DNA of 47,509 bases. It comes from Conidiobolus incongruus B7586 (taxonomy: Eukaryota). Where the stretch lies: contig JNEM01009958.1 in the NCBI GenBank assembly GCA_000697335.1, forward strand, positions 1-47,509. Reading direction: 5' to 3'. Positions 1-47,509 of this stretch are shown one piece after another; position 1 is the stretch's first letter, and every line of letters starts with the position of its first letter. Position numbers and translations under genes: made by a program. Below the pieces are notes generated by a model. That model worked only from the letters and a program-made list of their open reading frames with translations. It had not been told where the DNA came from and did not search any database.

Positions 1-3000
1 AAATAACTATTATATTAAATAAATTTATTAAATTATAACCTATAATATTTATAATATAATATTTAAAAAATTTATTATAATATATAATTTTTAATTTTAA
101 ACTTTCAAAAAATAATTAATTCAATATTTTTATATATTTTATAAGTATGAGATAAAAATTTATATAAAGAGCTAGATAGAAATTGCTCTATTCATTTTGA
201 TAATAGAATATTCTATGATTATTATAATTTTTAGGATTGATAAATGAACTTAGAATAGCATATATTCAGGGGCACTAATTTGATATATTTATTTTATCCA
301 TATTTTTATTTATATTATTGATTAGACTATAATACCAATATAAAATATTGATAATATAATCAAGTTAATCTAATGTTAAAAAAACTTTATTAATATTAAA
401 GTATTTTATATACTATAATATTATAGATAATTTATAATCAATTCTTTCAAAAGTCAAAAAAAATTAAGATATACTTATTCTAAGTGTAAAAAACAAATTG
501 AAAATTTATAAAAGTAAAAAGAAAGAATTTAAACCAAATATAGTTATTTTAGTATGCTTCAGAAAATTAAAATAAAATTTATATAATTTTGTATAATTTA
601 CATTATTTTATACAGTGATATTTTTTCTATTTTTTCTATTTCTAATTATAGCAATTATTAAAACAATGCTTGAAAGTGTGTAAGGAAATATATGTATTAT
701 AGAAAATAGGTTAATTTGATTAAAATAAGTAGTAGTGTGTATTGATTATAGCAGTAAGCATTTGGTTAGTTAAAATATTGATTGTATATCAATAAATATA
801 GATATTTTGGAAGATTAATCAATTCAGAATACAAATAAGATAAATAGTTAGTTGAATCTAATAATTATACCGATAATTGAATTGAAAATGCTCATATTTT
901 TTCAATTTTTATTTTCTCAAATATGTAAAATGATGCATAATGCAAGTAGAGAAGACAGCAGTCAAACTGTAAATATTTCTTCATAATAAAAATAAATTTA
1001 TATAAAATATGTGAGAGATTGTAATCAATTTTTAAATAGAATATTCTAAATGCAAATTAATAATTCAAATTGAAAATTAAAGAATTTTCAAGAAATTTAA
1101 ATATTTAAACAGTTTAAAATTAAAATTTTCAAATAAAAAAAATCAAATTAATCCATTTATGGGAATCAATATAAATTTTAAAATAGGTATAAAATAAATT
1201 AAACTTATATCTATTGAATTAAATAATTGTAATATTTTAATTTATTATTTTAAGAATATTGTTTTTTTAGTGAGTTTATAAAAAAATTTCTCAATTGAAT
1301 TTATTATAATAATTTAATAATTTAGTATTAACTTGTAAATATAATATAATTTATTTTCTCTAAGTAGATATTACTTTTAATAATTACTAACGTCCTTTAA
1401 ATAACAATCTCAAAATTGAAAAAATAATGAATTAATGATGCAGTGATCAATCATTAAACGATAACCAAAAAATCTCAATCAAGTTGACTAAATCACAATT
1501 AAATGATAAAAATATTTTGCCTAATCTCTTATAATAAAAAATTTGGTTATTACTCATAATAATTTGATAAAGATATTTCATTGGTGAAAAAGATTTATAA
1601 TTAATGCAAATAAAATAACTTAATTCTCTATTTAGAATAGGTTGATTTCTTTATTATTTATTCAGGAATAATATTGGTCACATTAGAATTATAATTGTAG
1701 ATAAATAATAACTAGTATTTCATTAGTGATATAATTATATACTAATTTTTAAATAATAAATAACTCATAGTTCATTAATTGTCAACTATACTTATCAAAC
1801 AATAATTATATATTTATATCCTGATTTGAAATATTAAAAATATAGTCATAATACATTTAGATAAACCATTTTAACCATGAAAAAAAGGAAAGAAAGGTCA
1901 GGGAGGTGATATAATTTTTAATTAGACTAGTTTGATTAACAAAATATTTAATATTTTTGTAATTAAACTAACAGGTTATCAATATTAGTTTATAAAAATT
2001 TGTTAGATTAGTATTTTTTGAATTGATAGTAAGGATAAAATGATTAATGATTAGTAAGTTGAAATGAATTCGTGTTTGATTTATAAAAAAGTAATTATGC
2101 CGAATATATTATCATGATGTAAACATATAAAGTTTTTACTGTTAAAGGAACAATTTAAAAATACTATATTTGAATATGGTTGATTTAATAAAACTTATTA
2201 AAAACATCCAAATTTGAAACGCTCAAAATTTGTTTTGTTTGTTAAAAATTTCAACCTCTTTTATTACTAAATAATGATATTTATTTCTATATAATACTTT
2301 CAATTTATGATATTCTTTGGATTATAATAAAAGAATTTCTCCTCATAAAACAATTTAATTAAACAATTAATAACTCAATAGCATCTATCGTATGCTATAT
2401 AGGTGATACAGTATCAATATGGGTATCAAACTATTTTTTATGTATACTATTATCCAATGATTTCAGAAACTTTTCCATAATGTTTGATATTAATAAATTT
2501 TATTTTCACCTTCGTATGATGGAATTATAATATTAGAAAAAATTGAATTATATATTGTTATAATATTCAACTTTAATTGAATAAATATACTGTTGATATA
2601 TATCCAGTAATTGGCAATTATGTTATAGTTAGTGATAGTTTGGCTTAGTAATATGAAGAACAATTGTTCAAGGATAGTTTAAAGAATTTTATTAAAATAT
2701 AAAACTTGATTGATGTACACTGTAAGATTATATCCATCTATAATGATTATTTAAAACCTATTATAAACTTTAGACGTATTAATATTAAACCATAGCAAGA
2801 TAACTTTTTGTATAATTTATAATTATGAAGAGGATATTTTATATTAAATAATAAAAAAAATTAACCGCTATGAATGATACATTCAAAACAACCGCTATTA
2901 TATGTTAATTAGAATGAAATTGACACCATTAACTCCAATTGAATGAATAAAATTTATAGAAACTTTATTCTTTAACCTCGTCAAACTACAAAAATTATTA

Positions 3001-3578
3001 TGTCACCAATTAATCATTAATAGAGCTATATATAAGAGATATAATAGGTCAATTGAAAAATAAACAGGTAATCGATTGGGTAATAGGCGAATTAAGTCAC
3101 ACTATTTAAAAAACAACCTAATAAGGCAATTAATTATAGTAACATAAGTTTCAGATAATATTAGTAAAAATTTATTTTAATTTTCGTTTTAAAAAATTGG
3201 AAATTAAAGAAACTGAATGATACTTATAAGTTTCAGTTATTCTATCATTATTAATATGATTATTTATTTTGATCCCTTTACTTTAAAATTCAATTAATAA
3301 ATTAATTTTTTGATTTATGGTATTTTTATTTATAAGTAAGTTTTATAGTCTGATTTGTTTTTTGCACTGTTTCCCTCTGCCTACCAAGTATACTGAAATT
3401 TATTAATAGTATCACTTAACATTATATCATATTACTATTAATTATCTAATTAATTATATACCACCATACATTAATTTTAGTCTCTCTAGTATTTTGCTAT
3501 CAGGGTTGAATATTTTATTTTATTCTATATTTAGGCTTATTCTATTAAACTAAACTACCCTTATAGTTTTCAACTGAA

Positions 3579-6500
3579 ATGAATTCCGAATCTTCAATTA
3601 ATAGAGAGTCCTTCGATTCTCAATTCGGTATTCAACAACCCAATCCGAATGCTAATCAATTCAACTGTACTACTAACAGCACTTCTTCCAACTCAAATTG
3701 CATTCAATTGGAAAATAGCAAATCAGCAGCATATCCTTTTAGTCCCGTCGATGCCGAGGCCCCACTGAGTAGAGAAAAATTAGGTGCTATGGCACTAAAA
3801 AATTGGCCTTCTTTTTCTAATTTACGTTCCAACTCATTTTCACCCTCTTTGCTACCTTGTATGACTTCAAGCCAAAGCCGACCAGAATCACCTGAATCTA
3901 ACTCAGTAGCAAAAATGGAATTATGCAAACTTAGTTACAATAATGATCCAGAAAGTATATCTCGCGCCAATAGAAGGACTCGCACAGTATCCAATATAGA
4001 AACAAATCACCGTGATTGCTTCGGTCTAGATAATTCAGATAATTTTGCTAAAAATTCTGCAGGAAAGTCGCTTGAAGGACCTAGTAAATCATCAGAAAAC
4101 TTTAATATAGTTCAATTGAATAAAGCTCCCAAAAAAACAAAATCTGCTCGGCCGAGATCTATGTATGGGGGTCTGGTAGGCCCTTGCTCACCAGGTTCTC
4201 TTTTGGTATCTCAAAGCTCGGAACTATTCTCTTCATCAAGCAACACATCTGAAAATACATATCACACTAGAACTAATAGCAGTGCCAGTGGAACTCACTC
4301 CCGTACTACTAGTAGTTCAAGTGGCAAGTTTCCCCCAACCCCTTACGGGACTCCCAATTGGACAGTGTCCCAACTTCAATCATCACCTGGTTCTGGGAAT
4401 TCAGAAAGTATAATGAGAAAAAATCCTTCTCATATTGAAAATGATTTGATATATTCAAGGAGTCGGCGAAATAGTGAAGGGTTGTCCCATTTGGCAGTTC
4501 AGAGTCTATCAAATTTAGCTAAACAGAGAGGCGTTCTGCCACATCCTAACAGAGATATCAACGCTCAGGAGCCTGCTCCTAGCGGCGAATGTTTTTCCCA
4601 TTCAAATTCAAATATTCAGCCAACAAGTTTACTTGGATTAAAACTTCGAGAATCACAAAATCAGTCTCATAATATCAATTCCCCCAATACCCGACCTGGC
4701 TTGGAAGAGATTCCATCCCTATCTTTGTCTATGGACCCTGCCTATAACCCTAATATAAGCGATTCTTCCCTCTCCAGCTCAGGAATTAGTGGAATTTTTC
4801 AAGGGTCTGGTAATTTTCCCACGAGTTTGGGTGATGGGTCAGTTGAAATGGAATCACTGCATGTCAAATTTTCTCCCACAATAGCACCGCGACAAAATAC
4901 ACTCTCTTTAAATACAATACATTCTACCAGTCTCCAATCAACTGGTATGGGTAGAAAAAGAAGTAAAAGCCTCAGTCGACATAACCCATCTCTATTGCTA
5001 ACATCAACACCTCTGTCCATGTCTCATCAACCAAGTCACATCTCCACAGACTCATCCTCCCACTCCAGTCCTAGATCCCGGATATTAAACTCTTCACAGT
5101 TCCCTGGACTTGAAGGAAACGAAGAAGTGGTCAACCGCCTAGACTTGACAGAAGATGGCTATCGGTTAAATTTCTTAGACAATATGAAGCAAAACTTGAT
5201 CCAAGAGTTAAAGGAAGCCAAGGCCAAAACCGATATAGGCATCAAAGAAACACTATTGAACTGGTACTCCAATCAAGGAATCAAGATTGCCGACGATCCT
5301 GATCGCGGTGGATTAGTTTACGATTTTGGCAACCTTGATAAAATTTCCCCGATCGAATTTAACACGGGTCACGAGACCGATGACAATGAGCTTAAAGCAC
5401 CCCCTTTCATCCACCACCACAGCTACCATCCAGATTTGATACAGGAATCAAGTGCTCATTCTTTAAAGACACGGCCAATCAATATCCCTTTAAAAAACGC
5501 GTTCATCAAATCTATTGATGATAAACGCGAAATGTCTCAAAAAGGTGAAGATATTTTGACTAGAAATTTAAACATCAATCAACTTCATTCCAATAGTTGG
5601 CCACCATCATTCTTTGGTAAGTAATTATTTACTAATATAATTATTGAAATAGTTTATTAATGCGTTAATAATAATAGCTTCAGTACATACGATATTACTT
5701 CATAATGTGGAACAATTAGCTCAGGAAATATTAACCACTTCCGTTGCTAAAATGGTTTCAAGTGATATTTGCTTAGATATCACGCAGCAATTACAGAAAT
5801 TATTGTCGGAACAAAAGAGATTAACTGTAGGTGATGCGGAAGCTCAATCTGTGTTAGAAAAGATTCTGTTTGAATTCTCCCCTTGCTGCCGTATTGTTCA
5901 AGCTTTGGTAAGTAATCATTTTAATAGTTAGTAATTTATGTTATTACTTCAAATAGTATCAAATATTTTAAAACTACATAGGTTGAATTATGATCCCTCT
6001 TACTAATCTATATATTTTATTTATTGTATAGCATGATTATGAACAAAGTCAAAAATCAAGAGAAGAATTACTTCGTTCAAGTCGTCGATTTAGCTCTAGT
6101 GAATATTCATTATCTCCAAGCCCACCTATACCACCTTCACCTAAGCATACTATTTCCAACCGTAGATCGTCCCTAAATACTCTTGATCTTTCAGGCAAAT
6201 CACCACCTTCACAGCAGTTAAACTATGTTTCAGCAAATGCCAATCTCCATCCCTCAATAACTGAAGAATATTCACCTGTTGGAAAGAAAATAGAAACGGA
6301 TCCAAACAAAAGTGAATCTAATTTCAGTTATATTTCTTCACCAGGTACAAATAATATACCATCTTCACCACCACTACCAGATCACTTCAAGCCTTCCAGA
6401 CGTGCGAGCATCGCCAGCCTTCTCCCCAACAAAATAGGAGGCCTCTTAGGTCTCAAGAGCAAGAGTGATGAAAGGGATGAATATTTAAAAACTACTCGAA

Positions 6501-9500
6501 CCAGTAGACAACACCCATCATCTCACTCTCTTGCAACAAACCTTGGGAGGGTGGACGAAGAAACCTCATCCTACAATCACCAGCGCAGGAAATCCTCCAT
6601 CAGTGTAGTGAGATTATTGAAAAACTTTGGATTCGGCAAGGTACCTGTCCCTGACGAAACTTCCGACAGTTACTATTCCTCTAGAAAATCCTCCGTTGAC
6701 AGGAGAGACAGCATCAACTCAGTTACAAAAACTCTAGTGGAAGAGCAGACTTCTACGAAAGATGAGGTATCGTCGCAGGATACCACCCAAATTCCTGTAA
6801 AAGAAACCAAGCCTAGGGACATTGATGGAGCATCGTCCCATCATCGCACCCGATCGGAAGATTCTGGCTTATTCAAGAGTCCATCGCCAGTATTTCACAA
6901 ACTTAATGAAGTTGATCTCAAATCTCCCAGTAGCTCCTCGGGATTGGACACTCATGTTGGGATGCGAAGCCGTGCGGGAAGCGCTCCAAGTACATCAGAG
7001 ATCAAAAAGATTTTGTGTAGATTGTGTGAAGAGCAAATCAACGAGAAAGAGTTTGAGCCGCATATTGAAGAATGTACACAAAATCAACTGGACAATATGA
7101 AGTTGTACGAGTTAGAAAATGGACTCAAAAAACTCAAATCCGAATCAATTCATACCTTTGGATTACCTGACATACCCCTTTCTCAAATTTTTGAATCACC
7201 TCGACCTATGGAACAAGACAAACCAATGATTGATTTCATGAATTTAATGAACCGAACACTCAAAGTACTGTCATTTCAAGATTTATCAGAAATTACTATG
7301 ATTCACTCGTTAAAAGATATCAAAATAGAAACTAAGATGCTTTTAGGGAATCAGCAATCTCTACTTTCCGGCTTTAACTCTGAAGTACAAAATTCTGAAA
7401 AGAAAGAATCAAGGAATGAGTATCAAGATCAGTATCAACAGATGGAGAAATTCGACAAACTGATTGGTCAGATTCATGATTTGATTAAGCGGTATCAAGA
7501 CAGGTTAGGCATTAGAAGTACACTTACCATCAACACCAATATACGTCCTGAGCCATTGTCCAAGCAATGTAACTACAATAAGAACAGAGATAGTGGCTCG
7601 TTTGGCAAGGCATTCAGACTGAACATTCCTCAGCCTAATTCGATGGGAAGAACAGCATCGGGAACTCCTCCAACGGGAAGAAAGGGATCGATAACTTTAG
7701 AAATGCTTAAAATGTATCGTTCGCCATCTTCACCTTCTTCCAACAATTCCAATAGCTTCAAGGAGAATTTTATTGAGCGATCAATTGGCAAGGTGAGAAA
7801 TTTAGGCAGTCTTACTCCCAGATCTTCCCGTGGCTCTATCTCCAAAGAGTTCCAGCCCAGTAGCCAAGATCAAGAGAATGGATTCGCCGCATCCACTAAA
7901 AAGATGATGTCATTACTTGCAGGCGTTTTGAAAAAGGGTCAGCACGATGCTGGTATCAGCTGTGAACAGAGTCCACCTGCTCAACCTTATGGTAGCAAAC
8001 GAGCTAGGGGAGATACTTCTAGGAGGGATACAGCGGATTCAGCACAATCTACCATTGGCACGAATGGCACTACCAAATCGACACCTAAGAAAACTAAAAT
8101 CCCTGGAATTGAAGACTTTGAAATCATCAAACCCATTTCCAGAGGTGCTTTTGGTAAAGTGTATTTAGCTCGTAAAAAGACCACCAAGGATCTATTTGCC
8201 ATCAAGGCCATTCGAAAGGATGACGTCGTTCGCAAGAATATGGTCCAACAAGTGATGATGGAGAGAAAAGTGATGGCATTGGCATCCATTCCCTATGTAG
8301 TATCTATGTTCTTTGCCTTTCACTCCAAATCCTATCTCTTTTTAGTGATGGAATATTTGATTGGTGGTGATCTTTCCTCCCTATTACAAGTATATGGATG
8401 CTTCGAAGAAGATATGGCTCGTTTCTACATTGCAGAAACCACTCTAGCGCTGAATTATTTGCACGAGAACGGCGTTGTTCATCGTGATTTGAAGCCTGAT
8501 AACATTTTGATTGATCACACTGGACATATTAAATTGACAGATTTTGGACTTTCTCGTATTGTTGTGAATGATCAAACTTCTGGAGGGATTGGCCCAAGTC
8601 ATCATGTCCACAATTTTAACACTAGTCACTTAAATACAAAGCAAGAGGTACATCATAATGGCCATAATATTAAACATGAACCCCATACACCCAAGCGTCC
8701 TCCCAGTAATCGCGAACTTCTAGGTACACCTGATTATTTGGCACCTGAGTTACTGTTAGGTTCTTCTCATGGCTCTCCTGTAGACTGGTGGGCAGTTGGT
8801 GTATGCCTTTTTGAATTCCTCGTTGGTTATCCACCATTTTCTGACGAATCTCCAGAATTGATCTTTCGCAATATTTTGAATCATGAAATTCAGTGGCCTC
8901 CAGTCGATCCAGATGCATCATATTTCAGTACTGAGAGTGAGGATTTGATCAAAAACTTACTACAACCAGATCCTTCGAAGCGACTTCAAAGGAATCAAGT
9001 TCCTTTGCATTCTTTCTTCAAAGGGATGGACTTTGATAAACTGCATGAGATTGAACCACCATTTATCCCACGTCCCGAAGATGTATGCGATACCAGCTAT
9101 TTTGAGAGCAGAAACACCCGCCCTGATATTGTCAATTTGAATAAGAGTTCTGTGCATCAGATCATTGATGGTCATCAAGAAGATTCCTTCTTCCATGGTG
9201 AAGTTGAATTACAAGAGAATAATACTGATAATAACATTGTTTCTCAAACGAACACTTCGACACCAAGTCAATGCACTCATTCAGAAACTGATTCAAATAT
9301 AATTTCTCAAGTCCCTTCTATTAACAGTAGATCAAGTATGAATAACATTCAACCCAGTTTACAAAGCACAGATGGCAATACATTATTTACCTCCCCTGAG
9401 ATATCCACACAAATGTTTGATTCACCATCACCAGGCAATCCATATCCAGAAATTGAAATCATGGATCTTTCCAAAGCACCATCAATGCTCTTTGACCAAG

Positions 9501-9880
9501 GATCCCCATTTTCACCGATTTGCGACATCACCACCCAATCACCACCAGTGCAGCCAAGGTCCGCACTGCACCAAACGAGCTACGACTCTAACCCAGCACT
9601 CCGCCGTGGCTTCATCAACATCGGTGCAACAAACACTTTTAACAGAGGCAACCCCACGCCCAGTTCCGGCACACTCCCCCCAACGAGCAATCTCCACATC
9701 CATACAACATCGTCACATATCCCCACACATTTAGCAAGTCCTACGCGCCATTTGCGAGCCCATTCTGTCCCAAATATGCTAGAAAATAGGGAAATCTTCG
9801 ACAGTTTCGAGTACAAGAACATCCAGCGACTATCCGAGTACAACAAGGGGGTCAGTCGACAAAATTCCATGATAGAATGA
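3579..9880 (+). CDS. AGC Ser/Thr kinase of the MAST/Greatwall/Rim15/IRE group, ~2038 aa; exons 3579-5616, 5678-5907, 6032-9880
   Basis: Kinase motifs [26 protein letters not shown], an activation-segment insert, GTPDYLAPE and AGC tail PPFIP..DTSYF; C2HC finger CRLCEE..HIEEC; terminal [24 protein letters not shown] introns at 5617-5677 and 5908-6031 join three ORFs in frame (an in-frame alternative acceptor exists at 5683). Confidence 0.9.
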
Positions 9881-10377
9881 CTTTTATTTATGTATTTTTA
9901 GTGCATTTTTTAGGTTACTAACGTATGTTTTAATATTTTTCTCAAAATGAGTCATTTTTTCTACTTCATTTTGAAATTTTTTTAATACTAATAAAAAATA
10001 AATATTATTAAAAATATCCATTTGATTATGAATTTTTTAAATTGAAAGAACAATATTATAGTTGTCAAGTTGATTTTTGCATATTTTATTATTAATAAAA
10101 GTAGTTTGTATATAATTTAAAATTGATTTGAATGGTTGGTTGAAAATAGTTTAATTATTCATAATTTTCAAAGTTAAGAGAATGATGATGTCATTAAAGT
10201 TTCTATAAAAATTGATATTGCTTGGTGATTTCATTGTTGATTTATGCCAAATTAATCAGAAAAAGTTTACTAACTAGTTAATTAATTGTCATTTAGTAAG
10301 AACATTTAAAAAAAGTACTCTCATGCTATTAATAAATTATCAATATTCTAACCTAACTATAGAACTAAAACTAATAT

Positions 10378-10383
10378 CACGTG
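10378..10383. promoter_or_regulatory. E-box CACGTG (ATCACGTGG) ~225 bp upstream of the MFS gene
   Basis: GC-rich palindrome in a very AT-rich promoter; same flanked motif occurs upstream of two other genes. Confidence 0.4.
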
Positions 10384-10607
10384 GTAAACTAATTTAAATT
10401 ACTATTGATTAACCAAGAAGTTAAAAGAGAAAAATGTTACAACCATCGGATGTCAGTTATGAAATGAGATCCCATAATTCGACTGCAACAATATTAAGTC
10501 ACCTTATTAGGCATATATCGAATAAATTTTAAAATGTTATTATTAATCAATTAAGGGTTACAATATTACAATAGCATATAATACATTTAAAATCGATCAA
10601 TAATACA

Positions 10608-12091
10608 ATGTCAAGGGAACAAAAGAGCACAAAATATGTCCTAGGCCTAATATTCCTAAGTCTTATGATAGATCTTTTCGCATTTACCTTAATCCTCCCC
10701 ATCTATCCCGCTATGATAGATTACTATCTGACTAATGACACAACCTCCTCAGTATTGCAGCAGGCCAACAGCTGGATACAGAGGTTTGAAGGGTTTTTGG
10801 GCAGCGATATTAATATGACTACTTCGAAATTGAGAGTCACACTGTTAGGAGGTTTTTTAGGCTCAACATTCTCCTTATGTCAGTTCGTAGTGGCCCCCTT
10901 TTGGGGTAAATTGGCCGATAAATTTGGTAGAAGGACAATCCTACTAGTTTCCATAGTAAGTTTATCAACCATCAATATTTTATATGCTTCTAACAATTGT
11001 ATAGTTTGGAAATTTAGTATCGAATATATTGTGGATGCTCAGCAAAAATTTCAATTTATTCTTAATGAGTCGACTCGTTGGAGGGTTGACAGAAGCTAAC
11101 GTTCAATTGACCAATGCCATTATTTCAGATGTTACGGATCATAAGACGAGATCCAAGGGAATGGTAAATATTTAATTATGTATTTCTAGAATTTATATTG
11201 ATTGTTATATAGGCTTTGGTAGGTATCGCATTCTCAGTAGCTTTTACACTAGGCCCCAGTATTTGTGGTTTTTTAATATTCAAAGGCGTTAGAGTCCCTC
11301 ACCTCAATCTGTTAAGTTACGAAACGCCCTACTCCGCCGCAGGTTTATTAGCCAGTATTTTAATTATTGTAGAATTCCTAATTTTAGCAAGTTTGCTACC
11401 AGAAACTTTAAACTATAAAAAATCTACTGACAACAAGGAGGGTGAAAAATTAAAAACTAGGGATACTGAAGTACCTAAGAATGATTTTTCAGGTAGTATT
11501 AGACAGCTGAATTTGGTACATTTATTCTATTTGTTCTTGTTCAGTGGTATGGAATTCACTTTACCATTCTTGGCACACGATCTCTTCAAATTTAACGAAA
11601 TGGAACAGGGTAAAATGTTTGGTTTGATGGGTACTATTTCCTCCCTTATTCAAGGTGGTTACGTCAGACGCTTCGCTAGCAAACGAGGTGAAAAGAAACT
11701 AGTACTGGAAGGCTTACTAAGTGGTGTGATGGGGCTACTAAGCTTAGCTATTTTAATTCCCACCAATACCAAACCTTCTAACTATATCATCTGGACAGCT
11801 ATCGTATTTTTAGCATATACATCAGCCACCGTAATCTCATGTCTCACCTCTCTCTTATCGCTAGTTGCCGACAATTCCTCCAAGCACTATCAAACCAAAG
11901 CTACAGTCTTGGGTCAATTCCGTTCCTACGGCCAACTCGGCAGATGTCTTGGACCCGTAGCAGCATGTAGTGTATATTGGTTATTCGGCCCTAAAATCCT
12001 CTACTACTCTGGCGCTTTAGGCTTCTTCCTCACTTATTTTATATTATTTAAAATGCCCAATCATGTTAGAAAAGAAGTTAAAACAGATTAA
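10608..12091 (+). CDS. MFS transporter, MFSD10/TetA-like; exons 10608-10955, 11005-11163, 11213-12091
   Basis: Motif A (WGKLADKFGRRTILL); spliced middle exon reads SRLVGGLTEANVQLTNAIISDVT..RSKGM/ALVGIAFSVAFTLGP; LFSGMEFTLPFL and IQGGYVRR as in MFSD10; about 12 hydrophobic segments. Confidence 0.9.
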
Positions 12092-12304
12092 GTTTATATT
12101 TATCCATTATATTTCAAATAATTTTATAAGTAAAAATATTTTAATATTTATAAGGAGCCATTGTTAAATAAATGTTCATATTTTGTTATCGTTTCTATAT
12201 CATAAAATCTTATATTTTATTTTAAAAAATTATAAAAAAAAACCGTATAAATTTTGAAAACTGCAAAACAAAAATAATAATAAATAGAATACATTTAAAA
12301 TAAA

Positions 12305-13760
12305 TTAAGGTCTACTAGAATTTAATAATCGATTCAATTGAACGTCATGAGATTGGTGATCTAAAGAACTCTAACGCAGTATTAATATATTATTCATTAA
12401 TAGCATATGATAAATTACCTGATAGTATTTATCTTTTACAATTGTTTGCAATTTATCCTGAATCCTGGGTAGCATCTCTTCAATGGTATTCACTGATGAA
12501 ATTACTAGATAAAATAATTAGTATTAGATAAGAAAATAATAATAAATGTTAATTACATTGTAAATTAGTGTGATGAGGGTTTGGCAAATTGGGAATTTGA
12601 TACACATGATAAGGTAACAATCGCTCAATAGCATCCCTCTTGGACGAAAATGGTACCAGATAAGTCGGATGAGATATTGTCTGTTGCTCGATTTCTAAAG
12701 TTTTCTGTAGACGGACTTTGAGTTCGCGGTTCCTTTCAATCTCTTGAGAGTCTTTTAGGTAGGATGTGGGCTGATTGGTTATTGATAGTGTTTCATATGG
12801 GAATAGATTGTTGTTGATAGTTGGTATGAGATGGGGTATTTTGATCATATTCATGCCAGTTCGCGTGGTTTGGGAATGGCTGTGCTGGGATGCGTTAAAC
12901 TCCTTGGAATACGAAGTTGCGGACGTTTCAGAATTGGGATGGGGTAGAATATTTGGTTGGGCTCGTGTAGGATGTCCCTGATTTAATAATTTTCGTTCTA
13001 GAAGCTTTTGTCTTGAAAAGTTGCCAGATTTAACATACTTTCGCGTAGATTGGCTTTTATATCTTTTACTTGAGCTGGACTTGGTGTTGGTCGTATTGAC
13101 ATTGGTATTGGAAAACTGATTGTAAAATTTGCTGTTGGATATAAATGGATTTTCTACTTTCGGTATCCTAGCAACTGATTGATTCTGATGTTGAACCGGT
13201 ACTGTATTAGTAGTGGTGGGTTGAGGCGGTTTACTCGCCAAAGGCCTATGATAATAATTTAAATTCGTAGATATCTTATTATTATTCAACGAAGGAAATC
13301 CGCTAATTGATGAGACATTTGTACTGAAATTCGTATTGGGTCGAATTTGAGATCCCGAAGCATTCATATTATTTTTGTTCTGTAATACCGTATTTAACGT
13401 ATCGTTGATCTTCTTCCGTATAGCATCTGCTCTAGATGTTCCCGGGCCTGAATTTGCTTCGAGGGTTAATGAGAGATGAGCCGGAGCAATTCCAGGCCCA
13501 TTTAGAAATAAATTGGATACTTCATTAGCTACTGTAAATTGATAATAACAGATTAGTTTATTTAATTTAATAAATATTTCTATAAATATTTCAATAAATA
13601 GTTTTTAATATTAATATAATTCAAAATACTGTTATAAAAATAAATTTAATAAAATAGATGAAAGATAAGGATAAAAGTAAATAATAGATAAAACTTACAG
13701 TTAGAATTGGACAATAAAGAATCCTTCTTGATATTAGGTGATGCTGTATTTTGCTGAATA

Positions 13761-13793
<33 letters not shown>

Positions 13794-13819
13794 ATATTAT
13801 TATTCTTAAAATTTTTCAT
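12305..13819 (-). CDS. GLTSCR1 (BICRA-like) domain protein; exons 13819-13699, 13531-12557, 12504-12419, ~12370-12305
   Basis: C-terminal HPTYLVPFSSKRDAIERLLPYHVYQ matches the GLTSCR1 conserved motif (P.Y..PF.S..DA..RLLPYHV); N/S/T/Q-rich disordered N-terminus; phase-compatible introns. The last acceptor is uncertain. Confidence 0.75.
13758..13804. repeat. (AAT/ATT)n microsatellite encoding poly-Asn in exon 1 of the GLTSCR1-domain gene
   Basis: Run of attattatt..., translated as NNNNNNNNN on the minus strand. Confidence 0.8.
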
Positions 13820-16800
13820 ATTGGGATGTGTGTGTGATAGTAAAAATTTAATAAAATTTTTTTTTAAATTTATGGTCTCCTTCCAATTAAACAAAAAATT
13901 TTTCCCTAATTATATTTTGGCATTTGTTCTCACCATTCTTATTCGCCCTAATTTGGGAAAGTTTGAATTTGTTGCCAATGGGATAAAAGAATTTTCAAGA
14001 TTAGACCAATCATTTTCATTTTCCTTTTTGTTATATCTTTGAAATTTAAAATGATATCTAAAGTGGCTGTAATTATTAAAATCTCAGAACTTAACAGATT
14101 TATTAAGCTGAATGAAATAAAAAAGCAGTAGATATCCATAACTTAATACCAATAAATTTTATAATTTGATATTATTTAAACATTGTATGTATAATCTAAT
14201 GTTCTATGTTTCTGTTAGTATAAAAAACATGAATGGAAAATGCAGTACATAGTTTCCATATAGAGAACCAATTTTAATTGAACATTTTAGCTTTGAAAAA
14301 TTAATTACAATTAAATAATTATTGCTGTTGCTTATTTAAGCGAATGAATATATACTCATATTTTGAAATTTATATATTTTTTTATTTATGTTAAATTGCA
14401 TTTATTCAATAATGATTGATCAATTAGTTAATACATTTTGATACTATAAATTAAACACAATTTGTATCATAATTCGGATTTAAAAATTTTCTGATTATTT
14501 TGGATTTAACTCGAGAAATTTTATAATAAATGAAGAATTATTTTGATTAATAAATGATTAAAGGATAATATTAATCAATTTTTACCACCTAATCAAATTC
14601 TCATTAGGAATATCATTTACTATTCATATAATAATCAAGATATTATTATATCTTTTGTCAATTTATCCAATTTGAAAATTTGTAATTTATCTGTGGCAAT
14701 CTTTTTTTGATCATAAGTATTATTTTTAATATTATGTTCAAAAATTGTTTGATAAACTGATAAAATTATATACTTTTATAGTTATAGATTTATCTGTTAA
14801 AATTAATGATATTTTAAATTAATTGATTTTTGAAGGTTAATACAATATTTCATATTCTTAATTTTATATAATATGAAATTTTGTGATCAAGTGAATCTTT
14901 ACTAAATATTGAATTTTGCACATAATTCTTTAAACAACACCATCGACTTTTTTAGATTTCAAAATATCAATCTTTATCAGTTAATTTTAATTTGAATTGC
15001 CTTATTTTATAATAAGCTTTTTATATTACAATACTAACAACCATAATATCACATATATTTCAATATTTAATATTTATATTCTGTTTACATAATTAAATAA
15101 CTATGTAGAAATTACCATTCACACCATACAATGTCTTGTATAGAATTTGATTAAACTTTACTTGTACATCATCACATTCTTCAATTAACAATACATATCA
15201 TAAACTATGACGTATTGTGCTCATTTAATCTCAATCTCCTAGATAACAATAGCATTATTATATTATTATACATTTCCCATTATTTATGAGGTATAAAATT
15301 AAATAGTGTAACTGATACACTAATAATCTGATATTGATTAATAATCCCAAATTATCCATGATTTGATATTATTAATAATAGAGTGGTATGCTTAGTTAAC
15401 TGAGAATTGTATAACACTAAAACTATTAGATATTTAATACATATAATAGCTGTTTAAGACGCTTAAATAACTTATAATAGATATGCTTGTATTAGATTTT
15501 TTAACATTGTGTATCTTTTGATTTCAATATTAATCTAATTGCAAACACTATTAAACTTTGGTTCAAATATTAGATAAATTCTTTTTAGGAAAATCTTTTT
15601 GAAATCTAACATAAAAATATAATAATTTTTAATCAAAATTTTCATTATATATATATATATATATTTGAAAGGTTAAAACATGACTAAACCATACTACTTA
15701 ATATACACTGAGCGATTAAAGTAAATAGCTGTACCAATAACCATAAATTATATTCCCAAACTTTTTGCAACATTTAATTATATATGATTATATTTTACAT
15801 TAGGTAATAATCTTTCAAGATATTATTCAGCAAAACATAATGTTTCACTTATTACAATTATTATTATGGATATTATATTTTGAGAATATTTTCAAATTAA
15901 TGCATTAATATAATTCTTCATTATTTACCATTTCATTACTGGCTTCAATTAAATATATTCATGTTATTAAAGATTCAGTAAGTATGTTCCTTAGCAGTTG
16001 ATCTTCGTATTATATTTATTTAAAAATCGTATAAATATAACTTAACATGGGTTACATTCAAATAAATAGATGGTTTTTTAATGTTACAGAATTGATTTTA
16101 TCAGCTTATTGAAACCGAGTTTAATTACAATCAAAAATTTTAAATATTTATGCTGAGATAGTTATTGAAAAAAATTGAGATAAAATTCAGTCAAGTTTAT
16201 TGTATTTTCCTTTGTATATTTGATTGATTTAAAGTCATATTTGACTAAGTATATCAGATGTAGAGAAGGTTTGAGTTATTTCAAAATAATACTGCAAATC
16301 AACTTGAAAAACAACCAAAACCAGTTTAGAGATATATTTTCAAAAGGCTATTGTTATAACATCTGTGATTAAATTTATGATACACATTAATGAAATTAAA
16401 AATATATTACTTTTAAATATACAAATTTCTTATAATTTGATTGATGATTTTTTCAACTATCAGAAATGATTTAAAATATCCCTACCAAGTGTATTAATAG
16501 ACAAATATATTAATAGCATATTATTAGCAAAAACCGCTCAATTACTATGGGAATTATCATCAAAGATATACCAAGTAATGACATTATAGCCAAACATTTT
16601 ACTAATTATTTTTAAAGTAAATTTTAATATTGAACTTAAACGTTTAATATATGATCATGATTAAATAACTGAATTATTTTTTTTAAAATCAATCATATTC
16701 ATATAATGATACATATCAAAAACTATATGATTTAAATTATGAAAAGGTTGAGAGTTTACGATATTAGAAAATAACAAGATATTTCATTTTTATGATTATC

Positions 16801-17693
16801 TTTTGTATCTTTAATATGTTAACAAATCATCACAATTGGAAATTTGATAAATTAGTAATTTGGGTAATTATTAATTAATCGTATTAAATTTTTGTAGTAA
16901 CTTCGTTAAAAATGAATAAAATTAATCATAATTTGATTATTAAATAGAGAAAAAGCAATTAAAACTATATCAAATTTAACATTCGATTATTTTAATCAAT
17001 GTAGTTCGATATTCGATATGATTTAGTTGTATTATTAATAAAATTTGGATAGACTGGATATTTACATAAAAAATTCACTTGATTGTAGGTTTAAGATTAA
17101 TTGTATTATACACAAATTATAATCAGTCATACATGCAATTAATATCAAATCAAATGGTTAGAAATTGGAGTACTGAATATTATTGACTCAACTATGTGAC
17201 AGTTGTTGAGTGAATGCTTGGATTGGGATCAGAGTACAGTTCCAAAAAAGTAGATATGAGAGAATATAATCATTTAAATTAATAATTAAAATTTATTAAC
17301 AAGATATAATTAATAAGCGGGAGTTAGTGATAATTTAATAGGTAATCATAGGGAACTGAGAAAGATAATTAACAAATTGGTTAAAAGGTGGTGTGAAAGA
17401 TTGAATACAAGACTATTGGTACATGTCCTAGAGTGCGTTATGTACAGAAGTGATCGCAAGTAGGTTACAGGGAGATAAATGGGATTAGTATGAGTCGAGT
17501 GGTTTGAACTGATAGGTGTTTTAAATTATTTTGAATGAACAAGTGTATTGTTTAAGCGGTGCCCCAACAATCCACTCAACCTTTTAAGAATTAATAACAA
17601 ATTAAAGAAACTATTCCAGAGTCTCTTTAATAAATAATACGATGAATAATAATTACATTTGAGGAAAATTGGTCGGATTATTAACTGGACCGA

Positions 17694-18722
17694 TTATTGT
17701 TGGAGAGAGACAAGTTGCGCATCCGTTGAAATAGGAGTAGGAGCTTCATGATTAATCTCCAAGCATTGACCCTCTACGATTGACTCAAGAGGCATTCCTT
17801 GGTTGGCATGGTGAGCCATGAGGAGCTGGGCAGGGTTAATATTTTGTTGGTACAAGAGAGAGTGAAGGTAACGGATATAATCTACGCTCTGTCTTAGGAT
17901 GGCACCCTTGTTGCACTTATTGCTAGGGATCAAGCCCTGAGGCAAAAGAGTACTAAGCTCTTGAATTTTTTCGTTGATAATATCACGTCTACGACGTTCA
18001 ACAGCATTATGGTTTTCTCTACGACGCTTTTTCTTTTCAAGCATTTGCTGAAGTTTGAGTTTTTCCATTTCGGTCTCGGCTTTAGGAGTGCCATTGGCAA
18101 TTTGATCCTGGGAGTTGGGCGATTTGGTAGAGGATTGATTAAGAGTGGGGGAGGTAGAAGGATCAGAGTGAGGAAGCTGAGAAGATGAAGGTGAATCGAA
18201 GTTGCTGGGTAAGCTCATGCTGTATTGCTGAGCCATTTGCTGTTGAAGAAGAGCCCAGTTAGAAGAGTCTCCGACCATTTGGCCTTCAAAGTAACTGTTA
18301 GATCTAGAGTGACCGGGATGAATGAAGGGGGTTCCTGGTTCGGCGCTGGAAACAGAAAAGCGACGAGATTGATGGTAACTATCCATCATAAATTCTTCTG
18401 AAGTAGGTGAAATCAAATGCTCAAGAGGAGAGTCAGGCATAGACCCATAGGGTTGGAAAGAGTGATGGAAAAGGGGGTTGGCATCTGCCACGTTGCTGGA
18501 CAAAGTGCGCTGTGGCTGGATGGCAATAGGGTTTGACACAGGCATTTGAGGTGTCATCATGTGAGACATATCTGGTTTTAAGGTAAAAGATGATGAAAAA
18601 GAAGAGCCATAAAACTCGCTGGGAGCAGTATTGGCGTGCATCATACTAGGATGCGAAGCGAACATAGCCTGTTCTTGACTATGATCTTGGTGAGGAATAG
18701 CAATAGGAAGAGACACTGTCAT
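17694..18722 (-). CDS. bHLH transcription factor, MiT/TFE-USF-Rtg3-like, 342 aa, single exon
   Basis: KKRRRENHNAVERRRRDIINEKIQELSTLLP...NKGAILRQSVDYIRYL is a class B bHLH with the H-E-R basic region; S/Q/P-rich N-terminus. Confidence 0.92.
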   Translation of the reverse strand: MTVSLPIAIPHQDHSQEQAMFASHPSMMHANTAPSEFYGSSFSSSFTLKPDMSHMMTPQMPVSNPIAIQPQRTLSSNVADANPLFHHSFQPYGSMPDSPLEHLISPTSEEFMMDSYHQSRRFSVSSAEPGTPFIHPGHSRSNSYFEGQMVGDSSNWALLQQQMAQQYSMSLPSNFDSPSSSQLPHSDPSTSPTLNQSSTKSPNSQDQIANGTPKAETEMEKLKLQQMLEKKKRRRENHNAVERRRRDIINEKIQELSTLLPQGLIPSNKCNKGAILRQSVDYIRYLHSLLYQQNINPAQLLMAHHANQGMPLESIVEGQCLEINHEAPTPISTDAQLVSLQQ

Positions 18723-21700
18723 TGTATAAAATAGGTAAAAAAAAATTAAATATTAAAAACTAAACAAATAATTGAGATTCAATTCTCCTATTGAAAAAAA
18801 CTGGCCTAAAGAGCTGGAATAAGACGTGCTTATAAAGGTACGCCACAGCCTAGTGAATGTAGGAATAAATAGGAAAACTTTTTATGATCTGGTTAAAAAA
18901 AGACAGAAACCTGTTGTAAAATGGGTTTAATATAAATATTTCTATTTTTGAGAATAGAATTACCTATTAATATTCACAGTAGCCAATCAACTTCCTAGAA
19001 TCGGAATCCAGTGTGAAAATTCTCATCATCATACCTTTTCAATCTACCTAATTCTTATCAAATAGCGACATATTATCAGAAAAAATATGCCAACATTGAA
19101 GTTGGGTAAAACTGAGTGGATGATTTTAGCAATTGGTGTAATGGGAAAGGTTGATCTAGAGCTTTTGGATATTATTGCGTAACTGTATTTTGATTCAATC
19201 AATATAATACTCCATATCAAGAATATTTAAATCCGAATGACCAATCAGGGATGCGAATTCAATTCCGTATATAGTAACCAGAATTCATCCCTCTATTTGA
19301 AAAAGACTTAAGTGATAACATCCACCATTGATAACCAATAAAAAGGTATTAAACTTTCTAAAATCAATGATTTTCTAATACTTATTTAATAAAGATTTAA
19401 CCGATAATATAAAATGAAAAATATGCTATTAATACTTTTCTACATAACGCTTATTTCATAAATATCCCTAAAAAACAAATTGACTATACCAGTATTTATC
19501 CATAACATACTAATTATTTACTGATCTCCAATTAATACAAATTGGATCATAGTTTAAACTAGCTATAGCACAAAATAAATTATTCATGTTATACCCAGTT
19601 TTCAATCCTTGTAAAAGGTAAAGACCCTGAATTTCTAAGATCATCCAATATATCGGGGAAGATTTAACTACTAATATTCGTTCTACTGTCTGATAAATAT
19701 CCACTATACTTTTTGTACTCTGTTTAAACATCCACTTCTTATACCATGCTTTATTAAATTGATATCTATCAATCTATGTATCATACCTGTTACTTATTAA
19801 TATTGAATATTATGGACTTTAAAGGTATAAAATAGGAACAAATGAGTTATTAATAAGAGAAAGTTAATAGTTATTTTAAATTCATTGTTCTATTACATTT
19901 GTTATACATCAAGCGGAATATCATCCACTTGACCAATTCATCAACTCATCAACTGGGTCTAAAAACTCGGCAAGTATATACTTATATAGCGATTGGCTAT
20001 CCCTATAATCACAAGATCACCACACTTCATATTATTTATAATTGTTTATGGTTTCATAAACTGTTTGATTTCATTTATATTCCCCAAGTTTGAGTTAAAT
20101 CGGGTAATATAGATTACTTGAAAAATGTGTTATTCATTGCATTTATATCGAGTTTAAAATTATGATAATCGGCAAGTTTCAATTTATCAGTGCTAGTTAA
20201 GTGCCATGCTGTTTTGCATAGACAATATATTTAGTACTGTTAATATGCTACTACTGCTCATTTTGCCATAGTATTAAAAGGGGCTAGACTTTATCAAATT
20301 TGAAGATTTCTGTGTTAAATCAAATATTAGGCTGATAATTAGATCTCCTGTCTACGGGATATATAATTTATTATTAATTTTATCATAAAATACTATCCAT
20401 CTAATTCGTATCCAATATTAATTAAATTTAATTATATCAATTCTTATTGAATTATTTATAAACATCGCTAAAATATAGTTATGAATATTAGTTCATAATA
20501 GAGCTGATTCTTTTTAAAGATGAATTAAAGTTTATGATTGAAGATGATAAGGTAAAAAAGGAATGATTTCAAGAGTGAAGGAAGTAGCCAATTTAGTACT
20601 TACACTACATCATCAGGTAATGAGTAAAACAAATTTATAACTAATATGTCAACTCAGAATATTTTAATTTCGTTAGAATAATAATTTTCTGTATAACACT
20701 CAGAGGATATCGGAGTTGGATTAATTTAGGCAGATTAGAAATTAAGAAAATTTATTGGTCAATTATAACCAAATATAACTTGTATATAATTTTTCATATT
20801 GTAATGGGAAAATTATTATAAAAAAATTCTATTTTAATTTCTGGCTGCATTTCTAATTGCGTATGTTATCCCTAAATAATTCACCTATCAGTAAAGTCCA
20901 TCTATAAAACAAATCTTTATTTTCTCAAGATTTTTATTAAATTAATTTTAAGTAATATTTGTAATATCGCTTTTTATTCACCAAATAGACAGCTATTAGG
21001 ATAATTAAATTAATAATTGTCGCAATTTGATTTTCTCTAGAAATATAAAATAATTTGAAAGGATATGACTTACTAATTAAGTAATCCCAACTACTTAAGA
21101 AAATTAGAGAATATAAACATATTGGGATTGATTTATTTATTTTCCACTAATATTAAAAATAACTCTTTGTATGAAAATTAAAAATAATTTAACCAATGAT
21201 TATCTATACAAATCTCAGAGTTGAATATTAATTTATCCTTTTATAAAGTTGGCCAACTTGTGATAAAATTCGTTCCTAATTTGATCTATTTTGATATCGT
21301 ATTATTAAGTCGCATTTTATACAATTCATCAGTTATTAAATATAAATAGGGAAATTAGCTTGATTGTAAATGATCAATGTTTTTAAATCCCAGGTTGGTT
21401 CAGAACATCCTGATTTAGATAGCAAATATTTTTAAATACTCTAGATATTAATTAAAATTAATTACTATCATATTTGGTGTATTTTGAAATTGATATATCA
21501 GACAATGTCTCTATTGGATAACCTGTTTTTTATAACAACTTTGCAATAATCATTATGCTAAATTTGGGCTTTGAATGAAGTGAATAGCTGTGATATGGTT
21601 GTACACTTTAACTATATTTAAAAGTTTTCATTCTATTTAGATAAATTTAATCACAATGGTTTAAGGATGGTTTATTGAAATAACTAAGAGTTACTTTTAC

Positions 21701-22214
21701 AAATTAACATACATTTGCATAATTAATCTTAATATTTTTGGATGCAAAAACCTTAATTTCAGTGGATCTCTTCTCCGACATTTCTTTAAAATGAAATCAT
21801 ATTAAACCAACACACTCTAAAATACTTCAATTTAAACAATTACAAGTTTATTTGGTATTTAACAAATAAAAATATAGCTATATTAAGCTTGAATTTTACG
21901 TTAAAAATGATGGATTAAATGCTATTTACTCCTATAATACGTATAACAGTCATGCTTTTTCAAATTGATTATACATTCCATATTTGGAATATTTGAAAAA
22001 ATTAATCAAATTGACTGGTAATATGGGAATATCTTAATATGGTAATTTCACACCGCACATTATGAATAATAAATTGGGAGTAGTGGAAGATATAGTAAAT
22101 GGCAATCACTAAAACAAATGATATATCCAATGTCAGTGTTATATAAATTTATTAAATGGTTATGAATATGATTAAGTTCGAACTAAATAGTTTAAAATTT
22201 TTGTAAATAAACAA

Positions 22215-22682
22215 TTAAGGATTAAATATATATTTACAATTAGAGTGGTTAATATCACCGATTATTTCATAGTTGACATTATTCAATACCCCTGTACCAT
22301 CAATTGAACTAGGATTTAATTTTTGCATATATTCTATCGATATTTCAACACCTGGACTAGTTTTTATATCAGCAATAATCACATCAACCCAAGTGTCATT
22401 TAGTTGAATTCGAATACAGTCACCACAATTCAGGTTGGAATCTGGTCCAGCTGCTGCAACCCCTTGAAATTGTTTAATATTTTCAGCCATCAACTTAGTA
22501 TTATATGATGCACACGCTAATGGATATGTACTAAATAATTCAATGGAATTGGATCTTGTCATGACTCCCGTATAATCATGTGATTTTAAACTAGTGATCT
22601 TTGGGCTCAATGCATTTTCATCATTGGAAGGAGACGATGATATTAATTGCAGTATTATAAACCAATATATTATCAATACCAT
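22215..22682 (-). CDS. Small secreted RlpA-like double-psi beta-barrel (expansin/loosenin-like) protein, 155 aa
   Basis: Hydrophobic signal peptide; AC..., AAAG...NCGDCIRIQ...VDVIIAD...GVEIS pattern resembles the DPBB core (CG.C..V...V.V.V.D). Confidence 0.6.
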   Translation of the reverse strand: MVLIIYWFIILQLISSSPSNDENALSPKITSLKSHDYTGVMTRSNSIELFSTYPLACASYNTKLMAENIKQFQGVAAAGPDSNLNCGDCIRIQLNDTWVDVIIADIKTSPGVEISIEYMQKLNPSSIDGTGVLNNVNYEIIGDINHSNCKYIFNP

Positions 22683-22801
22683 TTGAATATTTTTTAATTC
22701 GATTTTTCAACATTAATCATTAATTTATATGTCTCTAATAAATTATTTTTTGTTTTATAATCAAAACAAATGTACAATTGATCAACAAAACTGACTGCAC
22801 C

Positions 22802-22807
22802 CACGTG
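22802..22807. promoter_or_regulatory. E-box CACGTG (ATCACGTGG on minus strand) 120 bp upstream of the DPBB gene
   Basis: Same 9-mer, in the same orientation relative to the gene, as at 10376-10384. Confidence 0.4.
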
Positions 22808-24095
22808 ATATAATATGAACAATTACTAGATTTAATTGGTCTACTTAAAATTAATCAAATAATTTGAGATATTTGATATTCAATTCAAATATCACGAAAT
22901 CCACTCTAATATAAAAATTTTCAACAAATACCTTAATTTTGAAACAACTTTAAATAGAAATAACGATTAATAAATGAATCAACCATTAATATAACCTTAA
23001 ATGTATAAAATTTTACAATAAGATATTTATCATCCATAAAACAAGCTTTTCATATATCAATATCTGATCAATTATTAACAAAAATCTTAATCTTGATAAC
23101 AGATATTAAAGATCAAATGTAATATGTTCAAATATCAAATTAGGTATAATTCACCTTAAAAACGAACAAAATCTAGTTCAATAACACAATATTCATCCTT
23201 TATTTTAATTAAACTTAATATAAAAGTAGGTTAGTTCAATTATTAAAATAAAAATTTATTAAAAATTTTTCCTTGTATTCTTTTTAGTTAAATAATATAA
23301 TAATATTTATGTTTATGTTTATATTTATATTTTAATAGAATTATTAATTTTTAATTATTAATGAATAATTTTTTAGAATAATAATTAATTCATAAATATA
23401 TTTATTTGGTTTGATTAAATCATTAATAGTTGAATTGATTATTTATTTTTTTTAATAAGCTATGACAGTGGCGTATTATGTAGGATAAGTGAAGTATTTT
23501 CCCTTATGGTAATCTAAATTGCAGTATTTAGTATTTTAATCGGTAATTTCTTATTAAATATTGTATTATAAATTTTACAAATCAGACGATCCATCTATTA
23601 TTAAACTTTGAAAATTTTATTATTATATCATTGATTTCAACTTAGATTAGATTGAAGACTCAATTAATTGCGGATGTTTTGAATAGTTGATGGATATAAT
23701 CTCAAATATTATTGAAGAAAAAATTTAGATTTAAATATCTTATCAATATTAAATAATTACTAATAATATCAAACCAGTTCAAAATATTTGATTAAAGTAA
23801 AAATTTTCAGATAGTTTAATGATGCGTTTATAAAATTTAATTTTTACTTTTTTAATTGGATCATTTGACTTCACCTTCCAAATCATTAATTACTGATTAA
23901 TCAAAATAATTTGAAAAGATTCTAATCAATCTATACTTGGAAATGATTTCATCATTGAGCATATTTCAAAATTTATGTGACCCATAAATTTTATTTTAAA
24001 GTGGTACAATAAATAAAGAGTGATGAAATCTTGTTATTTTCAATTTATTGATTAATCCAGATTTATTACCCAAAAATTACTATCAATAATTAAAA

Positions 24096-25094
24096 ATGCC
24101 TCAAGCTAAAATTGCTCCCTCAGTATTATCCGGGGACTTCGCCAATTTGGCTACCGAAGTTAACAGAATGTTGGAATTGGGAGCTGATTACCTTCATATG
24201 GGTAAGTTTGAGTGACTCGTTTATAAAATTTGTGAATTCAATGATTCATTTTAATTTTTAGATGTTATGGATGGGTAAACTATCGAATTTCACTTGCACT
24301 AAAGCTTTTAGTTATTTACAGCTTCACTTTAGTCATTTCGTCCCCAATTTGACAATGGGTGCTCCTGTTATCAAGAGTTTGAGACCTCATACAAATGCAT
24401 TTTTAGGTAATTTTATTGATTATTATAATATATAATAATTAATATTCTCATTAAATAGATTGTCATTTAATGGTTTCTAATCCTGAGCAGGTAATATTCG
24501 AATTCTGATCCACTATGCTCATATATCAGACCCTTTTTAACAAATATCACTAATCTACCATCAAAATCAAAAACTAATAATGTTAATTTTAATATTAGTG
24601 GATTGATGATTTTGCTAAGGCTGGAGCTGATATGTTCACTTTTCACTTAGAAGCAGTTGGTAAATACCATTACTCACTCTAATTAAAGTTTGATTTGATC
24701 CACTCACTTAATTTAACTAGAGGATCCTGCCAAAGTAGTAGAAAAGATCCACAAAGCTGGTATGAAGGCTGGTATTGCCATCAAGCCCAAAACTTCTGCT
24801 GAAAGCTTTTTGCCTTATGCTGATATCGTTGATATGGTCTTGGTTATGACTGTTGAGCCCGGATTCGGTGGTCAATCCTTCATGGTTGATTGTATTGACA
24901 AAGTCAGAATCATCCGTCAAAAGTACCCTGAACTGGACATTCAAGTCGATGGTGGTTTAGCTCTCGATACCATTGAAATTGCTGCTGAAGCAGGTGCCAA
25001 CGTCATTGTTGCTGGTACTTCTATCTTCAAAGCTGAAGATCCTAAATTCGTCATTACCAAATTCAAGGAAGTTGTCAACAAGCACAACCAATAA
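24096..25094 (+). CDS. RPE1: Ribulose-phosphate 3-epimerase; exons 24096-24201, 24262-24274, 24333-24406, 24459-24490, 24599-24659, 24721-25094
   Basis: Spliced product MPQAKIAPSVLSGDFANL..LHMDVMDGHFVPNLTMG..DCHLMVSNPE..FTFHLEA..LVMTVEPGFGGQSF..IQVDGG..GANVIVAGTSIF; five GT-AG introns, all phase-consistent. Confidence 0.97.
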
Positions 25095-25794
25095 AATTTG
25101 ATCCTGGGTATACTATCAATAAAATTATTAATATAATCATTTCAATTATATATTATTTATACTATCTACAATTAAATATAGTTTACAATCTTTATTATAT
25201 TTCCACATTCAATCTTTAATGACAAAAATTTTGTAATATCAATATTTTTGATGTACAACTAAATTATCATTTGTTTGGTGATTAGACTTAGCAATTTTAA
25301 ATATTAGATTTAAAAACTTTGATCAAAGCTATAATGACTTTGATCTTGAAATATAACAATATATTAATTATTAATCATTTTGTAATTTTTAAATCATTAT
25401 TTTTGACTTGATTTATTTAAATTTTACGTCATCTTCCAACATTATATCAATTCTAAATATAGCTTTAGAGTTCATGGATTATTCTCTTAAAGACCACTTA
25501 AAAAAGTTTTTTTTTAAATTTAAAACTATCGGTAGTCTACAATTTGATTATGTGTAAATATTATCTGTCTATGGAAAAAATATTTTACATACAATTTATA
25601 AGTTAGGAAGTTGTTTTAGTGATCGAAAATTTATTATCAAATTGAATTTTATCCAATTAAAATCATTTCATCAATAAATTTTGATTAAAATAAACAAACA
25701 GATATAAGTTGACAGTGAATAAGTAATAAAATAAATAAGTTTTATTAGTTGTAAAGGTATTAATTAAAACAATTAAGTTAGATTTTTAGGGTAA

Positions 25795-27819
25795 CTAGGC
25801 AGCAAATCGACGAGTCCATTCAATGGTTTCATTCATGAAACGGATCAAGTTAGCAGAGCCACTGACACCGTGACCTTCGTCGGGGAAGTAAAGGAGACGG
25901 GAGGGAATACCCTTGCGTTGGAGGACAGTGAAAGCAGCCAAGGCTTCACCATCGACGATACGATAGTCATTTTGACCTTGAACAACAAGAGTGGGAGTCT
26001 TCCAATCCTTGATGTAAGTGTCAGGAGACCATCTTCTGTAGGAGGCTTCATTTTCCATGGGAGTACCCTTGAAATCGTATTCGGGGAACCAGAGCTCATC
26101 AGTAGAGAAGTAGGTGTGGTAGGTATCCATCTTGCCATTGCACATGACGATACACTTGAAGCGGTCTGTATGACCATTAATCCAGTTACCCATGTAACCA
26201 CCATAAGAGGTACCAACAGAGCAAGCTCTATTGCCATCAGCCCAAGAGTATTTGGCGAGGAGGGCATCTAAACCTTTCATCAAATCTTCATAAGGATAAG
26301 TACCCCAGTTATCACGGATGGAGTCAGTGAAGTTTTGACCGAAACCAGTGGAACCATGGAAGTTAACAGCGAGGACAATACGACCAGCACCAGTGTGAAC
26401 GTTGAAGTTGTGGTTGGTGGACCAGCGATCTAAATAAGCACCTTGGGGACCACCGTGGATGATCAAACTGATGGGATATTTCTTAGAGGGATCGAAATTG
26501 ATGGGCTTAAGAAGAAAAGCATGAACTTTTTCATTGAAGGCACCATTAAACCAGAAATCTTCAACATCAGCCAAATAGATACCCTTGAATTTTTCTTCAT
26601 TAGCCTTGGTCAATTGAGTAAATTCAGAGCCATCTAATTTGACAGTGTAAATATCATTGGGGTAGGCAATGGAGGAAACGGAGAAGACAAGCTTATCATC
26701 ACCAAGAAGGGAGACACCGGCGGCGGAGCGATCTTTGGTTAAAGCTTTAACATCGCCGGAAGCAACATCAATGGAGAAAATCTTAGTTCTGGCGATATCT
26801 TCAGCAGTAACAATGAGCTTAGAGCTATCAGCTGAAAAAACTAAAGAAGTTGGACTGCGATCCCATTTAGGGGCCAAGAATTTCTTAGTCTTGTCCTTCA
26901 AGCTATAGAGAACAATGCTGTTCTTGTCAGATTCGTACTTAGGGGTGTTCATTTGTAACCAAGCGAGGGTCTTACCATCCTTGGAAAAGGTGGGTTGAGT
27001 AGCAGCACCATGATTGTCCAAGGTCAAATCTTGAGGAGCAGCGGAACCATCGATGGGAACGAGGTAGATGTTTTGTTCGGTTTCCCAGGCTTGATCAACA
27101 CCAGGCTTCTTAGCACCGAAGGCAACAGTGTTGCCATCAGGTGAGATTTGGTAATCGCTGGGACCACCAGTGTAATCAACAGGAGATTCCAAACCAGTAT
27201 CCTTTAACAAGTTGACAGCTTTTCCAACTTGCTTCAAACCAATAGGGCTAGAAGCATCCTTGTCCAATTGAACAGAGAACAATTGGGTAAGACCACGCTT
27301 GACAAAGTGATCCCAGTGTCTGACCATTAATTGATCATAAACTAAAGCTGTATCAAATTTCTTATCTGGATCAGGATTATCGACGTAAGCAGCGGCAACA
27401 ATGCGATTGGTGGCAGCATTATATTTGAAAGAAGAGATAGGATAAGTAATGTTGACTAAGAGTTCAGGAGTAGCCTTCTTGACAGTATCATAGACAAAAA
27501 TGGCTGATTTGGAAACGAAAGCAAGTTGAGTATCGCTGATCCAAGAAGCACCAGAAGCAGTTCCATTGATGGAAGCAGTGTGAGAAACTGATTGTTTAGT
27601 TTCAAGATCCATTAGATAGTATTCGGTGGGCTTCTTGTTGGTCTTGGGATTATACTCAGCCTTAGAGTAGAAAATGGACTTACCATTAGGACTGGGCAAA
27701 CCAGCACCAACAGAGACAACAGTAGCCAAATCAGTAGGTGTGAAAGGGCGAAGTTGAGGTTTAGTAGGGTAATCGGCACTTAATAAGCCAATCAAGAATA
27801 TAGAAAATAAATAATTCAT
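25795..27819 (-). CDS. DPP5: Secreted dipeptidyl-peptidase V (S9 family serine peptidase), 674 aa, single exon
   Basis: Signal peptide; YDQLMVRHWDHF; beta-propeller repeats; IIHGGPQG, NFHGSTGFGQ, nucleophile GTSYGG, catalytic Asp (QNDYRI) and His (DEGHG). Confidence 0.92.
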   Translation of the reverse strand: MNYLFSIFLIGLLSADYPTKPQLRPFTPTDLATVVSVGAGLPSPNGKSIFYSKAEYNPKTNKKPTEYYLMDLETKQSVSHTASINGTASGASWISDTQLAFVSKSAIFVYDTVKKATPELLVNITYPISSFKYNAATNRIVAAAYVDNPDPDKKFDTALVYDQLMVRHWDHFVKRGLTQLFSVQLDKDASSPIGLKQVGKAVNLLKDTGLESPVDYTGGPSDYQISPDGNTVAFGAKKPGVDQAWETEQNIYLVPIDGSAAPQDLTLDNHGAATQPTFSKDGKTLAWLQMNTPKYESDKNSIVLYSLKDKTKKFLAPKWDRSPTSLVFSADSSKLIVTAEDIARTKIFSIDVASGDVKALTKDRSAAGVSLLGDDKLVFSVSSIAYPNDIYTVKLDGSEFTQLTKANEEKFKGIYLADVEDFWFNGAFNEKVHAFLLKPINFDPSKKYPISLIIHGGPQGAYLDRWSTNHNFNVHTGAGRIVLAVNFHGSTGFGQNFTDSIRDNWGTYPYEDLMKGLDALLAKYSWADGNRACSVGTSYGGYMGNWINGHTDRFKCIVMCNGKMDTYHTYFSTDELWFPEYDFKGTPMENEASYRRWSPDTYIKDWKTPTLVVQGQNDYRIVDGEALAAFTVLQRKGIPSRLLYFPDEGHGVSGSANLIRFMNETIEWTRRFAA

Positions 27820-30800
27820 GTTGTTGATCTCTTAAAGAGAAGTAAGAGATCTGACATGAAATCAGGAACAGTATTTATATCGCCTCTAAACTTATTGTAT
27901 TATCATCCATTTAATTCATGTTGGATACTCATAAATCATGTGAGCATCCAAATCCAATTATGTCGAATTAATAATTACCGACTTAGATTTTAACTTGATC
28001 ATTTTAATTTGGAAAAGTTTTCAATAACTCATATAATAATGATAGTTTTTGGTATATGAAACTAGTTTGAGTTAATAGAATAAAAAAGCTTATTTAGTAA
28101 TTTTTTATCATAAAAATAACTTTTAATTTAACAGATTTTAGTTTCAACAATGTATATGCAATAATTGTCTAATTCTGACAATTAAGTATTCTTTACCAAA
28201 AATGGTAATTAGGTATTAATGTATAAGTTTCTAATGATACCACTTGAACAAATAATTTTATACTTAATACTTAATTAATAGTTACTCCAATTTATAAAAG
28301 TCACTATGACGTGAATTATGTTATTTGTATATTTAAATTTCATAATATCAAAATTCTTACTATTTATTATTATTTCGTTTGCTTTTATACCAAAAAACAA
28401 CACAAATACTTTTAATCAAATCCAATACATTAGTTACCTTCGACTTTATGCACTTCTAAACCGTGGTCGTTTAAATGGAAAAATACTTCACAGATCATAT
28501 GAATTATGTGTAAGTGAAAAATTAAATAACTTGATCATTAAAAATTATTTTTTTTAACAAATTATAAATCATATTTTATCTATTGAGTATAAAATAGTAA
28601 GATTTGTAAGGTTTGATCATATGAGTATATTTTTAACATATTTATATTTGTTAAATATAGGATTTTTTGAAGATTTTTGAAGTAGATTTTATGAGGTTAC
28701 TAGGAATTATTATAATGATCGATGCTATTTTAGATATATATTCTATCTTTGTTATTTATTTATGTTTACTCTTTCGAATTAACAGAGATGATTATGAGAA
28801 TATGACGAATTTATTTTACGATTGGTATGATAACAGTTAAAGATTCAATAACTTAATGAATTTAAATTAATATGATATTTGCTATTGTTACATTAATTTT
28901 TCTCTTTTCACTTATATTTTAGATAATTTAAATTGAATTTTCAAATTTCAAGAATTTTAATTGGATAGTTGGTTAATTTAATGTTGAATAAAATAGCAAT
29001 TTTGTTCTAATATGTAGATTTGATTGAATTATTATGTATTATATACTGAGAAATTGTAGGAAAATATATTGTATATAAACTGAATACATTCTAACAATAT
29101 TTGAGCTTTTTAATTTTTTAACTGAATGCATCAATTCCAATTTTCATCAACTGAATAAATCGTCAAAATTCTTTAAAGTTAATTATAACAGAATTTCAAT
29201 GGCATATTATTTGAATAGTTTAAAGTTGGTAGTTATAGTATACATATGTAGATAATCTGTAGATTAGATATTGAAGTCTGTAATTTAAGCGGAATTCATC
29301 TACATATCAATAGCATTTTAATCATTTTATATAAATTGTTCAAACTGGATCCTTGAGTATTATGAGAATAAATTATAATTTCAATTTTTATATAATTTAA
29401 TTCTAAGCATTATAATTGTGTAAAAATATATAATATCTGGTATATTATATATACTCAAATTTGTTTTTTTTCGTCTTGCAGTTGATAATTATAAATTGAA
29501 TATTCATCATTTCGTTTACTATACTCAAGTACATTTAATACTTTTTAATCCAAAATTTATAAATATAATATCATTAACTTGATTTAAGGTAAATCCAAAT
29601 ATCAAATTAAACAGTCACTTTACTTGAAATTTTAATTATATTAAATTTAACACTAATAAGCATTAATCCCAATACAGCCTCTCAAAAATTATTTTAATTA
29701 TCATACATTAAAATTAAGAAAAATGAATTGGAAAAGGCATTTTATAATTTTGATGCACTAATATATTATTTGAGTTATTCTTAAAATCTAATGTGTAAAA
29801 AATTATGGCTCCAAAAATAATTTTACATCAAGTTCATACTCGATTTTTATTCGAATCACTGCATATTTGATTGAACCACAAACAGCCGTCATCATTAATA
29901 TTATCATTATAAATTCAAGTTTAACAAATTATTATGACTCAGAGAATTTATTGAATGCTTAGACAAAAAAGGATGAAAAATCTAGATCTACTTTAGATTG
30001 AATAATTTAATTATATGATTATCAAGTTATATTTGTTTAAATCTGTGAACTATGAGTTTATTTCCAGTCTTTGACAGTAAATTCAACCTATATATTTTTT
30101 CATTATGTTCTCCATTAAGATATATTAAATAGACCAACCATCGTACATTTTCAGAATTAACATATCAATTATTAGATGATATCATGAAAATGTACAGTTT
30201 GAAATTCATTCGAATTCTTGTAAAATTGGATTTAGTTGTATTGTTTTTAAATAGTTATATTATCATATAAATTTAATATTTAAAATTGAGAAATGGCTAT
30301 GCTACTCAATTCAAAAGTAAGTTGACTAAATTATTTTTCAGAATTAATATCAAATTCACTATATTTTTAAAATGATGTATATATAAATAGATATGCTTAT
30401 AATGCTAAGATGTTATATAATAACCAAAAAATGAAATGATGTAATGCATTGAATCAATTTTAATTGGGCATATGATTAATAATTTGAACTATAGTATTAA
30501 CTTAATAGTTCGAGGTTGTTTTTGTAGCTTTAGAAGGTTAAATTCAAATTAAATAGGTTATTTAGCCAATTAATATCTTGAATCATGGTATTATTACTAT
30601 ATTAATAGATATTTAATCATTTTCGAGATAATAATAATACTCTTTTGAATATTTTCAAAAATAAAATAATGCAACATTAAAGTCAGTCAGTAATTATTAA
30701 TAATTTGTATCATATTTTTTTAATAATAAATCAATCAACTGATAGATTTAAAAATGAATTAATAAATTATCTCAATCTCTGTGTTTTATTAGCTCAATAA

Positions 30801-31206
30801 TATTATCATATTTTGAAATATGAATAGATTTAGAGTTCTGTATTGTTTGTATTTTGATTAAAATTAATATTTCTATTTTAATTATTTCAAATTATTAAGA
30901 TCATCTTTAATCAATATTGAATCCTTAATATAATAATCATAATATAATAACTTTTTTTAAAATGTAAAATTAATTTGTTTATATATTGATTTTTTAATAT
31001 ATTTTAATTCAAAAATTTTCTTACCATAATTTTCCATTGTGTCATTTTTTAAATTTATCCCAACATTAAAATTCTGTTTAAATCATTATTTTAATATATC
31101 ATAAAGTAATCAATTCAATATATTTAGTAAATTTTAAAATTTTAATTAAATATTTCCTTTTTTTAAAATTGAATAGATTATAAATAATAATAATATAGTA
31201 ATAATT

Positions 31207-32322
<1,116 letters not shown>

Positions 32323-32523
32323 ATGATTCGAATTGGTTTCTAATTTGTCAGATCACTCCCTTGCTAATTGGAAGTGTCAAATTTGAAATGGCATAAATTC
32401 CAATTACTAAATTAAGGTTTTGTAATAAAACAACCATCCGCATATAGCCAAACTCATATAAATACATCGAATATCTTTTAATGTTGTATCATGTTCATTT
32501 AATTAGTTTTTTAATGTTCTAAA

Positions 32524-34134
32524 ATGAGATGGTGCTTAATAATATTGTTAGTACTATTTCGATCTCATTTATCGTTGGGATATTGGGAAGAATTCCAGTT
32601 CAGAATGAATTTAAACTGTCAAAATATTAGTAGTCAACATTATTCTAACTGTTTAAACTATCAATTCGACAATGTTGTTAAGGCCAACGCCATTGTTAAT
32701 AACGATATACTATCGACTAGTGTAACAAATTCTCCGAATAAGATTCAAAATTGGTATATTTTAGATCTATTATTAGCTTGCAATGCTCAAGTGACTAGAG
32801 ATCAAGTGAATGGAATAGTCAGCAGGAATCACAAAAATGAGTTGATGGGATATTTACAATGTTCCAATTCATGTCCAATCCATAATCAACTCTTATTAGC
32901 CAATTTAACTAGTATCAAATACTTCATGGTACTCGTTGAAGACTGTGAAAGTAAAATTTCAAAGAATTTTATCAATGATCAAGTATTTATTCCGATATCA
33001 GGACAATTGAATTTCAATAATTATTGGAGTAATCTTGTCAACCACACTATCAAGTATAACCTTGATATTAATAACTCTAACTTAGTTCTTGTTACTCTAA
33101 ATCCATATCAATCTAATTCACTAACATTGATCTTGGTGATCATTCTAATTTGCTTTATTGTGATTTTGATAGTGTTTTTAGGTTTTTTAGTTAGGTTTAG
33201 GAAAAAATCAGACCAAGAGTACTCATCCGTTGATATTATTGGCGATTATCATATCATGCACAATAACGGTGCCAATAATTGGATATCAGCGTCCCTGGAC
33301 GACAAGGAAATCAAAACACATACAGAAATTGTGGAATCCCGCCCGAAGAGTTTGGAGGAAGAGATGAATGAAGTGTTTGAAGAGTTGAGCAACAAGTCCA
33401 AGTCTTTAGGAGAGGCAGAGAATGAGCGCAGCAATGTTCCAATAACCGAACAACCATCAATTGGTAGATCGGAATATAGTATTAATATTAATCAATTGAT
33501 CAACCCTGACAGTTCTAATGCCTCATCATCGCCAGATTCTGCTACTATTCCAAAGCATTTTTCATTTCGGTCACCCTATAACTCTTCACTTGGATCGCCA
33601 CCGAAAGAGTCGTCGATGAACTTCCCTAGGATGGTTGCCAAAATAGATCCAATTCCACCAAGATCTATACCCTTACAATCCTCGAATGAGCGATTGCAGC
33701 CTCCTTACAAACATACGACCTGTTCCATCTGCTTCTTGGATTATCGCTATGGCGAGAAGGTTCGAAGTTTGACATGTGGACATAGCTTCCACTTGGGCTG
33801 TATCGATCAATGGTTAACCAAATATATTTCCATCAGATGTCCGGTATGCTACAAAGATCTCAAGTTAAGTATGCTAGGCGGCAGTAGTTCGAGTCTTCCA
33901 ATGAAATCCCCCCAGAGCAGCAATCCTATCCCAAGTAAAGAATTTCTGCCATCGACGTTGAAAAACACTGGGGCGGGTTTAAGAGTTGCAAACACCGAAT
34001 CAAATACATTAGGAGGTTCAAATATTATAGAGGGCCACAGTTACCATTCGAGTAATAGTAGCCAATTGTCGCTGCCAGCACCTCACGAAAGGAGATATCA
34101 TAAATTGGACAGATCGCAACAGTTGAACAATTAG
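32524..34134 (+). CDS. Type I membrane RING-H2 E3 ubiquitin ligase, 536 aa
   Basis: Signal peptide, Cys-containing lumenal region, TM helix LILVIILICFIVILIVFLGFLV followed by RFRKK, RING-H2 CSICFLDY..LTCGHSFHLGCIDQWL..CPVC. Confidence 0.88.
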   Translation: MRWCLIILLVLFRSHLSLGYWEEFQFRMNLNCQNISSQHYSNCLNYQFDNVVKANAIVNNDILSTSVTNSPNKIQNWYILDLLLACNAQVTRDQVNGIVSRNHKNELMGYLQCSNSCPIHNQLLLANLTSIKYFMVLVEDCESKISKNFINDQVFIPISGQLNFNNYWSNLVNHTIKYNLDINNSNLVLVTLNPYQSNSLTLILVIILICFIVILIVFLGFLVRFRKKSDQEYSSVDIIGDYHIMHNNGANNWISASLDDKEIKTHTEIVESRPKSLEEEMNEVFEELSNKSKSLGEAENERSNVPITEQPSIGRSEYSININQLINPDSSNASSSPDSATIPKHFSFRSPYNSSLGSPPKESSMNFPRMVAKIDPIPPRSIPLQSSNERLQPPYKHTTCSICFLDYRYGEKVRSLTCGHSFHLGCIDQWLTKYISIRCPVCYKDLKLSMLGGSSSSLPMKSPQSSNPIPSKEFLPSTLKNTGAGLRVANTESNTLGGSNIIEGHSYHSSNSSQLSLPAPHERRYHKLDRSQQLNN

Positions 34135-34206
34135 TTTGATGTTGAACCTGCAGTAATAATGATTTAAGTTTATTAATTAAAAAAATACAATAAAATACAA
34201 TGTGAA

Positions 34207-36324
34207 TTAGTAGGATTCGTCCTGTTCTTTGACTTCGAGCCTTTCCTTTTCGTCTCGTTTCTTTTCGATACAGTATAATGTAAGTACAATGGAGCCTAAG
34301 CCGATGAGGCTAGCTACTAAAGTTCCAAGTACCCATTTCGCATGTTTTGAGAGGTTGATTAACATTTCACGGGTCCATGTTGACGGATCCGAACTGCCAT
34401 TTGGCTGATACGGAATGATGATCAATTGGGAGTTAGGGATAATTCCGGACCATGTGAAATGGCAATGTTTTTGAATGCGACTGACACTAACTATCAAAGT
34501 ACTCAAATAGTTGTTCGTTCTTCCAAGTCCTACCAAATTGTAAGGTGTCAGTAATGCGTGATTTGAAGTTTGGCCCAATTGAGCAATCATTGAACATCTC
34601 TCATTCCCATCCGTATCACTAACAATATATTTAATAGTACCACCTACATAATTCACTCCGTAAGGTTTGACATTGTTTGCGGAAGGCTCAGGACAGTTCT
34701 GAAGACATACGCCATTTGAAATCAAAGTCTTTAAAAAGAAGGCATCATTCAATTCTTCAACGTGCCAGCTCAGTAAAGACGATTGGGAGTCTAGTGGAAT
34801 TTGTAAAATATCGAACTTACCTCGATTTCTCATATCGAAAAAAATCGACTCCATTTTGGATGTTGAGAATGCCGAAGGCAGCTGGTTTCCGGATTGATAT
34901 TCAAATGTTCTTTCACCATTCTTGACACTGTCGGCAGTACAGGTGCCGGCTGTGCATGGAACGCTAATCAGAATCATGTGAATGAATTTCTCCTGCTTTG
35001 AGTTAGTTAGAGTGATCAAAATATCTGGATATCCGTCTAGATTAAAATCACCCAATCTAAGAGGAATTGGCAGAGAAGTACCCTTAAAGTTCACGTCTTC
35101 GTCAAGTATCCAGTGCAAGCCTTTCAAGTTCTTTTAGCCACTTTTTTCTATCATTTTTTGATATTGACCTTGACATACCCAGCCCTCTTCTCGTCAAAGT
35201 CAAATTTAAAATTATTGTCTGGTGAACATAACTGAGAAGCCCATTGACAGTTAGTAGTCTGAGTAGGTGTACAAAGTTCCTGCTGTTGATTATAAACAAT
35301 ATGAATGGTGCAACCTTCCTTATCATCACATGTCGAAAATATCATATCTGCACTACTCTTACCATTAATGTCACCAAAACTGATAGCCTTCGTACCTTTT
35401 GGAAGTTCGTGGCGCGTTTTCAATTCGAACTGATTTTCAGTATTGGTATTGATCCAAATTTGGAATGCTTTACTATCTTCATCCTTCTCCAATTCGCAAG
35501 TGAAGAATAGATCAGGAGCGCAGTCTCCATTAAAATCGATAAAACTGTTGGAGTGGAAGGGATGTAATTTGCATACTTTGTCTGAAGGGTTTTTGGATTG
35601 TAATGCTATTCTGAAGTAATATGATTAGTTAAATAAAAATGAAAAGCGGATAGATACTTACAACTTGAATGATTTAGACTTATCATTATCATTAGGCTGC
35701 ATTTAATCAGTCCAAATAGTGAGTATAGATTTGTCCTTAGTATTCAATTCACTAGAATATCCAATCAAATCAGGTTTCATATCGCCGTTGAGATCAGCTA
35801 CAAATGGTAGGATATGAATAGCACCTGGCAAACTAATCGGATCAGAATCTAAAATATATTTTGAACATTTAATTGATACAATTTTTGAAAATAATAAATA
35901 CTTAAAACTTACCAAAATGACTCAATCAATCTCCCAAAAACAAATCCATTTCAATTACCTTATCCTTCTTGCCTTTAGCATCTTTATCTCCATAAAACAC
36001 CAAAATATCCAATCGACCATCATAATTAAAATCCATAGTCACAACATCCAAAATTATTTTATTCAACTTCAACTTCATATTGTTTTTAGTAATGGAGAAT
36101 TGTCTAGTTTCTATATTCCATACTCCCAACTCGATCTCATTTTGACTGTTGTTGAGTAGGATAATGTCTAGGGATTTGTCGCTGTTAATGTCCCCAAGAT
36201 TTTGAATGCGATATCCGACGAGATGTTCAAAGCCTACGATTTTCTTGTGAAATTTTGGATTTATGGAATGATATATTGATATCATGGATATTAGTATTAT
36301 ATACAAATTAATTACTAATTTCAT
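34207..36324 (-). pseudogene. ITFG1: ITFG1/TIP/LINKIN homolog (FG-GAP repeats plus C-terminal TM), disrupted; exons 36324-35913, 35848-35662, 35610-34207
   Basis: FG-GAP motifs GDINSDKSLDI, MDFNYDGRLDIL, ADLNGDMKPDL, HSNSFIDFNGDCAPDL, GDFNLDGYPDIL; DAFFLK, GLGRTNNY, IIPNSQLIIIP, TM then EKKRDEKER. In-frame stops at 35926-35928 (TGA), 35703-35705 (TAA) and 35134-35136 (TAA); frameshift near the A6 run at 35154-35159. Confidence 0.8.
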
Positions 36325-36328
36325 ATTT

Positions 36329-37474
36329 TCATTTATCTATTGAATTGGATTGAAATCTTAAAGCTTCTGCACTTAATCTGATCCCCAGAGCTGGTTGCAA
36401 CGAGGGGCTACGTTCCCAGTCAGTATGCCTTAGCAGATGAGTGTCAAATAACTTGGAGGGATTTTCGAAATATGTATCCGAATAGTACTCTTGGACATCA
36501 GGCAATACATACACAAAGCAATCTGGCCTGGGGTTATCTGGAAAGTATTTGCAATTTTGGTCATCCATGTAAAACTTTCGGTCTAACTGATCAAGTTTAT
36601 CTGCAACATGTGTGTTATTAGCAGCAAGTGCCTCCTGATAAGTTGCTTCATCAGCTGGTATATCTAGAGAATCATAAAGCTTGTTGTATCCAGCTATGGC
36701 ACATACTCGTCCAACTAGAATACTTAATTTCGGAAACTTTTTTACAATCTCAATGCATGTTGATTCTGAAGGTATATGTGGGTACCAGATGCAGTACGGA
36801 TCGATATCAAACTCTGGAACGATGTTGTTCATAATCAACGTGTTTGCAACGGTTCTAGAAATAACAGGGGACTTCATCATGTCTGTACGCCCCTGACAAT
36901 ATAAAGCAAAGTCCAAGTTAGTAATTACACCATGGGAGATGTATAAATCGAATCTTTTTATATCGAATTTCCACTTGTTAACAGCATCAATATGTCCATG
37001 GTAGCACGCATAGTTGACAAGCATAGTCATGTCGTCCCACACAAAGCGCGGAAGCTTTCCAGATATGTAGAGACAAACATACTTGATGCTAGTATTGTAG
37101 CTGACAGGATACCATTCATTTTTTGAACTTGTGTCTGTCGTATCAATATTGTACCATTCCGACACTTCCTGGGGTGGAAAGCTGATTTCACTAGCGTCAT
37201 CCATCGCAACGTATTTATGCTCAGCTTTTGACAGCTCATCAAAAAGTGGCAGTTTGCGAACATAAGCTTCTACTATAATGTTGACTTCAGGTAATACAGA
37301 AAGAAGCTTGTACGCTTGCATGTAACCACTTCTAACGCATGCACGTCCAAGAAGATACTTATCGGATTCATCCACTTCTCCATTCTGAATCTGTTGGCAT
37401 ATATTTTCTTCTGGTGGAAGGCGTAATCTAAGTTTTGCCCAATACTTTCTAGGTTTAGAATACTTAAACACCAT
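36329..37474 (-). CDS. Intronless 381-aa protein of unknown function with two internal repeats (P..W...P.E..C..I......GR.C...GY...Y..L....E....EA)
   Basis: Uninterrupted ORF; repeat 1 KYLLGRACVRSGYMQAYKLLSVLPEVNIIVEA, repeat 2 PYCIWYP..SILVGRVCAIAGYNKLYDSLDIPADEATYQEA. Confidence 0.75.
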   Translation of the reverse strand: MVFKYSKPRKYWAKLRLRLPPEENICQQIQNGEVDESDKYLLGRACVRSGYMQAYKLLSVLPEVNIIVEAYVRKLPLFDELSKAEHKYVAMDDASEISFPPQEVSEWYNIDTTDTSSKNEWYPVSYNTSIKYVCLYISGKLPRFVWDDMTMLVNYACYHGHIDAVNKWKFDIKRFDLYISHGVITNLDFALYCQGRTDMMKSPVISRTVANTLIMNNIVPEFDIDPYCIWYPHIPSESTCIEIVKKFPKLSILVGRVCAIAGYNKLYDSLDIPADEATYQEALAANNTHVADKLDQLDRKFYMDDQNCKYFPDNPRPDCFVYVLPDVQEYYSDTYFENPSKLFDTHLLRHTDWERSPSLQPALGIRLSAEALRFQSNSIDK

Positions 37475-37495
37475 TTTCCACCTTGGATTGAAATC
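36345..37495 (-). mobile_element. 1125-bp insertion (36358-37482) flanked by an exact 13-bp direct repeat TTGGATTGAAATC (36345-36357 and 37483-37495), probable target-site duplication
   Basis: The repeat copies coincide with both ends of the orphan ORF and with the switch to AT-rich flanks; no TIR, LTR or poly(A) visible. Confidence 0.75.
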
Positions 37496-39721
37496 AATCT
37501 TGGGAGAGAATTTATTTTAGTTGGAGAAATTGAATAATTATGGGCCAATTTATACATGAAATATATTTTGGCAATTGTTTAATTTTAATTGGTTTAAAAT
37601 GGCGATTTTGAAAATTAATAACTTCATTTAATAATAAATAGCATATATTAGTTGTTGGACGATAAAAATTATTATAACACCAGTGATGAGAGGTATTTTA
37701 ATAATGGTTATTTATTCAGTAATGATTTGAAATACCAGGAAGTTGGAAGTTCGAATGTCAGTACCAACTTTTAAAAATCAAATCACTGCTCAAAAATTCC
37801 AAAATTGAAAATTAAGCAAATATTGCTTGATAAAATTGTTAAATCTATGAATGTATTCAAATAATTAGGAATGTTCAAATTAATATATATATATATACCA
37901 AAAATTAATACAATATCTATAACAAAATTATTTTTTTTGAATAATTATAAAAAGCTACTATATCATTACCAATTTCCTATTGTTTTGAATATGTTATTCA
38001 GTTTTGAATTGGATAAATTCTATAAATGAATACCAATTGGTCTGATTAAGTTGTATTTTTTGAATAATATAACTCAACATTGGTATGGAAGGTAATTTTA
38101 TTGATACCCAATATATATATTGATGCTATTACTCTATTCTATCAACGAATATTAGCATAATTCTTAAAGTTTGAATTTTATTTAATCAAATTTCATTCAA
38201 ATTCCAAATTGGACAAAATTCCACCTCATATTAATTGAAAGGAAAATTATGTGAATTTTACTATTTCAAATATTTCAATTTTTTTATTTTTGTTCAAATC
38301 TATAATTGTCATTGTTATCTTATAATCATCCCACTTTTTTGTTGAAAATGAGTTTATATGTTATTACTTAATTTGGAAAATGTTTCGTAAAATCGTACAG
38401 CTCAAAATATATTTTAAAATAATGATAGTTTATAATATAGAAATCAATTATTGATATTATAATAAACTTACTGATTCAACCAACCATTTCAATCATACAA
38501 ATTAAATATAAAAATAATAAAAATATATTTCAATTTTACCAATATCAACAATGAATATATCCTAATTAATTACCACTAGAATGGCGAGATCACCAAATTC
38601 AGGTTGGAATTGTTTTTAGTGCTTCAAAATGGTACCTAAAATAATGTAAACTGAAACAAGTTTAAAACTTGAATCATTTATATTGAAATTATTGTTTCTT
38701 AATCTTTTGTTACGAATTGATTGGATCTTCCCTTTTTTATCCATTAGCTTAACTCGATAATTGATAGTATCAGTTATTGGTAGTAATATCGAAATATGGT
38801 GGTGGTGTAATGGTTAGTTATTGTATAGCCATTATAGATATTGATAGAATAATTTATATATTTTGAATAGAGTTTAATCGGAAATATATATTTTCAGATC
38901 GTAAACTATATCTGATCTAAATGAATAATACTGAATTTTAATGATACACTCAATCATAATATTGATCTAGTTTGAAATAATTTTAGATTTGAACTATAAT
39001 AAAAGATAAGGTTACAAAATAACTATATTAATTGATTATCATTGAAGCTATGAAAGTAATATTATAGCATCAATGTATGTATTAAAGAGATGCTGATTAC
39101 ACTCTATAATCAAAATTATAGGAATTAAATTTGAGATCAATTGTTAAATTACTTTTGTATTCAAAAAGGATTTGGAATTTTTTGTTATTAATAATTTGAG
39201 TTTCAATTGATACACTGCAATTTTAAATTAATAATCAAAAATTTATAAAAATTTTATTTCAAAATATTACTACCATTTTGTAGAATAAATCATTCAAAAA
39301 TATTTATATTGAAATAATTGATATTTCGAAGCATATAAAATATATATTACAATATTTCAAATTTTTATATCATAGTAATATATTTGAGTTTAAAGTTACT
39401 ACCATCTTTTACTTAAACAATTATTAATTTTGAACCAAATTGACCAATTAAAGTCAACCTCAGTTCGAAATTACCTTTGGCCATGATTGGCTAATGAAAT
39501 CTAACCGAGACTAAGTAATCCAATTAAATTAATTTTTCCTATCAAGATTTTCATTGTTTTTGGGATTAGATCATGGTTTTATTTTAAAACTTGAAAAATT
39601 GGTCATTATATATATAAGAAAAATATGATGAAGATTTGGGGATGGATATAAATTATCATAATAGTTCCCAAAGCTGATAATTTTTGAAATTTTTTGTTGA
39701 TAACTTGTAATATATCTAAGG

Positions 39722-41834
39722 ATGCCTTGTGTTGACAACCGTCCAGAAGTGATTAAATCTGGTTACGTCGAAATTAAGCAATCCGGATTTAAAAATCGGA
39801 AATCAAAAGTGAGATATTTAGTGCTTGAAAATGATAATTTATATGTATTAAAAAATAACAACAGAGTAATTCCATTATATAAACCACCGTATAATATCAT
39901 ATTAATTCAATTCCATTAATAGGATAAAAGTGATTACAAAATGAAAATTAATTTAAAAGATATTCAAGATGTTGCTAGATGTGAGAATCAAATGTATTGC
40001 TTTAAAATTATTTTGAAAAATTATTTCTTGACTTTGAATTTTAATAACGATGAAGAGCTGTTCAATTGGATGGATAGTATTTATGAAGTATTTTATATTT
40101 ATCATTGTCTTATTCAGAATCTTATCAATGCTGATTGTTTTAGTTATCTCCATTATCCACTGCATCACAGCCAACTAACTTCACCCATAATACTCACGTT
40201 ACCTTTGATATGGAATCGAAATCTTTTCAAGTATGCATTGACTGAATAATCATCAATAAAATTATTAGTTAATATTATGTAGGGATTACCCGACGAATGG
40301 AATCAAATATTGCAATCATCATCTATAACTAAGGAAGAATATTCTGCCAATCCTCAAGCCGTGATTGAAGCATTGGATTTCTTCACCAACCAAAGAAAAT
40401 TAGACGATGAGGAGACGGAAAAGAGTCCCATCGAATTGACGAGCACGCATTCCAGTGATATGACCATGGTCAATCATGACGATGATTTAGTTGAAAAGAT
40501 GGACAATGGAATGAACCTTAATAGCACCGAAAAGGTAATCGTATCAATATGGTTAATTGCTTTATATTAATCTAATTACCCTTAACAGAAGGATTTAATG
40601 GTCAATCAAAATATCACTTTAACCAAGTTAACCGATTCCAATTCTAAAAAGGGTAAAAAATCTAAAAACAATGATTTAACTACCGAGGAATTGATACTAG
40701 AACTTTGTAATTTATCATGAATTCATCTTTAATTAATATGTATTAATCCCTATTATAGCTAAACTTGTTAATAATTCACCTTTGGAATCTGTTTATTTGG
40801 CCCAAGATCAAATTGGACAAGGGTAATCAGAAAATCATATTATTTGAATTGAAGTCTAATTATGTGATAAAATAGAGCATGTGGTAAAGTATTCAAAGGA
40901 AAGGGGATTAAAAACGAGAAGGCAGTCGCAATGAAGAAAATTAAGCTGAGCCAACAGAAGAAAAAATTAATGATCCTGAATGAGGTTCAGACAATGAAAC
41001 AAGTTCAGCATCCAAATATAGTGAATTTCCTGGACTGTTTCCTGGAAAATCAAAATGACTTGTGGGTGATCATGGAATTGATGACTGGAGGCTCTCTGAC
41101 TGAAATTATTGAGAAGTGTGATTTATCCGAAGAGCATATGGCCAATATATGTTTCCAAGTAATCCTTTCCTATTATTAGTATTTATTATATTGTAATTAA
41201 TGATACTATTATTTAGATGTGTGAAGGATTATCGTTCCTCCATAGTAAACATATTATTCATCGAGATATCAAGAGTGATAATGTTCTATTAAATGATCAA
41301 GGAGTGACTAAAATCAGTAATAAATTTGAACCTTATTTTAGCTTGATTATTTATCAAATCATTTATTTAGCTGATTTTGGATTCTGTACTCTGGTAAGTA
41401 ATTCTTCCAAGAAAAGAGGTACTATGGTCGGTACACCTTATTGGATGGCTCCCGAAGTGGTTAAACAGAAGCATTATAACCAAAAAGTCGATATCTGGTC
41501 CTTGGGTATAATGATCATTGAAATGATTGAAAAGGAACCACCTTACCTGGATGAAGATCCCATAAAAGCACTATACTTGATTGCTACCAATGGAATGCCT
41601 ATTTTAAAACAACCTAGCAAAATATCTGATACTTTAAAACACTTTATGGGTCTTTGTCTTAGTGTAGATGTAGCTTATCGATCAACTGCTGATGAATTGA
41701 TACAGGTGACAAAATATTAGCTTTAATTATTATACACCATTTACTAAATATTCTTACAGCATCCGTTCCTCAAACAGAAATGCTCCGCAGAAGAAATGAA
41801 GAGACTAGTAAGACAAACTACGACTTTAAGCTAG
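39722..41834 (+). CDS. Cla4-like p21-activated kinase (PH-CRIB-kinase); exons 39722-39865, 39923-40087, 40144-40230, 40283-40534, 40589-40706, 40759-40822, 40876-41158, 41217-41316, 41371-41705, 41760-41834
   Basis: PH ([22 protein letters not shown]), CRIB ([23 protein letters not shown]), kinase ([67 protein letters not shown]); nine phase-consistent introns. Confidence 0.92.
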
Positions 41835-42809
41835 TATGCGTTTTTTCATTTTCATAATGAAATTAAAAAACTAGGATCATCGAATTAAGCATATACCATA
41901 TTAAATTAGTATTAATTCAATAAAGAACTAACATGGCTATTAATTCTGGTTAAATAAACTTCTCTTTAGTTCAAATATAGAAAAATTTCAATGACAACTT
42001 TTTTAATAAGATCTATTTTGGAAAACTTTTATTTGATAAGATATTTAAAACCACATTTATCTTTTAATTTTATATTAATGAGAAATTTGGCAAAATTTGA
42101 ATCACAATAATTTCAAATTATTTTGCAATATAAATTTCAATCACAAATGAACAAATTTATTAAGCAAATTAAATTCCAATCAAGTACATGCCCATACATA
42201 TATATATATATATATATATCATTAATTATTATGAATGAAATATATAAAAACTATTTTCAAGAATATGCGAATATTATCACTGAATAAATTGTGACAGAAT
42301 GCAGTTAATTTTATACATATGATTAATAAATGATGATTTTTATTATAATAAATTCACGCATTAAATCATTTATTGATATGATGTCAAAATTGTTCAGTTT
42401 TAAGACTGTAGGTTTTATATTTTGATAAGTCAATATTGGAATTAATTCTTAAACTTTAAACAAGACTATTACATATTCTTCACCATAGAATTCTCAATTC
42501 TACTAATATATATGTAAATCAATAATTGAATTATGCTACATTACTTGATTAACAATGTATTGTCTAAATATTGATAAAAAATCAATTATTTAAAGCTGAA
42601 TCGATTTGTGAATCATTTCATTGAATCATATATGACATATATTTTTTAATCCTCAAGATATCTATCATTCTTACAAATGATATAAAAATATATCAAAATA
42701 TAATATGTATAAAACTTAATTATTACATCACCATTATTATATAATTGATACAAATTGGTTAGTCAATTATGATTTAATGCTTCAAGAAAGAGAATAGCCC
42801 TTTAATCAT

Positions 42810-44534
42810 TTATTGAAAATCTCTACCCGACCTAGTGTGAGGAGCATGACTTGAATCAGAGGCCAGATGATGGTTACCAACAATATGAGGTTGAGAAAAG
42901 GAGGAGTTCATTGAATTGTTCATATATATTGATTGATTACTCCCTAATACCCCTTGTTGAAACTGGGATTGAGGAAGATTCGGCGGGAAATGGGAATTGT
43001 GGAGTGCTTGCTGTTGCTTTAACAATTGCATTTGAAGCTGGTATTCTTGAGGGGTTATCACTTGATTCGTTAAGTAATTAGAACTACCACTGCCACCATG
43101 ATGACCTACTCCTCCCGAAATTCCTGCGCCATTGACAAATTGACTGGACTGAAGGCCAGAATACTGATATTGAGATTGGTGGTAATTTGACCTATCTAAA
43201 ACATACTCGGGTAACACTGTGAAGGTTTCTGTTCTAGTTTTCCATATTTTAATATCAAATATGAGACAGTCGGTGAGCTCAAAACCATTTCCCCTGGGAA
43301 TAGGGTCGGTTTCAGCATCAGGTAAAAACCATAATTTGAAAGGAATATAATATTTCCAATTTCGAATTAATAAATGTTGGGCTGCTAGTTCTTGAAGATT
43401 ATCTTGGGGAATGTTGTAAAATATATAAAAAAGGGTAGCATCAGAAAATAGAGGAATTTTTACAGCAGGAGAAGTGATGTTAACCATTTTATAGCATTCT
43501 GGAAGCGTGAAAGGCGGATCAATAGGAGGGTTTGGTGGAGGAGGTGCATTTTCCGTCCAAGGAGAGGTGAAGTTTTGATGCAAGCTAAAATATGAAATTA
43601 AACAATGATATATATATATATATATATATATATGGATAGAAAATTTGAATTACTTGCGAGACTCGGTATCTAAATCAAGCTTCTTTAAATCAACCCCTAA
43701 GGCTAATAAATTTACTATAGGATCTTCTTTTTTCACCACAGAGCTAAGATAATCTAAGCCATAGTAAGAAAAATCTTGATCCTGGTTTTCTTCTTGCTTT
43801 CGAAGACCGGCAGAAGCTTTGAGGGCATAGCTCGTCTAGGAAAATAAAATTAGATAAAACATAAAAGTTTTTGCAATATAGGTAAACCTGTTCAGCTTCT
43901 GATGATACTGAACCATTAGATTTAGAATGTACTAAAAACAATATAAATTATAATTCAGGAAAATACTAGGATTTGGTTAATTTTACTTGTATTTTTATTT
44001 TCAGAAGATTTTGAACCTATATAAAAAATATATTTAGTAAAATTATAGAATTGAAAAGTCATTATTAATACCTAAATCTTGAGAGTTAGGAACTGGCGAA
44101 CGTGTATTAGCCTGGTTATTGCTGGAGGGTTGAAGAGGAAAATTATCTTTATGAGAATCGCTTTGAAAATGAGAATTATTCACTCCGTTACCACCTAGAG
44201 AAGGAAAATCTGAAAGATTTAAACCTTCACTAGGATTTGAAGAACCCATGTTTTTAAATAGGTTGGCTCCTACCCAATTAGCTTTGAAAAAATCAATGAG
44301 TGAAACAATGGAAGAAAAGGGAGAATTTACTTGATCGAGATGCCATTTTAGATTGTGGTCCTTGAGCAGTATTTTTAAATATTAGATTAGAAGATAATAA
44401 AGACTCAGTTCCTGAAGTTACGCCAGCTTAAAATTATTAACTTGACTTTAATATTTTCACAATATTTTTCATTTCATAATACCTGTAGTTTGAAAACGAT
44501 TTCCACCGTTTGACTTTAAATTATTATTAGGCAT
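42810..44534 (-). CDS. NOT2: CCR4-NOT complex subunit NOT2 (7 exons; last two 43835-43654 and 43584-42810)
   Basis: LSDFPSLG, YGLDYL..LALGVDLKKL, FTSPW, FTLPECY, FSDATLFYIFY..P.D..QELAA..L..RNWKY (NOT box). Upstream small exons reconstructed to an ATG at 44534 (less certain). Confidence 0.88.
43608..43633. repeat. (AT)n microsatellite in the last NOT2 intron
   Basis: About 13 AT units; similar tracts at ~15647-15664 and ~42198-42219. Confidence 0.85.
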
Positions 44535-44747
44535 TAAATATCAGTTAAACTAATATTTTGTCGACTAAAATATCCTACTTTCGTTTTAAATCTATAAAAA
44601 TCTATTTCAACAGTAATTAATTAATATTTTGCTGTTAATAAAAGTAATTATATTTTATATATCTTTACTTTTATAAATTTCAAAATTTAATGAAAAAGAA
44701 TTAAAAGTCAAGAAAGTTGCTCAATAAACCATTAATCTTGTTAATCA

Positions 44748-44759
44748 AATCACGTGATT
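44748..44759. promoter_or_regulatory. Palindromic E-box AATCACGTGATT ~215 bp upstream of NOT2
   Basis: 12-bp perfect palindrome with TCACGTGA core (Cbf1/USF/CLEAR type). Confidence 0.5.
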
Positions 44760-45855
44760 ATTTCTTCAATATATGACGAATTTAAATATTTTTCCCATAA
44801 ATCATTTGACAGTGAATTTTAATCTAAACAATTAATTTCAATGGATCATTTTGAGAAAAAGAAATAAAAAATTTATTGAATACCAATACATAATAAGCAC
44901 CTAGACAACTAAAAGCAACAAATACTAACATAAAAAGAAACCCAAAAGTACTGACCCATTAACAACATAAATCTGACGGTTCAAAAGTTATATGCCAATA
45001 TTATATTAGGTATTGATATTATTGCCTTTAGAAGAACTAATGTAAACTTTATTATTGTTGATATATCAAGCCTATACTTTTCTGATAGTAAATTAGATCG
45101 ACCAATCAAACAAACCAATCAATTTCAAGCCAAAGTTTAATTATTATTATTATTATTAAGTCAAAAATATATAAAATTTAAAACTACTAATAATGCTTTT
45201 AAACTTGGTAAAAAATTATTAAAGATTTAAATTCTTAAGAAATATCATTCTGCCTTACTTGAAGATTATAAAGTCAATAAAATTAAATTCGCTTTTAAAT
45301 AATCATTTTATCTTATATTATTTTTAAATAGAACTTCATTATATTATTTACCCAACAATAATTTAAATAAAAAAATTTAATAATAAAAAGAATTAGGATT
45401 AATATTTTTAAATTAATAAATAATAATCTTAATTTAAGATTATTTAATTTAGCTTATCATTCTTAATATTAATTTAAATAATACAATTTTAAAAATTATT
45501 TCCAATAGCTATATTAATAATTACCTTAATATTATCCAAAATCAAATTATATTATAAGATTAAATAATAATAAATAAAATTGCCAGCTATTTTAAAAAAA
45601 TATATTAAATATTGATAAATTAACTATTCAGAGCTAATACAAAAAATTTATCTAAAATATAATAGAATTATTTTTAAAAAGCTTAAATAAAAATAAAACA
45701 AAATCATTAAAGACTATAAAATAATAAACTTTAACTGGAATAAATAAGTTTTAAATAAATTTTTTTTTAAAACAAATACTATACACTATAGAGTTTTATA
45801 TTGAAAAATATATTGAAATTTATCAAACTTATATTACTTTTTTAAAATATATATA

Positions 45856-47428
45856 CACTAGCCCACAAAAGTGAGTCATAAAATAAAAATCACTTATATA
45901 TTTACCTGTAACTTAAACAATTCTTAACTAAATTAATTTAAATTAAAGTATATAATTAAGGTATATTACCTGATTATAATTGGTTATATTTAATTATATT
46001 TAATATATTATTTGTTAATATATCAAATCTTAAATTTTAAATAGGGTGAGTCATAAATTTGCAAGTTTAAGAGTTAAAAGGGTATATAAAACAAACATTA
46101 CTTAAATCTTTTTTTTATTAAATTATATATATATACTAATATTATTATTGTAAATTATTATTTTAAATAATATTAGTATTAAAATACTTAAATCCCTCTC
46201 TAAAAAAATTCACTTGTATATTAATTAACTTTATAATGAAGATAAATCAATTTATAAGATTATTAGAATTATTAGTGCTAGCTAGTTTATTATAGCTAGG
46301 GTTGTTAAAAATTATAGTAAAGATATATTTAAACCTAAACTTAAGTGTGCTAGGATTATAAATAAATATGATGAAAAGTATATTTATAGGTTAGTTAATA
46401 TAGGTAAATATAATATTGCTATAGAAATATAAAAAGAATTATAAGACTATATAAGAATATTAATTAGTATTAATACTATTATATATACTTTACATTGTAA
46501 TAGATACTACTTACACTTTAAAAAAATACCCCTAACTAAAGAAGTCCTACTATAAAACCAGGTAGGAGTTTAAATATCACCACTAAAGTTAAACTAAAAC
46601 TAATTAAAGTAAGGTTATTTAGTTTAATAAAATAAAAATATATTTTAATAAATCTAATAGAAAAGCTAGATGTTTTAGAAAAGATAAAAAACTACTTTGT
46701 GACTATTATATTATTTCAACCCAAAAATATAATGATGGGTCAATTATAATTTAAAGATATATATTATCTTCTAGTGTAAGGTATCTTTGTAAAATTGATA
46801 AGGGAATTAATGTTAAGATATATTAAAATATTTTAAATAATAAATTAAAAAAAACTATTGAATAGTATAGGTTAAATAAACCAGATGTTATTTTCCAATA
46901 AGATAATACCTTTTGTTATACTATTATTTCTATTACCAAATAGTTTTAAAATAATAAAATAATAGTTATAAAGTAGCTTCTTTAATCCTTTAACCTTAAT
47001 CTAATTAAACACCTTTGGGATCAGTTAAAAAAAATAGTTAAAGCATTCCCATTAGCAAAAAATTTAAATAAGCTTTAAGAATATATTTAAGAAGCTTAGA
47101 ACAAAATTAATCCTTCTTAATATAAAAAGTTAATTGACTCTATACCTTATAAACTTAAAGAAATTAGGAAAGTAAAAGGTAGATATACTAAATTTTAATT
47201 TTCTTTCTATAACCAAAATATATAAATTTATAACTTATCTTAAGTAAAATTTAAATTTTAATATATCAATTAAAAGTTAATATAATTAGATCAAATATAC
47301 TTAATTATAAATAAATAATATAAGTTTATTATATGTTTTAATTTAAATTAATTTGATTAAGAATTAATAAAGTTATTGATAATAATATATATAATTATAA
47401 TTTTATGACTCATTTTTATAGGCTAATA
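45856..47428 (+). mobile_element. Degenerate full-length Tc1/mariner DNA transposon (1573 bp), TA-flanked, 29-bp TIRs
   Basis: Left TIR CACTAGCCCACAAAAGTGAGTCATAAAAT (45856-45884); right TIR 47400-47428 matches at 24/29. Transposase relics: VI*FNKIK (VIWSDETK), DGSIII*RYI (GGSIMVWGCI), VIFQ*DNT.CYT (FQQDNAPCHT), *LL*SFNLNLIKHLWDQLK (WPPQSPDLNPIEHLW..LK). Confidence 0.9.
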
Positions 47429-47509
47429 TATATATATAAATTAAAAAAGAATTATATATTATTTTATAATATAAATAATTAAAATATTTTGTAATTAAAA
47501 ATAAATAAA

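Follow-up and report, generated by a model that had tools for sequence, protein, structure and literature searches.

An intact, predicted killer-toxin immunity gene between 13-bp direct repeats in the leader of a decayed ITFG1 copy of Conidiobolus incongruus

Introduction

How does an intronless gene come to lie between two identical 13-mers, 20 nt upstream of the start codon of the housekeeping gene ITFG1, what does it encode, and could it work there? Nuclear capture of immunity genes from cytoplasmic killer-type linear plasmids (VLEs) is known (PMC4431711, PMC13556262, PMC13442484, accessible passages), and immunity genes are given as the largest class of NUPAVs (PMC4431711, accessible passages). 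Whether such captures ever work is stated as an open question in the available text of PMC11848437. VLEs are present in Zoopagomycota, and VLE-type DNA-polymerase contigs are reported for Conidiobolus and Entomophthora assemblies; identifiable immunity genes outside Dikarya are confined, in the accessible part of that survey, to four Coemansia isolates and Kappamyces (PMC13348850).

The window analysed here is a stretch of 47,509 nt from Conidiobolus incongruus B7586 (contig JNEM01009958.1). An initial annotation, made from its letters, described a foreign gene or gene fragment pasted between the ITFG1 promoter and start codon. In this study, we show that the insertion is present in one of two copies of the locus and that its ends coincide with the ends of a gene. 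We assign the gene, very probably, to the killer-toxin immunity (Imm) family and weigh the routes by which it may have arrived.

Results

The insert and its flanks

The 13-mer TTGGATTGAAATC occurs exactly at 36345-36357 and at 37483-37495, a unique pair in the window, and identity ends at 13 bp on both sides. Between the two copies lies an insert of 1,125 bp on the minus strand (36358-37482, GC 0.40), which begins GGTGGAAA-ATG and consists of an 8-nt leader and 372 codons of an intronless, Imm-like gene. It sits 20 nt upstream of the ITFG1 start codon. The ORF (37474-36329, minus, 381 aa) is open along its full length. The insert has no stop of its own; the repeat and the host leader supply, wholly or in part, the last nine codons of the ORF, whose TGA ends 4 nt short of the ITFG1 ATG (36324). 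Repeats, leader, open frame and borrowed stop were all reported in the initial annotation, and re-reading the coordinates bore them out. The features are as follows.

37496..37560, minus strand: host upstream region, presumed ITFG1 core promoter or leader
37483..37495, no strand: upstream copy of the target-site duplication (TSD), host DNA, defined by the exact repeat and the empty-site spacing
37413..37482, minus strand: predicted 5'-terminal hairpin, stem from insert nt 1 (GGUGGAA/UUCCACC), -20.5 kcal/mol, z -3.1
36358..37482, minus strand: insert, 1,125 bp, defined by the flanking repeats and the ORF reading
36345..36357, no strand: downstream TSD copy, whose first 2 nt (minus) complete an Arg codon common to the relative P0001, a possible 2-nt microhomology
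36329..37474, minus strand: ORF, PF28449/Imm-like, 381 aa, tail and TGA borrowed from the host, last 2-3 native codons missing
36321..36332, minus strand: 3-codon ORF (M-K-I-stop), overlapping the insert ORF stop and the ITFG1 ATG
34207..36324, minus strand: broken ITFG1 copy, exons 36324-35913, 35848-35662 and 35610-34207

When 20,000 pairs of 100-nt windows with similar GC were drawn at random, 23 shared an exact match of at least 13 nt, and 13 exact 13-mers with at least 4 G/C are repeated within the window. Since exact 13-mers recur there, the weight of this repeat rests on its position at the homology-defined ends of a gene and on the empty site. No inverted repeat pairing the insert ends was found among the 25 of 60 pairs listed, and the insert holds no poly(A), in agreement with the initial annotation. 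The insert is 60% A+T and carries neither AATAAA nor TATATA. A Pfam scan of the insert ORF returned no significant match, and the single Rfam match, at chance level, lies outside the insert.

The hairpin that opens at insert nt 1 is the strongest of 44 windows, the next best having z -1.5, and no terminator-like hairpin was found at the 3' end of the insert (z +0.8). For the first 7-8 nt of the insert, perfect inverted matches also occur at insert positions 64 and 303, the one at 303 covering the first 8 nt. The hairpin may mark the natural end of an RNA or may be filler templated by the interior of the ORF; in the latter case the A run preceding the ATG would mark the true start. A TATAAA-like word lies 72 nt upstream of the insert, and a bacterial promoter scan, whose models are those of bacteria and not of this host, gave chance level. 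The 3-codon ORF shares ATGA overlaps with both genes, a layout that could allow reinitiation.

The window has AT-rich spacers and short GTAAGT introns and looks fungal; its composition and the nearest named relative of the insert point to an early-diverging, probably entomophthoralean host. Elsewhere in the window, a small ORF of secreted type (22215-22682), with weak cerato-platanin and Barwin matches below curated cut-offs, stands alone in a long AT-rich stretch. An intronless S9 peptidase of 674 aa (25795-27819) has a GC of 0.44, higher than that of its neighbours, and its exact sequence had no match in the collection.

An empty site in a sister copy

Contigs with 0 differences bridge both insert junctions in four of four sequencing runs, all from one sample, which may be the window's source; there is no sign of the chimeric assembly that the initial annotation had considered. 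In the same four runs of the same sample, there is a second haplotype in which 41 letters separate 36328 from 37509. Removal of the insert and one repeat predicts 42 letters, so that the sister copy has the spacing of an empty site, such as the annotation had suggested seeking in related strains or species. Depth on the sister contig was 50.8/13.3/23.4/51.2 over the four runs, against 63/14.8/29.9/61.7 on the insert contig. Two contig types at similar depth in every run indicate two diverged copies of the locus, with the insert in one only. Within ITFG1 the copies show 38 differences in 407 bases and 24 in 296, and host positions 37509-37548 align to the sister copy with 2 differences in 40 nt. 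That the insertion is real is near certain, and the annotated arrangement, a foreign gene flanked by a TSD between the ITFG1 upstream region and its ATG, is upheld.

Over 34000-38300 the two copies are about 8-9% apart in coding DNA, mostly unalignable upstream and similar in depth. The sample is likely a hybrid, a polyploid or a heterokaryon.

Relatives and gene boundaries

The initial annotation called the ORF an orphan, a description that no longer applies. One relative, on a 2.7-kb contig (P0001), is 58% identical over 98%, and a second (P0002) is 47% identical. Further relatives are fungal proteins of 520-590 aa, all of them labelled PF28449 together with P0001 and P0002. Shorter matches and their clusters comprise P0010-P0012, P0017 and CONCODRAFT_72092 of Conidiobolus coronatus; all family counts are lower bounds. 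Among the close relatives identity is 38-63%, apart from one pair at 91%, and in a tree of 21 rows they form a clade with the ORF (support 100/99). The row WIN_1 in that tree, which is the first repeat of the ORF itself and sits on a very long branch, was given no weight; the tree omits P0010-P0016, P0018 and P0019, which are duplicates or lack the region.

Residues 1-377 of the 379 of P0001 align to 37471-36356, ending two bases inside the downstream repeat, and both P0001 and P0017 stop 2-3 codons past the insert's end point. From this alignment, start to end, and from the stops that follow 2-3 codons later, we conclude that the insert is one whole coding sequence; it is not a gene fragment, the other possibility in the initial annotation, given that homologues align from their first residues to its last base. 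Its ends resemble those of a transcript, the 5' end lying 8 nt ahead of the ATG and the 3' end 2-3 codons short of the native stop, as in products of target-primed reverse transcription (TPRT). As a single ORF collinear with P0001 it is intronless, a trait of NUPAVs and VLE genes.

Several relatives are broken. Homology of P0002 is lost after about residue 318, P0011 jumps frame and P0019 has an early stop, and the broken nuclear copies among the closest relatives include one in C. coronatus and two more in this sample. The two extra, diverged copies on other contigs of the sample match in pieces of 36-79 nt at 81-89%, and no long copy at 80% identity or more was found in the sample contigs examined. 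Two runs of other samples under the same species label gave 0 contigs, which does not prove absence there. The two diverged copies (records 2 and 3) match window positions 36823-37327; record 2 has 51 extra in-frame bases, a feature also of P0002, and seems to run out in AT-rich DNA around codon 218.

The predicted protein (36332-37474), like its family, is built on an internal repeat, residues ~39-95 and ~250-305 both matching one motif of the longer fungal members. Its AlphaFold model is weak (pLDDT 51.8) and all-helical. Searches of the PDB by sequence and of phages by tblastn gave no match, an atlas search with P0019 gave no usable match, and Foldseek gave 0 matches at E <= 0.001 in viral and PDB libraries. 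Ankyrin and PPR rows from Foldseek were not accepted as the identity of the ORF.

Assignment to the killer-toxin immunity family

A profile of the clade matched nine other fungal and metagenomic members with probability 99.7 and E 5.7e-26 over about 260 columns, and an HMM of those members scored the ORF at 106.7 bits, with none of 500 shuffles above 4.0. Two of the family members lie on one contig of Panaeolus papilionaceus (KAF9047763, KAF9047770), a species described as carrying a duplicated putative immunity gene (bioRxiv 10.1101/2024.10.25.620242, accessible passages). A metagenome contig (L001:1376-11518) holds a LysM-only gene, a GH18-LysM chitinase, a small secreted-type ORF (8355-8906) and an Imm-like gene, the layout of the zymocin-like cluster in the available text of the same preprint. 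This layout was seen in one of seven metagenome loci; the available DNA of the other six does not contain it, three of them lying on contigs shorter than 2.4 kb or ending inside the gene. From species, duplication and neighbours, P0004/P0013 and the gene on L001 would be Imm-P, whose proteins are themselves putative immunity proteins only. The ORF is homologous to these Pezizomycotina and Panaeolus members (bioRxiv 10.1101/2024.10.25.620242; PMC11848437; PMC13348850, accessible passages).

The motifs of the Imm-B alignment (PMC11848437 supplement, accessible part) recur in the same order in the ORF and its relatives, judged by eye and unscored. A possible link to the proven factors PaORF4, DrORF5 and KlORF3 likewise consists of by-eye, unscored motifs and identification from the literature. 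The N-terminus of the ORF is basic and, on inspection, has no hydrophobic stretch, in keeping with a non-secreted protein, and its 381 aa fall within the 353-452 aa of canonical Imm proteins (PMC13442484, accessible passages). Like most Imm-C genes the ORF stands alone, in contrast to zymocin-like clusters: among 16 window ORFs scanned, none is a GH18, LysM, toxin or chitinase gene. It also differs from the Imm-P members in its separate clade (100/99) and in being shorter than their 520-590 aa. Taken on sequence evidence, membership of the Imm family is very probable. The ORF is a predicted antitoxin, to which immunity activity may be ascribed by homology.

The ITFG1 copy behind the insert

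The initial annotation saw ITFG1 as demoted to a second cistron. This does not hold for the present copy, which has a TGA at 35928 (codon 133), a TAA at 35705 (codon 186, Gln in the sister copy), an apparent frameshift near 35160 and a TAA at 35136; as read from these lesions it is a pseudogene. Its two introns are canonical (64 and 51 nt). An automatic gene model of ITFG1 was rejected, having invented non-canonical introns to dodge the stops. Of 40 listed differences between the copies (24 more exist), 13 are intronic; the remainder affect 25 codons, 12 silently and 13 non-silently. Elsewhere in the window five long ORFs (342-972 aa) have stayed intact; the decay is thus peculiar to ITFG1, with the insertion as its simplest cause. 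With 32 upstream ATGs now before the ITFG1 start, the simplest order of events is that these silenced the copy and that decay came after.

Over its 372 codons the insert carries 0 lesions; a neutral insert of equal age should have 1.3-2.5 (P 0.08-0.27). Its intactness hints at selection without being significant, and neither is the contrast with the 3-4 lesions of ITFG1, which a recent landing before an already dead ITFG1 explains equally well.

Discussion

As the best explanation of the whole locus, to which we give about an even chance, we propose that a VLE mRNA was reverse-transcribed into the ITFG1 leader, placing an Imm-like ORF on the ITFG1 promoter. Taken singly, the plasmid donor, the RNA route and expression are each somewhat better than evens. 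The donor would be a cytoplasmic killer-type linear plasmid whose mRNA had a short leader and no poly(A). The reverse transcriptase of a non-LTR retrotransposon would have primed at a staggered nick, helped by about 2 nt of microhomology near the RNA 3' end, and would have left the 13-bp TSD. The 32 upstream ATGs would then have silenced translation of this ITFG1 copy, which decayed as the sister copy kept the function. On the promoter that would have been captured from ITFG1, host RNA polymerase II would make an mRNA in which the first long ORF encodes the Imm-like protein, and this protein would bind a secreted ribonuclease toxin on its entry into the cell. Two introns downstream of a stop can trigger mRNA decay (NMD), and the two introns past the ORF stop could thus cost the insert its mRNA.

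In yeast, the UTRs of VLE mRNAs are very short; these mRNAs carry no 3' poly(A) and end close to the stop, with 3' stem-loops at a median of 26 nt from it (PMC6831550, PMC6211774, accessible passages). Such an mRNA fits a TSD-flanked insert running from -8 to the last codons. TSD and empty site, the latter by spacing, are what a TPRT retrocopy should show; 3' poly(A), a further trait of such copies, is absent, as expected of a VLE mRNA. Other properties fit a yeast-type VLE less well. The insert begins GG, against the A on which nearly all pGKL transcripts begin (PMC6831550, PMC6211774, accessible passages), and its 60% A+T is well below the more than 75% of yeast VLEs. The same composition, with the lack of AATAAA and TATATA, speaks for the proposed reading as regards expression, since it is above 75% A+T that yeast Imm transcripts are fragmented in the nucleus (PMC4431711, accessible passages). 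Codon use of the insert correlates with that of the host at 0.50 (host genes 0.30-0.74); unlike yeast VLEs, the insert is not marked as foreign by GC and codon use. All seven Trp codons are TGG, and an origin from a mitochondrial plasmid was disfavoured on this ground. In four of four scans, viral contigs yielded no relative of the ORF, and no donor element was found there.

A substantial minority chance belongs to a functionless recent passenger, silent or degraded, that landed before an already dead ITFG1; it is compatible with any donor. The perfect TSD speaks for it, as do the preponderance of pseudogenes among the relatives, the insert's intactness, which is not significant, and the want of a cognate toxin in the window. 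Against it, decay in the window is specific to ITFG1, and, at an age as read from the ITFG1 lesions, the TSD would still have a probability of 0.4-0.6 of being perfect.

It is unlikely, though a classical NUPAV would arise in this way, that end-joining filled a staggered double-strand break with a fragment of VLE DNA; tight packing of plasmid genes, together with selection for an ATG beside the host promoter, would then explain why the insert fits the coding sequence. Break repair is the proposed route for yeast VLE integrations (PMC13556262, accessible passages), pGKL elements have almost no intergenic DNA (PMC6831550, PMC6211774, accessible passages), and the missing poly(A) and the inverted matches of the first 7-8 nt, which resemble templated filler, suit this route. 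Random DNA ends would seldom both fall within about 10 nt of the gene ends, however, and the duplication is a clean 13 bp with a target loss of at most 1 nt. The insert resembles NUPAVs in being an intronless, plasmid-type gene in a fungal chromosome with several copies in varied decay, and differs from them in being one exact, intact coding sequence of 60% A+T with a 13-bp TSD in a host leader; the NUPAV passages available describe no TSD-flanked, promoter-trapping capture.

Quite unlikely in our view is that an Imm-like gene already in the nucleus of this or a related fungus was copied, by retrocopying or horizontally, with no plasmid at this step. Host-like GC and codon use would be explained, nuclear relatives occur in C. 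coronatus and this sample, and yeasts and Pezizomycotina commonly have Imm genes standing alone in the nucleus (PMC11848437; bioRxiv 10.1101/2024.10.25.620242, accessible passages). A polymerase II mRNA should nevertheless have brought a longer UTR and poly(A), the sample contigs examined hold no close parent, and most of the nuclear relatives found are broken.

Improbable, too, is a small RNA replicon, such as a narnavirus-like segment or satellite, with an Imm-like gene, of which the insert would be an endogenised copy from the true 5' end. GG and hairpin ends are typical of yeast narnaviruses; the insert starts GG, and its hairpin, whose stem begins at nt 1, includes the AUG at +9. Repeated capture from a fast-evolving source would fit the many diverged copies, each broken in its own way, and P0001 lies on a contig of just 2.7 kb. 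Against these points, the hairpin may be a filler artefact, the four viral scans gave no relative, and Imm genes described in the accessible literature sit on DNA plasmids or chromosomes. A non-autonomous transposon family, the other reading offered in the initial annotation, is largely refuted and deserves hardly any credence: a TSD and other copies of the gene family in the sample are present, but terminal repeats and a long copy at 80% or more in the sample contigs are not, the other copies match only in pieces (36-79 nt at 81-89%), and the insert ends coincide with gene ends.

LINE-mobilised retrocopies of non-retroviral RNA exist, e.g. bornavirus N elements in mammals. The insert is like these in its TSD, within their 7-20 bp, around a transcript-sized ORF and in a source replicating outside the nucleus. 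It is unlike them in lacking poly(A) and in its presumed donor, a cytoplasmic DNA plasmid. In the literature searched, which did not take in Frank and Wolfe 2009 or the cluster paper in its journal version, there was neither a TSD-flanked, promoter-trapping capture of an Imm gene nor any Imm gene from Entomophthorales.

Returning to the reading of a reverse-transcribed VLE mRNA, we put forward, tentatively and as a possibility we would not bet on, that entomophthoralean fungi repeatedly reverse-transcribe the antitoxin mRNAs of killer elements, and that one copy was domesticated in a single step through a trapped housekeeping promoter, with loss of an ITFG1 copy and a gain of plasmid-free immunity. 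In its boldest form, if true, the donor would be an RNA replicon with a 5' hairpin, and this would be the first Imm gene outside DNA elements. A barrier has been argued to keep killer plasmids indispensable (PMC4431711, accessible passages), and this locus, a single case with an empty site for comparison, appears to be past both barriers. It is evidence for a clade of Imm proteins, and by extension probably for killer systems, in a group for which the 2026 survey had, in its accessible part, only DNA-polymerase contigs (PMC13348850). Moreover, it illustrates how a genome that is duplicated or hybrid can give up one of its copies of a housekeeping gene in exchange for a new one.

Follow-up and report, generated by a model that had tools for sequence, protein, structure and literature searches.

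An intact gene lying directly upstream of an ITFG1-like gene in Conidiobolus incongruus B7586 encodes P0001, a protein that its sequence places in the Imm / YKP1_C family, and we read it as an orphan nuclear Imm-like gene whose product, on a modest balance of probability, is a predicted non-secreted antitoxin against a zymocin-like ribonuclease toxin. Within the window, by which we mean the whole stretch of 47,509 nucleotides that was analyzed, the P0001 frame occupies 36329-37474 on the minus strand, starts with an ATG, and runs without interruption through 381 amino acids to a TGA stop codon. An earlier note, made from the letters alone, had placed an ORF at 36358..37474; that ORF is real and intact, but its 3' end is at 36329, so that position 36358 lies 29 nt inside the gene.

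P0001 contains two related units. Repeat unit 1 (residues 8-70; 37265..37453, minus strand) keeps the GRACV..GY..LP.V.I..EA core and is without the PYCIWxP motif found at the same place in Dikarya relatives, while repeat unit 2 (residues 226-282; 36629..36799, minus strand) carries PYCIWYP together with a GRVCAIAGY core. In a single BLASTP comparison of the N-terminal 110 aa with residues 208-337, the two were alike at 30% identity over 61 aa (E 6e-05), and each can be aligned with its counterpart in Dikarya relatives, which bears out the pair of ~60-aa repeats that had been noticed at the outset. The two MDD-type motifs reported at the same time are likewise present: YVAMDD (residues 88-93; 37196..37213, minus strand) coincides with the family-conserved Y..M.D and falls in a predicted beta-hairpin, and FYMDD (residues 301-305; 36560..36574, minus strand) stands at the start of a low-confidence C-terminal tail. 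The first 30 residues, as read from the sequence, are rich in K/R and hold no hydrophobic run; P0001 is thus predicted to be non-secreted, being without an N-terminal signal-like hydrophobic stretch. Residues R44, C46, and A70 are invariant in 101 aligned sequences, and P0001 agrees with 45 of the 140 columns that are at least 80% conserved in 98 other family members. The N-terminal module of ~100 aa that is found in the family is missing from P0001, as is the first PYCIW motif.

The family assignment was reached by several searches. A protein search with P0001 gave five matches at E ≤ 0.001 among 2581 candidates, every one of them labeled PF28449.1; a profile search based on six sequences gave at least 100 matches among 7994 scored candidates, with the same label on all 100 matches listed; and an exhaustive phmmer search with P0001 retrieved 324 proteins at E ≤ 0.001. 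In the Atlas clusters shown (n = 3), the annotation 'PF28449 YKP1_C' was carried by 94-95% of members, with scores of 0.94-0.95. With relatives annotated in this way, the description of the protein as uncharacterised is outdated, and membership of P0001 in the Imm / YKP1_C family is shown at the level of sequence homology. When a Pfam model set without PF28449 was used, P0001 produced a sub-threshold KMP11 match only, and five PF28449-flagged relatives produced no family match. We found no mention of PF28449 or YKP1_C in the literature searched, and we take the Pfam name to derive from the K. lactis protein YKP1. By E-value, P0001 is closest to its paralog P0002 (E 8e-139), with Dikarya members reached down to E 1e-29. 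A resemblance to proteins of filamentous ascomycetes, which had been proposed at the outset, was recovered in these searches, with a match to Dothistroma septosporum at E 3.4e-19 and one to Panaeolus papilionaceus at E 7.3e-17. Among the 100 matches listed, 42 bore an organism name, and we take 41 of these to be Pezizomycotina and one, Panaeolus papilionaceus, to belong to Agaricales; the latter entry (P0005, with 2 member sequences) was nested among Pezizomycotina rows in the tree.

P0001 also has several paralogs, namely, P0002 (58-59% identity), P0003 (47-50%), P0357/P0359, and P0238, among which P0359 and P0222/P0357 form a split pair and P0238 is a fragment of 93 aa. The natural N- and C-termini of the paralog proteins fall at about the same points as those of P0001, and other contigs of the same sample hold fragments whose DNA is 81-85% identical to the best-conserved portion of the ORF. 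Among early-diverging fungi, family members were found in Ramicandelaber brevisporus (Kickxellomycotina) and in the chytrid Boothiomyces macroporosus, where they sit on contigs of 225 and 320 kb; no match named Conidiobolus coronatus was present among the 100 matches listed, though its proteome is in the database. Metagenome contigs contributed seven loci with family members at 27-41% identity and GC 0.49-0.58, none of which fell in the window clade. At one of the four loci whose flanks were scanned (L001), the family member adjoins a gene for a GH18 chitinase with LysM and chitin-binding domains, and in one Paecilomyces entry (n = 1), PF28449 and GH18 occur in the same protein record. Viral contigs gave 31 pattern matches and 0 relatives of P0001, and the earlier idea of arrival by a virus or mobile element stands only insofar as the literature ties the family to virus-like killer plasmids.

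The P0001 gene is nuclear and sits in an ordinary nuclear gene neighborhood. Next to it, the ITFG1-like FG-GAP gene (34207..36324, minus strand) can be read as 597 aa in four ORF blocks joined through three GT-AG introns, from an ATG at 36324 to a stop at 34207, and its product has a signal-peptide-like start, FG-GAP_3 repeats, a C2_ITFG1 domain, and a C-terminal membrane span; this neighbor, which had been taken for a decayed gene, is therefore intact. Elsewhere in the window are genes for a MAST-type kinase, an MFS transporter, a bHLH factor, a ribulose-phosphate epimerase, an S9 peptidase, a GDP-fucose-synthase-like epimerase, a RING protein, a PAK-type kinase, and a NOT2-like protein. For the S9 peptidase, the best named relatives come from Conidiobolus coronatus (53%) and Basidiobolus (43-45%), and the next from Mortierellomycotina and Mucorales, in agreement with the first impression that the neighbors are non-Dikarya. 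This puts the host among non-Dikarya fungi, close to Entomophthoromycotina. GH18, LysM, and chitin-binding domains were absent from the 26 window ORF pieces scanned, the scanned window ORFs included no toxin, secreted-toxin candidate, DNA polymerase, or other plasmid gene, and the interval 37560-39720 held no ORF of at least 60 aa. Since the window thus offers no toxin, chitinase, or plasmid gene, P0001 is best described as an orphan Imm-like gene. The window is rich in AT, with GC at 0.15-0.23 between genes and 0.31-0.44 within them, and P0001, with GC 0.396 and GC3 0.373, is within the range of 13 neighboring ORFs, as is its RSCU correlation of 0.54 (0.38-0.78 for the same 13 ORFs). Because GC3 and codon usage are host-like, recent acquisition from a donor richer in GC is ruled out.

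We compared the site, at 80% likeness, with contigs from four runs (X1-X4) of a single sample, perhaps the one from which the assembly was made. One contig in each of two runs was without the ORF (3492 nt at depth 50.8 in X1; 1776 nt at depth 13.3 in X2), and it joins 36328 to 37509, with 41 other letters between and a matching side of 40 letters. The segment absent from this second copy of the locus (36329..37508) measures 1180 nt and consists of the ORF and a 34-nt leader, so the description of the ORF as inserted holds in the sense that both are missing from the second copy. On the far side of the joint, a 40-nt island (37509..37548, minus strand) is common to both copies with 2 differences, whereas the rest of the upstream region does not align, and for the ITFG1-like gene this island probably represents the core promoter or 5'UTR; beyond 37548, the ORF-less contig is unlike the window. 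The depth of the window-type contig was 63 in X1 and 14.8 in X2, similar to that of the ORF-less contig, so that two locus copies are present at similar dosage with the ORF in one only, and contigs downstream that are common to both forms had a depth of ~90-130 in X1. Depth was rejected as proof of hemizygosity: the window-type contig had half the flank depth in X1, X3, and X4 but not in X2, and given this inconsistency across runs, the claim of presence and absence rests on the ORF-less contig itself. Over ITFG1-like exon 1 (36033-36328), the ORF-less contig matched with 24 differences in 296 nt, corresponding to 14 synonymous and 9 non-synonymous codon changes and no stop, from which both ITFG1 copies look coding. 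Elsewhere in the ITFG1-like gene, the copies are nearly identical, while the split between them is old near the indel.

The ends of the segment are bare. Neither 36329 nor 37508 was found to be marked by TIR/LTR, a target-site duplication, or meaningful flanking repeats, and in place of a poly(A) tail, the ORF stop codon is followed by a 4-nt spacer (36325..36328, minus strand) and the ATG of the next gene, with no A-run. Because the paralog proteins start and end at about the same points as P0001, the insert carries essentially no UTRs; it has no promoter or 3'UTR of its own, and the upstream-conserved-sequence promoter motif of VLEs was not seen by eye in the 34-nt leader. A transposable element or retrogene was rejected in the absence of TIR/LTR, TSD, transposase, RT, and poly(A). 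Captured virus-like element DNA (NUPAV) was rejected as well, there being no plasmid genes or terminal inverted repeats and an ORF GC of 0.396 that is nuclear-like. Three further joints (35900->37877, 36290->37874, and 36329->37878) were discarded, having sides of 20-24 letters that are too short in AT-rich DNA.

An AlphaFold model of P0001 computed from a 101-row alignment had a mean pLDDT of 74.7 and showed two confident helical parts (approximately residues 20-105 and 126-300, pLDDT mostly >90) and a beta-hairpin (87-104), with disorder in the tail from residue 303 onward. Foldseek against the PDB returned 0 matches at E ≤ 0.001; a PDB sequence-profile search returned 0 matches at E ≤ 1. 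The top VIA-align rows, which cover residues 202-303, were nearly all ankyrin or DARPin, the best having Z 6.6, rmsd 3.7, and 94 residues (model 202-298), where Z < 8 is common helical-repeat background. The model suggests that the fold is a binding scaffold and not an enzyme.

Until 2025, zymocin-like killer systems were believed to occur in budding yeasts only. Helper-plasmid genes bear the names YKP1-YKP11, and YKP1, which is ORF1 of K. lactis pGKL2, is classed as an Imm gene, homologous to the three genes of zymocin-like killer plasmids for which immunity was shown by experiment (10.1101/2024.09.27.615389; PMC11848437). A related report describes nuclear clusters in many Pezizomycotina in which the gene for a gamma-toxin ribonuclease is grouped with one for a C-II GH18/LysM chitinase and with a putative immunity gene, "Imm-P", and states that Panaeolus received such a cluster by transfer, the Imm gene of P. 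papilionaceus being duplicated (10.1101/2024.10.25.620242). Canonical immunity factors are described as having been shown to bind and inhibit their toxin (mBio mGem text), zymocin immunity is said not to be conferred by pGKL2 ORF1 (the same text and its reference 22), and immunity is given as undemonstrated for the Imm homologs in the passages of Heneghan et al. (PMC11848437). Orphan Imm genes in yeasts have been proposed to defend against exogenous toxins (Heneghan et al. 2025, PMC11848437), and a lowered A/T content is reported to permit nuclear expression of Imm genes (PMC4431711). For non-Dikarya plasmids, the sections of PMC13348850 drawn on here report identifiable immunity genes only in Coemansia cluster 2 and Kappamyces, and judge those of Coemansia cluster 2, at only 26% identity, to be Pezizomycotina-to-Zoopagomycota transfers. 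Its main text, in those sections, makes no mention of Conidiobolus, Entomophthor-, or Ramicandelaber, while its Table S2 lists VLE-type polymerase matches in Conidiobolus obscurus (11), Basidiobolus ranarum (11), C. coronatus (3), and Ramicandelaber (2).

P0001 can be set beside each of these systems. With Imm-P of Pezizomycotina (10.1101/2024.10.25.620242) it shares homology (E 1e-17 to 1e-30), a nuclear location, a non-secreted product, and two PYCIW/GRxCAxAGY units in the same order; unlike Imm-P, it is only 18-31% identical, measures ~380 aa rather than ~520, has no introns, is without the N-terminal module and first PYCIW motif, occurs in a non-Dikarya host, and has no gamma-toxin or C-II chitinase adjoining. 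The canonical immunity proteins (K. lactis pGKL1 ORF3, M. acaciae pPac1-2 ORF4, and D. robertsiae pWR1A ORF5) and pGKL2 ORF1/YKP1 belong to the same superfamily as P0001 by the literature and the Pfam name, a tie that runs through that name and the passages of Heneghan et al. Their role as intracellular antitoxins to an anticodon or rRNA nuclease would be shared by P0001 as a prediction. Canonical genes, however, lie on cytosolic linear plasmids of >75% A/T (PMC4431711 for A/T) beside the toxin gene, whereas the P0001 gene is chromosomal, 60% A/T, and alone. Like the orphan nuclear Imm genes and NUPAV captures described for budding yeasts in the relevant parts of PMC11848437, P0001 is nuclear, has no adjoining toxin, and has several paralogs; unlike them, it is not flanked by plasmid genes or terminal repeats, its composition is fully host-like, and the insert amounts to a bare ORF that ends 4 nt short of the next gene's start codon. 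The Imm candidates of Coemansia VLE cluster 2 and Kappamyces resemble P0001 as Imm-family members outside Dikarya, and they are described on high-copy or VLE-like contigs with chitinase and toxin (PMC13348850), in contrast to P0001, which is nuclear and solitary and falls outside the Dikarya rows in trees built without those sequences.

We favor an origin of the present arrangement by insertion of the segment between the promoter/5'UTR island and the ITFG1 ATG. It is rather unlikely, though worth weighing, that the ORF was instead ancestral at the site and was lost from the second copy: the 41 unrelated letters there are what filler after a deletion would give, and the copies are old, with the 24 differences in exon 1 already noted, but the missing segment is exact, from the ORF stop codon to 34 nt before its ATG, which we consider odd for a random deletion, and a 1.2-kb ORF between a 40-nt island and the ATG of a housekeeping gene seems an improbable ancestral layout. 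Under the insertion that we favor, the segment would have come to lie between the ITFG1 promoter/5'UTR and start codon, and the ORF in that position would rely on the host gene's promoter for its transcription, perhaps as the first of two cistrons on one message; its A/T content fits nuclear expression. As a cytosolic protein built of helical repeats, the product would block, by binding it, a zymocin-like ribonuclease that enters from other fungi, and P0001 would be one of a small paralog set retained for defense against toxins from outside, the role that Heneghan et al. proposed for orphan Imm genes in yeasts. Counting against an immunity role are the lack of zymocin immunity from pGKL2 ORF1, agreement at only 45 of 140 conserved columns, and the absence of a partner toxin from the window. 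The first and last of these points would also suit a relic of the Imm family that confers no immunity, having been captured or duplicated and persisting neutrally or selfishly like the dispensable pGKL2 ORF1, a reading that we hold to be unlikely. The toxin- and chitinase-free window, the fragmentary relatives (the 93-aa P0238 and the split pair P0359 + P0222/P0357), which suggest turnover, and an insert without its own promoter or 3'UTR are in keeping with a relic; a frame that has stayed open for 381 codons with core residues R44, C46, and A70 kept, two confidently folded domains, and termini that agree with those of the paralogs speak against it. Equally unlikely, in our estimate, is the corollary that placement in the ITFG1 5'UTR was a mildly harmful accident, which would have been tolerated because a second, uninterrupted ITFG1 copy exists. 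More speculative still, and very doubtful at present, is the idea of a polymorphic 'immunity slot' upstream of the ITFG1-like gene, in which a promoter-less Imm ORF hijacks the host promoter as a two-cistron message, the other copy may carry a distant Imm-like gene, and the two make up an idiomorph-like pair under balancing selection. Near-identity of the two copies jumps to 8% divergence next to the indel, which is a hint in that direction.

The origin of the gene itself was addressed with trees from a quick ML search with SH-aLRT support only, whose rows were the named matches and some unnamed ones, with many of the 324 left out, and which carry long-branch and odd-composition warnings. In a 53-row tree, P0001, P0002, P0003, and P0357 formed the window clade with support 100 on a stem of 3.2, and this clade together with Ramicandelaber lay on one side of a branch supported at 95, or at 99 with P0224. 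When Ramicandelaber and P0224 were left out, the window clade sat on an unresolved backbone and joined no starred subclade. In a 39-row tree to which Boothiomyces and unnamed AT-rich short forms were added, all 24 Dikarya rows (24/24) were on one side (SH-aLRT 99) and the window clade on the other. Forcing the window clade with a Dothideomycete subclade cost a delta lnL of 12.85, which the AU test did not reject (p 0.186). The phylogeny that had been suggested as a check for Pezizomycotina nesting therefore gives ML trees with the window clade outside Dikarya, while nesting survives the AU test.

Transfer of the gene, or of the ancestor of its paralog clade, from a filamentous ascomycete of the Pezizomycotina, of the kind put forward for the immunity genes of Coemansia cluster 2 and Panaeolus, is in our judgment improbable. 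In its favor are the 41 presumed Pezizomycotina among the 42 organism-named entries of the 100 matches listed, the patchiness of the family outside Dikarya (including the missing Conidiobolus coronatus name among those matches), the tolerated grouping with the Dothideomycete subclade, and the chance that the 'outside' position stems from long-branch and compositional attraction. A precedent is also reported in the Pezizomycotina-to-Zoopagomycota Imm transfer judged at 26% identity (PMC13348850). Against it, the Dikarya rows keep to one side and the window clade stands beside Ramicandelaber, Boothiomyces, and the unnamed AT-rich short forms, its stem is very long (3.1-3.4 changes per column), its architecture differs, and its composition is host-like. 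Together, the trees do not support transfer from Pezizomycotina, to which we give a low probability.

Our preferred reading thus remains an orphan nuclear Imm-like gene with a predicted antitoxin product. It puts an Imm-like gene in a lineage for which the main text of PMC13348850, in the sections used here, reports none, although the kind of gene is itself known and recently described, and it is an unusual case in that the ORF is placed 4 nt ahead of another gene's start codon. If this reading is true, a deep-branching nuclear Imm-like clade, together with the Ramicandelaber and Boothiomyces homologs, would add immunity genes to the evidence of ancient toxin systems in terrestrial fungi, and the locus would provide a natural with/without pair for asking whether orphan Imm genes protect against exogenous toxins. 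On this reading, the P0001 gene would probably shield the fungus from RNA-cutting toxins that rival fungi secrete.

The ITFG1-like gene (34207-36324, minus strand), which encodes an FG-GAP protein and lies directly downstream of the Imm-like ORF, is present in two copies. Across the 3' exons (window positions 34100-35962), the two copies were almost the same, with contigs of 130-788 nt showing 0 differences, whereas in exon 1 (36033-36328), which adjoins the indel, 24 of 296 positions differed between them. Upstream of exon 1, the two locus copies could not be aligned. So abrupt a shift points to a boundary left by recombination or gene conversion or, alternatively, to an old balanced polymorphism.

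Elsewhere in the window, two long ORFs of 685 and 1282 aa, with a small DUF1908 piece between them, occupy 3567-9880 on the plus strand; these pieces look like exons of a single kinase gene of the MAST/Rim15 type, in which the low-complexity regions are very long. A 163-aa ORF (22218-22706, minus strand) has a signal-peptide-like start and no Pfam match at E ≤ 1e-4; the gap that holds it is AT-rich, and the Imm-like gene is 14 kb away.

Within the protein family, a short form was represented by P0269, P0307, P0328, P0314, P0349, and P0360, all of 250-330 aa with one PYCIW unit and an amino-acid composition of the AT-rich type; these proteins grouped with a protein from the chytrid Boothiomyces. 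Among them, the single-unit P0314 (269 aa) shared 28% identity with P0001, the two-unit protein of the window. P0314 is recorded on a contig of 3492 bases, and the contig carrying the ORF-less copy of the ITFG1-like locus is likewise 3492 bases long; the ORF-less copy might thus have the P0314 gene upstream of ITFG1. The two-unit forms of Dikarya and of the window clade (P0001 and its close paralogs) appear to have arisen through an internal duplication.

In the metagenome locus L001 (1-3663), a chitinase with LysM, chitin-binding, and GH18 domains adjoins a family member, the same arrangement as in the published toxin cluster. In the family tree, the Panaeolus papilionaceus member was nested among rows from Pezizomycotina, alongside a Talaromyces row and Sordariomycete rows, in a starred clade of six rows with a support of 100. 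This nesting fits the published finding that the toxin cluster was transferred into Panaeolus.
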